Below, one piece after another: positions 1 to 64,000 of a DNA stretch of 64,000 nucleotides (positions are counted from its first letter, which is position 1; every line of letters begins with the position of its first letter). Source of the DNA: Candidatus Hydrogenedentota bacterium (lineage in GTDB: Bacteria > Hydrogenedentota > Hydrogenedentia > Hydrogenedentales > SLHB01); NCBI GenBank assembly GCA_045863335.1, contig BTVY01000024.1, positions 32,001 through 96,000 on the forward strand, read 5' to 3'. Position numbers and translations under genes: made by a program. The notes beneath the pieces are model-generated. The model did not search any database. It had not been told where the DNA came from and saw only the letters and a list, made by a program, of their open reading frames with translations.

Positions 1-677
1 GCTGCATGGTTCGCTTCGTTACTCGTTGCGGTTGGTTCCGGTTGCGGATCTTCCAATTCCTTCCGCACATCCGGTGGGAGTTCGTTTACATTCGCATGCT
101 GACTCAGTTGCAGTACACGGATATACGCCGCGATAGCCCATCGATCTTCCGGTTCGATGCGCGACGCGTAGCTGTACATCACGCCGAATCCGTTGGTGAT
201 CACGTCGAAGAAGTATCCCGGAGGCGATTCCTGCAGGCGGGGAATGTGGTAGTTGCCCGCCTGCTTCATTTCCCGCTGCACGATCATGCCGTTTCCGTCG
301 CCGATGGGGCTGTGGCACGGCGCGCAGAAGATCGCGTAGCGTTCTTTGCCACGTTCCAGGACCTCGCGCGTCACTTCGAACGGGAAGACGCTGGCGTATT
401 CGCCGTTGATCTTGCCCGTATACATAAAGTCGCCGATATTGGCCGACGCGCCGTAGGGCACGACGTTATCCGGCAAAGACAGCGCGGTCCGGCCATCGTC
501 CATAAACGGCGCGAACGCTTCCTTCTCCAACGGTTTGATGCGGCCGCGGTCCCACATGCCCTGGTGACACCCAGACGCAGCGATTGCCGCGATTACGGCA
601 ACAATCGCGACGAATACGCGAACCGAATGGGCGCGTTTGGGGCACTGGAACAATGCCTCTGATAATCTGTTCGTCAT
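1..677 (-). CDS. actE: Alternative complex III monoheme cytochrome c lipoprotein ActE (3' end beyond window)
   Basis: Not in the ORF track; translated by hand from ATG 677, which overlaps the actD stop: MTNRLSEALF...IAAIAASG-C (lipobox), ERGKERYAIFCAPCH (CxxCH), YFFDVITNGFGVMYSYASRIEPEDRWAIAAYIRVLQ. Open to the window edge. Confidence 0.9.
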   Translation of the reverse strand, partial: MTNRLSEALFQCPKRAHSVRVFVAIVAVIAAIAASGCHQGMWDRGRIKPLEKEAFAPFMDDGRTALSLPDNVVPYGASANIGDFMYTGKINGEYASVFPFEVTREVLERGKERYAIFCAPCHSPIGDGNGMIVQREMKQAGNYHIPRLQESPPGYFFDVITNGFGVMYSYASRIEPEDRWAIAAYIRVLQLSQHANVNELPPDVRKELEDPQPEPTATSNEANHA

Positions 678-1237
678 CACTGCTCTACCACCGAGACCGC
701 TTTCGCGCCCAGCCCTTCCAGGAACACGCGGGTCTCGCCTTCGTCGTACTTGTCGTCATTCGCTTCGATACACAAGAAGAACGCATCGCGCGATGCCAGG
801 TCGAACCGGGGCGCGTTGAACATGGGGTGATACGGCATCGGCAGGCCGTTCATGGCAAACATGCCAAACACTGCCGAGAAGGCCGCGAACAAGATGCCCA
901 TCTCGAACGTGATCGGTATGTACATGGGCCAACTCATCAAGGGGCGGCCGCCAATCAGATACGGGTAATGCAACACCATGGCGATGTATTGCATCAGGAA
1001 TCCCGACGCCGCGCCGGTCAAGCCCCCCGCCAAAACCAGCGGAGCGACCATGTTCTTCTTGAAACCGACCGCCTCATCCAGCCCGTGAATCGGGAACGGC
1101 GTGTAGGCTTCGAACTGCCGGTAGCCTTCCTTGTAGGTCCGCTGCGCGGCCGACAAGATGACGTCGGGGTCGTCGAATTCCGCGACCAGGCCGTACACCT
1201 TCGGGCCGTCGGAATCTATCTCGTGTTCAGCGTGCAT
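677..1237 (-). CDS. actD: Alternative complex III subunit ActD (DUF3341)
   Basis: GLVAEFDDP, EAYTPFPIHGLDEA, two TM helices, PITFEMGILFAAF; lies between actC and actE. Confidence 0.92.
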   Translation of the reverse strand: MHAEHEIDSDGPKVYGLVAEFDDPDVILSAAQRTYKEGYRQFEAYTPFPIHGLDEAVGFKKNMVAPLVLAGGLTGAASGFLMQYIAMVLHYPYLIGGRPLMSWPMYIPITFEMGILFAAFSAVFGMFAMNGLPMPYHPMFNAPRFDLASRDAFFLCIEANDDKYDEGETRVFLEGLGAKAVSVVEQ

Positions 1238-1240
1238 CCC

Positions 1241-2659
1241 TTAGTGGTCCTCGACTTGCTTATGGGATTCCCGTTGCTTTTGCTGATGCAACAGGGCTTT
1301 CAATTCGAATACGGAAATCATGGGCAGGAACCGCACGAACAACAGGAACAGGAACAGGAACAGTCCAATCGTGCCCAGGTAGGTCGCCCAATCCCAGAAC
1401 GTCCCGTGGTAATTACCCCAGGACGAGGGCAGGAAGTCGCGGGCCAGACTCGTCACGACGATGACGTAGCGTTCGAGCCACATGCCCACACTGACGACCA
1501 TGCAGATGGCGAACAGGATGTACAGGTTGTAACGCACCCGCTTGAACCAGAGGAACTGCGGAACCAGGCCGTTGCAGAAGATGAGCGCCCAGTAGGACCA
1601 TGCGTAGTGGCTCGCGCCGCCGGTGACGCCCATGCGGTTGGTAAACATCATGTATTTCTCGTAGATGTTGCCGCTGTACCAGGCGTAAAAGGCTTCCGAC
1701 GCGTATCCGTACAAGACGATCAGCCCGGTGACCAACATGACTTTCGCCATGTTGTCGATGTGCTTCATCGTAATGAGGTCTTCAATGTGGTAGAGCTTGC
1801 GCACGGGAATCGCGAGGGTCAGCACCATCGCAAATCCGGCGTACACGGCGCCCGCGACGAAGTACGGCGGGAAGATCGTCGTATGCCACCCGGGAATGAT
1901 GCCCACGGCGAAGTCGAAACTCACGACGCTGTGCACCGACACCACGAGGGGCGTCGAGATGCCCGCAAGCAGCAGATAGGCCATTTCATAACGCGACCAG
2001 TGGCGGGCCGAGCCGCGCCATCCGAGGGCGCCCATACCGAAGGCGATCTTGGCGAAGCGGTTTTTCGCGCGGTCGCGCAGCCCCGCCAAGTCAGGCACAA
2101 GGCCGACGTACCAGAATAGCGCGGACACGGTGCCGTACGTGGAGATGGCGAACACGTCCCACACGAGCGGGCTGCGGAACTGCGGCCACAGCGCCATCGT
2201 ATTCGGATACGGCAAGATGAAGTAGAACAGCCACGGGCGGCCCATGTGGAGCAGCGGGAACAAACCCGCGCACGCCACGGCGAACAGCGTCATGGCCTCG
2301 GCGAACCGGTTGATGGACGTGCGCCAATCCTGCATAAGCAGAAGAAGAATGGCTGAAATGAGCGTTCCCGCGTGGCCGATACCAATCCACCACACGAAGT
2401 TGATGATGGCCCAGCCCCAGGCGACGGGAATCTGGATGCCCCAGATTCCAACGCCTTTGGCAAACAGATAGCCCACCGCGTTGAGGAGAAGCAGGAGCAA
2501 CAGGGATGCAACCCCCATCGTGATGAACCACGATTTGGGGTGCGGCTTCCGATCGACGATGTCGTTGACCTTGTCGGTCAACGTACCGTAGTCGTGTCCC
2601 GGCTCCAATAAGGGCGGCTGGGGATCAATGTCCGTGAGTTTGTTCTGTACCACTGCCAT
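1241..2659 (-). CDS. actC: Alternative complex III quinol-binding membrane subunit ActC (NrfD/PsrC family)
   Basis: WGWAIINFVWWIGIGHAGTLISAIL, WRTSINRFAEAMT, HMGRPW, SPLVWDVFAISTY. Start taken at MAVVQ (2659). Confidence 0.95.
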   Translation of the reverse strand: MAVVQNKLTDIDPQPPLLEPGHDYGTLTDKVNDIVDRKPHPKSWFITMGVASLLLLLLLNAVGYLFAKGVGIWGIQIPVAWGWAIINFVWWIGIGHAGTLISAILLLLMQDWRTSINRFAEAMTLFAVACAGLFPLLHMGRPWLFYFILPYPNTMALWPQFRSPLVWDVFAISTYGTVSALFWYVGLVPDLAGLRDRAKNRFAKIAFGMGALGWRGSARHWSRYEMAYLLLAGISTPLVVSVHSVVSFDFAVGIIPGWHTTIFPPYFVAGAVYAGFAMVLTLAIPVRKLYHIEDLITMKHIDNMAKVMLVTGLIVLYGYASEAFYAWYSGNIYEKYMMFTNRMGVTGGASHYAWSYWALIFCNGLVPQFLWFKRVRYNLYILFAICMVVSVGMWLERYVIVVTSLARDFLPSSWGNYHGTFWDWATYLGTIGLFLFLFLLFVRFLPMISVFELKALLHQQKQRESHKQVEDH

Positions 2660-5600
2660 GTGTCGTAGGCGCCTCAAGCTCGGGGTTCGGGTTGCGAAGT
2701 TTTGCCAAATAGGTCGTCCGGGGACGGGTATTCAGGTCGGCGAGCAGGCCGTAGTTGCGCGGGCTCGCCTTCCATTTCGATACGGTGCTGTCCGGATCGC
2801 TGATATCGCCAAAGACGATCGCGCCGGCGGGGCAGGCGGTCTGGCACGCGGTAACGATCTCGCCGTCGCGCACCTTGCGTCCTTCCTTCTTGGCCTCGAT
2901 ACGGGCCAGATTGATGCGCTGCACGCAGTAGGTGCATTTCTCCATGACGCCGCGGGTTCGGACGGTTACGTCGGGGTTGTATGCCATCTGCCGCACCGGA
3001 GTGCTGCGGTCGGAGTATTCCAGGAAGTTGAAGCGGCGCACTTTGTAAGGACAGTTGTTCGAGCAATACCGGGTCCCGACGCAACGGTTGTACACCATGT
3101 CGTTGAGGCCCTCTGCACTGTGAACGGTTGCCGCCACCGGGCAAACGACTTCACAGGGGGCATTCTCGCACTGCATGCACGGCACGGGCTGATGAACCAC
3201 TTCGGGATCGCCCGCGGGATCGCCTTTGTAATAGCGGTCGACGCGAATCCAGTGCATCTCGCGCTGGGCGATGACCTGGTCCCGGCCCACGACGGGGATG
3301 TTGTTTTCCGCCTGACACGCGATGGTGCAAACGCCGCATCCGGTGCAGGCGTTGAGGTCGATGGCCATCCCCCACTTGTATCCGTCGTACTCGTGTTCGG
3401 GGAACAGGGTCATGTCCTGCGCGGGGACGTGGCCCATGTGCTGGGCAAATTCGGGGTGTTCCTCAAACTCGTGGAGCGTGCCGACGCGCGCCAGGGGGCG
3501 GCCTTCCTGCGTCAGCACTTGATGCAACTCGGTGCGCGCCAACTGAGCGCCCGTGCTGATTCGGCGCAGCACGGCGCCGACGGCAAACTGCATCGTGTCG
3601 GCGGTACGCAAAAGATAGGCGTTGAACCCGGCACCGTTGCCAACCTTGCCCGCGCGGTCGCGACCATACCCCAGGTGCAACGTCACGGTGTTGTCCGGAT
3701 GACCGGGCTGCACCCAGATTTGCCCCTTCGCCGTCCGCTCGCCCGCCTTGACCTCGACCACGTCGAAGACGTTGAGGCCCAGCTGTCGAGCGGTTTCAAA
3801 ACTGACGATTACGGCATTGTCCCACGTCAGCTTGGTGAGCGGTTTGGGCAATTCCTGCAACCAACCATTGTTGGCCCAACGGCCATCCCCGATCGTGGGG
3901 TCCGGCCGGAAGACAACTTCCAACTCGCCTTCGCCGGAAATCGTCGCGGCCTGTGTGGCGGCATTCGCGCTGAGCGCTACGGACTTCGGCTGAAACGCCG
4001 TGTTTTCAATGAATCCTTTGCTCAACGCGGTTCGCCACGCCACATCGAAGCCCGTTTGCCCAAGCTGGCTTTGCCAATACTGGCGAACCACGTCGTAGGC
4101 GGAAGCGGGCTGTCCGGCAATCGCCGACACCATTTCTTGCGCGGTCTTACCACCGTACAGCGGGACGATGAGCGGCTGAATGATGCTGACCGTTCCGTCG
4201 ATGGAACGAACGTCGTCCCAAGACTCCAGATAGTGAGCCTGGGGGATGTGCCAATGACAGAGCACGCCGGTCTCATCCACATAGAGGCCGAGGTGGATGC
4301 GATGACTTACCTTGTCCAGGGCGGCCGCGAAATTGAGGTCGGCGGGGGCGTTGTACACCGGGTTCCCGCCGAGGATAACCAGCGTGTGGACCTTGCCGGC
4401 TTCCATATCGCGAACGAGTTCGCGCAAAGACTCGATTTGATTGACCGGCTCGGCTTCGACCGGGTCCGTGTAGACGACGGATTTGCCGGCGTTGCCGAGG
4501 GCATCATTCATTGCGTGCGCCAACGCGTGGAGCGACGCGGGTTGACCGTCGCCCGGCACCACGACGCAGGCGCCCGGGTGCCCTTTAAGATCCGCGGCCA
4601 CGGCGGCGACCCATTCCTGCAAGGACCCGTCGGGATCCGCGCCCGGGGCGGCAACGCCGATGGCGCGCGCGATGGCGCGCGCGATGATTTCGACCTGGCT
4701 CGGCGCCACATGCTTGACGTGGTCGGCGGAGGCGCCCGTCAACGTGGGGGTGCTTTCCAGAGCGTAGAGGCGATTCATGTTGGGGTGCGCCCCTTCCACG
4801 GACCGTCGCTTCGCAAAATCATTTGCGTATCGGACACATCCCGGCGCACCGCCAAGCAGGTCCGCATCGAGCGTCAAGATGACATCGGCCTTCGAGAGGT
4901 CATACCGCGTTTCGACGTACTGACCGAAGGCCGTCTGGGCGCCGGCGCGGGCGGAATCGCGGTTCACCGGCTCGTACTGGTGCCAGCGCGCCGACGGCAT
5001 GGCTTCGAGAAGCGCGCGAATGCCCGCCGCCAGAGAAGGCGAACCGACGGTTTCCGTCAGAATGCGAAGCCCTTCACCGGCGCTGTCGCGAAGACCCTCG
5101 CCGATCTTTGCCCCGGCGGAGTCTTTGGGTCCGTTCACCAGAACGTCCATTTCGCTCGTGAAGATGTCCCACGTGGAGATCCGCCCGAGTTTGAGCGGTG
5201 CCGTCGACCGATCCGGATCGTAGAGACTCAATACGGAAGCCTGCGCGAAGATATCGGTCGCGCCATTGGCGGTGCTTGCGGGATGAAGGGGATTCCCCTC
5301 GATCTTCGTCGGGCGGCCGGTGTGGCTCTCGGCCAGCAGACCGATGCCGTATCCGGACAAGGGCATGGCCGTCGCAAAGTACATAGGCGCGCCGGGAACC
5401 ATCTCCTTCGGCGGTGTCACGTAGGGGATGATGTGTTCGGTTGGCTGGCGCGAGCATGCCGAGGTCAAACCGGCAAGCGCCAGCGACGCCCCCATGACCT
5501 TGAGGAACTTGCGGCGCTCCACGCCGCTTTCCATCACCGACGCTTCGCGTGGAAACTCGCGGTAGAGGAAATCGCGGAACTCTTCCGTGTCCGCCAGTTG

Positions 5601-5732
5601 CTCCAGCCCCTGCCAGTACTCCGGACCGCTCCGTTCCTGCAAGCGTTCCCGGATCGTGTCGAGGTTAATGGGTTCCCGTGTTTTTTCTTCGGTATTCACG
5701 ATTGAATTTGCACCTGGCTTCACACTGCTCAT
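2625..5732 (-). CDS. actB: Alternative complex III subunit ActB (Tat signal, molybdopterin-oxidoreductase-like domain plus 4Fe-4S domain)
   Basis: ERRKFLK Tat motif, GRPTKIEGNPLHP, CTGCGVCTIAC, CMQCENAPCEVVCP, CVGTRYCSNNCPY, MEKCTYC. ATG 5732 overlaps the actA stop. Confidence 0.95.
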   Translation of the reverse strand: MSSVKPGANSIVNTEEKTREPINLDTIRERLQERSGPEYWQGLEQLADTEEFRDFLYREFPREASVMESGVERRKFLKVMGASLALAGLTSACSRQPTEHIIPYVTPPKEMVPGAPMYFATAMPLSGYGIGLLAESHTGRPTKIEGNPLHPASTANGATDIFAQASVLSLYDPDRSTAPLKLGRISTWDIFTSEMDVLVNGPKDSAGAKIGEGLRDSAGEGLRILTETVGSPSLAAGIRALLEAMPSARWHQYEPVNRDSARAGAQTAFGQYVETRYDLSKADVILTLDADLLGGAPGCVRYANDFAKRRSVEGAHPNMNRLYALESTPTLTGASADHVKHVAPSQVEIIARAIARAIGVAAPGADPDGSLQEWVAAVAADLKGHPGACVVVPGDGQPASLHALAHAMNDALGNAGKSVVYTDPVEAEPVNQIESLRELVRDMEAGKVHTLVILGGNPVYNAPADLNFAAALDKVSHRIHLGLYVDETGVLCHWHIPQAHYLESWDDVRSIDGTVSIIQPLIVPLYGGKTAQEMVSAIAGQPASAYDVVRQYWQSQLGQTGFDVAWRTALSKGFIENTAFQPKSVALSANAATQAATISGEGELEVVFRPDPTIGDGRWANNGWLQELPKPLTKLTWDNAVIVSFETARQLGLNVFDVVEVKAGERTAKGQIWVQPGHPDNTVTLHLGYGRDRAGKVGNGAGFNAYLLRTADTMQFAVGAVLRRISTGAQLARTELHQVLTQEGRPLARVGTLHEFEEHPEFAQHMGHVPAQDMTLFPEHEYDGYKWGMAIDLNACTGCGVCTIACQAENNIPVVGRDQVIAQREMHWIRVDRYYKGDPAGDPEVVHQPVPCMQCENAPCEVVCPVAATVHSAEGLNDMVYNRCVGTRYCSNNCPYKVRRFNFLEYSDRSTPVRQMAYNPDVTVRTRGVMEKCTYCVQRINLARIEAKKEGRKVRDGEIVTACQTACPAGAIVFGDISDPDSTVSKWKASPRNYGLLADLNTRPRTTYLAKLRNPNPELEAPTTHGSGTEQTHGH

Positions 5733-6391
5733 CGGTGGCACACCGAACAGTTGGTCAACTGCTGTTTGTTGATGTCGTACTCTTCAACGAGGCGCTTGCC
5801 CATCTCGAGCTGGGATTCCTCTCCCGAAGGCCTCCAGTTCATGTTGAACACTTCTTCCTTGGGCCGGATGAACTTTTCCGGCGCCTTATGGCATTCGAGA
5901 CACCACTGCATGTGAAGCGTCTGCCCCTTCGACATGAGTGGCATCTGATTCACCTGGCCGTGACACGTGACGCAGCCAATGCCCTTGTTCACATGGATGC
6001 TATGATTGAAATAGACGAAGTCAGGAAGATCGTTGACGCGAACCCACTCCAGCGGCTCTCCTGTGGCCCAGCTCTGACGCACCGGCTCCAACATGGGCGC
6101 TTCGGTCCAAACCTGTGAGTGGCAGGTCATGCACGTTTCGGTCGGAGGGATTCCCGCGAAGGCATTGTCCTCCACGGAGGTATGGCAGAACCGGCAATCG
6201 ATGCCGAGGGCGTCCACATGGTGCTTATGGCTGAATGGCACGGTTTGTTCGCGAGCCATACCTACGCGGGTCACGAATGGAGAACGATAGAAGATGCCCG
6301 CACCTGCGCAAATGACCCCTAAGAGAAGGACCCCCCCAATGATGCTTCCACGGGCGACCGTGTTCATGCTGGACGGGAAAATCTGTGCCAC
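5729..6391 (-). CDS. actA: Alternative complex III pentaheme cytochrome c ActA
   Basis: N-terminal TM and five CxxCH motifs (CRFCH, CMTCH, CVTCH, CLECH, CSVCH); PFSHKHH, LPDFVYFNHSIH. Confidence 0.95.
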   Translation of the reverse strand: MAQIFPSSMNTVARGSIIGGVLLLGVICAGAGIFYRSPFVTRVGMAREQTVPFSHKHHVDALGIDCRFCHTSVEDNAFAGIPPTETCMTCHSQVWTEAPMLEPVRQSWATGEPLEWVRVNDLPDFVYFNHSIHVNKGIGCVTCHGQVNQMPLMSKGQTLHMQWCLECHKAPEKFIRPKEEVFNMNWRPSGEESQLEMGKRLVEEYDINKQQLTNCSVCHR

Positions 6392-6685
6392 CTGAATACC
6401 TCATCCCACGTACATCAATCCGGCGCACGGCGGGGAGGCAATACCTCTCCCCCGTTCGCAGCGCGACAGAACTTGCTCGCACGTGTCTGATACGTTCCCC
6501 GGCACCAGTACCGGGTCAGCCTTGCCTGATGTTTCCGGACAGAGTTCTCTTGAGAGCGGACTACCACTCGTGTTGGAATCTGAACCGATTGCCTGAAGCG
6601 CCGGTACGTGAACCCGCTTGTCAGCGCACTTCCCGCGACGCCCTACCAACTGCGTCTACGAGAGCCCAACGCTCAGGGAGCCGTG

Positions 6686-6714
6686 AGTGTAATGGCTCCG
6701 ATCCCGAAAGTCAA
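6686..6714 (-). promoter_or_regulatory. Putative sigma70 promoter of the act operon
   Basis: Minus strand TTGACT-N17-TACACT, about 290 nt upstream of actA. Confidence 0.55.
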
Positions 6715-7127
6715 CAACTTTTTCGCGATCAATTTCGCGATTCATCGGTAACTGTATCTGCCCCATGGACTCCGGAACGGGAATATTGGACGCAGGTTGC
6801 TCAAAAAACTGGATTTAGCGAGTTTTTCAGGCGGCGTAGAAATGGATCGTTGGGCGATGCTGGGTCCTGGCACAGCGCGTTCGAACAACGGCCGCAGAAG
6901 GGATTCCATCCGTGAGATCGCGCACGATTACCGGATGCGTTGTGACGGCCAAGAACAAAGACACGCGTCAAGCCGCGCACGCTCTCGCGACCTCGTCCAC
7001 TCGCCATCCAAGTGTTTGCCAAGGGGGTGAAGTTTTTGAAGTGTTCATGGGGCGTTGCCCCATGCTGGTATAGAGCGCGCCGTTGGCGCAGGTATCACGA
7101 TAGCTCGTGTCACAAAGTAATTCTCCC

Positions 7128-7215
7128 GAGGGCCAACGGCCCGAACCATACCAGCCTGGGCCGCAGGCCCAGGGCCAGGAAAAATCACTTGCCGAGAGGG
7201 CTGAAAGCCCGGCCT
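7128..7215. repeat. REP-like palindromic element
   Basis: Three short hairpins: GGGCCAACGGCCC, CCTGGGCCGCAGGCCCAGG and GGGCTGAAAGCCC. Architecture resembles the element at 25830-26028. Confidence 0.6.
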
Positions 7216-7364
7216 ATTGCCCACGACGAGTCGGGCCAAATAATTGCAAATCTATTGCGGTTCGTGGGGCCGTGCGGGTTGAAATGTCAGCACCGCACCC
7301 TTTGTAAGGATATATTTCAAAAGCGCATACAACCGACCGGGGAGCGGGAACAACGAATGCGTCA

Positions 7365-7399
7365 TTGCGATCAGGTGGTTTATGTTCTAGACTTTGAAC
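7365..7399 (+). promoter_or_regulatory. Putative sigma70 promoter with overlapping imperfect palindrome (candidate operator) for the XRE-ahcY unit
   Basis: TTGCGA-N17-TAGACT (7365-7393); GTTC-N8-GAAC (7384-7399) covers the -10 box. Confidence 0.45.
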
Positions 7400-7426
7400 G
7401 GGTATTGGCAGTCCGAGGTGATATAC

Positions 7427-8182
7427 ATGCTGCTTTCAGATTTGGCGAAGCGGATTCGTTCGAAACGCGAGAAGCGCGGTCTGAAACAGCAGGACATCGC
7501 CAACGCATTGAATGTCAGTCCCCAAGCCGTCTCCAAGTGGGAGCGCGGCGAGAACGCGCCGGATATCGCGGTGCTCGGGCCTTTGGCCAAGCTGCTGGAT
7601 GTTTCCGTGGATTGGCTGCTGGGGACGCGCGAGGAAGGCGTCGACGTGTTCCAGGCGAGCGTACTCGTCAGCAGCATCTCCGGCGCCTATGAGAAGTCGT
7701 TGCATATGCAGGCCCGGGATTTCGCCATCTGGGCGAATGGCCTGTTCTACCAGTTGACAGAGATTACGCTGCGGCACGACGGCATTCCCGTGAAGTACAT
7801 GGGCGACCGGTATCTCGCCTTCTTTTCGGGCACGAGCCATCCGGAGCGCGCGCTTCAGACCGCCGCCGAGGGCCGCGTGCTGATCGGCGACGACCTCCGG
7901 ATCGGCCTGAGCACGGGCGAGATTTACCTCGGTTCCGTCGGCCACCCGGATTACGCGCGGCCCGACATCATGGGGTCGACGGTGAATCTGGCGTTTCTGA
8001 CCCTTGACTGGGCCGAGAAGAACGCGGAGAGCGGCTTGGCCGCACCGAAGGCGATGGTCGACGGTCAGACGTTGGAGGTCGACGTCGGACGGCGGGCCAA
8101 GGTGAATTTCCTGGACATCGACCGTGCCGTGGAAGTTTGTGAATTGTGCATCACCGGTTCCCTGGCGAACCGCGAAAAATAA
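7427..8182 (+). CDS. XRE-family HTH regulator fused to a degenerate class III nucleotidyl cyclase domain
   Basis: HTH: RIRSKREKRGLKQQDIANALNVSPQAVSKWERGENAPD. Cyclase motifs: HDGIPVKYMGD, LRIGLSTGEIYLG, DIMGSTVNLA. RBS GAGGTG before ATG 7427. Confidence 0.85.
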   Translation: MLLSDLAKRIRSKREKRGLKQQDIANALNVSPQAVSKWERGENAPDIAVLGPLAKLLDVSVDWLLGTREEGVDVFQASVLVSSISGAYEKSLHMQARDFAIWANGLFYQLTEITLRHDGIPVKYMGDRYLAFFSGTSHPERALQTAAEGRVLIGDDLRIGLSTGEIYLGSVGHPDYARPDIMGSTVNLAFLTLDWAEKNAESGLAAPKAMVDGQTLEVDVGRRAKVNFLDIDRAVEVCELCITGSLANREK

Positions 8183-8242
8183 GGAATGGCAACGGACGGG
8201 CCGGCGCGATGCGTCCCGTACATCCAAGGAGGTTTGAAGACG

Positions 8243-9694
8243 ATGAGTCCTGCGACACTCGAAAAACAGGCCGACTACAAGGTCGCCGACCTGGGTCTGG
8301 CCGATTGGGGCCGCAAAGAAATCGACATGGCCGAAAAGGAAATGCCCGGTCTCATGGCGATTCGCGAGCGTTACGCCGCCCAGCAGCCGTTGAAAGGCTA
8401 CCGGGTCATGGGTTCGCTCCACATGACGATTCAGACGGCAGTCCTGATCGAAACGCTTGGCGCATTGGGCGCCGACGTACGCTGGGCGAGCTGCAATATC
8501 TTTTCCACGCAGGATCATGCTGCCGCCGCGATCGCGAAAGCAGGGTACCCCGTGTTCGCGTGGAAGGGCGAGACCCTCGAAGAGTACTGGTGGTGCACGC
8601 TCCAGGCCTTGACGTGGCCGGATGGCAGCGGCCCGCACCTCATCGTCGACGACGGCGGCGACGCGACGTTGCTGATCCATCGCGGGTACGAGTTTGAAGA
8701 AGTGTTCTCGAAAACCGGGAAGCTCCCGGAAGTCAGCACGGAGAATCAGGAAGTCGAGATCGTGGACCGGCTGTTGCACAGCGTCCATGCCGAGCTGCCG
8801 AACAAGTGGCACGGATACGTGAACGACTGGATCGGCGTTTCGGAAGAGACCACGACCGGCGTGCATCGTCTGTATCACATGATGAAGGCGGGCACCCTGC
8901 TGACCCGCGCCATCAACGTGAACGACTCGGTGACGAAGTCGAAGTTCGACAACCTCTACGGCTGCCGCGAGTCGCTGGCCGACGGTATCAAGCGCGCCAC
9001 GGACGTGATGGTCGCGGGCAAGGTCGTCGTGATCGCGGGTTATGGCGACGTGGGCAAAGGCTGCGCGGACGCCATGAAGGGTTTGGGCGCGCGCGTGCTG
9101 ATTACGGAAATCGACCCCATCTGCGCGTTGCAGGCCTGCATGGAAGGCTATGAAGTGTTGACCATGGAAGACGCGGCCCCGAAGGGCGATATCTTCGTCA
9201 CGACGACCGGCTGCTGCGACGTGATCCGTCGCGAGCATCTCCAGAAGATGAAGGACGAAGCCATCGTCTGCAACATCGGCCATTTCGATTCCGAGATCGA
9301 AGTCGCGTGGCTGGAATCGGAAGTCGCCAAGGGCAACGTGACCGAACTGAACATCAAGCCGCAGGTGGACAAGTACATCTTCCCGAACGGCAACTCGGTG
9401 ATTCTGTTAGCGAAGGGCCGCCTCGTGAACCTCGGTTGCGCGACGGGCCACCCCTCCTTCGTCATGTCCAACTCCTTCGCGAACCAGACACTCGCCCAGA
9501 TCTCGCTGGCGACGGAAACGAAGTTGTACGAGTCCGGCAAGGTCTACACCCTGCCGAAGGTCCTCGACGAAGAAGTCGCGCGGCTGCACCTGGAAAAACT
9601 CGGCGCACGCCTCGAACGCCTGTCCGACAAGCAGGCAAACTATCTCGGCGTCCCGGTCGAAGGACCGTACAAGCCGGACCACTACCGCTACTAA
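8243..9694 (+). CDS. ahcY: S-adenosylhomocysteine hydrolase
   Basis: [92 protein letters not shown] before ATG 8243. Confidence 0.98.
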
Positions 9695-9720
9695 TCGCAA
9701 TGGACTGACGAAGAGCCAAT

Positions 9721-9760
9721 CGCCGCGTCCGGTGCCAACCGCCGGACGCGGCGTTTTTTG
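9721..9760 (+). terminator. Rho-independent terminator after ahcY
   Basis: CGCCGCGTCCGG / CCGGACGCGGCG 12-bp stem followed by a T tract. Confidence 0.85.
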
Positions 9761-10269
9761 TTGTCCCCAGCCACCATGAGGCAAAGGCCCGACGGAAGGC
9801 CGCACGGCGATCGCCAATCATTGTCGGTAGCTTGGCAGTCCCCGCCTGCCCAACCCGAACCGGCCACCTCAACGGTAATGATTCGTTTCTTGCCAACGCG
9901 GAGACGTACATAGGTCGCCACGTGCGAATCATCTACGTGCCTCCCCGATCAGCAGTAAGGAAAGGGGCCGTCGCCGCGAAAACGGATTGAAGATTCTGGG
10001 CCCCATTAGTACGCGTTGCGGAATGTTCAACAGCGAGCCCTCTCTTCAGCCCCAATCCTCAGAAGTCCCACTGTTGCATTACGACTTGGGCCCCAGAGCC
10101 AAGCCCGATTGCTCGAGTGATACTTGCACGACGGGTACCCTTATAATGCACTTGAATTGGTATGGCATCGAACGCATTCTGCGCCGGTCCCGAACTTCCG
10201 GTCCCAGCTGAATCAGAGTGAAGCTCTCGTCATCAAGACACAACCTGTCACAGGTCCCGCCGCCGTGGC

Positions 10270-10674
10270 TTACGGCTGGCTCCACGGAACGTCCATCTCG
10301 GACAAGCCCTGCTTCAAGTCTTCCATCTGAAACGCTCGTGCCTTTTCGCCCCGGATTATCACGGGAGGTGACTCCTCGCCGTAGTTCGCCTTAACGTAAT
10401 CCTTGACTTGAGATAGCTCCTTTACTTCGCCGTCTATCAGGTACTGCGTTTCTCTAACAACGATCTCGATGGAGGGTTTGCCTTCCGCAGCTTCGCCCTC
10501 CGAGGGCGGCCCCAATGAATCCCCACCTAAGCCGGGTCCTCCACAACCCCGAAATAGCACGATGACGGCAATAGCCGCCACAAGCAAGACAATCAAGAGA
10601 AGAACGAGCCGGACAAATCCCGCCCTCGGATCCGAAACAATCACGCGACGTGCCTTTGATTTCTCGTCTATCAC
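10270..10674 (-). CDS. Small single-TM protein with ExbD/TolR-like periplasmic domain
   Basis: Long hydrophobic helix, Gly/Pro linker, then IEIVVRETQYLIDGEVKELSQV...PVIIRGEKARA (ExbD-like beta/alpha pattern). GTGA overlap with the upstream gene. Confidence 0.6.
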   Translation of the reverse strand: MIDEKSKARRVIVSDPRAGFVRLVLLLIVLLVAAIAVIVLFRGCGGPGLGGDSLGPPSEGEAAEGKPSIEIVVRETQYLIDGEVKELSQVKDYVKANYGEESPPVIIRGEKARAFQMEDLKQGLSEMDVPWSQP

Positions 10675-11444
10675 GATTCGATTGCCCCCATCTCCACGTA
10701 GTACATGCGCGCATTCGATCCAACACCGAATTGCGTTGCCAGAGTCCGCAATGCGTCCTGCGTAATCGTCAACACTTCATCATACGCGTTGCCCCAGTAA
10801 TGAAGAACGATAACATTCGGCTTAACAACGCCACCCGTGTGTCTGTCCACAGCCTGACTCAACCTGCGCTTTGCTTCTTCAATACTCGAAGGAACAAACT
10901 TTGCGAGAACGACTGTGTCTTCAACCTTCAGACTAAGCGTGTTGTCGGTCCCCGTAGTTGCTTCCCAAAAATCACAGCGCTTGTTGAACTCGTTAATCTT
11001 GCGAAGCTCGCGTACGACGTCTTCGGCATTCGCATCCCGCAAGGATGCCAGTGTTCGCTTAACCTGGTCGATTTCTACCGGGCTTGCTCCGGACATAGCC
11101 GTTTCAACGAAATCGTCCGGAAGGTCAAACATTTCTTTAAACAAAGCTCCAAGCTCTTTAACACTTGCCTCTTGCCGCTGAACCTGCTCCTCTAAAAACT
11201 TGCTTTCATTGACCTTTGCCTGCAATTGCTCCTTTTCGGCTGTAAGTTCAGCAACTCGAACCCCCGCCTTAGTCAGTTTCTCTTCAAGGCCGGAAATATA
11301 GGTAAGCCCCTCCTCGCGAGCATTCGACTCGTCCTCAAGCTTGCCCTGAATCATGAAAGCTTGTGCAAACACCAGGAGAATGAGCAGGTCGAAGAGCGGC
11401 GTCAAATTCGGTCCGCGAGATCGATAACTTCCCCTCCGGTTCAT
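10671..11444 (-). CDS. ExbD/MotB-type TM protein with coiled coil and unknown C-terminal domain
   Basis: PNLTPLFDLLILLVFA matches the ExbD/TolR TM motif including the Asp. A heptad-rich segment follows; no OmpA domain is visible. ATGA overlap with the upstream gene. Confidence 0.7.
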   Translation of the reverse strand: MNRRGSYRSRGPNLTPLFDLLILLVFAQAFMIQGKLEDESNAREEGLTYISGLEEKLTKAGVRVAELTAEKEQLQAKVNESKFLEEQVQRQEASVKELGALFKEMFDLPDDFVETAMSGASPVEIDQVKRTLASLRDANAEDVVRELRKINEFNKRCDFWEATTGTDNTLSLKVEDTVVLAKFVPSSIEEAKRRLSQAVDRHTGGVVKPNVIVLHYWGNAYDEVLTITQDALRTLATQFGVGSNARMYYVEMGAIES

Positions 11445-12064
11445 GAAACCTCCTCTGCATTTCTTCCCAATACCTCTACACTTGCACGGTGCACAGTTTC
11501 CCCCACGAGTTTGCGAAGTTCAGAGAATGATTCAAAACCGGGAAAAGTCCAGTAGGTCACTATTGCGGCAACCAGCCAAAGAATGAGTCCCACCCACGTT
11601 GTGTTGACCGCGGTAGCGAATCCGTCTACCAACCGTTCGCCCATCTCCGCATTGTCAAAAACGTCTCCACCCAAGGCGGTACGAATTCCAACTACGGTGC
11701 CCAAGATCCCGATTATGGGGTAGGTGTCGGTCAGGCCGACAAACAATGAAACCACACTTTCATACCACGTGGAACGTAAGTAGGTTCGGCCCTCCTCCTT
11801 AATGCTGATGCGCTTCGCCAAATCCATGCGCTCCTCCTTGCGGGACTCACTGGCCAAGATACCCCGAATGTCCAATACAAAGCTCTCGACGGCCTCATAA
11901 GGGTCCGATGAATTGCGCGTTCTGCCTTCTCGAATTGGAATGACACTGTCCAAGAAGCTAGCCATACTTCTTGCGTTTTTCCGTCGCCACCAGACTAAGA
12001 ACAGCAAGATCATCACGTGAACCAGAGCAAGTCCCGCAAACACCGCATAAAAGACTGCATTCAT
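11441..12064 (-). CDS. MotA/TolQ/ExbB proton channel family protein
   Basis: Three TMs; YPIIGILGTVVGI and GFATAVNTTWVGL signature motifs. RBS GAGGAAGG before ATG 12064. Confidence 0.85.
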   Translation of the reverse strand: MNAVFYAVFAGLALVHVMILLFLVWWRRKNARSMASFLDSVIPIREGRTRNSSDPYEAVESFVLDIRGILASESRKEERMDLAKRISIKEEGRTYLRSTWYESVVSLFVGLTDTYPIIGILGTVVGIRTALGGDVFDNAEMGERLVDGFATAVNTTWVGLILWLVAAIVTYWTFPGFESFSELRKLVGETVHRASVEVLGRNAEEVS

Positions 12065-12659
12065 ATCGATACCTTCCTCTCCCATTAGAACTCGAAGTCG
12101 GGGCGCGCGTGCCTGCTTCGTTAACCCCAATCATGGTACCTCAAGGTACCTCAGCTCCTTATAATACGGGCACATCCAGAACTTCAATAACAACAGTCGG
12201 ATGACTTGTCTCGTTCTTGATGCTATCGCGCAGAACATGTCGACGTCCCAGCGCACGTATCAGCATCAATCGGCAAACTGCTCGCCGAAGAATGTGCCGA
12301 ATTCCGTCAACGCCAGTTCCATGGTTCCCTACCTGGCGCGAGACCCAATGTCTTGGGAAATTAAGGGACATGATAGGTATCTTGAGAGTACCGTATTCGG
12401 GGTGGGTATCTGATAAAGGGGCAGTCATGCGGCGAGCCTCTGGGCTTGGGTTTTGGATAGATCGAGTCGTTGTTGGATGAATTTCGCGAGGTCAGGGGCT
12501 GGAAAGGTATCGGCGAGAAAATGGGGTAGGATGTTGCGCAGGGCACAGGCGACGACGGCCTCGGAGGGGACGATGCCGGGCCGTATGGTGCGTAACCAGG
12601 AACCGAATTAGGCCCAGACGAATTGGGGGCAGTGGTGGCGAGAGCCTGCATGATGCCTG

Positions 12660-12893
12660 TCGGAAAAGGCCGCACGGAATACGTGCCCCCGGCACGCGCC
12701 AAAGAAGTGAAACGCCAGCTCGACAACGACCGCAAGTTCAAAGAGCTCACCCAGGAATGGGTGACCCTCGCCATCGAACTGTGTAAACTCAAGCAGACGC
12801 TCGAGCAGAAGAAATGGGGGCAAGAACACGGTACTCTCAAGTAGGTATAAGTCAAGAGGCAAACCGCCCGCTTTGCCTCTTGACTTATACCTA
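12660..12893 (+). pseudogene. IS-associated small-gene remnant (DUF6788-like C-terminal half) followed by a 22-bp perfect inverted repeat
   Basis: GKGRTEYVPPARAKEVKRQLDNDRKFKELTQEWVTLAIE resembles the DUF6788 C-terminus, but the N-terminal CGKxxCxC part is missing. Hairpin at 12842-12893. Confidence 0.5.
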
Positions 12894-13038
12894 TCATGGA
12901 TGTCCCTTTATTCCGATCCCTTCATTTTCGAAAATGGATTACTACCCGCGCACGATTCCTATTGCGTAATTCAGCCTGACGAAGTACTATCGAGTTTATG
13001 AACGAATGTCGCCAACCATTAGTACGAGGGTGATTCCA

Positions 13039-13314
13039 ATGGCAACAAAATCTTCAGGTTCGGAGCGTGGTCCCAAATCTGGAAACGACGAAGATGATGA
13101 TAGGGATCGTTACGATTTTCGCGGCGTCGAGCTTACCGAAGACCAAAAAGAGGAGATTGAAGAGATGCGCGATCTTGGGGACTACGACGGAGCGAACGAA
13201 ACGGAAAACTTCTATAAGGGTTGGAATGCCGCAAGCGACGACGATTACGGTGCGGAACAATTTTCAAACAGTCCAATAGCCGCAGAAGAACAGGGCAACA
13301 CCATTGGAGCTTGA
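13039..13314 (+). CDS. Small, highly acidic hypothetical protein
   Basis: GAGGGTG before ATG 13039; D/E-rich (NDEDDDRD, EDQKEEIEEMRD, SDDDY); abuts the NERD gene. Confidence 0.55.
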   Translation: MATKSSGSERGPKSGNDEDDDRDRYDFRGVELTEDQKEEIEEMRDLGDYDGANETENFYKGWNAASDDDYGAEQFSNSPIAAEEQGNTIGA

Positions 13315-13327
13315 GGACTCAACTAAG

Positions 13328-14308
13328 ATGACTGACGCCAAGCATAAGTGGCAGGACTGGCGAGCACTGGCCAAGGTCGTGCCGGAACCTGAAGATCCAG
13401 AAGTAATCGGAGGTAGAAACGCTGAATTGTTTTTGCAGCGAATGGTCAAGAACAACTTACGGTTCAAGTCAGCCTATTTTTTCCATTCAAAGCGAGTTCC
13501 TTCTCCTGCAGAAAGACGGCGCTACGAAATCGATTTAATAGTACTTACTAAGAAGCAGATTCACATCATTGAGGTAAAGAACTTATCTGGAGCGATAACA
13601 GCCAACGCTGACAAGTGGATTCAAACTAAACGCAACGGAATGCAAGTATTGATGGAGAGCCCCATCGTCCGCAATGATCGAAAGATGAGGGTTCTAGAGA
13701 CCCACCTACAGAAGTGCGGAGTAGACTTGGATTCCTCGTATTTCTCGCAGCGGGTTGTATTAATGAATCCCAATGTCAATCTTTGCCGTGTAGTTGCCCA
13801 TAGTCCCCGTGTCATCCAAAGGCACCAACTAGATAAGTATCTGAAACGGAGCGGAGGTATTGGATTTGGCGAGCAGCTGATTCATTCTGTCATCGAATAC
13901 TGCCTCGATACCGAAGCAAGTGATGCGGTTTTAGATGGGATGTTTCAGTCGATGACTTCATCTATGCAGAGTCGCATTAGACACTCGCTAGGTTGTCTGG
14001 AAACGTTTGACAAGGTGCTCCTGTATGGCGGGAAAGTGCTTCCAGGTGACATACTTGATTTTCGGTTAAGTCGTGGTCCGATTAGTCTTGCGGAAATTCA
14101 ATCCGGTGAGGTGCTTTCACTCAGGTGGAGTAGGAACCGACTCCTTGGAATTGCAAACGTTGTGCTCGATCGTCCGCTAGGCATCCTCAAGCGGGGCAAG
14201 ACTAGCCAAGTAGTTGCACCCGGCGATTCCGTGTACTTTCATAAGGTGGGGGAAAAGAGCCCGATGCACATCGATCTAGCGAGAGTGGATGCTTTGATCA
14301 AAGGTTAG
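13328..14308 (+). CDS. NERD (PD-(D/E)xK) nuclease domain protein with unknown C-terminal domain
   Basis: GGRNAE...YEIDLIVLTKKQIHIIEVKNLSG...SPI NERD pattern. Alternative TTG start at 13304. Confidence 0.85.
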   Translation: MTDAKHKWQDWRALAKVVPEPEDPEVIGGRNAELFLQRMVKNNLRFKSAYFFHSKRVPSPAERRRYEIDLIVLTKKQIHIIEVKNLSGAITANADKWIQTKRNGMQVLMESPIVRNDRKMRVLETHLQKCGVDLDSSYFSQRVVLMNPNVNLCRVVAHSPRVIQRHQLDKYLKRSGGIGFGEQLIHSVIEYCLDTEASDAVLDGMFQSMTSSMQSRIRHSLGCLETFDKVLLYGGKVLPGDILDFRLSRGPISLAEIQSGEVLSLRWSRNRLLGIANVVLDRPLGILKRGKTSQVVAPGDSVYFHKVGEKSPMHIDLARVDALIKG

Positions 14309-14396
14309 GTGCGCTCAGTCGATCAAGTGATTACATTCCACCGGAATCCTATTCTTCTCCCAACAAGCTACACGCACTTGCGACGGAATCAGGCGA

Positions 14397-15182
14397 TCAC
14401 AATTCTTCCGCGGCGGGTTCTTCCGTTCGTTCCGCGCGTTCTTCGCTGGTTTCTTGTTCTTGTTCGACGGCGCCTCGGCGTTGGAGCAGGAGGGTAAGGG
14501 TCCAGCAGAGGATGGCCCAGGCGAAGCCGCCGGACCAGCCGGCGAGCACGTCGGTCGGCCAGTGGACGCCGAGGTAGACGCGGCTCACGCCGACGGCGAC
14601 GGTCAGCGCGATGGCAACGGCGATGAAGTACATTTTGAGGCCTTTGCCGGGGACGAGCCGGCTGAGCAGGGCGCCGAGGGTGAGGTAGGTTACGGCGGAC
14701 ATCATGGAATGGCCGCTGGGGAAACTCGAGGTGTAGACGTAGCTGCCGTGGGGCACGAGATCGGGCCGTGGCCGTTCGAAGATCTCTTTCAACCCCATGC
14801 TAATCGCGAGGCCCCCCAAGACCGCGACGAGCACCAGGATCGCGGCGTTGCGTTTGCGGGCGATTGCCAACGCGCCGATCACCACGGCGGTCAATACCAT
14901 CTGCAATCCGACGCCGCCGAGGGCCGTGAAATCCCGGCCCATCTCTTCGACCCAGTGCGGTCCGATTGGGTCCGCCGGATCCTGGGGGTTACGCATCATC
15001 AGGACCAGCGCGCGGTCGATGTCCTGGGTGCTTCCCTCGAGGACCTCGTCCGACAATTCCGCAAAGGCCCAGATGCCCGCGGCCACCATCCCGCAGAGAA
15101 GTAGTAGGAAGAATTCTTTGCGCACCAGCCAGATACCGGATTGGATGGGCCGGGCCAGTGCCGCTCGTTTGTAGTTGGGCAT
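14397..15182 (-). CDS. PAP2-family membrane phosphatase
   Basis: KEIFERPRP, SFPSGHS, SRVYLGVHWPTDV motifs; multiple TMs. Confidence 0.93.
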   Translation of the reverse strand: MPNYKRAALARPIQSGIWLVRKEFFLLLLCGMVAAGIWAFAELSDEVLEGSTQDIDRALVLMMRNPQDPADPIGPHWVEEMGRDFTALGGVGLQMVLTAVVIGALAIARKRNAAILVLVAVLGGLAISMGLKEIFERPRPDLVPHGSYVYTSSFPSGHSMMSAVTYLTLGALLSRLVPGKGLKMYFIAVAIALTVAVGVSRVYLGVHWPTDVLAGWSGGFAWAILCWTLTLLLQRRGAVEQEQETSEERAERTEEPAAEEL

Positions 15183-15502
15183 GGGTATCTTTCCGCTTTG
15201 GCGCCGGATTCAACATTCTCGGGCGCATCGGCCGACGCGCCCTAGGAACCAGATTACTAGGATTGAACAAGAGACACCAGCGACCGCAGGGATATCAGGA
15301 ACAGAACCGCACCTATTAAAAGGACAAGCCGAAGGGGACGCCGAACGGGGTCCGGGGCGGCCAGGTGGATTGGAGATCCCAGTAGTCGCGGCGGTCCCTG
15401 AACCACTCAAGATCGAAATCGTGAGTATCTGGCGCAATTCTCGATGGAGAGGGACCAATTCTTCCGCCCTTCTAGGGCTTGATCGCGAGGAGGAGGCCTT
15501 TG

Positions 15503-15570
15503 GACCCAGGGTTCCGCTCGTGCCTCGCTCCACCCCGGGCTACATTCGAGTCGCCCCATCCGGGGCTGGC
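15503..15570. repeat. Dispersed palindromic repeat, copy 1 (copy 2 at 26173-26240)
   Basis: 68 bp with a single mismatch to 26173-26240: GACCC(A/G)GGGTTCCGCTCGTGCCTCGCTCCACCCCGGGCTACATTCGAGTCGCCCCATCCGGGGCTGGC. Confidence 0.9.
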
Positions 15571-15731
15571 TTGGGAACCTATCCTCGCGAAAATGAATGG
15601 GGACGGCAACCATTTATTGCAGCATGGAGGAGACCTTCCTCGGCTGCCGCCGTAGACGTTGGTGCTATAATCCCTTGAGCGGCATATCTTCGTTGGAGTA
15701 GGTTTTGTCGCAAGGACACGGGAGTGGTCAG

Positions 15732-15959
15732 ATGAACGGCGCAATTCGAAGCAAAGTGATCGAGCGATTGGACACGCTTCCAGAAGACCTGCAGCGGAAG
15801 GTCTTGGCATATGTACAGACGTTGCAATCCGAAGAGCGCCGGGGTGTTTCCGGGGATCTATTGCTCATGTTTGCCGGGACGATTCCGCAAGACGATTTGC
15901 TCCTGATGAAGCAAGCGATCGAGGACGGGTGCGAACAGGTCGACGAGAATGAATGGTAA
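15732..15959 (+). CDS. Putative VapB-type antitoxin (DUF2281-like)
   Basis: 75 aa, VIERLDTLPEDLQRKVLAYV...GDLLLMFAGTI...AIEDGCEQVDENEW. Overlaps a vapC start; TG-C-TATAAT at 15663-15671 upstream. Confidence 0.7.
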   Translation: MNGAIRSKVIERLDTLPEDLQRKVLAYVQTLQSEERRGVSGDLLLMFAGTIPQDDLLLMKQAIEDGCEQVDENEW

Positions 15960-16023
15960 CTACCTGCTGGACACCAATATCGTTATCGCGCGGAAGATGC
16001 GCAGCGGGCGTGAGGGTGAATAA
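15949..16023 (+). pseudogene. Truncated VapC/PIN toxin
   Basis: MNGNYLLDTNIVIA (PIN N-terminal LLDTN motif), then unrelated sequence and a stop after 24 codons. Confidence 0.8.
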
Positions 16024-16174
16024 AGGGGTCGGTCCTGACTCCGGTTCGTAGCGGAGTCGGCGGAGGCTACCGTTGATGCGGTGCCCTTCGTGACACCGCG
16101 TTCCGCTCCGCACTACCACGGGAAATTTGGCCCCTCGTCGCCTTGATCGACGGCCATCGCGACGTTATCGCTAG

Positions 16175-17056
16175 TTACGGAGATAAGGTCTGCGACAACA
16201 ACCAGTCGATGATGTCGGCGCGCCGGTAGACGCGGTCCCAGATCTCGTGGGTCGACCCGGGAAGTTCCGTGGTGATGATATTGGCGCCCGCGTCGGCGAG
16301 ATCCTCCGTGAACTGCCGCCAGTCCTCGGTGTTGGAAAGCTCATCATTCGCGTTGGCGAAGGTCCAGATGGGGACGGTCAGGAGTTTCGGGATGTCCACG
16401 TCGCGGCCCGCGCCGGCGATGGGCAGGATTGCGGAAAGTTCCCCCTCGTGTTCGGCCGCGTAGCGCCAGGTCCCCGAAGCGCCGTAAGAAATGCCGGTCA
16501 TGGAGATTCGGTTCGGATCGACGTTGTAGCGCGCGGTCACGTCGGCCAACACGGCCGCGTAGATGGCGTCGATCTCCTCATAGGTGGCGTTCCACGGCAA
16601 TTGGGGCATGGCGACCAGGCAGGGGAACTGCTCAGGCCGGTCGCGCAAGTTCGGCGCGATGCCTACCGTCAGGTGCGCGAACCCATCGTCTCCGGACTCG
16701 ACTATGCCGTGCCAGAAGAGCACCAGTGGCCACGCCTGTTCCGGCGTATATTCGTCGGTGACGTAGAGTTCGTAGCACCGCTCCCCCTCGCCCAGCGCTG
16801 CCGAATAATGATACATCCGCGGCTCGAACTCGCCCTCGACGCACTCGTGGGGTTCGCAACCTCGTACGGCCGGCAGGGCGAGCGCGAGCAGCCCGTACAG
16901 GAACTGACTCAAGGCCGGGTGCCGGCGCAGTATCGATTGGAGGTCAGTCCCGGGCGCCTCCTCCCCCTTCGGCTCAACGTCCACAAATTCCTGGATTGGG
17001 TCCATTTGCGAAACCCCTGCCTTCGCCAGCCTCATGCGTTGATCGGCGGTATTCAC
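16175..17056 (-). CDS. Alpha/beta-hydrolase (predicted peptidase/esterase), possibly membrane-anchored
   Basis: PLVLFWHG, VDPNRISMTGISYG nucleophile elbow, D (NANDE) and H (HEIW) triad candidates. Start uncertain. Confidence 0.8.
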   Translation of the reverse strand: MNTADQRMRLAKAGVSQMDPIQEFVDVEPKGEEAPGTDLQSILRRHPALSQFLYGLLALALPAVRGCEPHECVEGEFEPRMYHYSAALGEGERCYELYVTDEYTPEQAWPLVLFWHGIVESGDDGFAHLTVGIAPNLRDRPEQFPCLVAMPQLPWNATYEEIDAIYAAVLADVTARYNVDPNRISMTGISYGASGTWRYAAEHEGELSAILPIAGAGRDVDIPKLLTVPIWTFANANDELSNTEDWRQFTEDLADAGANIITTELPGSTHEIWDRVYRRADIIDWLLSQTLSP

Positions 17057-17217
17057 CTGAGTTGATGGTTTAAGAAAGAAAAGTGCAGCCTTCTTGCTTA
17101 GGATAGCGCATCTTTCTCATTTTTGAAAGGGAGTTGACGTACCGGGCAAGTCTGTCGGCTGCTGAATACGGATTGACATATTGAGGGGTGCATTTGTGGT
17201 ATGCCTTGCCACGAGTC

Positions 17218-17373
17218 AACATCCCCCTTGATCCCCCTTTAAGGGAATTGGGATCAACTGCGTTATCGGTAAACGCACCGTATGTCACCTCATACTCGGT
17301 CTCGTGTTAGCCCACAACACAACGCGAAGCGTTGTGCGCGTTTCCCCCTTTGAAGGGGGTGCAGGGGGATGTT
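17218..17373. repeat. REP-like inverted pair
   Basis: AACATCCCCCTTGATCCCCCTTTAAGGG ... CCCCCTTTGAAGGGGGTGCAGGGGGATGTT. Confidence 0.7.
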
Positions 17374-17474
17374 CTTCAGGAGAGTTCAGCGGGGAGCTGA
17401 AACTGTATCCCGAATTGTGGGGCGTTGTACCAAGAACATGGTCCGAGGTCTTTATGTAGCAATAGCCGCGGTAT

Positions 17475-17553
17475 ATCGGGATCGGTATCGAGGTCGGGGT
17501 GGGAAGCGCGATGTGCTTTCGATACCGATACCGATACCGATAGCGATACCGAC
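17475..17553. repeat. Inverted hexamer (ATCGGN / CGATAC) simple-sequence arms
   Basis: ATCGGG ATCGGT ATCGAG GTCGGG faces about five CGATA(C/G) units. The same hexamer class occurs at 59314-59351. Confidence 0.75.
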
Positions 17554-17719
17554 AATGGAGGGTGGCGCTGCCGCACGTGAACGTTCACTCTCGTTTCGCC
17601 ACGCTTGTGGCGTGGTTTGTCGCTCCGGATGATCGGGCGTCCGCAACCGAGGTATACTTCTTTGATCGTCCCGTCAGTCGCTCGGGGCGTGAAATGCGAC
17701 GATTGAGCTTGGGGGTGAT

Positions 17720-18814
17720 ATGGCAACGATTTTCGGTTTCGACAAGCTGGTCAAACCGGACTGGGAAGCGCTGGCGCGCTGCATCGCGCGGGAAGGCACG
17801 CCGGACCGGGTGCACAACATCGAGTTGTTCCTGGACGCGGAAGTGCAGGAAGCAGTCTGCGAGCGCTTCGGTTTGGCGCGGGATTTGGACTCTAGCGACC
17901 CTTACTTCCCCCAGAAACGCCAAATCGCGATTCAGCGATTTCTGGGGTACGACTACGTCCGGATGGGCGTCGAAGATCACGTCATGCCCCTCCGCTACGA
18001 CAAAGCCGAAGATACGGCCGGATTGCGCCGCGAGACGGGCCGGGACTACGTCAACGAGCACCAGGGGCCAATCACCAATTGGGATGAATTCGAACAATAC
18101 CCTTGGCCGGACCCGCATAACGCCTCGACCCGGTCGCTGGAATGGTACGAGAAGAATCTGCCGGACGACATGTGCGTCGTGGGCAGCGGCGGGTTCGCCC
18201 ACTTCGCCGAGTACCTGACGTGGCTTATGGGATACGAGACCCTGTGCATCGCCCTGTACGAACAACGCGACCTGGTGGCGGCCATCGCGCAACGGCTCGT
18301 GGACATGTACGACGTCCTCATCGACCGGATCCTGGAGTTCGACCGCGTCAAGATCATCTGGGGCAGCGACGACATGGGATTTCGGACGGGACTGCTGATC
18401 AGCCCGGACGACCTGCGGGAGTTCGTCCTCCCCGGGCACAAGCTCATGGCCGACCGCTCCCACGCGGCGGGGCGGCCCTACCTGTTGCACTGCTGCGGCA
18501 AGGTCGACCTCATCATGGAGGATTTTATCGAGGGGATCGGCATCGACGCCAAGCACTCCTTCGAGGACACCATCGAGAGCGTGATCGATGCGAAACGGCT
18601 TTATGGCGACCGCATCGCCTTGTTGGGGGGCATCGACATCGACTTTCTCTGCCGGGCCACGGAGACAGAGATTCGGGAGCGGGTCCGGTCCACGCTGGAG
18701 CAGTGTATGCCGGGCGGCGGATACTGCCTGGGCACCGGAAACAGCGTGGCCAACTACATCCCGCTCGACAACTACTTGATAATGCTGGACGAAGGCCGCC
18801 GGTTCGCGACCTGA
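17720..18814 (+). CDS. Uroporphyrinogen decarboxylase family protein (URO-D-like TIM barrel)
   Basis: LMGYETLCIALYE, DDMGFRTGLLISP, LLHCCG, GDRIALLGGIDID, GGGYCLGTGNS. Confidence 0.88.
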   Translation: MATIFGFDKLVKPDWEALARCIAREGTPDRVHNIELFLDAEVQEAVCERFGLARDLDSSDPYFPQKRQIAIQRFLGYDYVRMGVEDHVMPLRYDKAEDTAGLRRETGRDYVNEHQGPITNWDEFEQYPWPDPHNASTRSLEWYEKNLPDDMCVVGSGGFAHFAEYLTWLMGYETLCIALYEQRDLVAAIAQRLVDMYDVLIDRILEFDRVKIIWGSDDMGFRTGLLISPDDLREFVLPGHKLMADRSHAAGRPYLLHCCGKVDLIMEDFIEGIGIDAKHSFEDTIESVIDAKRLYGDRIALLGGIDIDFLCRATETEIRERVRSTLEQCMPGGGYCLGTGNSVANYIPLDNYLIMLDEGRRFAT

Positions 18815-19138
18815 TGTCTGCATAGTAACGTGACGCGGCGCCGAGAGGGTCCCGAACCGAACGTACTTGGGAATATAGGGTTACCCCCCGATGTTGCAAC
18901 CTCAGAACGGGACTGGATTTGGCGTCGCTATTCCGAGACGGTTGGGGACCTCCTTTTTTCGAGGGTAGCGCATCCCGCCCTGGGGTCATTGGGTTATAAA
19001 TTCCGGGATTTCGCCGCCGCCCCTTGGGAACTTTCGTGATGCTCCGAAACATTGGGCGGCTTCCGTGTTGTTATTGGATAGAGAACGAAATTTGTCGCCT
19101 CCGCGCGGCATGGGTAACGCATACGAAGAGGTGCAGTA

Positions 19139-20659
19139 ATGAGCACGCCTGAAGTAGACGCGCAGCGCACACCGGAAACGGCGGAAGAAAAGCAGTATAC
19201 CGGCACGCGTGTCGAACAGAGCAATCGTGAAATCGCCGAACTCGCCAATCAGAGCTACAAGTTCGGATGGACGACCAATATCGAGTCGGAAACCATCGCG
19301 AAGGGCTTGAACGAGGACGTGATTCGCGTCATTTCGGCGAAAAAAGAAGAGCCGGAGTGGCTCCTGGAATGGCGCTTGAAGGCGTACCGGCACTGGCTGA
19401 CCATGACCGAGCCGAACTGGGCGAACGTCACCTATCCGCCGATCGATTATCAGGACCACTATTACTATTCGGCGCCGAAGCGCGACAAGAAGCCCTTGAG
19501 CAGCCTTGACGAGGTAGACAAGGAACTCCTCGAAACCTTCGAGAAACTCGGCATCCCGCTGGACGAACAGAAGCGGCTGGCCGGCGTTGCGGTCGATGCC
19601 GTGTTCGACAGCGTATCCGTAGCCACGACGCACAAGGAGATTCTCGCGAAGAAGGGAATCATCTTCTGCTCGTTCTCCGAGGCAGTGAAGGACCACCCGG
19701 ACCTGGTCAAGCAGTATCTCGGATCCGTGGTTCCGGCGAACGATAATTTCTTCGCGGCGTTGAACTCGGCCGTGTTTTCGGACGGGTCCTTCTGTTTCAT
19801 CCCGAAGGGTGTGCGATGCCCGATGGACCTGTCGACCTATTTCCGCATCAACGCGGCGGGCACGGGCCAGTTCGAGCGGACGCTTATCGTCGCCGAGGAA
19901 GGCGCGTACGTGAACTACCTCGAAGGCTGCACGGCGCCCATGCGCGATGAGAACCAGTTGCACGCGGCGGTGGTGGAACTCGTGGCCCTCGACGATGCGA
20001 CGATCAACTATTCAACCGTGCAGAACTGGTACTCGGGCGACAAGGAAGGCAAAGGCGGCATCTACAACTTTGTCACCAAGCGCGGCAAATGCCTGGGCCG
20101 GAACTCGCGCATTTCGTGGACGCAGGTGGAAACCGGGTCCGCGATTACCTGGAAGTATCCAAGCTGCTTGCTCATGGGCGACAACTCGGTCGGCGAGTTT
20201 TACTCGGTCGCGGTGAGCAACAACCGGCAGCAGGCCGACACGGGCACGAAGATGGTGCACATGGGCAAGAACACCAAGAGCACCATCATCTCGAAGACCA
20301 TCTCCGCAGGCGAGGGCAACAACAGCTATCGCGGGCAGGTGCTGGTCATGCCGAAGGCGTCGGACGCGCGGAACTACACGCAGTGTGATTCGCTGCTCAT
20401 CGGCGACAAGTGCGGGGCGCACACGTTCCCCTATATCGAAGTGCGGAACAACACCTCCGACGTGGAGCACGAAGCGTCCACGTCAAAGATCAGCGAAGCG
20501 CAGTTGTTCTATTGCAAACAGCGCGGCATCGGAACGGAAGACGCCATCTCGATGGTCATCAACGGATTCTGCAAAGAAGTATTCGATCATCTGCCCATGG
20601 AATTCGCCGTGGAGGCGACGAAGTTGCTGGGCGTGAGCCTGGAAGGGAGTGTTGGATAA
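19139..20659 (+). CDS. sufB: Fe-S cluster assembly scaffold SufB
   Basis: [56 protein letters not shown]. Confidence 0.98.
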
Positions 20660-21415
20660 ATGCTGGAGATTACGAATCTGCACGCGAACGTGGAAGGCGT
20701 GGAGATCCTGAAGGGCGTGAGCCTGAAGATCAACGACGGCGAAGTGCACGCGATCATGGGCCCGAACGGGTCGGGCAAAAGCACGCTGGCCCAGATCCTC
20801 GCGGGCAACGAAGAATATGAAGTCACCGAGGGCGAGGTTACCTTCCTCGGCCAGGATCTCCTGGAGATGCCCGCGGAAGAACGGGCGCGCCTGGGCGTGT
20901 TCATGGCGTTTCAGTATCCGGTGGAGATTCCCGGGATTTCGAACGCCTATTTCCTGCAGGCGGGACTGAACGAGATCCGGAAGAGCCATGGCCTGGAAGA
21001 GTTGGACACGCTCGACTTTCAGGAACTCCTGAAAGAGAAGATGGAGATGGTGGCTATCGATCCCAAGTTCGCGGACCGGCCCGTCAACGAAGGCTTCTCC
21101 GGCGGCGAGAAGAAGCGGAACGAGATCCTGCAGATGGCGGTGCTCGAACCGAAGCTGGCGATTCTGGACGAAACGGATTCGGGACTCGACATCGACGCGT
21201 TGCGCATCGTGGCCGACGGCGTGAATAAGTTGCGGGGCCCGAAGCGCTCCATGATTGTGGTTACGCACTACCAGCGTCTGCTCAACTACATCGTGCCCGA
21301 TTTTGTGCACGTGTTGTACGGCGGGCGCATCGTAAAATCCGGCGGGAAGGAACTGGCCCTGGAACTCGAAGAAAAGGGCTACGATTGGGTGAAATCGGAA
21401 TTTGCCGCGGTCTAG
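20660..21415 (+). CDS. sufC: Fe-S assembly ATPase SufC
   Basis: [41 protein letters not shown]. Confidence 0.98.
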
Positions 21416-21449
21416 GGACTGCGTTGATTCGGGAGTATAACGGCGCATC

Positions 21450-22772
21450 ATGGCTGAGATAGCGGAACGCGTGGAAAACAAAACGCACTACCTGGCTGAT
21501 CTGGAGCGGCTACAGCCCGTACCCCAGGACTGGGTGAACGAACTGCGGCGCAAGGCGGTGGACGAGTTCACGGAGACCGAGTTTCCGACTCGGAAAATGG
21601 AGCCGTGGCGTTTCACCAACGTCGCGCCCATCGTTCGGACGGCCTTCCGCTCGCCGGTCGAAGCGGGTTCGCATGGACTTTCCGCGGCGGATGTGGCTCC
21701 GCTTCGGTACGGCGAGGCCGATTGGACGGAATTGGTATTCGTCGACGGTTTCTATGCGCCGGAATTGTCGAGTCCTACGGAAGGTGTTCGGGCCGGCAGT
21801 CTGTCCGAGGCGTTCACGAGTGACGCGGGCCTGGTGCAAAAGCATTTGAATCGATACCTGAACGGATCGGGCAACGCATTTACCGCGTTGAACACGGCGT
21901 TCCTGTTGGATGGCGCGTACATCCACGTTGCGAAAGAGCAGGTCCTTCCCTCCCCCATTCACATTTTGCACATTTCCACGGGGGGCGAGGGCGATACGGC
22001 AAGCTACCCGCGCAACCTCATCGTGGCGGATCGTCATGCGGAAGCGACGTTTGTCGAGAGTCACGTGAGCCTGGCGGGTGACAAGACGTACTTCAAGAAT
22101 ACCGTCACCGAAATCAGCGTCGGCGAAGGCGCGAGAGTGCATTGGTACAAACTGTTGCACGAAGGGCCGAACGGGTATCACCTGTCCTCGACGCGGGTGC
22201 ATCAGGAACGGGACAGCGCCTTCAAGTCGTTTTCGATTTTCCAGGGCGCGAAGATTGCCCGGAACGATTTGAGCGTGGTGCTGGATGGCGAAGGCGCGGA
22301 TGCGTCGCTGAATGGCCTCTACATGACCGACGGCGATCAGCTCGTGGATAACGCGACGTCGGTGGATCACGCGAAGCCCCATTGCACGAGTTGGATCGGC
22401 TACAAGGGCGTGTTGCAGGAGAAGAGCCACGGCGTGTTCAGCGGCAAGGTGATGGTTCGCCGGGACGCGCAGAAGACGGATTCGAACCAGTTGAACCAGA
22501 ACATGGTGTTGTCCGACAAGGCCACCATTGACACGAAACCGCTCCTGGAGATTTTCGCGGACGACGTGAAGTGCACGCACGGCGCGACCGTGGGCCGTCC
22601 GCCCAAGGAGTTGGTGTTCTATTTCCAGACACGAGGCATGAGCGAAGCCATGGCGTTGGGCATGCTGACCTATGGTTTTGCGGACGAAGTGGTTAACCAG
22701 ATCGAAGTGGACGCGGTGCGTGCACGGCTCGAGAAATTCGTTTACAATAAGTACAGTCCGATCCCTGGCTGA
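21450..22772 (+). CDS. sufD: Fe-S assembly protein SufD
   Basis: FPTRKMEPWRFT, DAQKTDSNQ, KPLLEIFADDVKCTHGATVG. Confidence 0.97.
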   Translation: MAEIAERVENKTHYLADLERLQPVPQDWVNELRRKAVDEFTETEFPTRKMEPWRFTNVAPIVRTAFRSPVEAGSHGLSAADVAPLRYGEADWTELVFVDGFYAPELSSPTEGVRAGSLSEAFTSDAGLVQKHLNRYLNGSGNAFTALNTAFLLDGAYIHVAKEQVLPSPIHILHISTGGEGDTASYPRNLIVADRHAEATFVESHVSLAGDKTYFKNTVTEISVGEGARVHWYKLLHEGPNGYHLSSTRVHQERDSAFKSFSIFQGAKIARNDLSVVLDGEGADASLNGLYMTDGDQLVDNATSVDHAKPHCTSWIGYKGVLQEKSHGVFSGKVMVRRDAQKTDSNQLNQNMVLSDKATIDTKPLLEIFADDVKCTHGATVGRPPKELVFYFQTRGMSEAMALGMLTYGFADEVVNQIEVDAVRARLEKFVYNKYSPIPG

Positions 22773-22804
22773 CCGCAGTTTGACGAGGTATCTTGGCTAC
22801 CAGC

Positions 22805-24079
22805 ATGGCTACAGCGGGCCAACAGACGCAGTCCGCAGTCGATAAAACGGCTCCACTTACCGCGCTCGACGTCGAGCGGATAAGGCGGGAGTTCCCTGCC
22901 CTACACGTGGAACGCGATGGCGTTACGCAGGTGTATCTGGACAACGCGGCGACGAGCCAGAAGCCGAAGTCCGTCATCGAGCGCATCGACCGGTACTACC
23001 GGAGCGAGAACGCGAACGTCCACCGCGGCATGCACTACCTGAGCGAAGTCGCGACCCAGGCCTACGAGGAATCCCGCAAGAAGGTGCAGCGGTTCCTCGG
23101 TGTGCCCTTGAGCTGCGAGGTCATCTTCACGCGCGGGACCACCGAAAGCATCAATCTCGTGGCCCAGACCTACGGGCGCCAGAACGTGGGCAAGGATGAC
23201 GAGGTCATCATCAGCGCCATGGAGCACCATTCCAATATCGTGCCCTGGCAGATGCTGTGCGAAGAAAAAGGCGCGAAATTGCGCGTCATTCCGATGACCG
23301 ATCGGGGCGAGTTGATCCTGGAGGAGTACGAGAAGCTCCTGTCCAGCCGCACCAAGCTGGTTTCCGTAAACCATGTGTCCAACGCGCTTGGCACGATCAA
23401 CCCGGTGCGCCACATTATCGAGAAGGCGCACGAGCATGGCGTACCGGTATTGGTGGACGGCGCACAGGGGGCTGCACATCTCCCCATCGACGTGAAAGAA
23501 CTGGACTGCGATTTCTATGCCTGCTCGGCCCACAAGATGGTTGGACCGACGGGAATCGGCGTGCTGTACGGCAAGGCCGAACTGCTGAACAAGATGCCCC
23601 CCTTCATGGGCGGCGGCGACATGATCCTTTCGGTGACGTTCGAGAAGACCACGTACAGCAGCCTGCCGTACAAGTTCGAGGCGGGAACCCCGAACATCGC
23701 GGGGACCATTGGCCTGGGCGCGGCGGTGGACTACCTGGAATCGATTGGCATGGAGCGAATCGCGGCGTACGAGCATGAACTGACGCAATACGCGACGTCG
23801 CTGCTCGAATCGATTGACGGCGTTCATCTGGTTGGCACCGCGCGCGAAAAGGCGGGCGTGCTGTCGTTCACCATGGAAAACGCCCACCCCCACGACATCG
23901 GCCAGATCTTCAGCGACTGTGGCGTGGCCATTCGCGCGGGTCATCACTGCGCCCAGCCGGTCATGCAACGTTTTGGCATTCCGGCCACCGCGCGGGCGTC
24001 GCTGGCTTTCTACAATAACAAGGAAGACCTGGACGCGATGGCGGACGCAATCAAGAAGGTCAAAGAGGTTTTTGACTGA
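22805..24079 (+). CDS. sufS: Cysteine desulfurase SufS
   Basis: YLDNAATSQKP, EHHSNIVPWQ, SAHKMVGPTGIG, RAGHHCAQP. Start is ATG 22805 or TTG 22793. Confidence 0.97.
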   Translation: MATAGQQTQSAVDKTAPLTALDVERIRREFPALHVERDGVTQVYLDNAATSQKPKSVIERIDRYYRSENANVHRGMHYLSEVATQAYEESRKKVQRFLGVPLSCEVIFTRGTTESINLVAQTYGRQNVGKDDEVIISAMEHHSNIVPWQMLCEEKGAKLRVIPMTDRGELILEEYEKLLSSRTKLVSVNHVSNALGTINPVRHIIEKAHEHGVPVLVDGAQGAAHLPIDVKELDCDFYACSAHKMVGPTGIGVLYGKAELLNKMPPFMGGGDMILSVTFEKTTYSSLPYKFEAGTPNIAGTIGLGAAVDYLESIGMERIAAYEHELTQYATSLLESIDGVHLVGTAREKAGVLSFTMENAHPHDIGQIFSDCGVAIRAGHHCAQPVMQRFGIPATARASLAFYNNKEDLDAMADAIKKVKEVFD

Positions 24080-24531
24080 TGTCCAGCAATCGCGCGTTGT
24101 ACGAGCAGGTCATCCTGGAGCACAACAAGAAACCCCGGAACTTCCACGAAATGGAAGATGCTGATCGCAAGGTGGAGGGTTATAACCCCTTGTGTGGTGA
24201 TCACTTCACCGTCTATGTGAAACTAAATGGCGACGTGATCGAGGATGTAAGCTTCAGCGGGGCGGGCTGCGCGATCTCCAAGTCGTCGGCCTCGGTCATG
24301 ACGATGCTGCTCAAGGGTAAAACGAAGAAGGAAGCTGAGGGGCTGTTCCTGAAGTTTCACACCATGGTCACGTCAAGCCCCGACTCCCCGGTGGATGAAG
24401 ACGATCTCGGCAAACTGCGCGTCTTCGCGGGGGTGCGCGAGTTTCCGGTTCGGATCAAGTGCGCGACATTGGCCTGGCACTCCATGTTGTCTGCCCTGGA
24501 CGGAAAAGACGAATCCGTCACGACCGAGTGA
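24079..24531 (+). CDS. sufU: SUF system sulfur-transfer protein SufU
   Basis: NPLCGD, GCAISKSSAS, FPVRIKCATLAWH. Confidence 0.96.
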   Translation: MSSNRALYEQVILEHNKKPRNFHEMEDADRKVEGYNPLCGDHFTVYVKLNGDVIEDVSFSGAGCAISKSSASVMTMLLKGKTKKEAEGLFLKFHTMVTSSPDSPVDEDDLGKLRVFAGVREFPVRIKCATLAWHSMLSALDGKDESVTTE

Positions 24532-24702
24532 TGCCCTTCCATTGAATCCCGCTCCGGCGAGGTGCTAGTCTGATTGGGTATACTTATTGTGGCGGTTTGC
24601 ATTTGAAATGCCTCTTTTGCCCGCTCGGTTGATGATGGCGAGAGGCCCGCTTCGAGGTCAGCAGGCGCGGAAGTTGAGACGCGCCAGAGGAATAGGGACG
24701 AG

Positions 24703-25767
24703 ATGAGCAACACACTGGCTGTACAGGAAGCCCCTAGCCGGGATGAAACCCTGGAACGCATGCGCGCGAAGCTTACGGGCATCGTGCCGGATGTGGAACT
24801 CCAACTGAAGGCGGACCTCGCCTATCGCATCAACGTGCTGAAGCGGGAGCTGAACGCCGTGATTCTGGGCCACAACTACATGGAACCGGCCCTGTTTCAT
24901 TCCGTGCCGGATTATGTGGGTGATTCCCTTGAACTGTCGCGGATTTCGGCGGAAACCGAAGCGGACATCATCGTGTTCTGCGGCGTGCAGTTCATGGCGG
25001 AAACCGCCAAGATCCTGAACCCGGAAAAGACCGTGCTAATCCCTTCCGCGAAGGCAGGCTGCTCCCTGGCCGCGGGCGTGACGGCGGATGACGTGCGCGC
25101 GCTCAAACGCTTGTACCCCGGTGTGCCGGTCGTCAGCTACGTGAACACGTATGCCGACGTCAAGGCGGAATCGGATTACTGCTGCACGTCCGGAAACGCA
25201 GGCAACGTGGTTCGCCATATCCTCGGCAAGGGCCACGATTACGTGATCTTCCTGCCGGACCAGTATCTCGCGCACAATACGGCGAAGGAAGTCGGCATCC
25301 CCTTCGTAACCGCGAATCGGGAAGAGGCGTTGCCCCTTCCGGACCGAGCGGTGATTGGTTGGAGTGCCCGCTGCGAAGTCCACGAACTCTTCACGACGAA
25401 CGACGTGACCACGGTGCGGCAGCAGTTCCCGGATGTGGCCATTGTCGCCCATCCGGAAGTCAGCCCGGAAGTGCTCGAGTTGTGCGACGCGGCCGGCAGC
25501 ACGAAACAGATGATCGAATACGTGCGCAAGACCGAAGCCGACCGCTATCTTCTGCTCACCGAATGCAGCATGGGCGACAACATCGCCGCGGAGAATCCGG
25601 AGAAGGAAATGCTCCGTCTCTGCAGCCACCGCTGCCCCCACATGGGCCAGATCACGCTGGAAGACACGCTGGCCGCGCTGGAAAAGATCCAGTACAAGGT
25701 CGAGCTGTCCGACGATCTCATCCGCGACGCGCGGTTGCCCATCGACCGCATGCTGGAGATTCGGTAA
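24703..25767 (+). CDS. nadA: Quinolinate synthase
   Basis: ILGHNY, GDSLELS, FCGVQFMAETAKILNP, GCSLA, YVNT, CEVH, HPE, CPHM. Confidence 0.96.
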   Translation: MSNTLAVQEAPSRDETLERMRAKLTGIVPDVELQLKADLAYRINVLKRELNAVILGHNYMEPALFHSVPDYVGDSLELSRISAETEADIIVFCGVQFMAETAKILNPEKTVLIPSAKAGCSLAAGVTADDVRALKRLYPGVPVVSYVNTYADVKAESDYCCTSGNAGNVVRHILGKGHDYVIFLPDQYLAHNTAKEVGIPFVTANREEALPLPDRAVIGWSARCEVHELFTTNDVTTVRQQFPDVAIVAHPEVSPEVLELCDAAGSTKQMIEYVRKTEADRYLLLTECSMGDNIAAENPEKEMLRLCSHRCPHMGQITLEDTLAALEKIQYKVELSDDLIRDARLPIDRMLEIR

Positions 25768-25771
25768 TCCC

Positions 25772-26539
25772 AGGAGGGCGGATTTTCCAGCCAGCCTCTG
25801 GAGTTTCTACATTTGCCGCGTGGTGGCCCGCCCCGAAGGGGCAAGAACATGAAAGCCCAGGGCAGAGCGAAGCGGCGCCCTGGGACGAATTGTATTGTTT
25901 AAGCCGGAGCCCTGAAAGGGCGAAACAATGGTCCTGCCAGCATCTCCTGCGGCCCGTGTTTCGCCCTTTCAGGGCTTTCGTTATTTCATGTCCTCCTGAT
26001 CCCAGGGCGTCGCTTCGCTTTGCCTGGGTCCCTAACCGCAAACATCGTGAAGAACTTTCGCATTTGGCTGGCGACGACTCCGTAACTTGTTCGACCATCC
26101 AATGATAGGTGTCGACAGAGAGACTCATTCTTCCGCCCCCGTTCGGGGGCTGTGCGGTGGTGGTGGACATCTGACCCGGGGTTCCGCTCGTGCCTCGCTC
26201 CACCCCGGGCTACATTCGAGTCGCCCCATCCGGGGCTGGCGTGGGTAGATATCGTTGTATGAGGAGTTATGGTCTTGGCCCGGCTTGACGTGTTTTGGTC
26301 ATTCGGATTTTGGTCATTAGAATCTGTTTCGGATTTCGTACTTCGGATTTCGGATTTGGTTGCGGCTATGCCGCGATGGGCTTTCCTGTCTCGGCCCTTC
26401 GGGCGAAAACGCAGCTACGAAGTTCACGGGTGAATTCTGCGACGTACCTAACCAGTAGGGACCACCCACAAAAACCATATCGCAGTGAATCGCTCATTGG
26501 CAGTTATTGGCCGCGGCGGGTTGGAAAACCCGCCCTCCT
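25772..26539. repeat. Nested cluster of several REP/MITE-like palindromic elements between convergent genes
   Basis: Outer inverted pair 25772-25796 / 26515-26539; inner long palindrome about 25830-26028; repeat copy 26173-26240; TTCGGAT/TTGGTCA heptamers 26293-26358. Confidence 0.85.
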
Positions 26540-26554
26540 TAACAGCACAGAGAT

Positions 26555-29500
26555 CTATCGTGTCGGGCTGCCGGATTCTCCGGCGAGGGTTTCGAGATCG
26601 AGGCCGGGATCGATGGCGATGCCCGGTTGCAGTTGGATTTCCCGTTCGACGCGGTAACTTGCCTGTTCCCGCACTCCCCATGAAATGCTGAGCGTCGCAG
26701 ATCCGGCCGGCAGGTTGGGGATGTCGACGCGTTGGTGCGAGTTCGTCCCATTTTCTGAAATGAAAAAATACCGTTGCTTACCATACGCGCGAGGGATCTC
26801 CAGGTCGACGTTGAAGAAGTCCGCGTATCCGACAATCGCACCGGATACAGACGCAGTGCCCGTCTCGAACGGGATGTCAATATGGAGGCTCTCCCCTTCC
26901 CTTAACTCCAGATCGGTTGCGACGCTAATCAGGAGCGGCAATGCTTGCCCCGACGGCGATCCCGAGACTGAGTAGACTCCGGGTGCAAGCCCGCGGAACC
27001 GGCATACACCATCCTGCCCTGTCACTTGATGGTTTCGTTGCGCTTGTTTTTCCTCCCCATCGCGAGTTAAAGAAACCGATGCACCGGTGGCGGGAACGCC
27101 ATCCACGAGGAATGCGCATTCGAGTTGGACCGAATCCGCGATTCGAATACCCATGGGTTGTCCGGCACGATGCGCGGGATCAACGGTTACTTCGGTTTCG
27201 GGATAGTCAGGGTGGTACACGATCAGCGTGTCGCCGAGTAATTTGCTTGCGGGAAGGATGAAGCTGCCGTCGGAACCGGTGCGGGCGGATGCAAAATCGT
27301 CCGCATCCGAGACCTGGACCTTGCCGGAGAAGATCAACGCGCCGCTGACCCGCGCCCCTTCACTGTCTACCACGCTTCCTTTGAGATCCCCCTGCGGCTC
27401 GAGCCGGATCTCGATTCCCGTAAGCGGCTCCTGTCCGAGCGCGAGCTGCACGTCGGTAAACCCCAGCAGGTATCCTTTGGCACGGGCGGCGATGCGCACC
27501 TCGCCCGTCTGTACGACGGACAGATCGAAGGCGCCATCGGGGTTGCGCACGGGCTCGTACCGCTGGTCGTGAATGATGAGCCCGGGATCGTAACAGTCTT
27601 TAATCTCAAAGTTGGCAATGGGCGCGTCGGACTTTGCATCGACGACCCGGCCCGAAACTGAAATCGGGTCATGAAGAACGAGCCGGACGGTGCTTTCGCC
27701 GGTCTTGGCCTCGACGGCTTCGCCGAAGATGTGCCGGCCCCAGTCAAAGGCGGTGAGCCGGTGCGTGCCGGCAGGCAGTCCCTCCAGAACGAACATGCCC
27801 GCTCCGTTCGCGCGGGTACGCGCATCGGAACCGTCGGGGCTCGAGCTACGGACTTCGGCGGTCAAAGGGTTCCCCCGGTCGTCGACGACGACGCCCGCGA
27901 TGTACCCGGTACCGACGCTGCATTCGAGAATGACATCTTCCACCAACTCGCCCGCCGTTAGTGTGAATTGCGGACAGGGACTGTTGACGATCTCTACGTC
28001 ACGGCATACGCGCAGGCTGGACGTGCCTGGCGGCATGCCTTTCAGTTCGAACGCTCCGTTCGCGTCGCTGACCGCCTCGATCTCCCGGCCTGAAACGTGG
28101 GAGGCGAATTGGGGCAGGACACGAAGCCCTTCAACCGGGGCGCCAGCAAGATCCACAACGACGCCGCGGATGATGGCTTCGGGCCAGAGCGTAATCTCGG
28201 GTGCCGTGTCCGCCGGCTGCGGCAAGGCGAAGGGACCGTATGACTCGCTCACGGCGTCGTCAATCTCAGCCCACAGGTTTAGACTCACCGTCTCAGGGAA
28301 ACCCGACACCATGAAGCTGCCGTCGGCGGCGGTCATCGCGGTGTTGGTGAGCCAGAAGTTGTTGATCTCGGTGTGACCAGTCACCGTCGCTCCCGCGACA
28401 GGCGAACCGTCCGGATCGACGACGCGGCCGGTGATTGCGAGACCTCTTTCGAGCGCGAAATCGATTCCGTCATAGTGCCGCCCCGGGGTCAGATTCAGGG
28501 TCCGGAGGTAAGGAGATGGCAAGCCCTCGTGGCGTTCACGGGCGAGGTAGTATCCGTTGGCGTTGCGACAAAGCATGGAGAACTCGCCGGCTTCGACCGA
28601 TTCGAAGACGTACCTCCCTTGCGGATCCGACATGGCTTTGTATCTTTGCTCGCCGACGCGGCTCGATATCTCCGCGCTGGGGACCGGGTCGCCGGTTGCC
28701 TTGTCGTAGACTCGTCCGGACACGGTCGCGGTTGTACCACTGCTTGGAGTCGCAAGGGCGGCACTAACCGCCTCGACAAGTTCTTGTGGCGAACGGCCGG
28801 TTCTTTGGTCTTCGAATTCCGTTGACTCGTTTGCGGCGAGTACTTCCACGTTTGGAACCGCGCCAGCGGTGGGCCGTGGGGTTGAATACAGTTTGGAGAA
28901 TGCGATCACGCCCGCCACAACGGCAAGTAGCGACACCAAACCGACCGCTGCCTTCGGGAACGTGCTGACTCCGGCGACCACGCCCGCCTTTCCCACCACC
29001 GGCCCGGAGAGGGCGATGCGGCCCAGCTTTTCGGTGAGCGACACGGGGAGCACGGCGGCCTCTGCGAGGCGGGTTCCGAGGGTTCCGGCGAGAACCGAAA
29101 CTGTGGACACGGCGACGCCCTTGCGCTGGAGTTTCGTGCGCATCTGGCCGAGGGCGCGGTTGATGCGTTGTGTGATCGCGGCGCGCGAGACGGATTCGCG
29201 TTGCGCGATTTGCTCGTGGGTGAGGCCTTCAAGGAAGTGGGCCACGACGGCGCGACGGAGCTTGTCGGGGAGTTGGTCGATGGCGTCATCGACCAAGGGA
29301 TAGATGTCGTCCCACGACAGTTCGGCCGCCGATGGCAGGGCGTCTTGATATGCGGTTTCCCGCCGTTTGCGGGCGGCGTCGCTGCGCACCCGGTCCAGGG
29401 CGCGATTGACGGCCATACGGTGGAGCCAGGGCCCGAGATACCCGCGCGGCGCTTTGCTTGTCCGGGCGAGTTTCTCGAAGCAGTCCTGCGCGACGTCCTC

Positions 29501-29632
29501 CGCATCGGCGGGGTTTCCCAGGATGCGGAGTGCCGTCGCGTACACCATGCGGCCATACCGTTGGATGATCGTTCGGAAGGCTTCGGCGTCGCCGCGCCGG
29601 TGCCATCGAATCATGAGAGCTTCGTCGTGCAT
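26555..29632 (-). CDS. ECF sigma factor fused to a TM helix and multiple carboxypeptidase-regulatory-like beta domains
   Basis: Sigma2 (DAEAFRTII, DAEDVAQDCF, WLHRMAVNRALD) and sigma4 (AIDQLPDKLR, EGLTHEQIA), then a TM and repeated I.GRVVD..G.PV.GA.V units. Confidence 0.92.
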   Translation of the reverse strand: MHDEALMIRWHRRGDAEAFRTIIQRYGRMVYATALRILGNPADAEDVAQDCFEKLARTSKAPRGYLGPWLHRMAVNRALDRVRSDAARKRRETAYQDALPSAAELSWDDIYPLVDDAIDQLPDKLRRAVVAHFLEGLTHEQIAQRESVSRAAITQRINRALGQMRTKLQRKGVAVSTVSVLAGTLGTRLAEAAVLPVSLTEKLGRIALSGPVVGKAGVVAGVSTFPKAAVGLVSLLAVVAGVIAFSKLYSTPRPTAGAVPNVEVLAANESTEFEDQRTGRSPQELVEAVSAALATPSSGTTATVSGRVYDKATGDPVPSAEISSRVGEQRYKAMSDPQGRYVFESVEAGEFSMLCRNANGYYLARERHEGLPSPYLRTLNLTPGRHYDGIDFALERGLAITGRVVDPDGSPVAGATVTGHTEINNFWLTNTAMTAADGSFMVSGFPETVSLNLWAEIDDAVSESYGPFALPQPADTAPEITLWPEAIIRGVVVDLAGAPVEGLRVLPQFASHVSGREIEAVSDANGAFELKGMPPGTSSLRVCRDVEIVNSPCPQFTLTAGELVEDVILECSVGTGYIAGVVVDDRGNPLTAEVRSSSPDGSDARTRANGAGMFVLEGLPAGTHRLTAFDWGRHIFGEAVEAKTGESTVRLVLHDPISVSGRVVDAKSDAPIANFEIKDCYDPGLIIHDQRYEPVRNPDGAFDLSVVQTGEVRIAARAKGYLLGFTDVQLALGQEPLTGIEIRLEPQGDLKGSVVDSEGARVSGALIFSGKVQVSDADDFASARTGSDGSFILPASKLLGDTLIVYHPDYPETEVTVDPAHRAGQPMGIRIADSVQLECAFLVDGVPATGASVSLTRDGEEKQAQRNHQVTGQDGVCRFRGLAPGVYSVSGSPSGQALPLLISVATDLELREGESLHIDIPFETGTASVSGAIVGYADFFNVDLEIPRAYGKQRYFFISENGTNSHQRVDIPNLPAGSATLSISWGVREQASYRVEREIQLQPGIAIDPGLDLETLAGESGSPTR

Positions 29633-29734
29633 GGTCGCGCCTTTCCGGTATCAGCTTACCCTATCGCGGGGTGTTGTGTGACTTCGTAGCTATAACGTTT
29701 CCGGTAGGCGGATGGTAAGAAAGCGTTTTGAGGG

Positions 29735-29928
29735 ACGGGCTGGAAGCCCGTGTTGGGGAGGGTGCGCGACCGGTAAACCGATAGATTGAGGTGACCGAGA
29801 AGTTCGCAATTTCCGGACACGGGCTGGAAGCCCGTGGCACCTCGGGGAACCCGCCAGTTGCTTATTGAGATCAGGTGCTGGAGTAATTCTGAGGTTCCGG
29901 GCACGGGCTGGAAGCCCGTGGCACCTCG
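29735..29928. repeat. Three REP palindromes at an exact 84-bp period
   Basis: ACGGGCTGGAAGCCCGTG at 29735, 29819 and 29903. Copies 2 and 3 share 34 bp with one mismatch. Confidence 0.9.
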
Positions 29929-30034
29929 AACGCACCTCGTTGCGAGCCGGTAGTTGCATTGGTAATGGGGCGCGTTCATACTTTTTGCGGCTGTAGTTTT
30001 GTTCGTTTTTCGTTTCCTCACGGAGGCAATCTTC

Positions 30035-32842
30035 ATGAAACGTTTCAATTGCACGGGTCTCATCGTACTGGTCCTATTCGTTATATATGTCCCATCCGCT
30101 CTGGCGGAGAAGCTCTTCGACTTCCACGAGTCCACGCTGGACAACGGTATGCGCGTGGTGACGCTGGAGGATTTCTCGACCCCTATCGTCGCGGTGCAGG
30201 TGTGGTACGACGTAGGGTCGAAGGATGAGGATCCGGAGCGGCAGGGCTTTGCGCACATGTTCGAACACATGATGTTCGCGGGGACGGAGCGTATCGGCTC
30301 GGAGCAGCATGGCGCGCTGTTGCGGGAGATTGGCGGCGACTGCAACGCCTTCACCAGTTTCGATTTCACGGCCTATGTGAACACAGTGCCCGCGAATCAA
30401 CTGGAACTGGTGTTGTGGCTGGAAGCGGAACGCCTCATGTATCTGGACGTGTCACAAGAGTCCTTCGACACGGAGCGGCAGGTGGTCGAGGAAGAACGGC
30501 GGATGGGAATCAACCGGCCCTACGGCACCATCGCGGAGCAGGTGTTGCCGACGATCTTCACGGAGCATCCCTACCGATGGATGCCCATCGGCAACATCCC
30601 CGATCTGCGCGCGGCGCACCTGAGCGAGTTGCAGCGATTCTGGGACCGGTTTTACCTGCCGTCCAACGCCACGCTGGTTATCGTCGGCGCGGTGAAGCAC
30701 AAGGACGCGCAGGAACTGGCGAAGAAGTACTTCGGCTGGATGCCGGGCGGCGATGTTCAGGATCGCGGCGATGCGAAAGAGCCGCCGCAGAACGAATCGC
30801 GGTCGGTTGCATTGGAAGAGCCCTTTGGGCCCGTCCCGCTGGCGGGGTATATCTACCGCGGGGTGCCCGAGAGTCACGAGGATGCGATTCCGCTGCAGCT
30901 CCTCATGATGGTGCTTGGGGAGGGCGAGAGCAGCCGCCTGTACACGGACTTGGTTAGAGACCGAAAGCTGTGTGTGCAGGTCATGGCGGACGCGTATCTC
31001 ATGGACGATGACGGCGTGTTTGGCGCGGGTGCCGCGCTGAATCCCATGGCTGATATGGATAAGGCCCTTGAAGCAATCGACACGCATCTCCAGGCCGTCA
31101 TCGATACGCCGGTTGACGAGCGCGAACTGACCAAGGCAAAGAACCAGATGTTGCGGACGGCTGTGACGGATGCGTTGACTGTCGAAAGCAAGGCGCAGGA
31201 GACGGGCTATGCGTCGGTCATCTACAGCGATCCGGAGTGGTTGAACAAGAAGCTGGACAAGATTGGGGCGGTTACGCTGGACGATCTCCAGCGCGTCGCG
31301 AAGACGTACATCACGCCGGAGCGACGGACTGTCCTTCGTGTGACACCGAATCCGGAGAAGAAGATCGACGAAGATGAAACGGCTCCGGTCGCGCCGCCGG
31401 AGACGGAGAAGGTAGAGCGAAAAGGCCCGAAAGTGGGCATGGAACATCCGGAGTGGTTCCCAATGAAGCCTCCGGTGGCGTCGATGATTGACGAGTTGCC
31501 TGAGATCGCGAAGGCGAGCCGCACGTTGGAAAACGGGCTCAAGGTGGTGGTCGTTCCCAATCACGAGGTGCCGTTCGTGACGGTTACGCTGGGTTCCACT
31601 TACGGCGCGTGGGCGGAGGATCCGGCGACACCGGGCGTCGCCGCGATGACCTATAGCATGCTGACACAGGGCACGGAGAATTACACGGCCGCGGAGTTGG
31701 CGGAGACTATCGAGTTTAATGCCATCACGCTTAGCGGCGTGGCGTCTCTCGACGAAGCGCAAGTCAGCGCGACGGGTCTGACGGACAAGCTACCCTTGGC
31801 GGTGGAACTGCTGGCCGAGGTGGTACGCCGCCCCACGTTTCCCGGAGACCAACTGGATCTCAAGAAGGAACAACTGGCGCTGGGAAAGTCGGTCGATGAA
31901 GAGGACGCCCAGTACATTGCATCGCGCGGGTTGCGCCAGGCCATCTTCGGTGAGCACCCCTATTCGCGCGCGCCGGAGGGCGAGCTTGCCGACGTGCCGA
32001 AACTGAACGCGGAGGCTTTAAGAACATTCTGGAAGAACTATCTGCGGCCGGACACGACGGTGATCTACCTCGCGGGAGATGTGAAGGAGAAGCAAGCGTA
32101 CAGTTTGATTGAGAAGTACTTTGGCGATTGGACCGCGGAAGGCGATGCGCCAACGCCAAGCATGGCGCCGATTCCCGAGGCGAGACCGACGCACATCGTG
32201 TTGATCGATCGGCCGGGCGCGGTGCAAAGCCAGATCGCGGCGGGCCAGGTCAGCATTACGCGGAACGATCCCCGGTACCACGCTTCGCGCGTGTATTCGC
32301 AGATCTTTGGCGGGGCGTTCGAGAGTCGGCTGAACACCACGATCCGAATCGAGCGGGGATTGACCTACGGCGCCTTCGGAGGCATCCGACCTTTCCGTTA
32401 CGCGGGGCAGTTTTTCGGTCAGACGTTTACGAAGACGGAGTCCACGGCGGAAACCGTGCAGGCCTTGCTCGATGTGATCAATGGGATGAAGTCGAATCCG
32501 CCCTCCTCAGAGGAACTCACGACGGCCAAGGCGTACCTGGCGGGGAGTTTTCCGGGGCAGTTGGAAACGCCACAGGACACGGTTTCGTACGAGTGGATTA
32601 TCGAATACATGGATCTGCCTGCGGACTACCTGAACGAGGCGCTGGAGGGATACAAGAGTACGACGTTGGAGGATGCGCTGGGAATTGCATCGGAAGTCGT
32701 TGACGCAGAGGCGCTTACAATCGTCGTGGTTGGCGAGGCGGGTGCGATCCGGGAGAAACTCGAAGCCATCGCGCCGGTGACGGTGATCGCGGCGCCGGAG
32801 GCCCCGGCTGAGGCTCCGGCGGAGGAAGAATCGGCGGCGTAG
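30035..32842 (+). CDS. M16 (pitrilysin/insulinase) zinc peptidase, secreted, two-module
   Basis: Signal peptide, LDNGMRVV, HMFEH (HxxEH), NAFTSFD; second LENGLKVV module without the metal motif. Confidence 0.93.
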   Translation: MKRFNCTGLIVLVLFVIYVPSALAEKLFDFHESTLDNGMRVVTLEDFSTPIVAVQVWYDVGSKDEDPERQGFAHMFEHMMFAGTERIGSEQHGALLREIGGDCNAFTSFDFTAYVNTVPANQLELVLWLEAERLMYLDVSQESFDTERQVVEEERRMGINRPYGTIAEQVLPTIFTEHPYRWMPIGNIPDLRAAHLSELQRFWDRFYLPSNATLVIVGAVKHKDAQELAKKYFGWMPGGDVQDRGDAKEPPQNESRSVALEEPFGPVPLAGYIYRGVPESHEDAIPLQLLMMVLGEGESSRLYTDLVRDRKLCVQVMADAYLMDDDGVFGAGAALNPMADMDKALEAIDTHLQAVIDTPVDERELTKAKNQMLRTAVTDALTVESKAQETGYASVIYSDPEWLNKKLDKIGAVTLDDLQRVAKTYITPERRTVLRVTPNPEKKIDEDETAPVAPPETEKVERKGPKVGMEHPEWFPMKPPVASMIDELPEIAKASRTLENGLKVVVVPNHEVPFVTVTLGSTYGAWAEDPATPGVAAMTYSMLTQGTENYTAAELAETIEFNAITLSGVASLDEAQVSATGLTDKLPLAVELLAEVVRRPTFPGDQLDLKKEQLALGKSVDEEDAQYIASRGLRQAIFGEHPYSRAPEGELADVPKLNAEALRTFWKNYLRPDTTVIYLAGDVKEKQAYSLIEKYFGDWTAEGDAPTPSMAPIPEARPTHIVLIDRPGAVQSQIAAGQVSITRNDPRYHASRVYSQIFGGAFESRLNTTIRIERGLTYGAFGGIRPFRYAGQFFGQTFTKTESTAETVQALLDVINGMKSNPPSSEELTTAKAYLAGSFPGQLETPQDTVSYEWIIEYMDLPADYLNEALEGYKSTTLEDALGIASEVVDAEALTIVVVGEAGAIREKLEAIAPVTVIAAPEAPAEAPAEEESAA

Positions 32843-32999
32843 CGGGAACTTCGAAGGTGCTTGTAGCCCGCGATTCCGCGCGGCGGATTTTGGTATGATC
32901 GAATGTGGAACGAAGGCTTTCCGGACGTGGAGAGCATTGGAAATACTTGGGTTCCGCTCCTTGTTGATACGATGAGGCGGCAAGTCTGGAGGTAGCGAG

Positions 33000-33491
33000 A
33001 TGCTCTATTACAAGGTAAGCCAACCGGTACCCGGCAAGGGCGACGCGTGGGTATTCTACGAATGTGACGAAAAGTTCAACATTCAACGTCAGATGACCCA
33101 CATCCCCGGGACCGATGAAACGGACTGCATCGCCAACCCGCTGGTTAAGAAAATGACGAACATGGCGTACATGCAGAAGTCCTCGAAGGAAGAGTTCGAC
33201 CAGTACTGGTCTGACGACCATGTTCGCGAACATGTCGATTTCCAGCATAGCGGCAAACAGGACGGCATGAAGTATTTCAGTCTGGACATGACCATCGGCG
33301 AAGCCATGTCGATCCACCCGCGCGTGGCCGAGGTATTCGCGGCCTTTCATCTCGGCGGCTGTTCCCACTGTGGAATCAATCAGTATGAGACGATTGGACA
33401 GGTAACCGCGGGATATGGCGTCGACGCCGATATGCTGTTGGAAGTTTTGGAGGGGTTGATGCAGCCTCAGGAAGAGGCGAGCACATCCTGA
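33000..33491 (+). CDS. Two-domain protein: unknown N-terminal domain plus DUF1858-like redox/CxxC domain
   Basis: C-half SLDMTIGEAMSIHPRVAEVF..GGCSHCG...ETIGQVTAGYGVDADMLLEVL. RBS GGAGG. Confidence 0.75.
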   Translation: MLYYKVSQPVPGKGDAWVFYECDEKFNIQRQMTHIPGTDETDCIANPLVKKMTNMAYMQKSSKEEFDQYWSDDHVREHVDFQHSGKQDGMKYFSLDMTIGEAMSIHPRVAEVFAAFHLGGCSHCGINQYETIGQVTAGYGVDADMLLEVLEGLMQPQEEASTS

Positions 33492-33526
33492 GCAGGCGGG
33501 AATCGGGTTAGGGAGATACGTTTCAG

Positions 33527-33883
33527 ATGACCATGGACACAAGCACGCAGCAGCCGAAGGCCCTGGTATGCGCCACGGAAGGCGCGGTGGCAGAATTGAA
33601 ACGACTGATGGAACGCGAACCGGCGGAAGTGGACGGCGTGCGTCTCGGCGTTAAGGGCGGCGGATGTTCCGGCCTGTCATATGTATTGGAGTTCGGCAAG
33701 CGGCGGGATGGCGACAACATCGTGGAACAGGGCGGCGTGCAGTTTCTTATGGACCGCAAGTCCGCCATCTACCTGAAAGGGATCGTGCTGGATTACAAGG
33801 AAGGCCTGAACGGCAAGGGGTTTGTGTTTAGCAATCCGAATGCGTCCAGCACGTGTGGTTGCGGGGAATCGTTCAGCGTTTAG
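33527..33883 (+). CDS. iscA: A-type Fe-S carrier (IscA/SufA/HesB)
   Basis: GVKGGGCSGLSY, GFVFSNPNASSTCGCGESF. Confidence 0.93.
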   Translation: MTMDTSTQQPKALVCATEGAVAELKRLMEREPAEVDGVRLGVKGGGCSGLSYVLEFGKRRDGDNIVEQGGVQFLMDRKSAIYLKGIVLDYKEGLNGKGFVFSNPNASSTCGCGESFSV

Positions 33884-33968
33884 GCTGGCTCACGCCGACG
33901 GCGTGGCCTGATCGAAACTCAATCCAGGGAACCCTCTCGACGAGACGGTTCCCTTCCTTTATGCCGAG

Positions 33969-35747
33969 ATGAACAAGCCGACACAAGAAGCCATCGACCA
34001 AGTCCACACCGTGCGGGAATGCGCCGGGCTCTGGCGTCGCGATGACTACACCTTTATCCGATTTGAAGGTAACGACGTCGCGTCGTGGCTGCAGTCGCAG
34101 ACCTCCAATGACGTGTTGAAGCTGAATTCCGGAGACGGTCACGCGAACGCGCGGTTGGACCGCAAGGGGCGGCTCCAGGCGCATTTCACGCTGCATCGCT
34201 GGGAAGACGAATACTGGCTGCTCATCGAACGGCAACAAGCGCCAACGTTGCTTGAACAGTTGGACGCGCACCTCTTTCTCGAAGACGTCCGGATGGAAGA
34301 CGCGGGTGACTCGTTGGTCCAGATGGCGATTCAGGGTCCGCGAACGCGGGCGTTTCTGGCGTCATTGCTCGACACCGCCGCAGGGATCGCGTCAGACCAG
34401 TTGCCTAACCGCATGTACGGGTGCCACCCGCTGGAACTCATGGGCATACAGGTTCTGGCCTTTCGTCTGTCCCAGACGGGGGAAGACGGCGTCGTGTTGG
34501 TCGTGCAATCGGATGACGCGAACGCGTTGACAGAGGGACTACACAAGAGACTCCGAGAGTTTGGCGGATGCATGGCCGGAACGGAGGCCCGGGAGGTTCT
34601 TCGAATCGAAGCCGGACTGCCGCAATTCGGGGTCGATATGGATTCGACGAACCGCATCCCCGAGACAACGCTGGAACGGGAGGCTGTCAGCTATGAGAAG
34701 GGGTGCTATCTCGGCCAGGAGGTAGTGGCGAAACTTCGCGCGTACAGCTCGGTTAAGCAGGCGCTGGTCGGCCTGGTTCTGGACGATGGAGACGCCTCGC
34801 CCGCCCTGAACTCGCCCCTCTTTGTCGATGGCCGTCAGGTTGGCATCGCGAAATCCGGTGTCTTCTCCCCCACGCTTGGCGCGCCGGTATGCCTGGCGTA
34901 TCTGGATCGGGATCACCGGACGCCGGGGGAACGGCTCGCGTTTGCACTTCAACCGGAGGGTCCCGTCAGGAGCGGGGTCGTTGTCGTGCTGCCGTTCTAT
35001 GAACCGCAGAACCCCGAGGAGCGGGCGCGTTCGCTGTACCATCGCGCATTGGAAATATTCGAGCACGATGCCGAGGACACGGATACCGCGGCAATCGAGT
35101 TGCTGAAAGAGGCGGCACTGGTGGCGCCGGAGTTTGAGGACGCGTACGAGGCGCTTGGCGTGATCCTGAATCGCCACCACCGCGTCGACGAAGCGATTCA
35201 CTACATGAAGATCCTCGAACGGTTGAATCCCGACAGCGTCATGGTCCATACCAACCTTTCGGTGTTCTACGTGGCCAAGGGAATGATCGAGGAAGCGGAG
35301 GAGGAAAAGGCGAAGGCTGCGGTGTTGCAGATGAAAGCCGCCCGGGACGCGAATCAGGCAGAGCAAATGGCAGCGGCGGAGCGCGAACGCATTCGCCAGG
35401 AAGCAGCAGAGCGGATTCGGATGTTCGAGGAAGTTCTCGAGATCGATCCGGAGGATGCCTTGGCAACCTTTGGCATGGGTATGGCCTTCGTGCAATTGGG
35501 CGAGTACGAGAAGGCGCTTCCCTTCCTTGACCGGGCGACACGCGTTCAGAAGGATTATTCGGTCGCGTTCCTGAACCTGGGCAAGTGTCAGGAGTACCTT
35601 GACCGAAAGGCTGAAGCCATCGAGGCGTACCGGGCGGGCATTCGCGCGGCGGGACGTAAAGGGGATCTCATGCCGATGCGCGAGATGGAACGCCGTCTCA
35701 AAGCGCTTGAGGGGACGGAATCCGAATCGGCTCGGGCCGATTCTTAA
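33969..35747 (+). CDS. ygfZ: YgfZ/IBA57 folate-binding Fe-S maturation protein fused to C-terminal TPR repeats
   Basis: LRIEAGLP, VSYEKGCYLGQEVVA (YgfZ signature); about 240 aa of TPR-type helices at the C-terminus. Confidence 0.88.
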   Translation: MNKPTQEAIDQVHTVRECAGLWRRDDYTFIRFEGNDVASWLQSQTSNDVLKLNSGDGHANARLDRKGRLQAHFTLHRWEDEYWLLIERQQAPTLLEQLDAHLFLEDVRMEDAGDSLVQMAIQGPRTRAFLASLLDTAAGIASDQLPNRMYGCHPLELMGIQVLAFRLSQTGEDGVVLVVQSDDANALTEGLHKRLREFGGCMAGTEAREVLRIEAGLPQFGVDMDSTNRIPETTLEREAVSYEKGCYLGQEVVAKLRAYSSVKQALVGLVLDDGDASPALNSPLFVDGRQVGIAKSGVFSPTLGAPVCLAYLDRDHRTPGERLAFALQPEGPVRSGVVVVLPFYEPQNPEERARSLYHRALEIFEHDAEDTDTAAIELLKEAALVAPEFEDAYEALGVILNRHHRVDEAIHYMKILERLNPDSVMVHTNLSVFYVAKGMIEEAEEEKAKAAVLQMKAARDANQAEQMAAAERERIRQEAAERIRMFEEVLEIDPEDALATFGMGMAFVQLGEYEKALPFLDRATRVQKDYSVAFLNLGKCQEYLDRKAEAIEAYRAGIRAAGRKGDLMPMREMERRLKALEGTESESARADS

Positions 35748-35815
35748 GTAGAAACGGGGACGAGCCTGAGGCCCGTCCCCGGTAGGGTGCATTCCAACCC
35801 GTTTCGTGTAGATGC

Positions 35816-37042
35816 CTACTCGATTGCGCCGCCCCTCACCAACGCCTTCTTCGCCTGCACGTTGATATAGTTCGGCTTGATTTCGCTGTCGGTGCCCGAC
35901 GTTGCGCCGACCGTCAGCGACACGGTGTAGTTCGCGATGGCCGTATACGTGTGAGACGGGTTCTGTAGCGTACTCATCGTCCCGTCGCCGAAAGTCCATA
36001 ACCACGTATCGATCTGGGCGGCCGAACCGGGGCTGGACAGGTCTGTGAACAGGACAGGAACGCCTACTGACGGTGTTGTGTCGTTCGCTATGAACTGGGC
36101 GGTCGGCGGAACCGGCTTGACCTGAATATAGCTGGTTCGCGTCCGCGTGTCTGAACCGTTGACTGTCGTAACCGTAAGGGAAACAGTGAAATTGGCGATT
36201 TGGTTGTAGGTGTGCGACGGGTTCTGGGCGGCGCTCGTGACGCCGTCGCCGAACTCCCAGAACCACGTGTCGATCTGCGCCGCCGAACCCGGGTCGGATA
36301 GATCGCTAAATTGGACCGGGGTTCCCACGATGGGCATGGTCGTCGAAGCGACGAAGTCCGCCGTAGGCGGCGAAGGTCCTTCGACGCTGATGTATGCCAC
36401 TTTGACCTCGGTATCGGTCAGGGTCCCGTTGCCCACCGTGAGCGTGACGGTATAGACGCCCTGCGCCGGGAAAATGTGCTGTTGCGGATTCTGCAGATTG
36501 CTCTGCGTGCCGTCGCCGAAATCCCACATCCAACTGTTCAGTGGAGCCTCTTCTGGGGCCACCGAAGACAGGTCGGTGAAATCAACACCTTCGCCGATGG
36601 GGACGACGAGGGGCGTCGCTTCGAAATCCGCGGAAATGCGCGATGTGGCGGTCACCGGGATGGTGATCGTGCTGACGCCTGGCGCGGAAACCGTAATCGC
36701 TCCCGTATTGGTCCCTGCGGATAGTTCGCCTCGATCCACCGACACGGTGAAGGATGCCGGATCGCTGGGCCCGGTGCTATTGCCTGTAGGGGGTGATACG
36801 GAAAACCACGCAGCGCCGCCATCGCTCAGGGTGAACGTAGGCAAAGGCTGCGACGTAAAGTTTTTCGAAATCTTAAGTGTAAGCGTGCTCTTGTCTGTCC
36901 CGAAATCCAGCGATGTCGGGCTTGCGATGAAGAACGGCAGATAATCCGGTGGCGTTGGAGAAGGCAGCGGACAACCAACCCCTACGAGCAGTCCGGTACC
37001 GATCAAGCCGGCCAGCATGAGTGAATTCTTGAACTTCGACAT
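35816..37042 (-). CDS. Lipoprotein with BACON-like and three PKD domains
   Basis: LLVGVG-C lipobox; three ADF.A...V.F.DLS...W.W.FGDG..S..QNP.H.Y...YTV.LTV repeats. Confidence 0.9.
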   Translation of the reverse strand: MSKFKNSLMLAGLIGTGLLVGVGCPLPSPTPPDYLPFFIASPTSLDFGTDKSTLTLKISKNFTSQPLPTFTLSDGGAAWFSVSPPTGNSTGPSDPASFTVSVDRGELSAGTNTGAITVSAPGVSTITIPVTATSRISADFEATPLVVPIGEGVDFTDLSSVAPEEAPLNSWMWDFGDGTQSNLQNPQQHIFPAQGVYTVTLTVGNGTLTDTEVKVAYISVEGPSPPTADFVASTTMPIVGTPVQFSDLSDPGSAAQIDTWFWEFGDGVTSAAQNPSHTYNQIANFTVSLTVTTVNGSDTRTRTSYIQVKPVPPTAQFIANDTTPSVGVPVLFTDLSSPGSAAQIDTWLWTFGDGTMSTLQNPSHTYTAIANYTVSLTVGATSGTDSEIKPNYINVQAKKALVRGGAIE

Positions 37043-37215
37043 TCGCCGGGTTCCTCCGTAACTTCGGGATCCATAAGGCAGGGATTCCGAGCGGCAAATC
37101 CTGTCCCCGCAACCCTCGTTTTAAAGTAATACCATCATGCCATCCGGATGATACAACAGTCAACAGTTTAAGAAAGGTCTCGGGGGTAGCCCGGGGAGGC
37201 CGGGATTGTTCCAAA

Positions 37216-38532
37216 TCATTCTGACGCGGATACTTGGTCTACCTGCAATTGCGCCTTGAACACGAGTTCCGCCTTGCAGATGTAATCATGGTCCAGGATG
37301 GTGTATCCCCGCCGTTCGAGCGCCTCCTTCAGGCTCTCGAAGGTATAGAACGTGACGTGCTCGTCGGCGTAGGCGCCCGGAGCGACCATACCGTAGATCC
37401 GTTCAATGAGGGGCCACTGCCAGCCGCCGTAGTCCGGTGTTCCGAGGATGAGAATCCCGCCGGGTTTGAGAATCCGCGTCAGCTCGTCGAGCAGCCGGCC
37501 ATCTTCATTGGGGATGTGCTCGATAACTTCCGAGCTGATGACACAATCAAAGCTATCGTCCCGAAATGGCAGGACCATTCCATTGGCCTGGCTAAGGAAC
37601 CGGTTCGTGCGCCGCATGAAGGCCAGTTTGTCGTGCCGCATGTCGATACCGACCGCGTTCGGGAGGTCTGCCAGGATCCGGCTGCTGCCGCAGCCCACGT
37701 CGCAGATGGAACCATCGCGAGCCGCGAACCGCAGGATAATGTCGTGCCGTTTGCGCTGCCAGTAGCGTTGGAACCAGATCCGGCTGTCGTGGGCGCGCCA
37801 GTCATAGTCAGGAAACTCCACAGAATTGCGGATGCGCCACATGCGGTAGAACAGGTGGAGATAGTCCATTCCGAACCTGATTATCCGCGCATGGGATCCG
37901 CCGTGCACACGGGGCTGGTAGTGAAAAGGGACTTCTTTGATGTGGAGCCCGCGTGCGAAAGCCCGCAGCAGGATTTCCACAAGGATGACGAAGTTGGTGA
38001 AGCGAATGTCGAAGCGCTCGAAGATTCTGCGGCGGTACAGCCGGAACCCGCTGGACAGGTCCAGCACCGGGATGGAAAGCCCCTTGCCGAAAAACGCATT
38101 GAGAATCTTGCTCAGCATAAGGCGGAACGCGGGCTGGTCGGCCTTGCCACCCGCTACGTACCGGGATGCAATCACGATGTCGGAATCGTTGCGCGCGTCC
38201 CACAAGTGGCGGATGAACTCAGCGGGATGGGACATGTCCGCGTCCATGGTGAGGACGTGCGTGCCGCGCGCTTCGGAAACCCCCCGTAAAATGGCCCGCC
38301 CGTAACCGGGGCTCTCCTCGCACACGTAGCGGAAGGGGTCGCCCTCCTGCTCAACCACGGAGCGGGTGCCGTCGGTGGAGTTACCGTCAATGACCAGCAC
38401 TTCCCAGGATTCGGTCAGGGAGTCGAGGGCCTCTCGCAACAGCGGCAGCAGGAGCATGAGGTTCGGGGCCTCGTTCAACGCGGGGATCACCACGCTGAGT
38501 TCGCGCGTTTCCGCCTTCAAGGTTACCTTCAT
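37216..38532 (-). CDS. GT2 (DPM-synthase-like) glycosyltransferase fused to a class I SAM methyltransferase
   Basis: LSVVIPALNE, IDGNSTDGT, MDADMSH, SRYVAGG; then DVGCGS, LPFRDDSFD, SEVIEH, LKPGG. AGGAGG before ATG 38532. Confidence 0.9.
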   Translation of the reverse strand: MKVTLKAETRELSVVIPALNEAPNLMLLLPLLREALDSLTESWEVLVIDGNSTDGTRSVVEQEGDPFRYVCEESPGYGRAILRGVSEARGTHVLTMDADMSHPAEFIRHLWDARNDSDIVIASRYVAGGKADQPAFRLMLSKILNAFFGKGLSIPVLDLSSGFRLYRRRIFERFDIRFTNFVILVEILLRAFARGLHIKEVPFHYQPRVHGGSHARIIRFGMDYLHLFYRMWRIRNSVEFPDYDWRAHDSRIWFQRYWQRKRHDIILRFAARDGSICDVGCGSSRILADLPNAVGIDMRHDKLAFMRRTNRFLSQANGMVLPFRDDSFDCVISSEVIEHIPNEDGRLLDELTRILKPGGILILGTPDYGGWQWPLIERIYGMVAPGAYADEHVTFYTFESLKEALERRGYTILDHDYICKAELVFKAQLQVDQVSASE

Positions 38533-38786
38533 TGCCAGAGACTGCCTCCTAAGAACGATCGCCTGGATGCCCCGCCGGCCGGACGGTACGGCATAGTCCA
38601 AGCTTTAACTCAGGGTACGCGTGAATTATTGCAGACGAAGCGCGCTAACCATAAGCCATTGCGGCAGCGGGATCAAGAGTAAATGGCACGGAATGCCGCG
38701 TCACTTGATCGAAATGGGTCCGTATTCGCATACTGTTGGTGTAAGGAGAGATTCATGCGCCCCACCAATTCGTGCCGGAGGGACCG

Positions 38787-39128
38787 ATGAAGAAGTCCGA
38801 ATTCAAAAAGCAGATTCGTGAGGAGGCCAAGCGCAAGGTCCGCGGACCGCAGGGCGGAACTACGGGCGCGCGAGCGTACCGGGACCGCGTCGAGCAGGGG
38901 CGGACGCAGCTGATGCGAAAGAGTTCGGAAGGCGGAGACACGGGCGCCAAGAAAATCAAGAATGAGCTGACCTATCTTTTGAACAATTACACGCCCAAGT
39001 ACGACATGCGGATTGAACAGCTCATCGACGCGTGGCGTACGAGCCACGACCCCAGCTACGACCCGGGCATCAAGGCGAAGTTCCGGAAAGTCCGGCGGGA
39101 GCACATGCAGAAAAGCAACCCGTACTGA
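38787..39128 (+). CDS. Small basic hypothetical protein
   Basis: GGAGG RBS, genome-typical codon use, K/R-rich helical sequence. Confidence 0.65.
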   Translation: MKKSEFKKQIREEAKRKVRGPQGGTTGARAYRDRVEQGRTQLMRKSSEGGDTGAKKIKNELTYLLNNYTPKYDMRIEQLIDAWRTSHDPSYDPGIKAKFRKVRREHMQKSNPY

Positions 39129-39158
39129 GGACGGTTGCGCATCCCACCCCCGTTGAGT

Positions 39159-39908
39159 TTAGAAGTAGAAGAACAAGTGTTTCGGATAGCCAATTTCGAT
39201 AGGGGAATCCGGCTCGGGCGATTCGCGTTCAAAGGCGTCGAACTGGGCTGAGGATAAGGTTTCCAGATCTTCCAAACCCACGGCTACTTCGGATCCCTGC
39301 CAGACTTCGGTGATGATGTAGTCGCCGTCGCAGCGCCACGCAGAAAACTCGAGCGCATAGAGGCCGCCCCGCGACGCGAAGTAGACGCTGCCTGCGAGGG
39401 AAGTCACGGGGCTCTCCATATCGGCGGCTTCAACGCGTCCACGAATCCCGCCAAAGGCGACCGGGTGAACGTCCGTCCAGTCTACGCCCGCATCCTCCAA
39501 CTCGGCGCGTAACGTTTCCAAAGCGGTGACGCGTTCTACCCGCGCGATTTCATCGATGGATGCGGCGAAGACACTTCCAAACGCCTTGGATTCGACATCC
39601 GCCAACCGGCGCGATCCTTCATACCCTTCCGCGCAGGCGGAAAGCATCAGCGACGAGTCGTTCTCCGCGAGACCGGTCAGAAGCAACTCGGTAGTTCGCG
39701 TAATGGCACGCCGGTCGGCTCCGAAGAACAGACCGTTTTGGACGAGCATTCCACCGCCAAGAATGGCGCCAGACACTACCACCGCAACCGCCAGCGCACC
39801 GCTCATAAACCGGCTTCTCGCCCGGCGGCGCGGTCGCGAAATGGCCGGAGCGTAGATCTGGGCCAAGGCTTCCCCTTCAAACTCAAGACGCTTGCTGAAT
39901 GTCAACAT
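39159..39908 (-). CDS. Hypothetical membrane-anchored protein
   Basis: 249-aa ORF with one N-terminal TM; no recognised motif. Confidence 0.65.
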   Translation of the reverse strand: MLTFSKRLEFEGEALAQIYAPAISRPRRRARSRFMSGALAVAVVVSGAILGGGMLVQNGLFFGADRRAITRTTELLLTGLAENDSSLMLSACAEGYEGSRRLADVESKAFGSVFAASIDEIARVERVTALETLRAELEDAGVDWTDVHPVAFGGIRGRVEAADMESPVTSLAGSVYFASRGGLYALEFSAWRCDGDYIITEVWQGSEVAVGLEDLETLSSAQFDAFERESPEPDSPIEIGYPKHLFFYF

Positions 39909-40301
39909 AGACCCTCGTCAACTCGCGCGCGTGGCGCGAAGGTATGGTTTCCGATTGATTTGAGACCGTCCGTCGGGCGGCACCTTGGCACTTGGCCCGA
40001 GCGAATCACCACCGGAACTAAGGCTACAAACCTTGGGGGGGCAGGTTCAACTTCGCCAACCACCACCGCTGGTGTCCGGCTATCACCATACCACAAGATG
40101 CGGCCCACTGACCAGCCCGACACCTAAGTAATTATCCTTTAATCACTTAGCCCGCGCGCTTCGTCCTCAAAGCTCCACCAGAGTTGCACCACGGAAATTC
40201 CTGGTGCATTCTTATGGCCCGAATCCCTGGATTGGTTGCGTCTGTGCGCTCTACTTCGGGATGCGGTACTACTGAAACAGATTCCGAATAGGGGGTCTCA
40301 T

Positions 40302-42464
40302 ATGCGCCGATTGCTGACTGTTGTTGCAGTTCTGGTTGTCGCGTTGGCCGGTTTCGTCGTATTCAGCCGTGCGGGCGGTCCGTCTCGCGCCGAGTATATC
40401 GCCGCAGCGCAACACTATGACGTGCGAATCCTCCGAGATTCGTGGGGAGTCCCCCATATTTTCGGCAAGACCGATGCGGACACTGCGTTCGGCCTGGCCT
40501 ATGCGCAGGCGGAAGACGACATGCCGACGGTGATCGCGTCGCTCATGCAGTCCCGCGGCACGCTGGCATCGGTGCAGGGCAAGGACGCGGCACCGGGGGA
40601 CTACATGGTGCATCTGCTGCGCGTGTGGCCGACGGTGGACGAGAAGTATGAGTCGGATCTCAGCCCCGAGATACGCGCGATCTGCGAAGCCTATGCGGAC
40701 GGCTTGAACCTTTACGCCGCGCTTCATCCCGATGAGGTCAATGGCAAGCTGCTTCCCTTCACGGGCAAGGATGTCGTGGCGGGCTTCGTGTTCAAGGGTC
40801 CGTTCTTTTTCGGTCTGGACAACACGATCATGGATCTCTTTGGCGACGAGCGAAAGCACCCCGTGTCGGAAAAGAACGAAGCGACGCACGCGATGTCTAT
40901 TCTCACGGAAGACCTCCCTATCGGTTCAAACACGTTTGCGGTCGGCCCCAGGCGGTCCGCCGACGGCAGCACGTTTCTAAACATCAATTCTCATCAACCG
41001 TGGGATGGTCCTGTCGCGTGGTACGAAGCGCACATGCACAGCGAGGAAGGCATGGACATCGTGGGCGGCGTGTTTCCCGGGGTGCCGATTATCCTTCACG
41101 GGCACAACCGCAACCTGGGTTGGGCGCACACGGTTAACAAACCGGATCTGGTCGATGTATACGTCCTCGAAATGAATCCAGACAACCCGAATCAGTACAA
41201 GTTTGATGGCGAGTGGCGCGATCTTGAAGTCGGCAGGGCGCCGATCAAGGTGAAGTTGTGGGGACCCTTCTCGTGGACGTTCAAGCGCGAGACCTTGTGG
41301 TCCGTACACGGGCCGGTGGTACGGCAAGATCACGGCGTCTACGCGATTCGGTACGCGGGCATGGGCGACGTGCGCACGGTCGAACAGTGGTATCGCATGG
41401 GCAAGGCGCAGAATATGGATGAGTGGATGGACGCGATGCGAATGCACGCGATTCCCTCGTTCAACTGCGGCTACGCGGACCGCGAAGGTAACATTGCGTA
41501 TGTGTACAACGCCAAGTTTCCGAAGCGCGCCGAAGGCTACAACTGGAAGCAGTATCTGCCTGGCGACACATCAGAGACGCTGTGGACGGAGTTTCTTCCG
41601 TTTGACGCAGTCCCGATGGTGGTCAATCCGGAGTCCGGGTTCGTGCTGAATTGCAATAGCACACCCTATATGACGACCAGCGGTTCAGCGAACCCCGTTC
41701 CTGAAGAAATTTCGCCAACGCTCGGCATTGAGACGCATATGACGAATCGCGGGCTTCGCGCCATGGAACTATTGAGCGCGGACGAGTCGATCACGGAAGA
41801 CGAGTTTTACGAATACAAATACGATATGGCCTATTCGAGCAAGTCGGAGATCGCGAAAGGTTGGCAGAAGGTGCTGGACGCGGAGGCGCCGGAAGATCCC
41901 GTTATCCGGGAGGCGTTGGACGTGTGGCGAACCTGGGACCTCGGCACGAATCCGGAAAACACGGCGGCGGCAATCTGTGTGCTGACCATCGGCCCGGGTT
42001 CGGACAACGATCCGCGCGTGACAAATCTCGAAGAGACATTCGCGCTGTTGAAGCGCAATGCGGAAGCATTGAAGGCGGCGCACGGACGCATCGACGTTCC
42101 CTGGAGCGAGGTCAACCGCATTCACCGGGGCGATGTGAATGTGGGCGTCGGCGGAGGTCCGGACATCCTCCACGCGGTCTATGGGTTCCGAGTGCGCAAC
42201 GGCGAACTGGAAGGGCTCGATGAAAACGGTGAAGTCTACGGCCGCGCAGGAGATTGCCTGGTATTGATCGCGGCGTGGGATAAGGACGGTAATCTGCATT
42301 CGCGCAGCATTCATCAGTATGGTTCCGCAACCAGCCGCCCGGATTCGCCCCACTACGCGAACCAGGTTCCGCTCTTCGTGAAACGCGAGACAAAGCCCGT
42401 GTGGATGGACGAGGAGGACATTCGCGCGAATCTGGAGCGCGAATACCGGCCGAGGAGAAACTGA
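40302..42464 (+). CDS. Penicillin acylase family Ntn hydrolase (S45)
   Basis: Signal anchor, ILRDSWGVPHI, FGLAYAQAED, IG-SNTFAV autoproteolytic Ser, NSHQPW, WYEAH. Confidence 0.93.
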   Translation: MRRLLTVVAVLVVALAGFVVFSRAGGPSRAEYIAAAQHYDVRILRDSWGVPHIFGKTDADTAFGLAYAQAEDDMPTVIASLMQSRGTLASVQGKDAAPGDYMVHLLRVWPTVDEKYESDLSPEIRAICEAYADGLNLYAALHPDEVNGKLLPFTGKDVVAGFVFKGPFFFGLDNTIMDLFGDERKHPVSEKNEATHAMSILTEDLPIGSNTFAVGPRRSADGSTFLNINSHQPWDGPVAWYEAHMHSEEGMDIVGGVFPGVPIILHGHNRNLGWAHTVNKPDLVDVYVLEMNPDNPNQYKFDGEWRDLEVGRAPIKVKLWGPFSWTFKRETLWSVHGPVVRQDHGVYAIRYAGMGDVRTVEQWYRMGKAQNMDEWMDAMRMHAIPSFNCGYADREGNIAYVYNAKFPKRAEGYNWKQYLPGDTSETLWTEFLPFDAVPMVVNPESGFVLNCNSTPYMTTSGSANPVPEEISPTLGIETHMTNRGLRAMELLSADESITEDEFYEYKYDMAYSSKSEIAKGWQKVLDAEAPEDPVIREALDVWRTWDLGTNPENTAAAICVLTIGPGSDNDPRVTNLEETFALLKRNAEALKAAHGRIDVPWSEVNRIHRGDVNVGVGGGPDILHAVYGFRVRNGELEGLDENGEVYGRAGDCLVLIAAWDKDGNLHSRSIHQYGSATSRPDSPHYANQVPLFVKRETKPVWMDEEDIRANLEREYRPRRN

Positions 42465-42535
42465 CAGGTGAGGCAAATCGCCGTGAAGACGTGATAGAAT
42501 TACAGGTAGTCAACGTGCTTTAGGAGACCGTTTTC

Positions 42536-42751
42536 ATGTTTGACCGGATTACATTCGACGAGGGCATCATGGGCGGGCGGGCGTGTATTCGGGGAATGCG
42601 AATTCCAGTATCGCTCATCCTAAATCTCGTCGCCAATGGCATGCCTAACGAAGCTATTCTGGAAGAATATCCCGATCTGGAGCATGAAGATATTCGGCAG
42701 TGCCTCAAATACGCAGCTTTCTTGAGCCGTGAAGAAATCATTCACGTGTAA
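42536..42751 (+). CDS. DUF433 antitoxin (VapB45-like)
   Basis: RITFDEGIMGGRACIRGMRIPV...ILEEYPDLEHEDIRQCLKYAA. Confidence 0.92.
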   Translation: MFDRITFDEGIMGGRACIRGMRIPVSLILNLVANGMPNEAILEEYPDLEHEDIRQCLKYAAFLSREEIIHV

Positions 42752-42763
42752 AGGCTCGATACG

Positions 42764-43156
42764 TTGCGATTCCTTGCAGACATGGGCGTATCGTCAAGTA
42801 CCGTCCAACGGCTAAGGGCCGAAGGACACGATGCCGTACATCTTCGCGAAGAAGGGCTGCACCGATCGTCCGACTCTGCGATCTTCGAGAAAGCGCGGAT
42901 AGAGAAACGCATCGTTCTGACATTTGACCTCGATTTCGGCGATTTGCTCGCAACCGGCCGCCATGCTTTTCCAAGTGTCGTTATATTTCGAGTTCAAGAT
43001 CAGACGCCCGCATCCATAATCCCAAAACTACTCGAAATCATCCAATCACGCCACCAGCAATTGGAAACCGGCGCGATAGTCATCGTAGAAGATTCGCGGC
43101 ATCGCATCAGAAGGCTGCCGCTTCGTACAACGGAGGAAGCCCAAGAGACCGATTGA
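42764..43156 (+). CDS. DUF5615 PIN-like toxin (VapC45-like)
   Basis: MRFLADMGVS, GHDAVH, D..IFEKA, RIVLTFDLDFG. TTG start. Confidence 0.9.
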   Translation: MRFLADMGVSSSTVQRLRAEGHDAVHLREEGLHRSSDSAIFEKARIEKRIVLTFDLDFGDLLATGRHAFPSVVIFRVQDQTPASIIPKLLEIIQSRHQQLETGAIVIVEDSRHRIRRLPLRTTEEAQETD

Positions 43157-43223
43157 TCCTTGTGGGATCACTTTGGATTGCGCATCAACAGACACAACCC
43201 TGGCTTTGGCTGAGTACGGTTTC

Positions 43224-44276
43224 CTAAATCCAGCCGTACTGTTTCTCGATGGTTTCGTGGGGCCTGTAGGCGCGTGCGACTTCGGCAATCGGCGGCCCTA
43301 AGACGTCGATGCGGTCGCTTTCCATCTCCCCCATGCCGGCTTGCGCGCAGAATACCATGTAGCCGATCTTGTGCGGGTCGAATCCCATTAACTGTGCGGC
43401 CACGCAGTCCGCGGCGACCCAGTCGGTGCTGGCCACGGCGACGCGGTGATCGACCGGCGTGCCGCTGACGGGGCCATTGCCTTCCATGCCCTGAAATCCA
43501 TCGAGGACGGTCAAGTGCGGCCGCAACCGCTGCGTCAGTTGGAACAGGTTGTAGTGGATGCCCTGGTTCTCCGGCCCACCATGGACGAGGGGCTTGTCGG
43601 TAGTGCCTTTGCGGCCGGGGCCCCAGCCCGCGCCTTTGTCCTTGAGGATACCGCCAACAGTCAGGTTCTTGATGCCGAGCGTGACAACCGCGCGGTCGTG
43701 CGTCTTGAATGGCGCGGTGCTGATAACATACGCGTCGGGATCCATCAGGTACGACGAGTACCGCACCGGCACGGCATGATGCCGTTCGTTGATGAGGTAG
43801 ACCTTCTCCCAGGGCAGGTCGTCGATGTCGAGGAACTGTACGCCGTACGTCTGCTCCAAAGCGGGGTACCCGTAGTTTTGATACCCCTCGGTTGTGGGCC
43901 CATTCGCAGAGGTCTCGGCGACCGCAATCTCCATGTCCGTAACGGACCGCAGAAAGTCGAGCATTCCTTCGAGGCAATCCGCGTGCGTCGCGCACAACTG
44001 GTTCTCGGTGTTCACGAGATTGGGTTTGATAATGATGCGCTTCTTCGTCGCGAGCCCCGCGCGAATTTGCGGCTCAATGCGTTTCAACGCTTCCAGCACA
44101 TTTCCCGCGCGGGAATCGCTTTGGCAAAGGGCGACCGGACTGCGTGTCACGGCGGACGCGTCCGCCGGTATTTGCGCGTGAGCCATCCAAAAGGCGCCGG
44201 CGATACCGCCTGCCGCGGTTGCCAGAAAATTCCGGCGGCTGACTCCCCCGTTCCGTGTGGTCGTGTACGTCTTCAT
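43224..44276 (-). CDS. Tat-exported DUF362 family protein
   Basis: SRRNFL, IIKPNLV, FKTHD, TLGIKN, LDGFQGMEGNGP, DWVAAD. Confidence 0.88.
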   Translation of the reverse strand: MKTYTTTRNGGVSRRNFLATAAGGIAGAFWMAHAQIPADASAVTRSPVALCQSDSRAGNVLEALKRIEPQIRAGLATKKRIIIKPNLVNTENQLCATHADCLEGMLDFLRSVTDMEIAVAETSANGPTTEGYQNYGYPALEQTYGVQFLDIDDLPWEKVYLINERHHAVPVRYSSYLMDPDAYVISTAPFKTHDRAVVTLGIKNLTVGGILKDKGAGWGPGRKGTTDKPLVHGGPENQGIHYNLFQLTQRLRPHLTVLDGFQGMEGNGPVSGTPVDHRVAVASTDWVAADCVAAQLMGFDPHKIGYMVFCAQAGMGEMESDRIDVLGPPIAEVARAYRPHETIEKQYGWI

Positions 44277-44449
44277 CCCCCGTGTCCTTTCCCCCATCGG
44301 ACCGAAGCGCCGTTGCGGAGCTTCCGCCATCAATCATAACACACTCTTGCAAGCACCATTATCGTCCCGGTGATGGCCCGTGGTTTCGGTCCGGAGGAAG
44401 TGGTACAGTCAGTCAAGTCGACAACGGGGGAACAACCGAAGGGATTTCT

Positions 44450-46456
44450 ATGCACTGCCAATCCATGATTGCCTCAACCTTGTTTGCGCTCGGCGCCTTC
44501 GCGGCGTTCGCACAAGAGACTGTATCTGTTGGCGAGACTGTCGGCCCGGACCGTGTCGAGCGTCTGTTTGAAGCGCTTGACTTGGAACTACCTCCACTCG
44601 CGCCAATCCGCCAGCATGTTCAGGACAAGGACTGGAATAAGGCGTGCGACGCGTTGCTGGAACATTACCGGCAAGCAGGCAATCCCGCATTTCCGCAGGC
44701 CGCCGAACGTCCCGCGCGCAGCGATGCCGCAATCGCAATCGCTGACGCGGCGTTGAACGATACGTTTACGTTCTACGACCAGACGGCCACCGTGCCGCGT
44801 CGTCCGGATGGCGGTCTGCAGTGGGACTTTACAGGCCCGGAAAACGACAACGAATGGGCATGGGCCCTCAACCGGCATTTCCATTTGGATTCGCTGCTCA
44901 ACGCGTATCGCATGACCGGCGATGCGAAGTACGCGGCCGCATGGGACGCGCAGGTTCGCGATTGGATTCTGCACAACCCGTTTGCCAAGCCTAATGAGAA
45001 CCCGCTCGTGTGGCGTGGGCTCGAAACCTTCTTTCGTGTCCGGGCATGGGCTAGAGGGTTCTATACGCTGCAGGACGAGCCGGCATTCACGGATGAGACG
45101 CGCATCTTGCTACTTTCCAGCATCCCCGATCATGCTCGGTATCTGCGCGAATATCACAAGGACCGCGGCAACTGGGTCGCCATGGAAATGAATGGCCTTG
45201 CCACGGCAGGGGTCGCGTGGCCGGAGTTCCGCGATGCGCGGGCCTGGGTGGACTACAGTACCGATCGCATGACGCAAGAACTGACAGCGCAGGTCTATCC
45301 TGACGGTGCGCAGATGGAACTGACGGCATCTTATCATCGCGTCACGTTGGTAAACTTTCAGTCGATGGTCGACCTGTTGCAGGACACGCAGTACGAGTTG
45401 CCTGCGGCGTTCTCCGAAACGATCGAAAACATGTGGAACTATCTCGCATATACGCTACGGCCCAACGGTTATTCGCCGCTGAACAATGACTCGGACCTCG
45501 ACTACAACGGCCCGAGCCTGGTGCAGAAAGGCTCGTCCCTCGATCGGCCCGATTGGGCGTACGTCGCAACCAATGGCGCGGAAGGGTCGGCACCGGATGG
45601 CTTGCCGTCCCGCGTATTCCCTTGGGCCGGGCAACTGGTCATGCGCAGTGGTTGGGACCGCGATGCGCATTGGGCCTTCTTCGATGCTGGTCCCATGGGC
45701 ATCGGCCACCGCCATGCGGACAAGCTGCATCTGTCCGTGTCGGCCTATGGGCGCGACATTCTGGTCGACGGCGGACGCTACACCTATGTGGGCGGCACAT
45801 GGCGCAATTACTTCACTGGGTCGGCGAGCCACAATGTGATTCTGATCGACGGTCAGGGACAGCGGAATCATCCGTTTGCGACGGATGCGCCGATGGAGGA
45901 TCAATTCGTAACCACGCCGGAGTACGATCTGGGCTATGGCATATTCGAGAGCGGGTTCGGGGATGTGGAAGGCGAAGTGAAGCACGAGCGTCTCGTCTAT
46001 TACAAACGCGCAGGCTACTGGATCGTCGTGGACCGCATCACCACCGACCGTCCGCGACGCGTGAGCGCGCTCTGGCACTACCATCCCGATTGCACCGTTG
46101 CCATCGAAGGGCAGAGCGCGGTAAGCACCGACGCTGATGCGGGCAACGTCCGCATCGTGCCGTCGAGCGGATCACAATGGGATGTGTCACTCGTGGCCGG
46201 ACGGGAGGAACCGGAAATCCAGGGCTGGTGGAGCCGGGAGTACAACCACAAGACGCCCTCCCCCGCTGTTGTCTATGACCGCAGCATCAACGGGACGGAG
46301 ACGTTCGCGTGGCTTATCCTCCCGGCGAAGGGCGTGCCGTCGGAGGCGACGTTCGAGGCGGTTGCGAACGGTGATACGATCCAATGCACGACCGCGTTCG
46401 GCGAAACGAGCGGCACCGTGCAACTTGCCATCGCCGAACGGCCGAGGGCGCAATGA
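44450..46456 (+). CDS. Heparinase II/III-like polysaccharide lyase
   Basis: Signal peptide, WALNRH, GNW, DGAQMELTASYH, MRSGW, GHRHADKL, LVDGGRYTY, HNVILIDG. Confidence 0.9.
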   Translation: MHCQSMIASTLFALGAFAAFAQETVSVGETVGPDRVERLFEALDLELPPLAPIRQHVQDKDWNKACDALLEHYRQAGNPAFPQAAERPARSDAAIAIADAALNDTFTFYDQTATVPRRPDGGLQWDFTGPENDNEWAWALNRHFHLDSLLNAYRMTGDAKYAAAWDAQVRDWILHNPFAKPNENPLVWRGLETFFRVRAWARGFYTLQDEPAFTDETRILLLSSIPDHARYLREYHKDRGNWVAMEMNGLATAGVAWPEFRDARAWVDYSTDRMTQELTAQVYPDGAQMELTASYHRVTLVNFQSMVDLLQDTQYELPAAFSETIENMWNYLAYTLRPNGYSPLNNDSDLDYNGPSLVQKGSSLDRPDWAYVATNGAEGSAPDGLPSRVFPWAGQLVMRSGWDRDAHWAFFDAGPMGIGHRHADKLHLSVSAYGRDILVDGGRYTYVGGTWRNYFTGSASHNVILIDGQGQRNHPFATDAPMEDQFVTTPEYDLGYGIFESGFGDVEGEVKHERLVYYKRAGYWIVVDRITTDRPRRVSALWHYHPDCTVAIEGQSAVSTDADAGNVRIVPSSGSQWDVSLVAGREEPEIQGWWSREYNHKTPSPAVVYDRSINGTETFAWLILPAKGVPSEATFEAVANGDTIQCTTAFGETSGTVQLAIAERPRAQ

Positions 46457-47046
46457 TCCTTCTGCGCAAACGCTCCCGATTGCTGAAGGGAACCGCGGTT
46501 CTGTTTTGCCTCACCCTCGTCATGTGGCTTGTGATCTGGATCTGGTTTCCATCGTTGCCCCAGTATGCGATGCTTTCACTTCTCGGAGCCCTGGTGGGAG
46601 CAGACACGCAATACGCACCCGATTTCCACCCTCTGGAGTGGGACCGGATTAGAGTAGGTGATTCGGAAGAGGCGTTGTACACCCGGTTTGGCAAACCGCT
46701 CCTCGAGTCGGACCCTCGAACCGTCTACGACTGGTCTTATGATGAACTTGAGATGACGATCACATTGGACGACAGCGCCCCCGGCGGAGGCAAGGTCATC
46801 AGCAACTCATACGACGAAATGATGAACGCCGGAATCGACAAGAGATTCTGGGGGATGACAGGAGAAGAACTTGTGGGCCAACTGGGCGAACCGACATCAA
46901 TCGAAAAGCGACCGCAGACGCTGGGTCTGTGGTACAGCACACCGCAAGGCGGGCTCGGAGGCGGACACTACGTTATGTTCAGAATTGGTGTAGATACGTC
47001 GACAGAAAGTGTGATCTGGAAATACCTGGATTTCTATTGGGACTAG
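46453..47046 (+). CDS. Membrane-anchored protein with two BamE/SmpA-like half repeats
   Basis: TM, then IRVGDSEEALYTRFGKP..WSY and GMTGEELVGQLGEP..LWYS. ATGA overlap with the lyase gene. Confidence 0.6.
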   Translation: MILLRKRSRLLKGTAVLFCLTLVMWLVIWIWFPSLPQYAMLSLLGALVGADTQYAPDFHPLEWDRIRVGDSEEALYTRFGKPLLESDPRTVYDWSYDELEMTITLDDSAPGGGKVISNSYDEMMNAGIDKRFWGMTGEELVGQLGEPTSIEKRPQTLGLWYSTPQGGLGGGHYVMFRIGVDTSTESVIWKYLDFYWD

Positions 47047-48603
47047 CCGTCGAATCGTGGCGTTGTGGTCGGGGAGACGGCGTTGATCGCGGTCTTCGGA
47101 AGCCGATTCGCAGAGGCCGCTCCGGCGAGCTTATTGTCTGAATTGGGGCGGGTGGCCCTGGCGGGAACGGCGGGCAACGCGACGACTGCCGCATCGGTTG
47201 CCGGCGTTACCGGAGGAATTCTTGTGATGAAGAACACGGTTATTGGAGCTGCTGTGCTTGCTTCGGTTCTACTCGCAGCTTGGTACCTTGCCAGCGGAAC
47301 GCGCACTGCCCCGCAACCCGCGGAGGATAGCGGTCCAGCGCCAACGGCTTCTGCGCCGGAAGTTCGACAACGGGCTACACTGGACACAACAGAATTGGCG
47401 GGCGCAATGGAAACCGCGCTTGGCAATGTGCGACCCGAGCGAGAGTCGATCGATGCGCCTTCGGAAGGCGCAGTCGTGGAGGGCGTCGTGCGCGATCAAC
47501 AAGGCGCTCCCGTTGCGGACGCAAGCATCCACATCGCGGACAACCCGACGCAGGACAACGTCCTCGACAAGCCCGCAGTCACGCACACTGATAGTGGCGG
47601 CCAATTTCGCATTGCCCATGTAAATCCGGAAGTCCACATGGTCTTAGCGGATCACCCTGCCTATGCACCCGGGTGGACCGGCATCAAGCCGGAAGCCGAT
47701 ACGACCGCGCAGGTCGAGATCCTGCTGACGCGCGGCGGGGCCATCGAAGGCGTTGTCACTTCCGGCGGGATTCCACAGGCGGACGCTTTTGTCAGCGCGT
47801 GGCTCGATGCATCCGGGCACTCCGACCAAACCGACGCGGAAGGCAGATACACGCTGCCGCGTGTGCCGACCGGCGAATGGGTCATCAACCTCATTCTCAA
47901 GGGGGAGGATGGTGTGCAGCGCGAGGTGAAGGGTTCCGTCGTCGTGGAGGATGATACGATTACGCCTCTCGATTTCCATCTGCAACCCGCCGTCACCGAT
48001 CTTTCGGGAACGGTGCGTCTTCGCGGTGAAACAGTCCAGGGCGGTTACGTGACCCTGCTCATCGGAAGCGAACAAGGCTTTCGGGAGCAACGAAGGGAAT
48101 CGTTGGACGACTCGGGGACGTATACGTTTGAGCGCGTGCCGGCGGGACCCGCGGAGCTTTCTGTTACGGCGATCCCGCAGGGCCATGCGCCGTATTTTCG
48201 GCGTCGCAGCTTCGACATTCGGCCCGGCGTGTCGAACGTCTACGACGTAGACATCTGGCCCGGAACGGGCGTCATTTCAGGGTCCGTTCAGTTAGAGAAT
48301 CCGAGGGAAAACGGTGCGATTCTGCTGCTGGATGGTGAGTTCGATCCGGCGGAGTTCTCGCGCAGTACGCTTCTTTACATCGACTTTGAGAAGGTCGGTA
48401 TTTCGCAGAAACCGATGGAGCCCTATCGGTTCGATGAACTCGAGGCCGGAACCTATACATTGCTCGCTCTCATTTATTCGGACGAGACTGCCATGTCGAA
48501 TACGGTCGATCCCCTGGCCACGGCGCTGATCGACATTCAGACCATCGAACTGGCGGATGGCGCGGAAGTGGAAGTTGACTTGGTGCCGGCTGCGGTGCGT
48601 TAG
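47047..48603 (+). CDS. 5'-truncated paralog of the ECF-sigma/carboxypeptidase-regulatory fusion; likely translated from ATG 47227
   Basis: NRGVVV...SRFAEAAPASLLSELGRVALAG aligns with RKGVAV...TRLAEAAVLPVSLTEKLGRIALSG of 26555-29632. Sigma domains are absent; GGAGGA at 47212. Confidence 0.8.
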   Translation, partial: PSNRGVVVGETALIAVFGSRFAEAAPASLLSELGRVALAGTAGNATTAASVAGVTGGILVMKNTVIGAAVLASVLLAAWYLASGTRTAPQPAEDSGPAPTASAPEVRQRATLDTTELAGAMETALGNVRPERESIDAPSEGAVVEGVVRDQQGAPVADASIHIADNPTQDNVLDKPAVTHTDSGGQFRIAHVNPEVHMVLADHPAYAPGWTGIKPEADTTAQVEILLTRGGAIEGVVTSGGIPQADAFVSAWLDASGHSDQTDAEGRYTLPRVPTGEWVINLILKGEDGVQREVKGSVVVEDDTITPLDFHLQPAVTDLSGTVRLRGETVQGGYVTLLIGSEQGFREQRRESLDDSGTYTFERVPAGPAELSVTAIPQGHAPYFRRRSFDIRPGVSNVYDVDIWPGTGVISGSVQLENPRENGAILLLDGEFDPAEFSRSTLLYIDFEKVGISQKPMEPYRFDELEAGTYTLLALIYSDETAMSNTVDPLATALIDIQTIELADGAEVEVDLVPAAVR

Positions 48604-48666
48604 TGTAACGAGTTTGAATTTCGTGTAATTTCTTAGCCGTTTGATAGAGCGTTCTTCACCCCTCAC

Positions 48667-48788
48667 CGTCACCCCCGCGCAGGCGGGGGTCCATCTTTGT
48701 TGGCGGTGTACGTGAGACGCGGCTGCGGGCCGGTTGTGCGTCGTGCTTGGTTAACTGAAGATGGGTCCCCGCCTGCGCGGGGATGACG
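48667..48788. repeat. REPIN-like inverted pair
   Basis: CGTCACCCCCGCGCAGGCGGGGGTCCATCTT ... AAGATGGGTCCCCGCCTGCGCGGGGATGACG. Confidence 0.85.
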
Positions 48789-48908
48789 TTGCGGGGAGAT
48801 TACGCAGGTCTCGGCGTGCTAATTCCTCGACGCGCTACCTCCTTGTAGTTCGCTGGCCTTGGGGCTATGATACGCGTTCAATCAATCTTCAATCCGAGGA
48901 CTAAAACC

Positions 48909-49700
48909 ATGCCCGAGCGACATCCTCACGGCCAGATTACTGTCGAAGTGCGCGATCATATTCTGCTCATGGGCATCGACCGCGCGGAGAAGCGCAACGG
49001 CTTTACGCCCAAGATGGTTCATGAACTGACGGACGCCTACAACCGGCTCGAAAACGAAGACGATCTCTGGTGCGGCGTGCTCTTCGCCCACGGCGATCAC
49101 TTCACGGGTGGACTCGACCTGCCCATGTTCGCCGAGAGCTTCGCGAAGAACGAGAACTTCTTCACCGGCAAAGGTGTCGACATTCTGGGACTCGAGAAGA
49201 AGTGCAGCAAGCCGCTGGTTTGCGCGGTGCAGGGCATCACCTACACGATCGGGATCGAACTGATGCTTGCGTGCGACATCGTCGTGGCGGCGAAGGATTG
49301 CCGCTTCTCCCAACTCGAACCCAAGCGCGGAATCATGGCGGTCGGCGGCGCGACCATGCGCTTTGTTCAACGCTGCGGTTGGGGAAACGCCATGTACCAC
49401 CTGCTCACGGCCGACGAGTTCAACGCGGACGAGGCGTATCGCATCGGACTCGTGCAGGAAGTTGTCGAACCCGGCGCGCAGGTCGAACGCGCCATTAAAC
49501 TCGCGGAAACCATCAATACGTGTGCGCCGCTCGCCGTGCGCGCTACGATTGCATCGTCCCGCCTCTACCTCGACGAGGGCGAACGCGCCGCGTACGAACA
49601 ATTCGGCCCCACCCAGGCGCGGCTCGGACAATCCGAGGATTTCCAGGAAGGCATCCAATCTTTTGTGGAGCGGCGCAAAGCGGAATTCAGAGGTCGCTAA
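48909..49700 (+). CDS. Enoyl-CoA hydratase/crotonase family protein
   Basis: DRAEKRN, HFTGGLDL, KPLVCAVQG, GIELMLACDI, EPKRGI, SEDFQEGIQSFVERR. Confidence 0.92.
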   Translation: MPERHPHGQITVEVRDHILLMGIDRAEKRNGFTPKMVHELTDAYNRLENEDDLWCGVLFAHGDHFTGGLDLPMFAESFAKNENFFTGKGVDILGLEKKCSKPLVCAVQGITYTIGIELMLACDIVVAAKDCRFSQLEPKRGIMAVGGATMRFVQRCGWGNAMYHLLTADEFNADEAYRIGLVQEVVEPGAQVERAIKLAETINTCAPLAVRATIASSRLYLDEGERAAYEQFGPTQARLGQSEDFQEGIQSFVERRKAEFRGR

Positions 49701-49805
49701 CCCGAACTTCCTCTCGCGTTCGCGCCAAGAACAGCGCGAGCGCGGGAACCATACTGAGTTCCCGCGCCCGCGAAACACCAACCAGGAGAGCGTTGGTGGG
49801 TTAGG

Positions 49806-51311
49806 TTACTTGATGGTGACGTACCGCGAACCGCCTTCCGCGTCTTCCACACGCAGCAAGGTGCCGCGCCCTTCTACGCCTTTGTCCATGGCTTGGCGGA
49901 AGTCGTTCACATTCTGTACCGTCTGGCGGTTTACTTCCGTGATCAGCATGCCGGGACGAAGGCCCGCCATGGCCGCTGCAGAACCGCGCACAACCTGACC
50001 GATTACAACGCCGGACTTGTTTTCGTACCCGAGGCGCTGGGCGGTTTCGTCTGTTAGATTCTCGATGGTGATACCGATCTTCTTGCCCTGTGCTTCGGCC
50101 TGCACCGCGGCACCGCCGGTGGATTTCATCTCGTCGCCTTTCATCTCGCCGATGGTGACCTGCTTGGACATGCGCTTGCCGTCGCGAATGATGGTGAGAT
50201 CGACTTCTTCACCCGCCGGTGTAGTCGCCACATGGCTGCGGAAGGAACCGGACGCAACGACGGGTTTGCCTTCATATTCGACGATAACGTCGTCTTTTTT
50301 CAGGCCTGCGCGATCGGCCGGAGTATCGGGCACCACGGATGCCACGAGCACGCCCTGGCTTTCGTCCACGTTGAACCATTCCGCCAAATCAGGGGTCAGG
50401 TTCTGAATGCCGATACCGAGGAACCCGCGCGTTACCGCGCCGTCTTCACGGAGTTCATCAACGACGTAACGCACCATGTTGATCGGGATGGCAAAGCCAA
50501 TCCCCATGTTCCCGCCGCTGCGGCTCAGAATGGCGGTGTTCATGCCGATGACTTCGCCGTTGAGGTTCAAGAGCGGACCGCCCGAGTTGCCCGGGTTGAT
50601 CGCCGCGTCGGTTTGGATGAAGTCGGCGTAGTCCACGATTCCCACATCGCCGCGGCCGCGGGCGCTCACGATACCGGCGGTCACGGTATGTTGAAGACCG
50701 AAGGGGCTGCCAATCGCCACGACCCATTCACCGACCTGGATCGCGTCGGAATCGCCGAACCTTAACGTGGGAAGATCTTTCGCGTCGACCTTAATCAACG
50801 CGACTTCCGTCTGCGGGTCAGAGCCGATTACTTCGGCATCGAATTCGCGCCCGTCGTCCAACCGCACCTCGACCACGTCCGCGCCGTCGACCACGTGACT
50901 GTTGGTGACGATATACCCGTCTTCGGACATAATGAAGCCGGTGCCTTCACCGTAGGCAAAAGGCGTACCGCCCGGCGCCGGGCTATCGGGTCCACCCGGA
51001 ATCTGGAATCCCGGTCCAAAGAACCGCTCGAACAGATCGCCCGGCGTCATTCCCGGCCCTTGCGTTGGTTGCAAGTCACGGCTCATGTCCTTTTTCACGC
51101 GAATGGAAACAACGGCCGGAGATGCTTCCGCGGACAGGCCGACAAAGGCCTCGCTCAGATTGTTCAGTGTCGACAGTGCCTCCTTCGACGGACCGTCCAC
51201 CTGCGCGATAGCAGGGGACGATGACATCAGGCTCGGCACCGCCGCCACCAGCCCGACTGCCATGACGGCAATCAAAGCTGATTTGATTTTGTGTGTGCTC
51301 AGGTAGCTCAT
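49806..51311 (-). CDS. degP: Periplasmic serine protease Do/DegP (HtrA) with two PDZ domains
   Basis: IVTNSHVV, QTDAAINPGNSGGPL, two PDZ domains, signal peptide. Confidence 0.93.
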   Translation of the reverse strand: MSYLSTHKIKSALIAVMAVGLVAAVPSLMSSSPAIAQVDGPSKEALSTLNNLSEAFVGLSAEASPAVVSIRVKKDMSRDLQPTQGPGMTPGDLFERFFGPGFQIPGGPDSPAPGGTPFAYGEGTGFIMSEDGYIVTNSHVVDGADVVEVRLDDGREFDAEVIGSDPQTEVALIKVDAKDLPTLRFGDSDAIQVGEWVVAIGSPFGLQHTVTAGIVSARGRGDVGIVDYADFIQTDAAINPGNSGGPLLNLNGEVIGMNTAILSRSGGNMGIGFAIPINMVRYVVDELREDGAVTRGFLGIGIQNLTPDLAEWFNVDESQGVLVASVVPDTPADRAGLKKDDVIVEYEGKPVVASGSFRSHVATTPAGEEVDLTIIRDGKRMSKQVTIGEMKGDEMKSTGGAAVQAEAQGKKIGITIENLTDETAQRLGYENKSGVVIGQVVRGSAAAMAGLRPGMLITEVNRQTVQNVNDFRQAMDKGVEGRGTLLRVEDAEGGSRYVTIK

Positions 51312-51396
51312 AAAGCCACTCCTTTCTTGTATGTGAATCTAGGTGAGCGAATCGTGCGGGCCCGTTCACCAGCCGCGTGACTCGCGGCGAACAAGG

Positions 51397-51412
51397 AGCA
51401 ACCGCCATGCCG
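51397..51412 (-). promoter_or_regulatory. sigma54 promoter of degP
   Basis: Minus strand CGGCAT-GGCGG-TTGCT (GG-N10-GC). Confidence 0.7.
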
Positions 51413-51683
51413 AACTGGGAAAAGAAGGAGCAACCTAAACGGTATGAAGCATTTAGCGCATATAACCCCCACAGCAGCCGTCACTCTGTTACCCGAGTTG
51501 AGGTATGGCTTCGCTGAGTTGAGGCACGGTTATACACGGGTGCGAGTTACTGGACGAATCCCGGATATTGGGTAGGTAATTCTCGCCGAAGGAAAGGCAA
51601 AAGCTGCCGAGATTCCGGGGGCACTCCAATCGCTCGCTTATGCAACTCAACCTTTAGCAACGACATAGCAATGTGTGATCGCG

Positions 51684-51699
51684 TGGCACAGGGGTTGCT
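51684..51699 (+). promoter_or_regulatory. sigma54 promoter of the flagellar operon
   Basis: TGGCAC-AGGGG-TTGCT, a near-perfect -24/-12 consensus. Confidence 0.85.
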
Positions 51700-51809
51700 C
51701 CTGCCTTTGAGACGGAGAATCTCTGACGGAGAGATCTCACAGATTGTAGCCGGGGCGGTCCTGGCCGGCCGTCCCGGCTCGATGAGAAGTTTCAGGGGAG
51801 TATTCATCA

Positions 51810-52202
51810 GTGGCATTTGCGGGTGTCGACACGGTTTCGCTGTTGACGGCGGGGATGAAGGTTGCGGTGCGTAACCAGTCCCTCATCGCCAACAACATCG
51901 CCAACGTGGATACCCCAAAGTATAACCCGGCCCGCCTGGACTTTCAGGCGAGCCTGCGAGATGCCCTCGAGGGGCGGGGCCCCGTCGCACTCCGCACGAC
52001 CATGGCCCGGCACCTCGACGCAACTCGCGAAATGCCACGTTTTGAACGCCTTGCGCTTTCGTCGAAAAATGATTACAATAAGGTCGATTTAGAGCAGGAA
52101 ATGGCTGATTTGGCCGAAAATACCGGAAAGTACACAACATATAGTAGCCTCTTGGCCAAGCACTTCCGGATGGTCAAGGACATGCTGTCCGGCCTGCGCT
52201 AA
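51810..52202 (+). CDS. flgB: Flagellar basal-body rod protein FlgB
   Basis: IANNIANVDTPKY, NKVDLEQEM. Confidence 0.95.
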   Translation: MAFAGVDTVSLLTAGMKVAVRNQSLIANNIANVDTPKYNPARLDFQASLRDALEGRGPVALRTTMARHLDATREMPRFERLALSSKNDYNKVDLEQEMADLAENTGKYTTYSSLLAKHFRMVKDMLSGLR

Positions 52203-52218
52203 GTAACGGTGGGGTAAT

Positions 52219-52638
52219 ATGTTAGAGGCGGTTTCGGCACGGGATATCGCGGTAACAGGGCTTCGCGCTCAGCGGACCCGTATGAACATTATCGCGCAGA
52301 ATATTGCCAACGCCATGTCGCCGGTCACGGCCAAGGGCGGCGCGTTCCGGCGGCAGATGGCCGTCCTGGAGGCCGACCAGATTACCCCGATCACGAAGCC
52401 GGATAAGTTCGGGGTGCGGGTGAAACAGATCGCCAGTGACCCTTCCCCGCTTCGCCGGGTATTCGAACCCAATAATCCCGTTGCCGACGAAGACGGGTAC
52501 GTGGAGTATCCCAACATCGATTTGTCAGTGGAGATGGTCGATTTGGTTTCTGCCCAGCGGGCGTATGAAGCGAACGTAGCAGTGGTGCTGTCAAGCAAAC
52601 GGATTTCTCAGAAGGCGTTGGACATCCTTCAGGTGTAG
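52219..52638 (+). CDS. flgC: Flagellar basal-body rod protein FlgC
   Basis: GLRAQRTRMNIIAQNIANA, GYVEYPNI, RAYEAN. Confidence 0.96.
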   Translation: MLEAVSARDIAVTGLRAQRTRMNIIAQNIANAMSPVTAKGGAFRRQMAVLEADQITPITKPDKFGVRVKQIASDPSPLRRVFEPNNPVADEDGYVEYPNIDLSVEMVDLVSAQRAYEANVAVVLSSKRISQKALDILQV

Positions 52639-52649
52639 CGTGAACGACG

Positions 52650-52970
52650 ATGAGTGAACCTTTCAAAGTAGGCGGGATACAACCTCAACGGATCGAAATT
52701 GATCCGTCGCAGATGCGGACTGCCAAACCTGCGCCGTCTTCGGTGGAAGGCAAGTCGTTCAAGGATGTGCTCACCGAATCGATTAGCGAAGTGCAGCGCC
52801 TGCAAACCGAAGCGGACACGACCATCAAGAAGCTCGTGGCGGGAGAGATTAAGGACGTAACCGAAGCGGTCGTCGCGGTGGAGAAGGCCGACGTGTCTTT
52901 TCAGACGATGATGGCGGTTCGGAACAAGATTGTTGCCGCATACGAAGAGATCATGCGGATGCAATTGTAA
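52650..52970 (+). CDS. fliE: Flagellar hook-basal body protein FliE
   Basis: SFKDVL, VRNKIVAAYEEIMRMQL. Confidence 0.96.
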   Translation: MSEPFKVGGIQPQRIEIDPSQMRTAKPAPSSVEGKSFKDVLTESISEVQRLQTEADTTIKKLVAGEIKDVTEAVVAVEKADVSFQTMMAVRNKIVAAYEEIMRMQL

Positions 52971-53026
52971 ACGCGAGGCACGGGTCGGCCAGCCCGGCTT
53001 CGCACAACAGTCGAAGAGAGAGGTCT

Positions 53027-53482
53027 GTGAGGGTTCTCCGTCAACTCGCAGTCGTAGCCCGCGCCTATTGGCACAACGTGCCCGTATGTGACCGGCGACG
53101 CTGCGTGGCCGTCTCGCTCCTGGTGCCGTTGGCGGCGCTAGCCGCTTACGACGCCCGGCCCCGGCCCGTGGAAACACAGCCCAAGCTGGTGCCCATGGTA
53201 TCGGGATTGACCGCGCGGGAAGCGGATATGCTTCGCGTTCTGCTGGAGTCGAGACGGGTCCCGTTTGAGATTCGGGACGGCGGGCAGACTGTATTGGTGC
53301 CGGCCGACCGACGCGCGGAGTTGACAGTTGAGTTGACCCAGAACGCCCCGACGGCCACCACCCCTCCGGACTGGAAAATCACGACTTCACCCGGTGTGGA
53401 CTGGACGTTGCGGGATCCTCGTCCGTTGCCGGTCGAAGGGAGCCGTCGTGTCCCGGCGCAAGACACGGCGGAGCGCGAATGA
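53027..53482 (+). CDS. Short diverged paralog of the FliF N-terminus (TM1 plus RBM1)
   Basis: MRVLRQL..W and VPFEIRDGGQTVLVPADRRAELTVEL versus FliF MEFLRQL..W and VPYRVVDGGQAVEVPVSDRSRLRVML. GAGAGAGG before the GTG. Confidence 0.7.
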   Translation: MRVLRQLAVVARAYWHNVPVCDRRRCVAVSLLVPLAALAAYDARPRPVETQPKLVPMVSGLTAREADMLRVLLESRRVPFEIRDGGQTVLVPADRRAELTVELTQNAPTATTPPDWKITTSPGVDWTLRDPRPLPVEGSRRVPAQDTAERE

Positions 53483-53624
53483 CTCGGGCGGGTCATCCGC
53501 GAACGGATCGAGGATGGGATGTTTTGGGTGTTGCGCTCAAATCGCGTGATATCGCAGAACGGGACCAGACCCGGCGGCGGCGGCTCAATCGAGCATCGGC
53601 GTCGAGGCAGGAAAGGCTTCACCT

Positions 53625-55187
53625 GTGGAATTTTTGCGCCAACTCTGGGGCGGAATAGCCCAAGCCTGGCAGCGGCTCTCCACGAGCGCGCGTGTCAACA
53701 TCGCCCTCGCATTTCTTTTCACTGTCGCCATCGTAGGCAGCATGGTGTATTTCGGCAGCCGTCCCCAGTATGTGACCCTCTTTGACGGTCTCGGCCCGGA
53801 AGACATGGTGGCGATCCAAACCCAACTGGATGACGAGAACGTGCCATACCGGGTCGTGGACGGGGGTCAAGCTGTCGAAGTCCCGGTTAGCGACCGCAGC
53901 CGTTTGCGCGTCATGCTCCTGGCCGCGGGTGTCCCCAAGACGCAGGGTACCCTGGCAGGATACGAAACCCTCGGTGCGACGAACTTCATGCAGAATCAGT
54001 TCGCCCAGGAGAAGGGGTATCAGATTGCGCTGATGGGCCAGCTCCAGCGCATGCTGAACGAGTTCAGCTTCGTGGACAAGTCTTTCGTCCAGATTACCGA
54101 AGCCAAAGAAGAGATATTTTCCGATTCGCAGAAGCCGTCTGAAGCCACCGTGACCCTCAAAGTCAATCGCCCTCTCAAAGAAGAAGACATCAAGGCCGTC
54201 CTGGGATGCATCAGCACCTTCGGCGGGGCGAATCTGACGCGGGAGAACATCAACCTCGTCACGGTCGATGGTCGAGTGCTGAACGCGCCCTCGGAGGACG
54301 ATTTCGATACCATCGCGAATTCCCGTCTCGCGTACATGAAGAATTACAAGAATGCGCTGGAACAGAGCGCCGAGGATGCGCTCCGGCAAATCGGCGTGCG
54401 CAGCGTGGTTCGCGTGAGCCTCGATATCGACAACAGCAGCGTCAAAGAACTTCGGGAAGAAGTCGAAAGCGGCGCCGTCGTGAGCAGCCTCACCTCCGAA
54501 TCCAGCACGCAGAACATAGATTCCCTGCCGGAAGGCCCTGCCGGAGCGCGCGCCAACCTTCCCGCGGACGCACCGGTACCCGGCGGCACCGGCACGGTGC
54601 AGACCGATTCGCAGACCCTTGAAAACTTTGAACCTTCGCGCACGACGACCGAGACCATTACGGGACCGGGCGATGTGGCGGTGACGCGGGTCACGGCCAT
54701 CGTCGAAGGGCGTTACCAGGATGAAATGAGCCCGGAAGGGGAACCGACCGGAGAAAAGGCCTATGTCGAGCGGACCAACGACGAGATTGACACGTACACG
54801 GAACTGGTTGCGGCGGCGGTGGGAGTAGCCGATGACAACATTGAAGTACGCGATCATCCCTTTGAACTGGAACAACTTGCCGCGGCGACCACGGCGTTCG
54901 ACCGGGTGGAGACGGCCGCGTGGCAAGGCACTCTGTTACAATGGGGTGAGTACGCGCTGAAAGGCATTCTGATCATCGTGGCCTTCTTCGTCGTCCGGTA
55001 TCTTGTGATGCGGGCCGCGGTCAGTCAGGACCAGGTCAAGGAGGAGGTCCACCTCGAGATTCAGCGCGCCACGCCGGAAGAGCGGCGGCGGCAAGAGATC
55101 GCGCAAGAGGTGGAGCGCGTCTCGCAAGATCAACCCGAAGCGGTGGCCTCGTTGCTGCGCACGTGGTTGAGCGAGACCGAGGAGTAG
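53625..55187 (+). CDS. fliF: Flagellar M-ring protein FliF
   Basis: Two TMs, ALMGQLQR, PSEATVTL, C-terminal PEAVASLLRTWL. Confidence 0.95.
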   Translation: MEFLRQLWGGIAQAWQRLSTSARVNIALAFLFTVAIVGSMVYFGSRPQYVTLFDGLGPEDMVAIQTQLDDENVPYRVVDGGQAVEVPVSDRSRLRVMLLAAGVPKTQGTLAGYETLGATNFMQNQFAQEKGYQIALMGQLQRMLNEFSFVDKSFVQITEAKEEIFSDSQKPSEATVTLKVNRPLKEEDIKAVLGCISTFGGANLTRENINLVTVDGRVLNAPSEDDFDTIANSRLAYMKNYKNALEQSAEDALRQIGVRSVVRVSLDIDNSSVKELREEVESGAVVSSLTSESSTQNIDSLPEGPAGARANLPADAPVPGGTGTVQTDSQTLENFEPSRTTTETITGPGDVAVTRVTAIVEGRYQDEMSPEGEPTGEKAYVERTNDEIDTYTELVAAAVGVADDNIEVRDHPFELEQLAAATTAFDRVETAAWQGTLLQWGEYALKGILIIVAFFVVRYLVMRAAVSQDQVKEEVHLEIQRATPEERRRQEIAQEVERVSQDQPEAVASLLRTWLSETEE

Positions 55188-55191
55188 AACG

Positions 55192-56217
55192 ACGGCTAAT
55201 CCACGCCACCAACTGATCAACCTCGATGGCCGAACAAAAGCGGCCATCTTTCTGGCCTGCCTGGGTCCCCAGGTGGCGAGCAAGGTCATGTCCAAGCTGA
55301 GCGAAGAAGAAATCGAGCAGCTTACGCTGGACCTGTCGAGCCTGGGAACGGTCGAGCCGGAGATGCGCGAGGCGATCGTCGAGGAATTCCACCAGATGTA
55401 CGTGGCCAACCGGTACGTCACGGCGGGCGGTATCGAGTATGCCCGCCACGTGCTGGAAACGGCTCTGGGACCGGAGCGCGCGCTGGAGATTCTGACACGG
55501 CTACAAAGCAGTCTGCAGGAAGTCCCATTCGAGTTCTTGAAGCGCGCCGACCCTTCGCAGATCTGCACATTTATTCAGGACGAACATCCGCAGACGATCG
55601 CGTTGATTCTCGCGCACCTGGCGCCGAACGTCGCCAGTATCGTGCTGTCGGCATTGCCCCAGGAAATCCGCGCAGACGTCGTGCTCCGGATTGCATCCAT
55701 GGACCGCACGCCGCCGGAGATCGTGCGCGAAGTGGAGCGCGTGCTCGAACGCAAGATGGCGTCGGTGTTCAGCCAGGGATTCACCTTTGCGGGCGGCGTA
55801 AAGGAAGTCGCGGAGATTCTGAACAGCATCGATCGCGGCACGGAAAAGTCCATCATGGCCGAACTCGAGGAGCGCGACCCGGAACTGGCTGACGAAATCG
55901 CGCGGCTCATGTTTACCTTCGACGATTTGATCCACGTGGACGACAGCGGCATTCAGAAGGCGCTTCGTGAAATCGAACAACGCGACCTCGCGCTGGCGTT
56001 GAAGACCGCTAACGAGGATCTAAGTGAGAAAATACTCCACAACATGTCTGAGCGCGCTCGCGAGATGATCAAGGAAGAAATGGAATACATGGGTCCGGTG
56101 CGCCTGCGTACGGTGGAAGAGGCCCAGCAGAAGATTGTCAGCGTGATTCGGCGGCTCGAGGAATCGGGAGACGTCGTCATCTCTCGCGGGGGCGGGACAG
56201 ACGAGATCGTCGTCTAG
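55192..56217 (+). CDS. fliG: Flagellar motor switch protein FliG (apparent non-canonical start)
   Basis: LDGRTKAAIFLACLG lies in frame upstream of the track's GTG 55273; EHPQTIALIL, MFTFDDL, GPVRLRTVEEAQ. Confidence 0.95.
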   Translation, partial: TANPRHQLINLDGRTKAAIFLACLGPQVASKVMSKLSEEEIEQLTLDLSSLGTVEPEMREAIVEEFHQMYVANRYVTAGGIEYARHVLETALGPERALEILTRLQSSLQEVPFEFLKRADPSQICTFIQDEHPQTIALILAHLAPNVASIVLSALPQEIRADVVLRIASMDRTPPEIVREVERVLERKMASVFSQGFTFAGGVKEVAEILNSIDRGTEKSIMAELEERDPELADEIARLMFTFDDLIHVDDSGIQKALREIEQRDLALALKTANEDLSEKILHNMSERAREMIKEEMEYMGPVRLRTVEEAQQKIVSVIRRLEESGDVVISRGGGTDEIVV

Positions 56218-56286
56218 TCGTTGCATCGAGATGCGGACTGGGCGCGCCGCGTGAAGACACGCGGCACCACGACAGGAAGAGTGCCC

Positions 56287-56934
56287 TTGGGCAAGATCAT
56301 CAAATCCGCCGAAGACAAGGCTACCAACTGCTCGCCGTTTCAGCGCGACGCCTTGGAGCATTTCACGGCATCGTCGTTCACGGACGACGCGGGGGGATTC
56401 GATCCCAGTGCCGTGATTGCCGAGGTTCAGGCCGAAGCGGAACAGATCCGCCAGGAGGCTCAGGAACAAGGATACGCGGACGGCGTGGAGGCCGGACAGG
56501 AAGCCGCGCGACAAGAATTGGCGTCCGCCATTCAGGGACTCGCGGCCGCGTCTGACGCGATCCGGCAGTCGCACGAGGAGTACGTGGCGAACCTCGAACC
56601 GGAGATGCTGCGATTGGTCCGCTACATCACCGAGCAGGTAATCCGGCGCGAGATCCGGGGCGATTTGGACATCGTTCAGAACACCATACGCGCGGCGTTG
56701 AAGAACGTGCTGGATCGGGAACACACGGTTGTCCACCTGAATCCGGAGGATCTCGACGCGCTTACAGAAGCGGGAATCGATCCCGTTGCGATGTTGAGCA
56801 AGTATGAACGGCTGGAACTGGCGCCTGACGAAACAGTGACGCGCGGCGGCTGTGTCGTGGAAAGCCGGACCTTGTCGGTCGATGCCCAACTCGACACGCA
56901 GTTGCAGCGGATTTTCGAAGCGTTAACGGACTGA
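56287..56934 (+). CDS. fliH: Flagellar assembly protein FliH
   Basis: AQEQGYADGVEAG repeat, VHLNPED, RGGCVVES. Start is TTG 56287 or GTG 56281. Confidence 0.9.
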   Translation: MGKIIKSAEDKATNCSPFQRDALEHFTASSFTDDAGGFDPSAVIAEVQAEAEQIRQEAQEQGYADGVEAGQEAARQELASAIQGLAAASDAIRQSHEEYVANLEPEMLRLVRYITEQVIRREIRGDLDIVQNTIRAALKNVLDREHTVVHLNPEDLDALTEAGIDPVAMLSKYERLELAPDETVTRGGCVVESRTLSVDAQLDTQLQRIFEALTD

Positions 56935-56938
56935 ACCA

Positions 56939-58255
56939 TTGGCACACCTGAACGCAGACGCCTGCATCGAACGCATCCGGGGGACGCGGCCTATCGCGGT
57001 CTACGGAAAAGTCGTGGACGTGGTGGGGCTGACCATCGAGGCCACAGGGCCGCCCATGCACATTGGCGACTTGTGCTATGTGGAACCGCCCCGCGGCGGC
57101 GAAGCCATTCCCGTCGAGGTGGTGGGTTTCCGCGGCAACCGGATGCTTCTCATGCCGCTGGGCGACATGGCCGGAATCGCGCCCAACAGCGTCGTCCACC
57201 CCACGTTCAAACCCCAGATGGTTCGCACGGGCCTGGACCTCCTGGGCCGCGTCATTGGCAGCATGGGGGCGGCCATCGACGGCAGGCCCGATCCGCTGGG
57301 TTCGCACAAGATTCCCCTCATGGCTTCGCCGCCTGGACCCTTGGTGCGGCAGCGCATCACCGAGCCGCTGGCAACCGGGGTGCGCGCCATCGACGCCTGC
57401 ATCACCTGCGGCAAGGGCCAACGCATGGGCATCCTCGCCGGCAGCGGCGTCGGCAAAAGCAAGCTGATCGGCATGGTCGCACGCAACACGAATGCGGACG
57501 TAAATGTCATCGCGCTCATTGGCGAACGGGGTCGCGAAGTTCGCGATTTCGTGGAAGCCGACCTTGGGCCGGAAGGGCTGGCGCGTTCCGTGGTCGTAGT
57601 GGCGACCTCCGACGAGCCGGCGCTAATGCGTATCAAAGGCGCCTACCTTGCCACCGCCATCGCGGAATGGTTTCGCGACCAGGGGGCGGATGTGCTGCTC
57701 ATGATGGACTCCATCACGCGGTTCGCGATGGCGCAGCGCGAAGTCGGGCTGGCGGTCGGAGAGCCCCCTACTACGAAGGGCTATCCACCATCGGTGTACG
57801 CCCTCCTCCCCCGCCTGTTGGAACGCGCGGGACACGCAGAATCCGGCAGTATCACCGGCATCTATACCGTGCTCGTCGAAGCGGACGATTTGAACGATCC
57901 CATCGGCGACGCTGTGCGCAGTATTCTTGACGGCCACGTGGCCCTGTCGCGCGACTTGGCCACGCGCAACCATTATCCAGCCATCGACGTGCTGGAAAGC
58001 GTCAGTCGTTGCATGATTGACGTCACGTCCGACGAACGGCAAAGACTCGCGGGCGAACTTCGACGTGTGCTGGCGACGTTCCGGGACGCCGAGGACTTGG
58101 TCAATATCGGCGCATATGTGGATGGAAGCAATCCGGAAATCGACCGCGCGATACGGCTTCTCCCCTACCTGCGATCATTTCTCCAGCAAGGGCTGGTAGA
58201 ATCGACTCCGTTCGAGGAGATTGACGGCATGCTCCAGAAAGCGTTGAAAGGGTAG
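56939..58255 (+). CDS. fliI: Flagellum-specific ATPase FliI
   Basis: GSGVGKS, IGERGREV, MDSITRFAMAQRE, GEPPTTKGYPPS. Confidence 0.97.
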   Translation: MAHLNADACIERIRGTRPIAVYGKVVDVVGLTIEATGPPMHIGDLCYVEPPRGGEAIPVEVVGFRGNRMLLMPLGDMAGIAPNSVVHPTFKPQMVRTGLDLLGRVIGSMGAAIDGRPDPLGSHKIPLMASPPGPLVRQRITEPLATGVRAIDACITCGKGQRMGILAGSGVGKSKLIGMVARNTNADVNVIALIGERGREVRDFVEADLGPEGLARSVVVVATSDEPALMRIKGAYLATAIAEWFRDQGADVLLMMDSITRFAMAQREVGLAVGEPPTTKGYPPSVYALLPRLLERAGHAESGSITGIYTVLVEADDLNDPIGDAVRSILDGHVALSRDLATRNHYPAIDVLESVSRCMIDVTSDERQRLAGELRRVLATFRDAEDLVNIGAYVDGSNPEIDRAIRLLPYLRSFLQQGLVESTPFEEIDGMLQKALKG

Positions 58256-58260
58256 CGGCG

Positions 58261-58725
58261 ATGGCTCGGCGGCGGCGAATCAATTTCGACGTGCTCCTGC
58301 GGGTCCGGGAGCGGCAGGAGCAATTGCGCGCGCAAGCCCTTGCCGAAACGCGCCGGGAAATCCGCACGCACGAGCACACGCGGGAATCGTTGCAGCAGGA
58401 ACAGGCTCGAATGTTTGAGGAGGCGGGCCGCGAAACTCAGACGTCCATTTCGGCGCGCCGGATACACGGGTATTTCATGTACGAGCGTCATCTGGCCCGC
58501 GAGGCGGTCGAGCAGGACGCTGCCATTCGGGAACTTCGCGGCGTGGAGTCCGAACGCCGGATGGAATTGGAAGAGGCGATGAAGCGGAAGCGTATCGTGG
58601 AACGCCTGCGGGATCGGGACCTGGAGGAGCGGCTCGACGCGATTCGCTCGCAGGAACAGAAGAACGCCGACGAGATTGCTTCCGGCCGCGCGGCGCTTCG
58701 GGGCCGCAGGGAACGTGAACGATGA
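58261..58725 (+). CDS. fliJ: Flagellar export protein FliJ
   Basis: Coiled coil after fliI; FDVLLRVR...EQKNADE. Confidence 0.88.
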   Translation: MARRRRINFDVLLRVRERQEQLRAQALAETRREIRTHEHTRESLQQEQARMFEEAGRETQTSISARRIHGYFMYERHLAREAVEQDAAIRELRGVESERRMELEEAMKRKRIVERLRDRDLEERLDAIRSQEQKNADEIASGRAALRGRRERER

Positions 58726-59288
58726 AAGTACTGTTCTTCCTCATACTCGCGCTGCTATCGTTTGCGCTGACGCTTGTGGGGATGCTCGCGTACACGGGCA
58801 ACCTGAACAAGGAAGGCTTGGACAAGATACTCGGCCGCAACCAACCCGAGGGCGTGGTGGAGACCGAACTGGAGCCCGATGAGTTGTCCGAAACCGCGAA
58901 GGCCCTGCGCGAGCGCGAGGAAGCGTTGGCGGCGCGCGAGCGGGATTTGGAGCTGCAGCAACAACGCCTCAACGAAACCCAGGATCAGATGGAAGAGTTG
59001 CGAAGCAACCTTCAGGATTTGATCGCGCAGTTGACGCAGACGGTCGATACGATGGACGCGACTGAAGCGGCCCAGTTGCAGGAAGTCGCGAATTCCCTGG
59101 GTGGGATGAAGGAAGACCAGGCCGCCATGGTTCTGGAAGAGTGGCCCGCCGAACAAGGCGCGCGATTGCTTCAGCTCATCGAGGATCGGAAGCGCGGGAA
59201 GATTCTCGACAAGATGAATGAGCAGAAAGCCTCCGAATTCCTGCGCGCCATGGCCGAACAACAAGCGACACCCGCTCCCGCGGGGTAA
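58722..59288 (+). CDS. MotE/YlxF-like flagellar protein (TM, coiled coil, MgtE_N-like repeats)
   Basis: MKEDQAAMVL, RKRGKILDKMNEQKA; position between fliJ and fliK. Confidence 0.8.
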   Translation: MKVLFFLILALLSFALTLVGMLAYTGNLNKEGLDKILGRNQPEGVVETELEPDELSETAKALREREEALAARERDLELQQQRLNETQDQMEELRSNLQDLIAQLTQTVDTMDATEAAQLQEVANSLGGMKEDQAAMVLEEWPAEQGARLLQLIEDRKRGKILDKMNEQKASEFLRAMAEQQATPAPAG

Positions 59289-59313
59289 GGAACGCGGCGT
59301 TCGTTCTCCGGTT

Positions 59314-59351
59314 GATCCGATCCCGATAGCGATCCCGATAGCGATCCCGAT
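59314..59351. repeat. Hexamer simple-sequence repeat (CGATCC/CGATAG)
   Basis: GATCCGATCCCGATAGCGATCCCGATAGCGATCCCGAT. Confidence 0.8.
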
Positions 59352-59535
59352 TTTTGGGGGTTGGGTAATATCGTAGACGTTTCCGATCATCCTTATTGTC
59401 CGCTCCTTCGGTAGGGGCTTTCCGCTCAGGCAACTACAGAGCGCCCCTCTTCACGTATCAATACCCATCCTGTTCCCTGGTCCACGGGAGAGATGCGTTT
59501 TCCGTGGCTTTGGATACGACTTCTATGGAAAGGAG

Positions 59536-61104
59536 GTGAGTTTATTGCAAATCCCACAAGTTACGGCTCCAGCGAGTGCGCCGGAGCCGGGAACGGTCGA
59601 AGGCGATAAGCCTGCGACGAAGAACGGCGAGGGCGGCGAGAAAGGCGCCTTCGCGATTCTGCTGTCCTTGTTGCAGGGGTCCGCGCCGGCTCAGCCCGGT
59701 ACGGCTCCGGGCATGACGGAAGGTTCGGGTACTGGGGAAGCGGCTCCGGCGAACGGCGGCCAAAGCCCCGGTGCTACATCTACGGCCTCGCAAAACGTGT
59801 TGCTCGTCGCCGGTAATGGTACTGCGACGAGCGGCGAAGCGGGACCGGACGCGGCGGCTATAACGCCGGCGCCGGAATCGAAAGGGCAGCCGGTGGACGC
59901 CAAGGCGCAGTCGGCCAAGAACGCGTCGACCAAGTCCAGCGAGACAGCACCCGCCAATCCGCCACCGGACCACGGCAAAGCGGTCACGACGGCGAAACCC
60001 GTTATCGTGACACAGGTGGTGACGCCGTCGCCGCCGGACGGGGCGAAGCAGACCAGTTCGGCGCAGTACGTTGTGCCGGAGCCGAACGCTGCGGCATCGG
60101 AGCCTGGCACGCCAACGAATCCCGTGAAGCAGACCGCGCCGGCGAATGCGCCGGTTGCGGAAGCGGAGACCGGGATTCCGATTGCCAAGCTGATTGATGC
60201 CGAGGACGCAGACGTCACGGTGGAAACGAAGCAGGCCGCGCCAGCGAAACCGGAAGCGGAGCCAATGGCTCAAGCTACCGGCTCGCGAAGCACGGCTCGT
60301 TTCATCGTTGCCAAACCGGACACGGTCGCGGCGGAAACGCCAAAGGCGAAGGCGGAGGGAACAACGGAGACTCTCTCCCCCACGCCGGCGCCAACGCCGA
60401 AACCGGTGTCAGACGGCGATGGCGACGCTGTGGCGAAGAGCCTCGATAGCGAGGAAGCTGCGATTCAAAAAGACCCTGCAAAGGTTCCCGTACGAACTGC
60501 GGCTGTCAGCGTCCAACACGCGGATGGTGCAGGTCCGGCAAGGGTCGAGTCTCCGCCGAATGCGGTAGTCCAAGTCGAACACGCCGCACCATCGAACGGT
60601 TCGGAACGTGTGAAGGCCGACGTGGACCCGGCGGCGCCGCCGGAGCGGACGACGGTGAAGACGATCGCCATCGACACGGTGAAAGGCGTGCGGTACCTGC
60701 TGACCAAGGGCGAACAGACGATGCGCATTCGTCTGGTACCCGAGTCACTTGGTGAGTTGAAGCTGGTCGTCACGTCGACCAACGACGAGATCACCGTGCG
60801 GCTCGCGAGCGCGAATCATAGCGTGCGCGAGTTGCTGCACACGCAGGTCCACCAGTTGCGCGAGGTACTCGCCCAGGACGGATCGAATGTCGGCAAGATT
60901 ACGATCACGGCCGACCTGAACGCTGGAGCGGGCACCGGGAATCCGCTGTCGGGTTCGCCCGACCGGGCCTGGACGCCTCACGCGCGCGGATGGAACGGCA
61001 ACACGCCCGGACCGCCCAATCAGAACCCCACAAACGGGCAACAGCCTGGCGCTGTGCCTCGAAGAACGGTGTCGCACAGCGGCACCCTCAACCTGTTCGC
61101 ATGA
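59536..61104 (+). CDS. fliK: Flagellar hook-length control protein FliK
   Basis: Long P/A/T-rich region, then MRIRLVPESLGEL...VRELL..QLREVLAQDG. AGGAGG abuts the GTG, so the exact start is uncertain. Confidence 0.9.
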   Translation: MSLLQIPQVTAPASAPEPGTVEGDKPATKNGEGGEKGAFAILLSLLQGSAPAQPGTAPGMTEGSGTGEAAPANGGQSPGATSTASQNVLLVAGNGTATSGEAGPDAAAITPAPESKGQPVDAKAQSAKNASTKSSETAPANPPPDHGKAVTTAKPVIVTQVVTPSPPDGAKQTSSAQYVVPEPNAAASEPGTPTNPVKQTAPANAPVAEAETGIPIAKLIDAEDADVTVETKQAAPAKPEAEPMAQATGSRSTARFIVAKPDTVAAETPKAKAEGTTETLSPTPAPTPKPVSDGDGDAVAKSLDSEEAAIQKDPAKVPVRTAAVSVQHADGAGPARVESPPNAVVQVEHAAPSNGSERVKADVDPAAPPERTTVKTIAIDTVKGVRYLLTKGEQTMRIRLVPESLGELKLVVTSTNDEITVRLASANHSVRELLHTQVHQLREVLAQDGSNVGKITITADLNAGAGTGNPLSGSPDRAWTPHARGWNGNTPGPPNQNPTNGQQPGAVPRRTVSHSGTLNLFA

Positions 61105-61121
61105 ACAAGGAGTGTGAACAC

Positions 61122-61679
61122 ATGAATCCCATCACCAAGATCGGCGGCAACTTGGCCGACCTGCTGAGTCCGGTGCTCGGAAAGGCCGGCCGTTCGTCGC
61201 CCTCCGCGAGCGTTGCACAATCGGACGACCTGAAGGCGGCTCTGTTAAAAGCAATTCAGGAAGGCAGTACGACCGCCACCAAGGCGGCGGGGTCGGCATC
61301 GGACGCAAGCACCGTGTTCGGGTCCGCGTCGAGCGAGTTGGGTAAGGACTCCTTTCTCCAACTGCTCGTCCTGCAAATGCAGAACCAGGACCCGCTGGAA
61401 CCCACCGACAACACGGAGATGATCGCCCAGTTGGCGCAGTTCTCCGCGCTCGAGCAGATGAACAATCTGAACGACAAGTTCGCGGAGTTCAGCGGCAATC
61501 TGGATCAGCTCAACTTCCTGACAGCAAGCGGCATGATTGGCCGTGAAGTGAGCGGCATCGACGTGGACGGCGAGTTGCTGCAGGGCACCGTGGACGGCGT
61601 GCAACTGATTGGCAGCGTCGTGTACCTGACCGTTGGCGAACGCCAAATGTCCATGGCGGGCGTCGAGACGATTCGGTGA
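61122..61679 (+). CDS. flgD: Flagellar hook capping protein FlgD
   Basis: LGKDSFLQLLVLQMQNQDPLEP, AQLAQFSALEQM. AAGGAG before ATG 61122. Confidence 0.96.
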   Translation: MNPITKIGGNLADLLSPVLGKAGRSSPSASVAQSDDLKAALLKAIQEGSTTATKAAGSASDASTVFGSASSELGKDSFLQLLVLQMQNQDPLEPTDNTEMIAQLAQFSALEQMNNLNDKFAEFSGNLDQLNFLTASGMIGREVSGIDVDGELLQGTVDGVQLIGSVVYLTVGERQMSMAGVETIR

Positions 61680-62086
61680 GCGTCATGCTGAATCGAGTCC
61701 ACCTGCACCGGGACGCCGGGCTTCTGCAAGAGCCCCGGCCGGTTCCATCGCAGCGAGCGCCAGCGTCGTCCTTCTCCTCGGTTCTGGAGGGCCAACTTCG
61801 CAGTGATCGCGAGGTGAAATTCTCGGCCCACGCCCTGCAACGGCTTCGCGACCGAGGCATTACCTTGACCGCGGCCGAAAAGTCGGGCATCGCACGGGCC
61901 CTGGACCAGGCGGAAGCGAAAGGCGCTCGCGACACCTTACTCCTTATGGACGGCAAGGCGCTGATTGCCAGCGTGCCGAACCGGACCATCATCACGGTCG
62001 TCCCCCCTCTGGAAGGGGAAGACACCGTATTCACGAACATTGACAGTGCGGTGGTCGTCGGCATGAAGCCGGCGGATGCCGCGTAA
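61676..62086 (+). CDS. Flagellar operon protein (TIGR02530 family)
   Basis: VKFSAHALQRLRDRGI, AEAKGARDTLLL, VPNRTIIT, VFTNIDSAV. Confidence 0.88.
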   Translation: MSVMLNRVHLHRDAGLLQEPRPVPSQRAPASSFSSVLEGQLRSDREVKFSAHALQRLRDRGITLTAAEKSGIARALDQAEAKGARDTLLLMDGKALIASVPNRTIITVVPPLEGEDTVFTNIDSAVVVGMKPADAA

Positions 62087-62170
62087 CAGACAACTTTCGG
62101 GCCGGACCCTTCGGGGAGGCCCGTACGCCGCCGACCGATTGACGCGGCGTTACGGAAAGGAGAGTGTTTT

Positions 62171-63415
62171 ATGGGTTCAGCAATTTTTACGGGCGTCACG
62201 GGGCTTCAAGTGCATCAGCGGCGCATCGACGTAATCGCGGCGAATATCGCCAACGTGAATACGACGGGCTATCGCGGTTCGCGGGCTCTGTTCCAGGACC
62301 TGTTCTCGCAGACCTTGCAGGGGCCGAGCGCGCCGTTGGGTACCTTCGGCGGCCGGAACGGTTCCCAGGTCGGTCTGGGTGTGCGCCTGGGCGTCATCGA
62401 CATCGACTTCACGCAGGGGACCTTGCTCAATACGGGCGTGGCATCCGATCTCGCCATTCAAGGGAACGGATTCTTCATCCTGAGCGGCGGCGGGGGCAAT
62501 TTCTACACGCGCGATGGCTCCTTCACCATCAACGCGAATGGTGAACTGGTCGACTCCGCGACGGGCTTGTTTGTCCAGGGGTTCCAGGCGGACGCGACAG
62601 GGACGATTGATCCCAATGCGCCCCTGACCAACATCTCGATTCCCTTGGGCACAACCTCCATCGTGCGGGCGACGACGCTGGTTTCGCTGGTGGGCAACCT
62701 GGATTCAACCTCAGCCGCAGGCGACACGGTGGTCCGCAACGTACAGGTCTTCGATTCGTTGGGGACAGCTCGAGACATTGAGATCACCTTCACGAAGTCC
62801 GCGACGACCAACGAGTGGGACTGGACCGCAGCGAGTTCCGATCCGGACATCGACACGGTGACCGGCGCGGGGACGATTGTGTTCGACACCGACGGCACCG
62901 TGCTGTCGGGTGGGTTGGGGAACATCAGCGTCACGTTCCTGGGGGGCATTCCTGCGGCGCCCATCGATCCCTTCGTATTCGACCTCGATTTCGGCGACCT
63001 GAGCCAACTTGACTCCGAAAGCGACGTCTCCATCAGCAACCAGGACGGCTATCCGCGCGGTACGCTGGAAGCTTTCAACATTGGGGCGAACGGCGTGCTG
63101 AACGGCGTGTTCTCGAACGGGCTCACCCAGGTGCTTGGGCAAGTAGCGCTGGCGACCTTCGCCAACAACGGCGGCCTCGTCCGCGACGGCAGCAACCTCT
63201 TCCGGGAGAGTCCGGGGTCGGGTATCGCGCAGATTGGCACGCCCAGCACGGGCGGACGCGGTCAGGTATCCGGCGGTGTGCTGGAAGGTTCCAATGTGGA
63301 CCTGGGCACGGAGTTCAGTAACCTGATTGTGACGCAACGCGGGTTCCAGGCGAATGCCCGGACCATCACGACCGCAGATACGCTCCTCCAGGAGACAGTG
63401 AATCTCGTCCGGTAG
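62171..63415 (+). CDS. flgE: Flagellar hook protein FlgE
   Basis: IAANIANVNTTGY, DLAIQGNGFF, YTRDGSF, QDGYPRG, LEGSNVDLGTEF, QRGFQANAR. Confidence 0.96.
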   Translation: MGSAIFTGVTGLQVHQRRIDVIAANIANVNTTGYRGSRALFQDLFSQTLQGPSAPLGTFGGRNGSQVGLGVRLGVIDIDFTQGTLLNTGVASDLAIQGNGFFILSGGGGNFYTRDGSFTINANGELVDSATGLFVQGFQADATGTIDPNAPLTNISIPLGTTSIVRATTLVSLVGNLDSTSAAGDTVVRNVQVFDSLGTARDIEITFTKSATTNEWDWTAASSDPDIDTVTGAGTIVFDTDGTVLSGGLGNISVTFLGGIPAAPIDPFVFDLDFGDLSQLDSESDVSISNQDGYPRGTLEAFNIGANGVLNGVFSNGLTQVLGQVALATFANNGGLVRDGSNLFRESPGSGIAQIGTPSTGGRGQVSGGVLEGSNVDLGTEFSNLIVTQRGFQANARTITTADTLLQETVNLVR

Positions 63416-63453
63416 GCGGGCGCGACTGACAGGAAGCGAATAGCATGAATAGT

Positions 63454-63501
63454 GGGGCTGGGAGATCGCGCAAAACGCTTCTCCCGGCCCCTCTTTTTTT
63501 T
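63454..63501 (+). terminator. Rho-independent terminator after flgE
   Basis: GGGGCTGGGAGA / TCTCCCGGCCCC stem followed by a long T tract. Confidence 0.85.
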
Positions 63502-63522
63502 GGCGGACCGCACGGGATGCTG

Positions 63523-63551
63523 TTGTCGTGAGTACACGGGAGTGGTAGAAT
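63523..63551 (+). promoter_or_regulatory. Putative sigma70 promoter of motA
   Basis: TTGTCG-N17-TAGAAT with an extended TG. Confidence 0.55.
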
Positions 63552-63607
63552 GTGGCGCGCTTAGCGGGAGGCAGGGTTGAACGGGGAGGCTCGGTAGACG
63601 GCAGCCT

Positions 63608-64000
63608 ATGGATATCGCAACAGTTGTAGGACTTATCGCCGGTATCGGTTTGGTCATTACCGCCATCTTGCTTGGGGGCAGCCCCGACGTATTTGTAAAC
63701 ATCCCTTCGATTCTGATTGTCGGGGGCGGCACGATCGCGGCGACATTGATTAACTATCCGCTGAGCGATGTGCTCAGCGTAATGTCCACCCTCCGCAACG
63801 CCTTCTTCCACAAGACCGTGACGCCGGATTCACTCATCAAGAAATTGGTGGGCTTCGCCACTATTGCCCGGCGGGAAGGAATCCTCGCGTTGGAGAGTCA
63901 CGCGGGCGATGCGGGTGATGAGTTCCTCCAGAAGAGCGTGCAGCTCGCCATCGACGGGACGGCCCCGGAACTTATCAAGGATATCCTCACGACGGAACTG
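63608..64000 (+). CDS. motA: Flagellar stator MotA/PomA (truncated by window end)
   Basis: Translated by hand: MDIATVVGL...FVNIPSILIVGGGTIAATLINYP...ARREGILALE...FLQKSVQLAIDG. Confidence 0.93.
   Translation, partial: MDIATVVGLIAGIGLVITAILLGGSPDVFVNIPSILIVGGGTIAATLINYPLSDVLSVMSTLRNAFFHKTVTPDSLIKKLVGFATIARREGILALESHAGDAGDEFLQKSVQLAIDGTAPELIKDILTTEL

Follow-up and report, generated by a model that had tools for sequence, protein, structure and literature searches.

A putative XRE regulator with a degenerate class III cyclase domain encoded next to ahcY in Hydrogenedentota

The 64,000-nucleotide stretch of DNA analyzed here (the window), from a Candidatus Hydrogenedentota bacterium, contains at positions 7330 to 9763 what is likely a two-gene operon, judged from its sequence, in which a regulator gene precedes ahcY. 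The encoded protein joins an XRE helix-turn-helix (HTH) to a cyclase-homology domain with a degenerate residue pattern, the gene pair is conserved, and a conserved operator-like box co-occurs with the regulator and has no equal elsewhere in the genome. A DNA-binding protein with a dead cyclase domain, a conserved operon with ahcY, and a conserved double operator together point to a likely new kind of ahcY regulator. SAH is a product inhibitor of all SAM-dependent methyltransferases, and ahcY removes it.

In the reading that we favor, with a probability of about 0.6, this is an autoregulated operon controlled by a pseudo-cyclase XRE dimer that binds two operators and an adenosyl ligand, likeliest SAH. 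One promoter would drive both genes, with its −35 element embedded in the proximal operator (O1) and a further operator copy (O2) two helical turns 5′ of O1. The XRE HTH protein would dimerize via its dead class III cyclase-homology domain, whose interface would retain the residues that read adenine and ribose, and the dimer would bind O1 and O2 and so control its own synthesis and that of AhcY. An adenosyl compound in the two former active sites would alter DNA binding. This compound would most likely be SAH, the substrate of AhcY, so that SAH accumulation would lead to more ahcY; the favored sign of control is repression, lifted by the ligand. We infer binding of the box by the regulator from sequence comparison, and the sign of control and the existence and identity of the ligand likewise belong to the conjectural part of this reading.

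Gene order and its conservation

The following features were assigned:

7427 to 8182, + strand: regulator gene, 251 aa
7454 to 7618, + strand: XRE HTH of the regulator, residues 10 to 64 (Pfam HTH_3, PF01381, 61.9 bits)
7646 to 8149, + strand: degenerate class III cyclase-homology domain of the regulator, residues ∼74 to 241 (Pfam and structure model)
8183 to 8242, + strand: spacer between the regulator gene and ahcY, 60 nt, with a ribosome-binding site and no terminator, Rfam match, or conserved element
8243 to 9694, + strand: ahcY, S-adenosyl-L-homocysteine hydrolase, 483 aa (TIGR00936, 631.5 bits against a cut-off of 497.6; PF05221, 483 bits)
9721 to 9763, + strand: intrinsic terminator of the operon, a 14-pair stem (12 of the pairs are G-C) and then a T run

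The regulator lies in an open reading frame at 7394 to 8182 (+ strand), and its start was set at the ATG at 7427 from the conserved N terminus of the homologs. A preliminary description of this DNA had placed the regulator 60 nt 5′ of ahcY, with no terminator between the genes and one after ahcY. This layout was borne out, with no terminator-like site within 8183 to 8242 and a single strong one at 9721 to 9753. Within the regulator gene, one weak match to the consensus (7801 to 7820) is at chance level (5 found versus 4.4 expected). The same description had seen no SAH or SAM riboswitch, and Rfam agrees, giving no match to either at an E value of ≤5 in 6400 to 10000 and nothing at the gathering score across the whole 64,000-nt window. 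A 943-letter contig from RNA library X2 covers 7383 to 8325 with 42 differences and spans the regulator-ahcY junction; it is not counted as evidence because contigs show no transcript, strand, or start, and DNA was possibly present. The small shares in runs X5 to X24 carry no information on habitat.

The linkage to ahcY, which the preliminary description had proposed to test, was found to be conserved. Among 23 loci in the genome contigs searched, 20 have ahcY directly 3′ of the regulator and on the same strand. The 135 genomes of the window's phylum, a set that overlaps the genomes behind the 23 loci, have 29 loci, and ahcY follows the regulator in 28 of them; the one exception runs into a contig end. 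Two further genomes have the same order, as do 21 of the 29 loci from a second phylum. The regulator itself is present in 35 of the 135 genomes. A metagenome scan with an HTH-only peptide pattern retrieved 80 loci, among which only L059 to L061 are family members; the other 77 were unused.

Spacers between regulator and ahcY elsewhere are 14 to 133 nt long and unrelated in sequence, a range that leaves out 2 of 21 rows (L011 and L016) with negative gaps caused by a start-picking artifact or a frameshifted assembly. The shortest, of 14 to 18 nt, are found in five loci (L006, L007, L010, L017, and L155) and would leave ahcY without a promoter of its own in several loci. Replacement of the regulator by a riboswitch in relatives was considered and dropped: in 11 related ahcY loci lacking an adjacent regulator, Rfam gave no match at an E value of ≤0.1. 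Relatives without the regulator have diverse sequences 5′ of ahcY.

A class III cyclase-homology domain and its residue pattern

The fusion of an XRE HTH to a class III cyclase fold in one protein, as first described, is confirmed by Pfam, by an AF2 model (pLDDT of 93.5), and by Foldseek. Guanylate_cyc (PF00211) matches residues 78 to 189 with 24.5 bits, against a cut-off of 21.9. The best Foldseek matches of the model are the class III cyclases Cya2 (2w01) and CyaC (1wc0), with E values of 1e-12 to 1e-11, a TM score (target) of ∼0.72, and a Foldseek probability of 1.00 for the top cyclases. CyaB (3r5g) and Rv1625c (4p2f) are also matched, and the whole set spans E values of 1e-12 to 1e-10 at a TM score of ∼0.7. 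The P22 c2 and 434 repressors are among the PDB sequence matches of the regulator, with E values of ∼4e-6.

Residues 70 to 251 were modeled as a head-to-tail homodimer, with an ipSAE of 0.91 in three runs against 0.00 for the best of 3 controls. The runs share at least 98% of their contacts, and the partner pLDDT is at least 89. In calibration, the ipSAE mark was reached by 20 of 30 proteins solved as same-chain pairs and by 1 of 23 solved as single chains, counts that are only rough for this dimer because a custom alignment was used and a small molecule was included. The pass may also reflect memory of solved cyclase dimers. The small molecule was SAH, which was unscored, and the model carries no information on the ligand. 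The modeled interface includes Lys123, Asp180, Asn187, and Leu191, as well as a family-specific G-H-P-D-Y motif, so that part of the conservation may serve dimerization and not a ligand.

Class III cyclases need both a metal-A Asp and a transition-state Arg, and their substrate-specifying Lys/Asp pair reads adenine. The corresponding positions in the regulator were read from its alignment to three solved cyclases. The position of the first metal (metal-A) Asp is occupied by Ser83 (V-S-S-I) and that of the transition-state Arg of the A-S-R motif by Leu191 (A-F-L), while Lys123 and the second metal Asp127 (KYMGD), Asp180 (PDIMG), and Asn187 are present. The regulator thus has the cyclase fold and the adenine-type Lys/Asp pair, one of the two metal Asp residues, and only the Asn of the Asn and Arg pair. 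The preliminary description had already noted that the first metal Asp and the Arg are lost and that the Lys and the Asp are kept, which these alignments corroborate. Retention of the second metal Asp127 is a feature absent from it.

The loss is itself conserved, a point that the preliminary description had proposed to check. The 51 close homologs (≥58% identity) never have Asp at position 83 (0/51), where 49 have Ser, 1 has Ala, and 1 has Gly, and Lys123, Asp127, Asp180, Asn187, and Leu191 are each found in 51/51, with no Arg at position 191 (0/51). Ser83 is not universal among ahcY-linked members, with Asp in L017, Gly in L193, and Thr in L177, the last of which also has Arg in place of Lys123. 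The complete catalytic set D-K-D-D-N-R occurs only in 2 of 29 distant 50%-cluster representatives (P0137 and P0140). From this pattern, the cyclase-homology domain has likely lost catalysis. Since family members with the full set persist, a transition from enzyme to sensor, if it took place, could be traced.

Upstream boxes and the putative promoter

Comparison of the upstream regions, for which the preliminary description had suggested motif discovery, revealed a conserved 17-bp box (7351 to 7367) and a weaker copy of it. The elements 5′ of the regulator gene are as follows:

7330 to 7346, + strand: O2, putative distal, weaker operator copy, starting 21 nt 5′ of the start of O1
7351 to 7367, + strand: O1, putative proximal 17-bp operator, a CAAC-N9-ATTG-type quasi-palindrome, 29.8 bits
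7365 to 7370, + strand: predicted −35 element TTGCGA, at a fixed spacing of 17 nt to a conserved TAnnnT (21-locus stack)
7384 to 7399, + strand: palindrome GTTC-N8-GAAC of the preliminary description, overlapping the predicted −10 element
7388 to 7393, + strand: predicted −10 element TAGACT, starting 20 nt after O1, with the T, A, and final T columns at least 80% conserved

A stack of 21 loci is in register throughout, with O2, then O1 at 21 nt from start to start, then 20 nt, then TAnnnT. The best offset of the second site is 21 nt in 20 of these loci and 22 nt in 1. Scored with the O1 matrix, O2 is low (−9.8 to 14.4 bits), and what is conserved in it is the left half (tCAAC) and an internal CG. 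The last three bases of O1 are the TTG of the predicted −35 element, and the center of O1 would lie at about −41. Tandem 17-bp operators overlapping a −35 element would resemble the lambda operators; a center near −41 is also a classic activator position. The promoter assignment is a prediction from these conserved spacings and would put the start of transcription near 7400. A consensus promoter scan did not call it, because 8 of 12 positions match and 9 are needed.

O1 is the sole site of its strength in the 6.75-Mb genome to which it belongs (G000), with 29.8 bits against 20.6 for the runner-up; the 99th percentile of the null for the best score per 500 nt is 13.0 bits. Sites of at least 20 bits number 4 in this genome and 3 in a shuffled genome, and there is a mild excess of weak sites at ≥16 bits (61 versus 18). 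Within the window, a degenerate pattern of the box found O1 alone, which, with 1.21 chance matches expected at one mismatch, is uninformative beyond the matrix. Of the 29 loci of the phylum, 25 have a box of at least 18 bits that lies between −53 and −109 relative to the start of the regulator, and in the second phylum a box lies at −65 to −95 in 29/29 loci. When the matrix is derived from the window's phylum only (12 sites), the box is recovered at −65 to −88 in 29/29 second-phylum loci, and 25/29 of these score at least 15; elsewhere in those loci, the null reaches at most 15.6.

The palindrome GTTC-N8-GAAC, previously offered as a candidate operator over the −10 box, exists as described and was rejected in this role. 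Among the closest relatives, L003 and L004 have it in identical form and L005 has an imperfect version; it is absent from the other 17 ahcY-linked loci listed. Its pattern is not above chance: 1.26 occurrences are expected in the window and 3 are found, a number that 9 of 100 shuffles also reach.

The box follows the regulator family. None was found within 400 nt 5′ of ahcY in 7 loci from genomes of the same taxonomic family that lack the regulator. The highest score there, 13.2 bits, is reached at 381 nt; an additional, eighth locus of this kind offers only 91 nt of upstream sequence. Where a regulator homolog is encoded elsewhere, ahcY still has the architecture, with 20.9, 18.3, and 13.6 bits and one more case by eye, and in 2 of 6 genomes with an unlinked homolog the left halves of the boxes alone remain upstream of ahcY. 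Genome G087 retains O2, O1, and the −10 element next to a regulator reduced to a C-terminal remnant. The recognition region of the HTH, SPQAVSKWERGEN, is nearly invariant in all subgroups.

The preliminary description had envisaged a regulator of the methyl cycle; as a general role, this is not supported in G000. Upstream of metK, metH, and metF there is no box, with best scores of 0.4, 6.1, and 3.8 bits, respectively, versus 29.8 bits at the regulator's own promoter, and a global methyl-cycle regulon in this genome was therefore rejected. Near metF, the 20.6-bit site covers the start codon of the next gene, which by eye encodes a secreted protein, and we attribute this site to chance. In other lineages, the same regulator and box precede a thrC-like gene in 5 loci, which are probably close kin, and purA in 1 locus. 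The purA-linked paralog lies 13 nt 5′ of purA and has its own upstream box; its pocket differs, with Asp127 replaced by Pro and Asn187 by Ser. Besides this case, in G139, no purA-linked paralog was found among 33 genomes of the phylum of G139. purA encodes the first committed step to AMP.

Candidate ligands and comparison with known systems

The linkage to thrC-like and purA genes means that an adenine-nucleotide or SAM effector fits as well as SAH. The same local ahcY regulator might thus respond to adenosine or to an adenine nucleotide (AMP, ADP, ATP, or cAMP) instead of SAH, a possible but rather improbable variant in which the ligand could be a co-repressor, lowering ahcY when adenosine would reverse the AhcY reaction. 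The retained adenine- and ribose-reading residues suit such a compound, as does the second metal Asp, and the paralog with the same box before purA keeps an adenine nucleoside or nucleotide in play. The purA case is, however, one locus with a differing pocket, a triphosphate is made less likely by the missing metal-A Asp and phosphate/transition-state Arg, and the known dedicated ahcY regulators answer to SAH (PMC4239095, in the parts available). It is unlikely that the cyclase-homology domain is a dimerization module only, in an effector-less autoregulator that buffers ahcY or in one whose signal is unrelated to the old active site. The G-H-P-D-Y stretch and most conserved residues do lie in the modeled interface, and sole negative autoregulation is described as common among XRE proteins (PMC12565409, in the part available). 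Against this stands the presence of Lys123, Asp127, Asp180, and Asn187 in every close homolog despite the lost catalysis, and the substrate-specifying pair is not obviously needed for dimerizing.

An active nucleotide cyclase fused to an HTH, making cAMP or cGMP and only indirectly connected to ahcY, would accord with the Guanylate_cyc score above the Pfam cut-off and with the two distant representatives that keep all six catalytic residues; the complete absence of Asp83 and Arg191 from the close homologs makes it very improbable. Even harder to credit is that the regulator and ahcY are mere neighbors and the conserved box belongs to another factor. The link between protein and box does come from comparison and not from experiment, but the box tracks the presence and absence of the regulator family and accompanies the regulator to the thrC-like and purA operons, and the shortest spacers deny ahcY its own promoter in several loci. 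The autoregulated operon, most likely SAH-responsive, is the reading that we retain. A wider claim is more tentative, at somewhat less than even odds: that the dead class III cyclase domain is the adenosyl-ligand (SAH/SAM) sensor of a new XRE family, adding to SahR and the SAH riboswitch a third, independent way in which ahcY responds to SAH, with tandem lambda-like operators over the −35 element and a module rewired to thrC-like genes, to purA, and to ahcY in trans.

Dedicated control of ahcY has so far been attributed to a riboswitch or to SahR (PMC4239095, in the parts available). No description was found in the literature searched of an XRE HTH combined with a pseudo-cyclase or of an XRE regulator of ahcY; the regulon tables of PMC4239095 may list more ahcY regulators. 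The locus points to a further family of ahcY regulators, with a defined putative operator, in poorly studied phyla (Hydrogenedentota, Sumerlaeota, and Latescibacterota-type MAGs). If the favored reading is true, it would be a clean case of a pseudoenzyme, in which a former enzyme domain has become a ligand sensor. It would also be a natural case showing which ligand a nucleotide pocket takes once the phosphate chemistry is removed, which is relevant to cyclase research.

The two known SAH-responsive systems, SahR and the SAH riboswitch, both have ahcY among their core targets, and SahR is an ArsR-family, autoregulated protein transcription factor that binds a palindrome (PMC4239095, in the parts available). 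The protein in the window would resemble SahR as a protein regulator with proposed autoregulation, a putative palindrome-type operator, and ahcY as target. It differs from SahR in consisting of an XRE HTH and a cyclase-homology domain, so that both halves differ in fold; Pfam and NCBIfam give XRE-type HTH families only, and none of the ArsR type, in the regulator. Also unlike SahR, it is predicted to control nothing in G000 beyond the local operon. With the SAH riboswitch it would share dedicated cis control of ahcY (PMC4239095, in the parts available), which would be exerted here by a protein and there is exerted by RNA, Rfam being without a match at this locus or at the 11 related ahcY loci. 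The class III cyclases of known structure (2w01, 1wc0, 3r5g, and 4p2f) share with the regulator the fold, the head-to-tail homodimer as modeled, and the Lys, Asp, Asn, and second metal Asp, whereas the regulator's clade is without the first metal Asp and the Arg, carries an N-terminal XRE HTH, and has no cyclase-type regulatory domain. Finally, the N-terminal Cro/C1 HTH followed by a C-terminal dimerizing or sensing domain is the plan of XRE-cupin proteins (PMC7901475, in the part available) and other XRE one-component regulators and of the lambda and 434 repressors, from which this protein differs in that its putative sensor is a pseudo-cyclase and not a cupin or peptidase-like domain.

The regulator-ahcY operon and its cyclase-homology domain

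The regulator encoded in front of ahcY, the gene for S-adenosylhomocysteine (SAH) hydrolase, has 251 amino acids when its start is set at the ATG at 7427, which gives the N terminus (M-L/F-L...DL) common to all homologues. It joins an XRE helix-turn-helix (HTH) to a cyclase-homology domain, and its matches in NCBIfam are of the XRE type only, all below threshold.

7394-8182, plus strand: regulator ORF (ORF list and sequence), with ahcY next downstream
Regulator residues 10-64: HTH_3 (Pfam, 61.9 bits)
Regulator residues 78-189: Guanylate_cyc (Pfam, 24.5 bits against a cut-off of 21.9)
8243-9694, plus strand: ahcY (TIGR00936, 631.5 bits)
9721-9753: terminator with a 14-pair stem, 3' of ahcY

The two genes are separated by a 60-nt spacer in which no terminator-like site was found, and an Rfam search of the ahcY region and, at gathering score, of the whole window retrieved no riboswitch or any other family. 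The preliminary description, which had placed an XRE-cyclase fusion 60 nt before ahcY, with a terminator only after ahcY and no visible riboswitch, is borne out on each of these points.

Residues 76 to 191 of the regulator were aligned by phmmer with the PDB sequences of the cyclases Cya2 (2w01), CyaB (3r5g), and Rv1625c (4p2f). Ser83 occupies the position of their first metal Asp (T-S-D-L, F-S-D-I, F-A-D-I) and Leu191 replaces the Arg of A-S-R, as had been proposed from the sequence. Lys123 and Asp127, the second metal residue (both in K-Y-M-G-D), Asp180 (P-D-I-M-G), and Asn187 are kept, in agreement with the proposed retention of the Lys and of the Asp of PDIMG. The roles given to these six positions are those known for class III cyclases.

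An AlphaFold2 model of the regulator (80-row alignment) has a mean pLDDT of 93.5; in a Foldseek search of the PDB it aligns best with class III cyclases, along some 190 columns (E value of 1.4e-12, TM of about 0.7 on the target). Prediction of a homodimer of residues 70 to 251 gave an ipSAE of 0.91 in each of three runs (best of three controls, 0.00), with at least 98% of contacts shared among runs and a partner pLDDT of at least 89. When the method was calibrated, the mark used was reached by 20 of 30 same-chain pairs and 1 of 23 single-chain proteins of solved structure, counts that apply only roughly given the custom alignment and the small molecule (SAH) in the same job, which itself carried no score. 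The modeled interface places Lys123, residues 169 to 178 (G-S-V-G-H-P-D-Y-A-R), Asp180, residues 182 to 187, and Leu191 against partner residues 86 to 112. Because solved cyclase dimers exist, this result may reflect likeness only.

Upstream of the regulator lies a gene-poor stretch of about 1 kb, with two subthreshold matches to the Acido-Lenti-1 RNA motif (7046-7090, plus strand, 25.9 bits; 7129-7173, minus strand, 32.4 bits; gathering threshold, 37) that form a 40-nt inverted pair with 75% complementarity. Also upstream, at 2625-6391 on the minus strand, are a 1038-amino-acid ORF and an overlapping 220-amino-acid ORF with several C-x-x-C-H motifs, which by eye resemble a respiratory molybdopterin/iron-sulfur and multiheme cytochrome pair.

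Protein family and linkage to ahcY

A word-index search retrieved 930 proteins at an E value of ≤1e-3 among 1809 candidates; the 120 matches listed show 59 to 100% identity over 81 to 100% of the query, and their named sources are mostly Candidatus Hydrogenedentes. An exhaustive search of 50%-cluster representatives returned 48 at an E value of ≤1e-30. In an 80-sequence alignment, position 83 is Ser in 49 of 51 close homologues (Ala and Gly in one each), and the other five signature positions are Lys, Asp, Asp, Asn, and Leu in all 51, so that the suspected loss of the Asp and Arg is conserved among them. Among 29 distant representatives, position 83 is Asp in seven and position 191 is Arg in 11, and only P0137 and P0140 contain all six catalytic residues (D-K-D-D-N-R). 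These two, which also keep the family motif G-H-P-D/E-Y, are possibly HTH-bearing active cyclases, and the residue counts point to a family that spans from such proteins to a clade in which degeneracy is uniform. Every subgroup has a nearly unchanged recognition region, S-P-Q-A-V-S-K-W-E-R-G-E-N.

The linkage to ahcY likewise holds among homologues. In the genome collection, ahcY lies directly downstream on the same strand in 20 of 23 loci, the three unlinked ones being the most distant matches (51 to 54% identity). The regulator was found in 35 of 135 genomes of the window's phylum, with 22 of 86 among those of high quality and 30 of 53 within the same family, and ahcY follows it in 28 of the 29 loci returned, the remaining locus stopping at a contig end; the genomes of this set overlap those of the 23-locus set. 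Among matches without loci, ahcY is downstream in G083 and G094 and not in G072 and G073. A second phylum (that of L022, labeled Latescibacterota) has the regulator in 28 of 168 genomes, and its 29 loci show ahcY downstream in 21, a thrC-like gene in five, a Trm112-like ORF in one, and a contig end in two.

The regulator-ahcY spacers measure 14 to 133 nt in 18 of the 21 rows of the spacer table, two rows of which are artefacts, and no shared element was found among them. In L012, the two genes are separated by a 685-nt insertion (5727-6426) that contains a small ORF and is bordered by ccacagag-type repeats; it resembles a mobile or repeat element of small size. In L016/L056, two different frames share the ahcY match, and the ORF of the regulator extends to 333 amino acids; these anomalies are probably indel errors of long-read assembly, not real gene decay.

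Candidate operator and promoter

Stacking of the sequences upstream of the homologues revealed an architecture conserved in register in 21 loci. The distal element, O2, consists of the left half-site tCAAC and a CG inside the box; it starts exactly 21 nt (22 nt in one locus) before the proximal O1, a 17-bp CAAC-N9-ATTG-type box with a conserved G-C-G-T-C core; a conserved TAnnnT sits 20 nt past O1.

7330-7346, plus strand: O2 (in-register stack)
7351-7367, plus strand: O1 (in-register stack)
7365-7370, plus strand: putative -35, beginning with the TTG of O1, with a 17-nt spacer to the -10
7388-7393, plus strand: putative -10, the conserved TAnnnT

The promoter is assigned on the basis of conservation across loci; a consensus promoter scan made no call there, with 8 of 12 positions matching. 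With a 20-column matrix built from 16 nonredundant sites, O1 of the window scores 29.8 bits, and the second best among 13.5 million positions of its genome scores 20.6. Sites of at least 20 bits number four in this genome and three in its block-shuffled counterpart, and the best score per random 500-nt window has a 99th percentile of 13.0. No box was found upstream of metK, metH, or metF in this genome (best, 0.4, 6.1, and 3.8 bits).

Within the phylum, 25 of 29 loci have a box of at least 18 bits at 53 to 109 nt from the regulator start, and three more have one of 14.1 to 17.6 bits at 74 to 97 nt; in L058, which shares its contig with L019, the sole candidate is a variant one base longer, some 150 nt upstream. 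A matrix of 12 sites, all from the window's phylum, finds its best match at -65 to -88 in all 29 loci of the second phylum (at least 15 bits in 25; median, 16.9), against a median of 9.9 and a maximum of 15.6 in the remaining 2 kb or so per strand of the same loci.

Ten genomes of the same family without the regulator were compared. In seven, no box lies within 400 nt of ahcY (best, 13.2 bits at 381 nt), one (G085) has no ahcY match, and one has just 91 nt upstream. The tenth, G087 (100% complete), keeps O2, O1 (19.6 bits), and the -10 upstream of ahcY; no regulator was matched there at an E value of ≤1e-4, and between promoter and ahcY (L149, G087:C174, 600-1010) lies only a remnant of the C-terminal 65 to 90 or so codons, matching regulator residues 182 to 240. 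This locus looks like a natural internal deletion of the regulator. In six genomes where homologue and ahcY are not neighbors, the promoter architecture of ahcY is kept to differing degrees: L140 (20.9 bits) and L143 (18.3 bits) have O2 and the -10 in register, L172 has a box of 13.6 bits, L173 has one seen by eye, and L170 and L171 retain left halves only.

Other gene neighbors and likely function

G139 encodes a paralogue, 50% identical, that is preceded by the full O2-O1-(-10) arrangement and, in this one case, followed after 13 nt by purA (L155, G139:C10, 1360-3520; adenylosuccinate synthetase PF00709, 525.7 bits); in its pocket, Asp127 is replaced by Pro and Asn187 by Ser. The thrC-like gene, from one lineage of the second phylum (L194, L195, L196, L198, and L199; wider context in L203 and L204), encodes a threonine-synthase-type protein of 463 to 472 amino acids (TIGR00260, 217.7 bits against a cut-off of 167.1). 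As their box scores are identical, the five loci are probably close kin. No box was found at ahcY of the thrC-linked genomes G287, G302, G303, and G311 (best, -2.0 to 4.8), and the best score at ahcY of the Trm112-linked G329 is 6.6. A sister clade (L024/L161, L025, and L169; 51 to 54% identical) has the same six-residue signature, with Lys for Arg178, and is accompanied by a divergent TauE/SafE exporter gene and/or a downstream 1-Cys peroxiredoxin gene; no box was found in front of its genes. L023 to L025 have the stretch AAAGTCAAG in common upstream of the gene.

On the preferred reading, the protein is a regulator that acts locally on ahcY and on its own gene, and in which the former cyclase domain, judging from the model, would dimerize and probably binds an adenosyl compound. 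O1, centered near -41, is compatible with an activator and a repressor alike; we lean weakly toward a repressor because the G087 deletion loses the regulator and keeps the promoter. Plant threonine synthase is activated by S-adenosylmethionine (SAM), and the thrC link is consistent with a SAM- or SAH-type signal. The purA link is consistent with an adenine nucleoside or nucleotide signal, although the pocket of that paralogue differs. SAH is the first choice of candidate effector because it is the substrate of AhcY, because the pocket is without phosphate/metal residues yet has those for adenine and ribose, and because both known dedicated ahcY controls, SahR and the SAH riboswitch, respond to SAH, as described in PMC4239095. 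The same paper places hom and thrC in a MetR regulon.

In a full-text literature search, neither a regulator of the XRE-cyclase type nor any XRE protein controlling ahcY turned up. XRE proteins that act as one-component regulators through a different sensor domain, such as XRE-cupin proteins, are known.
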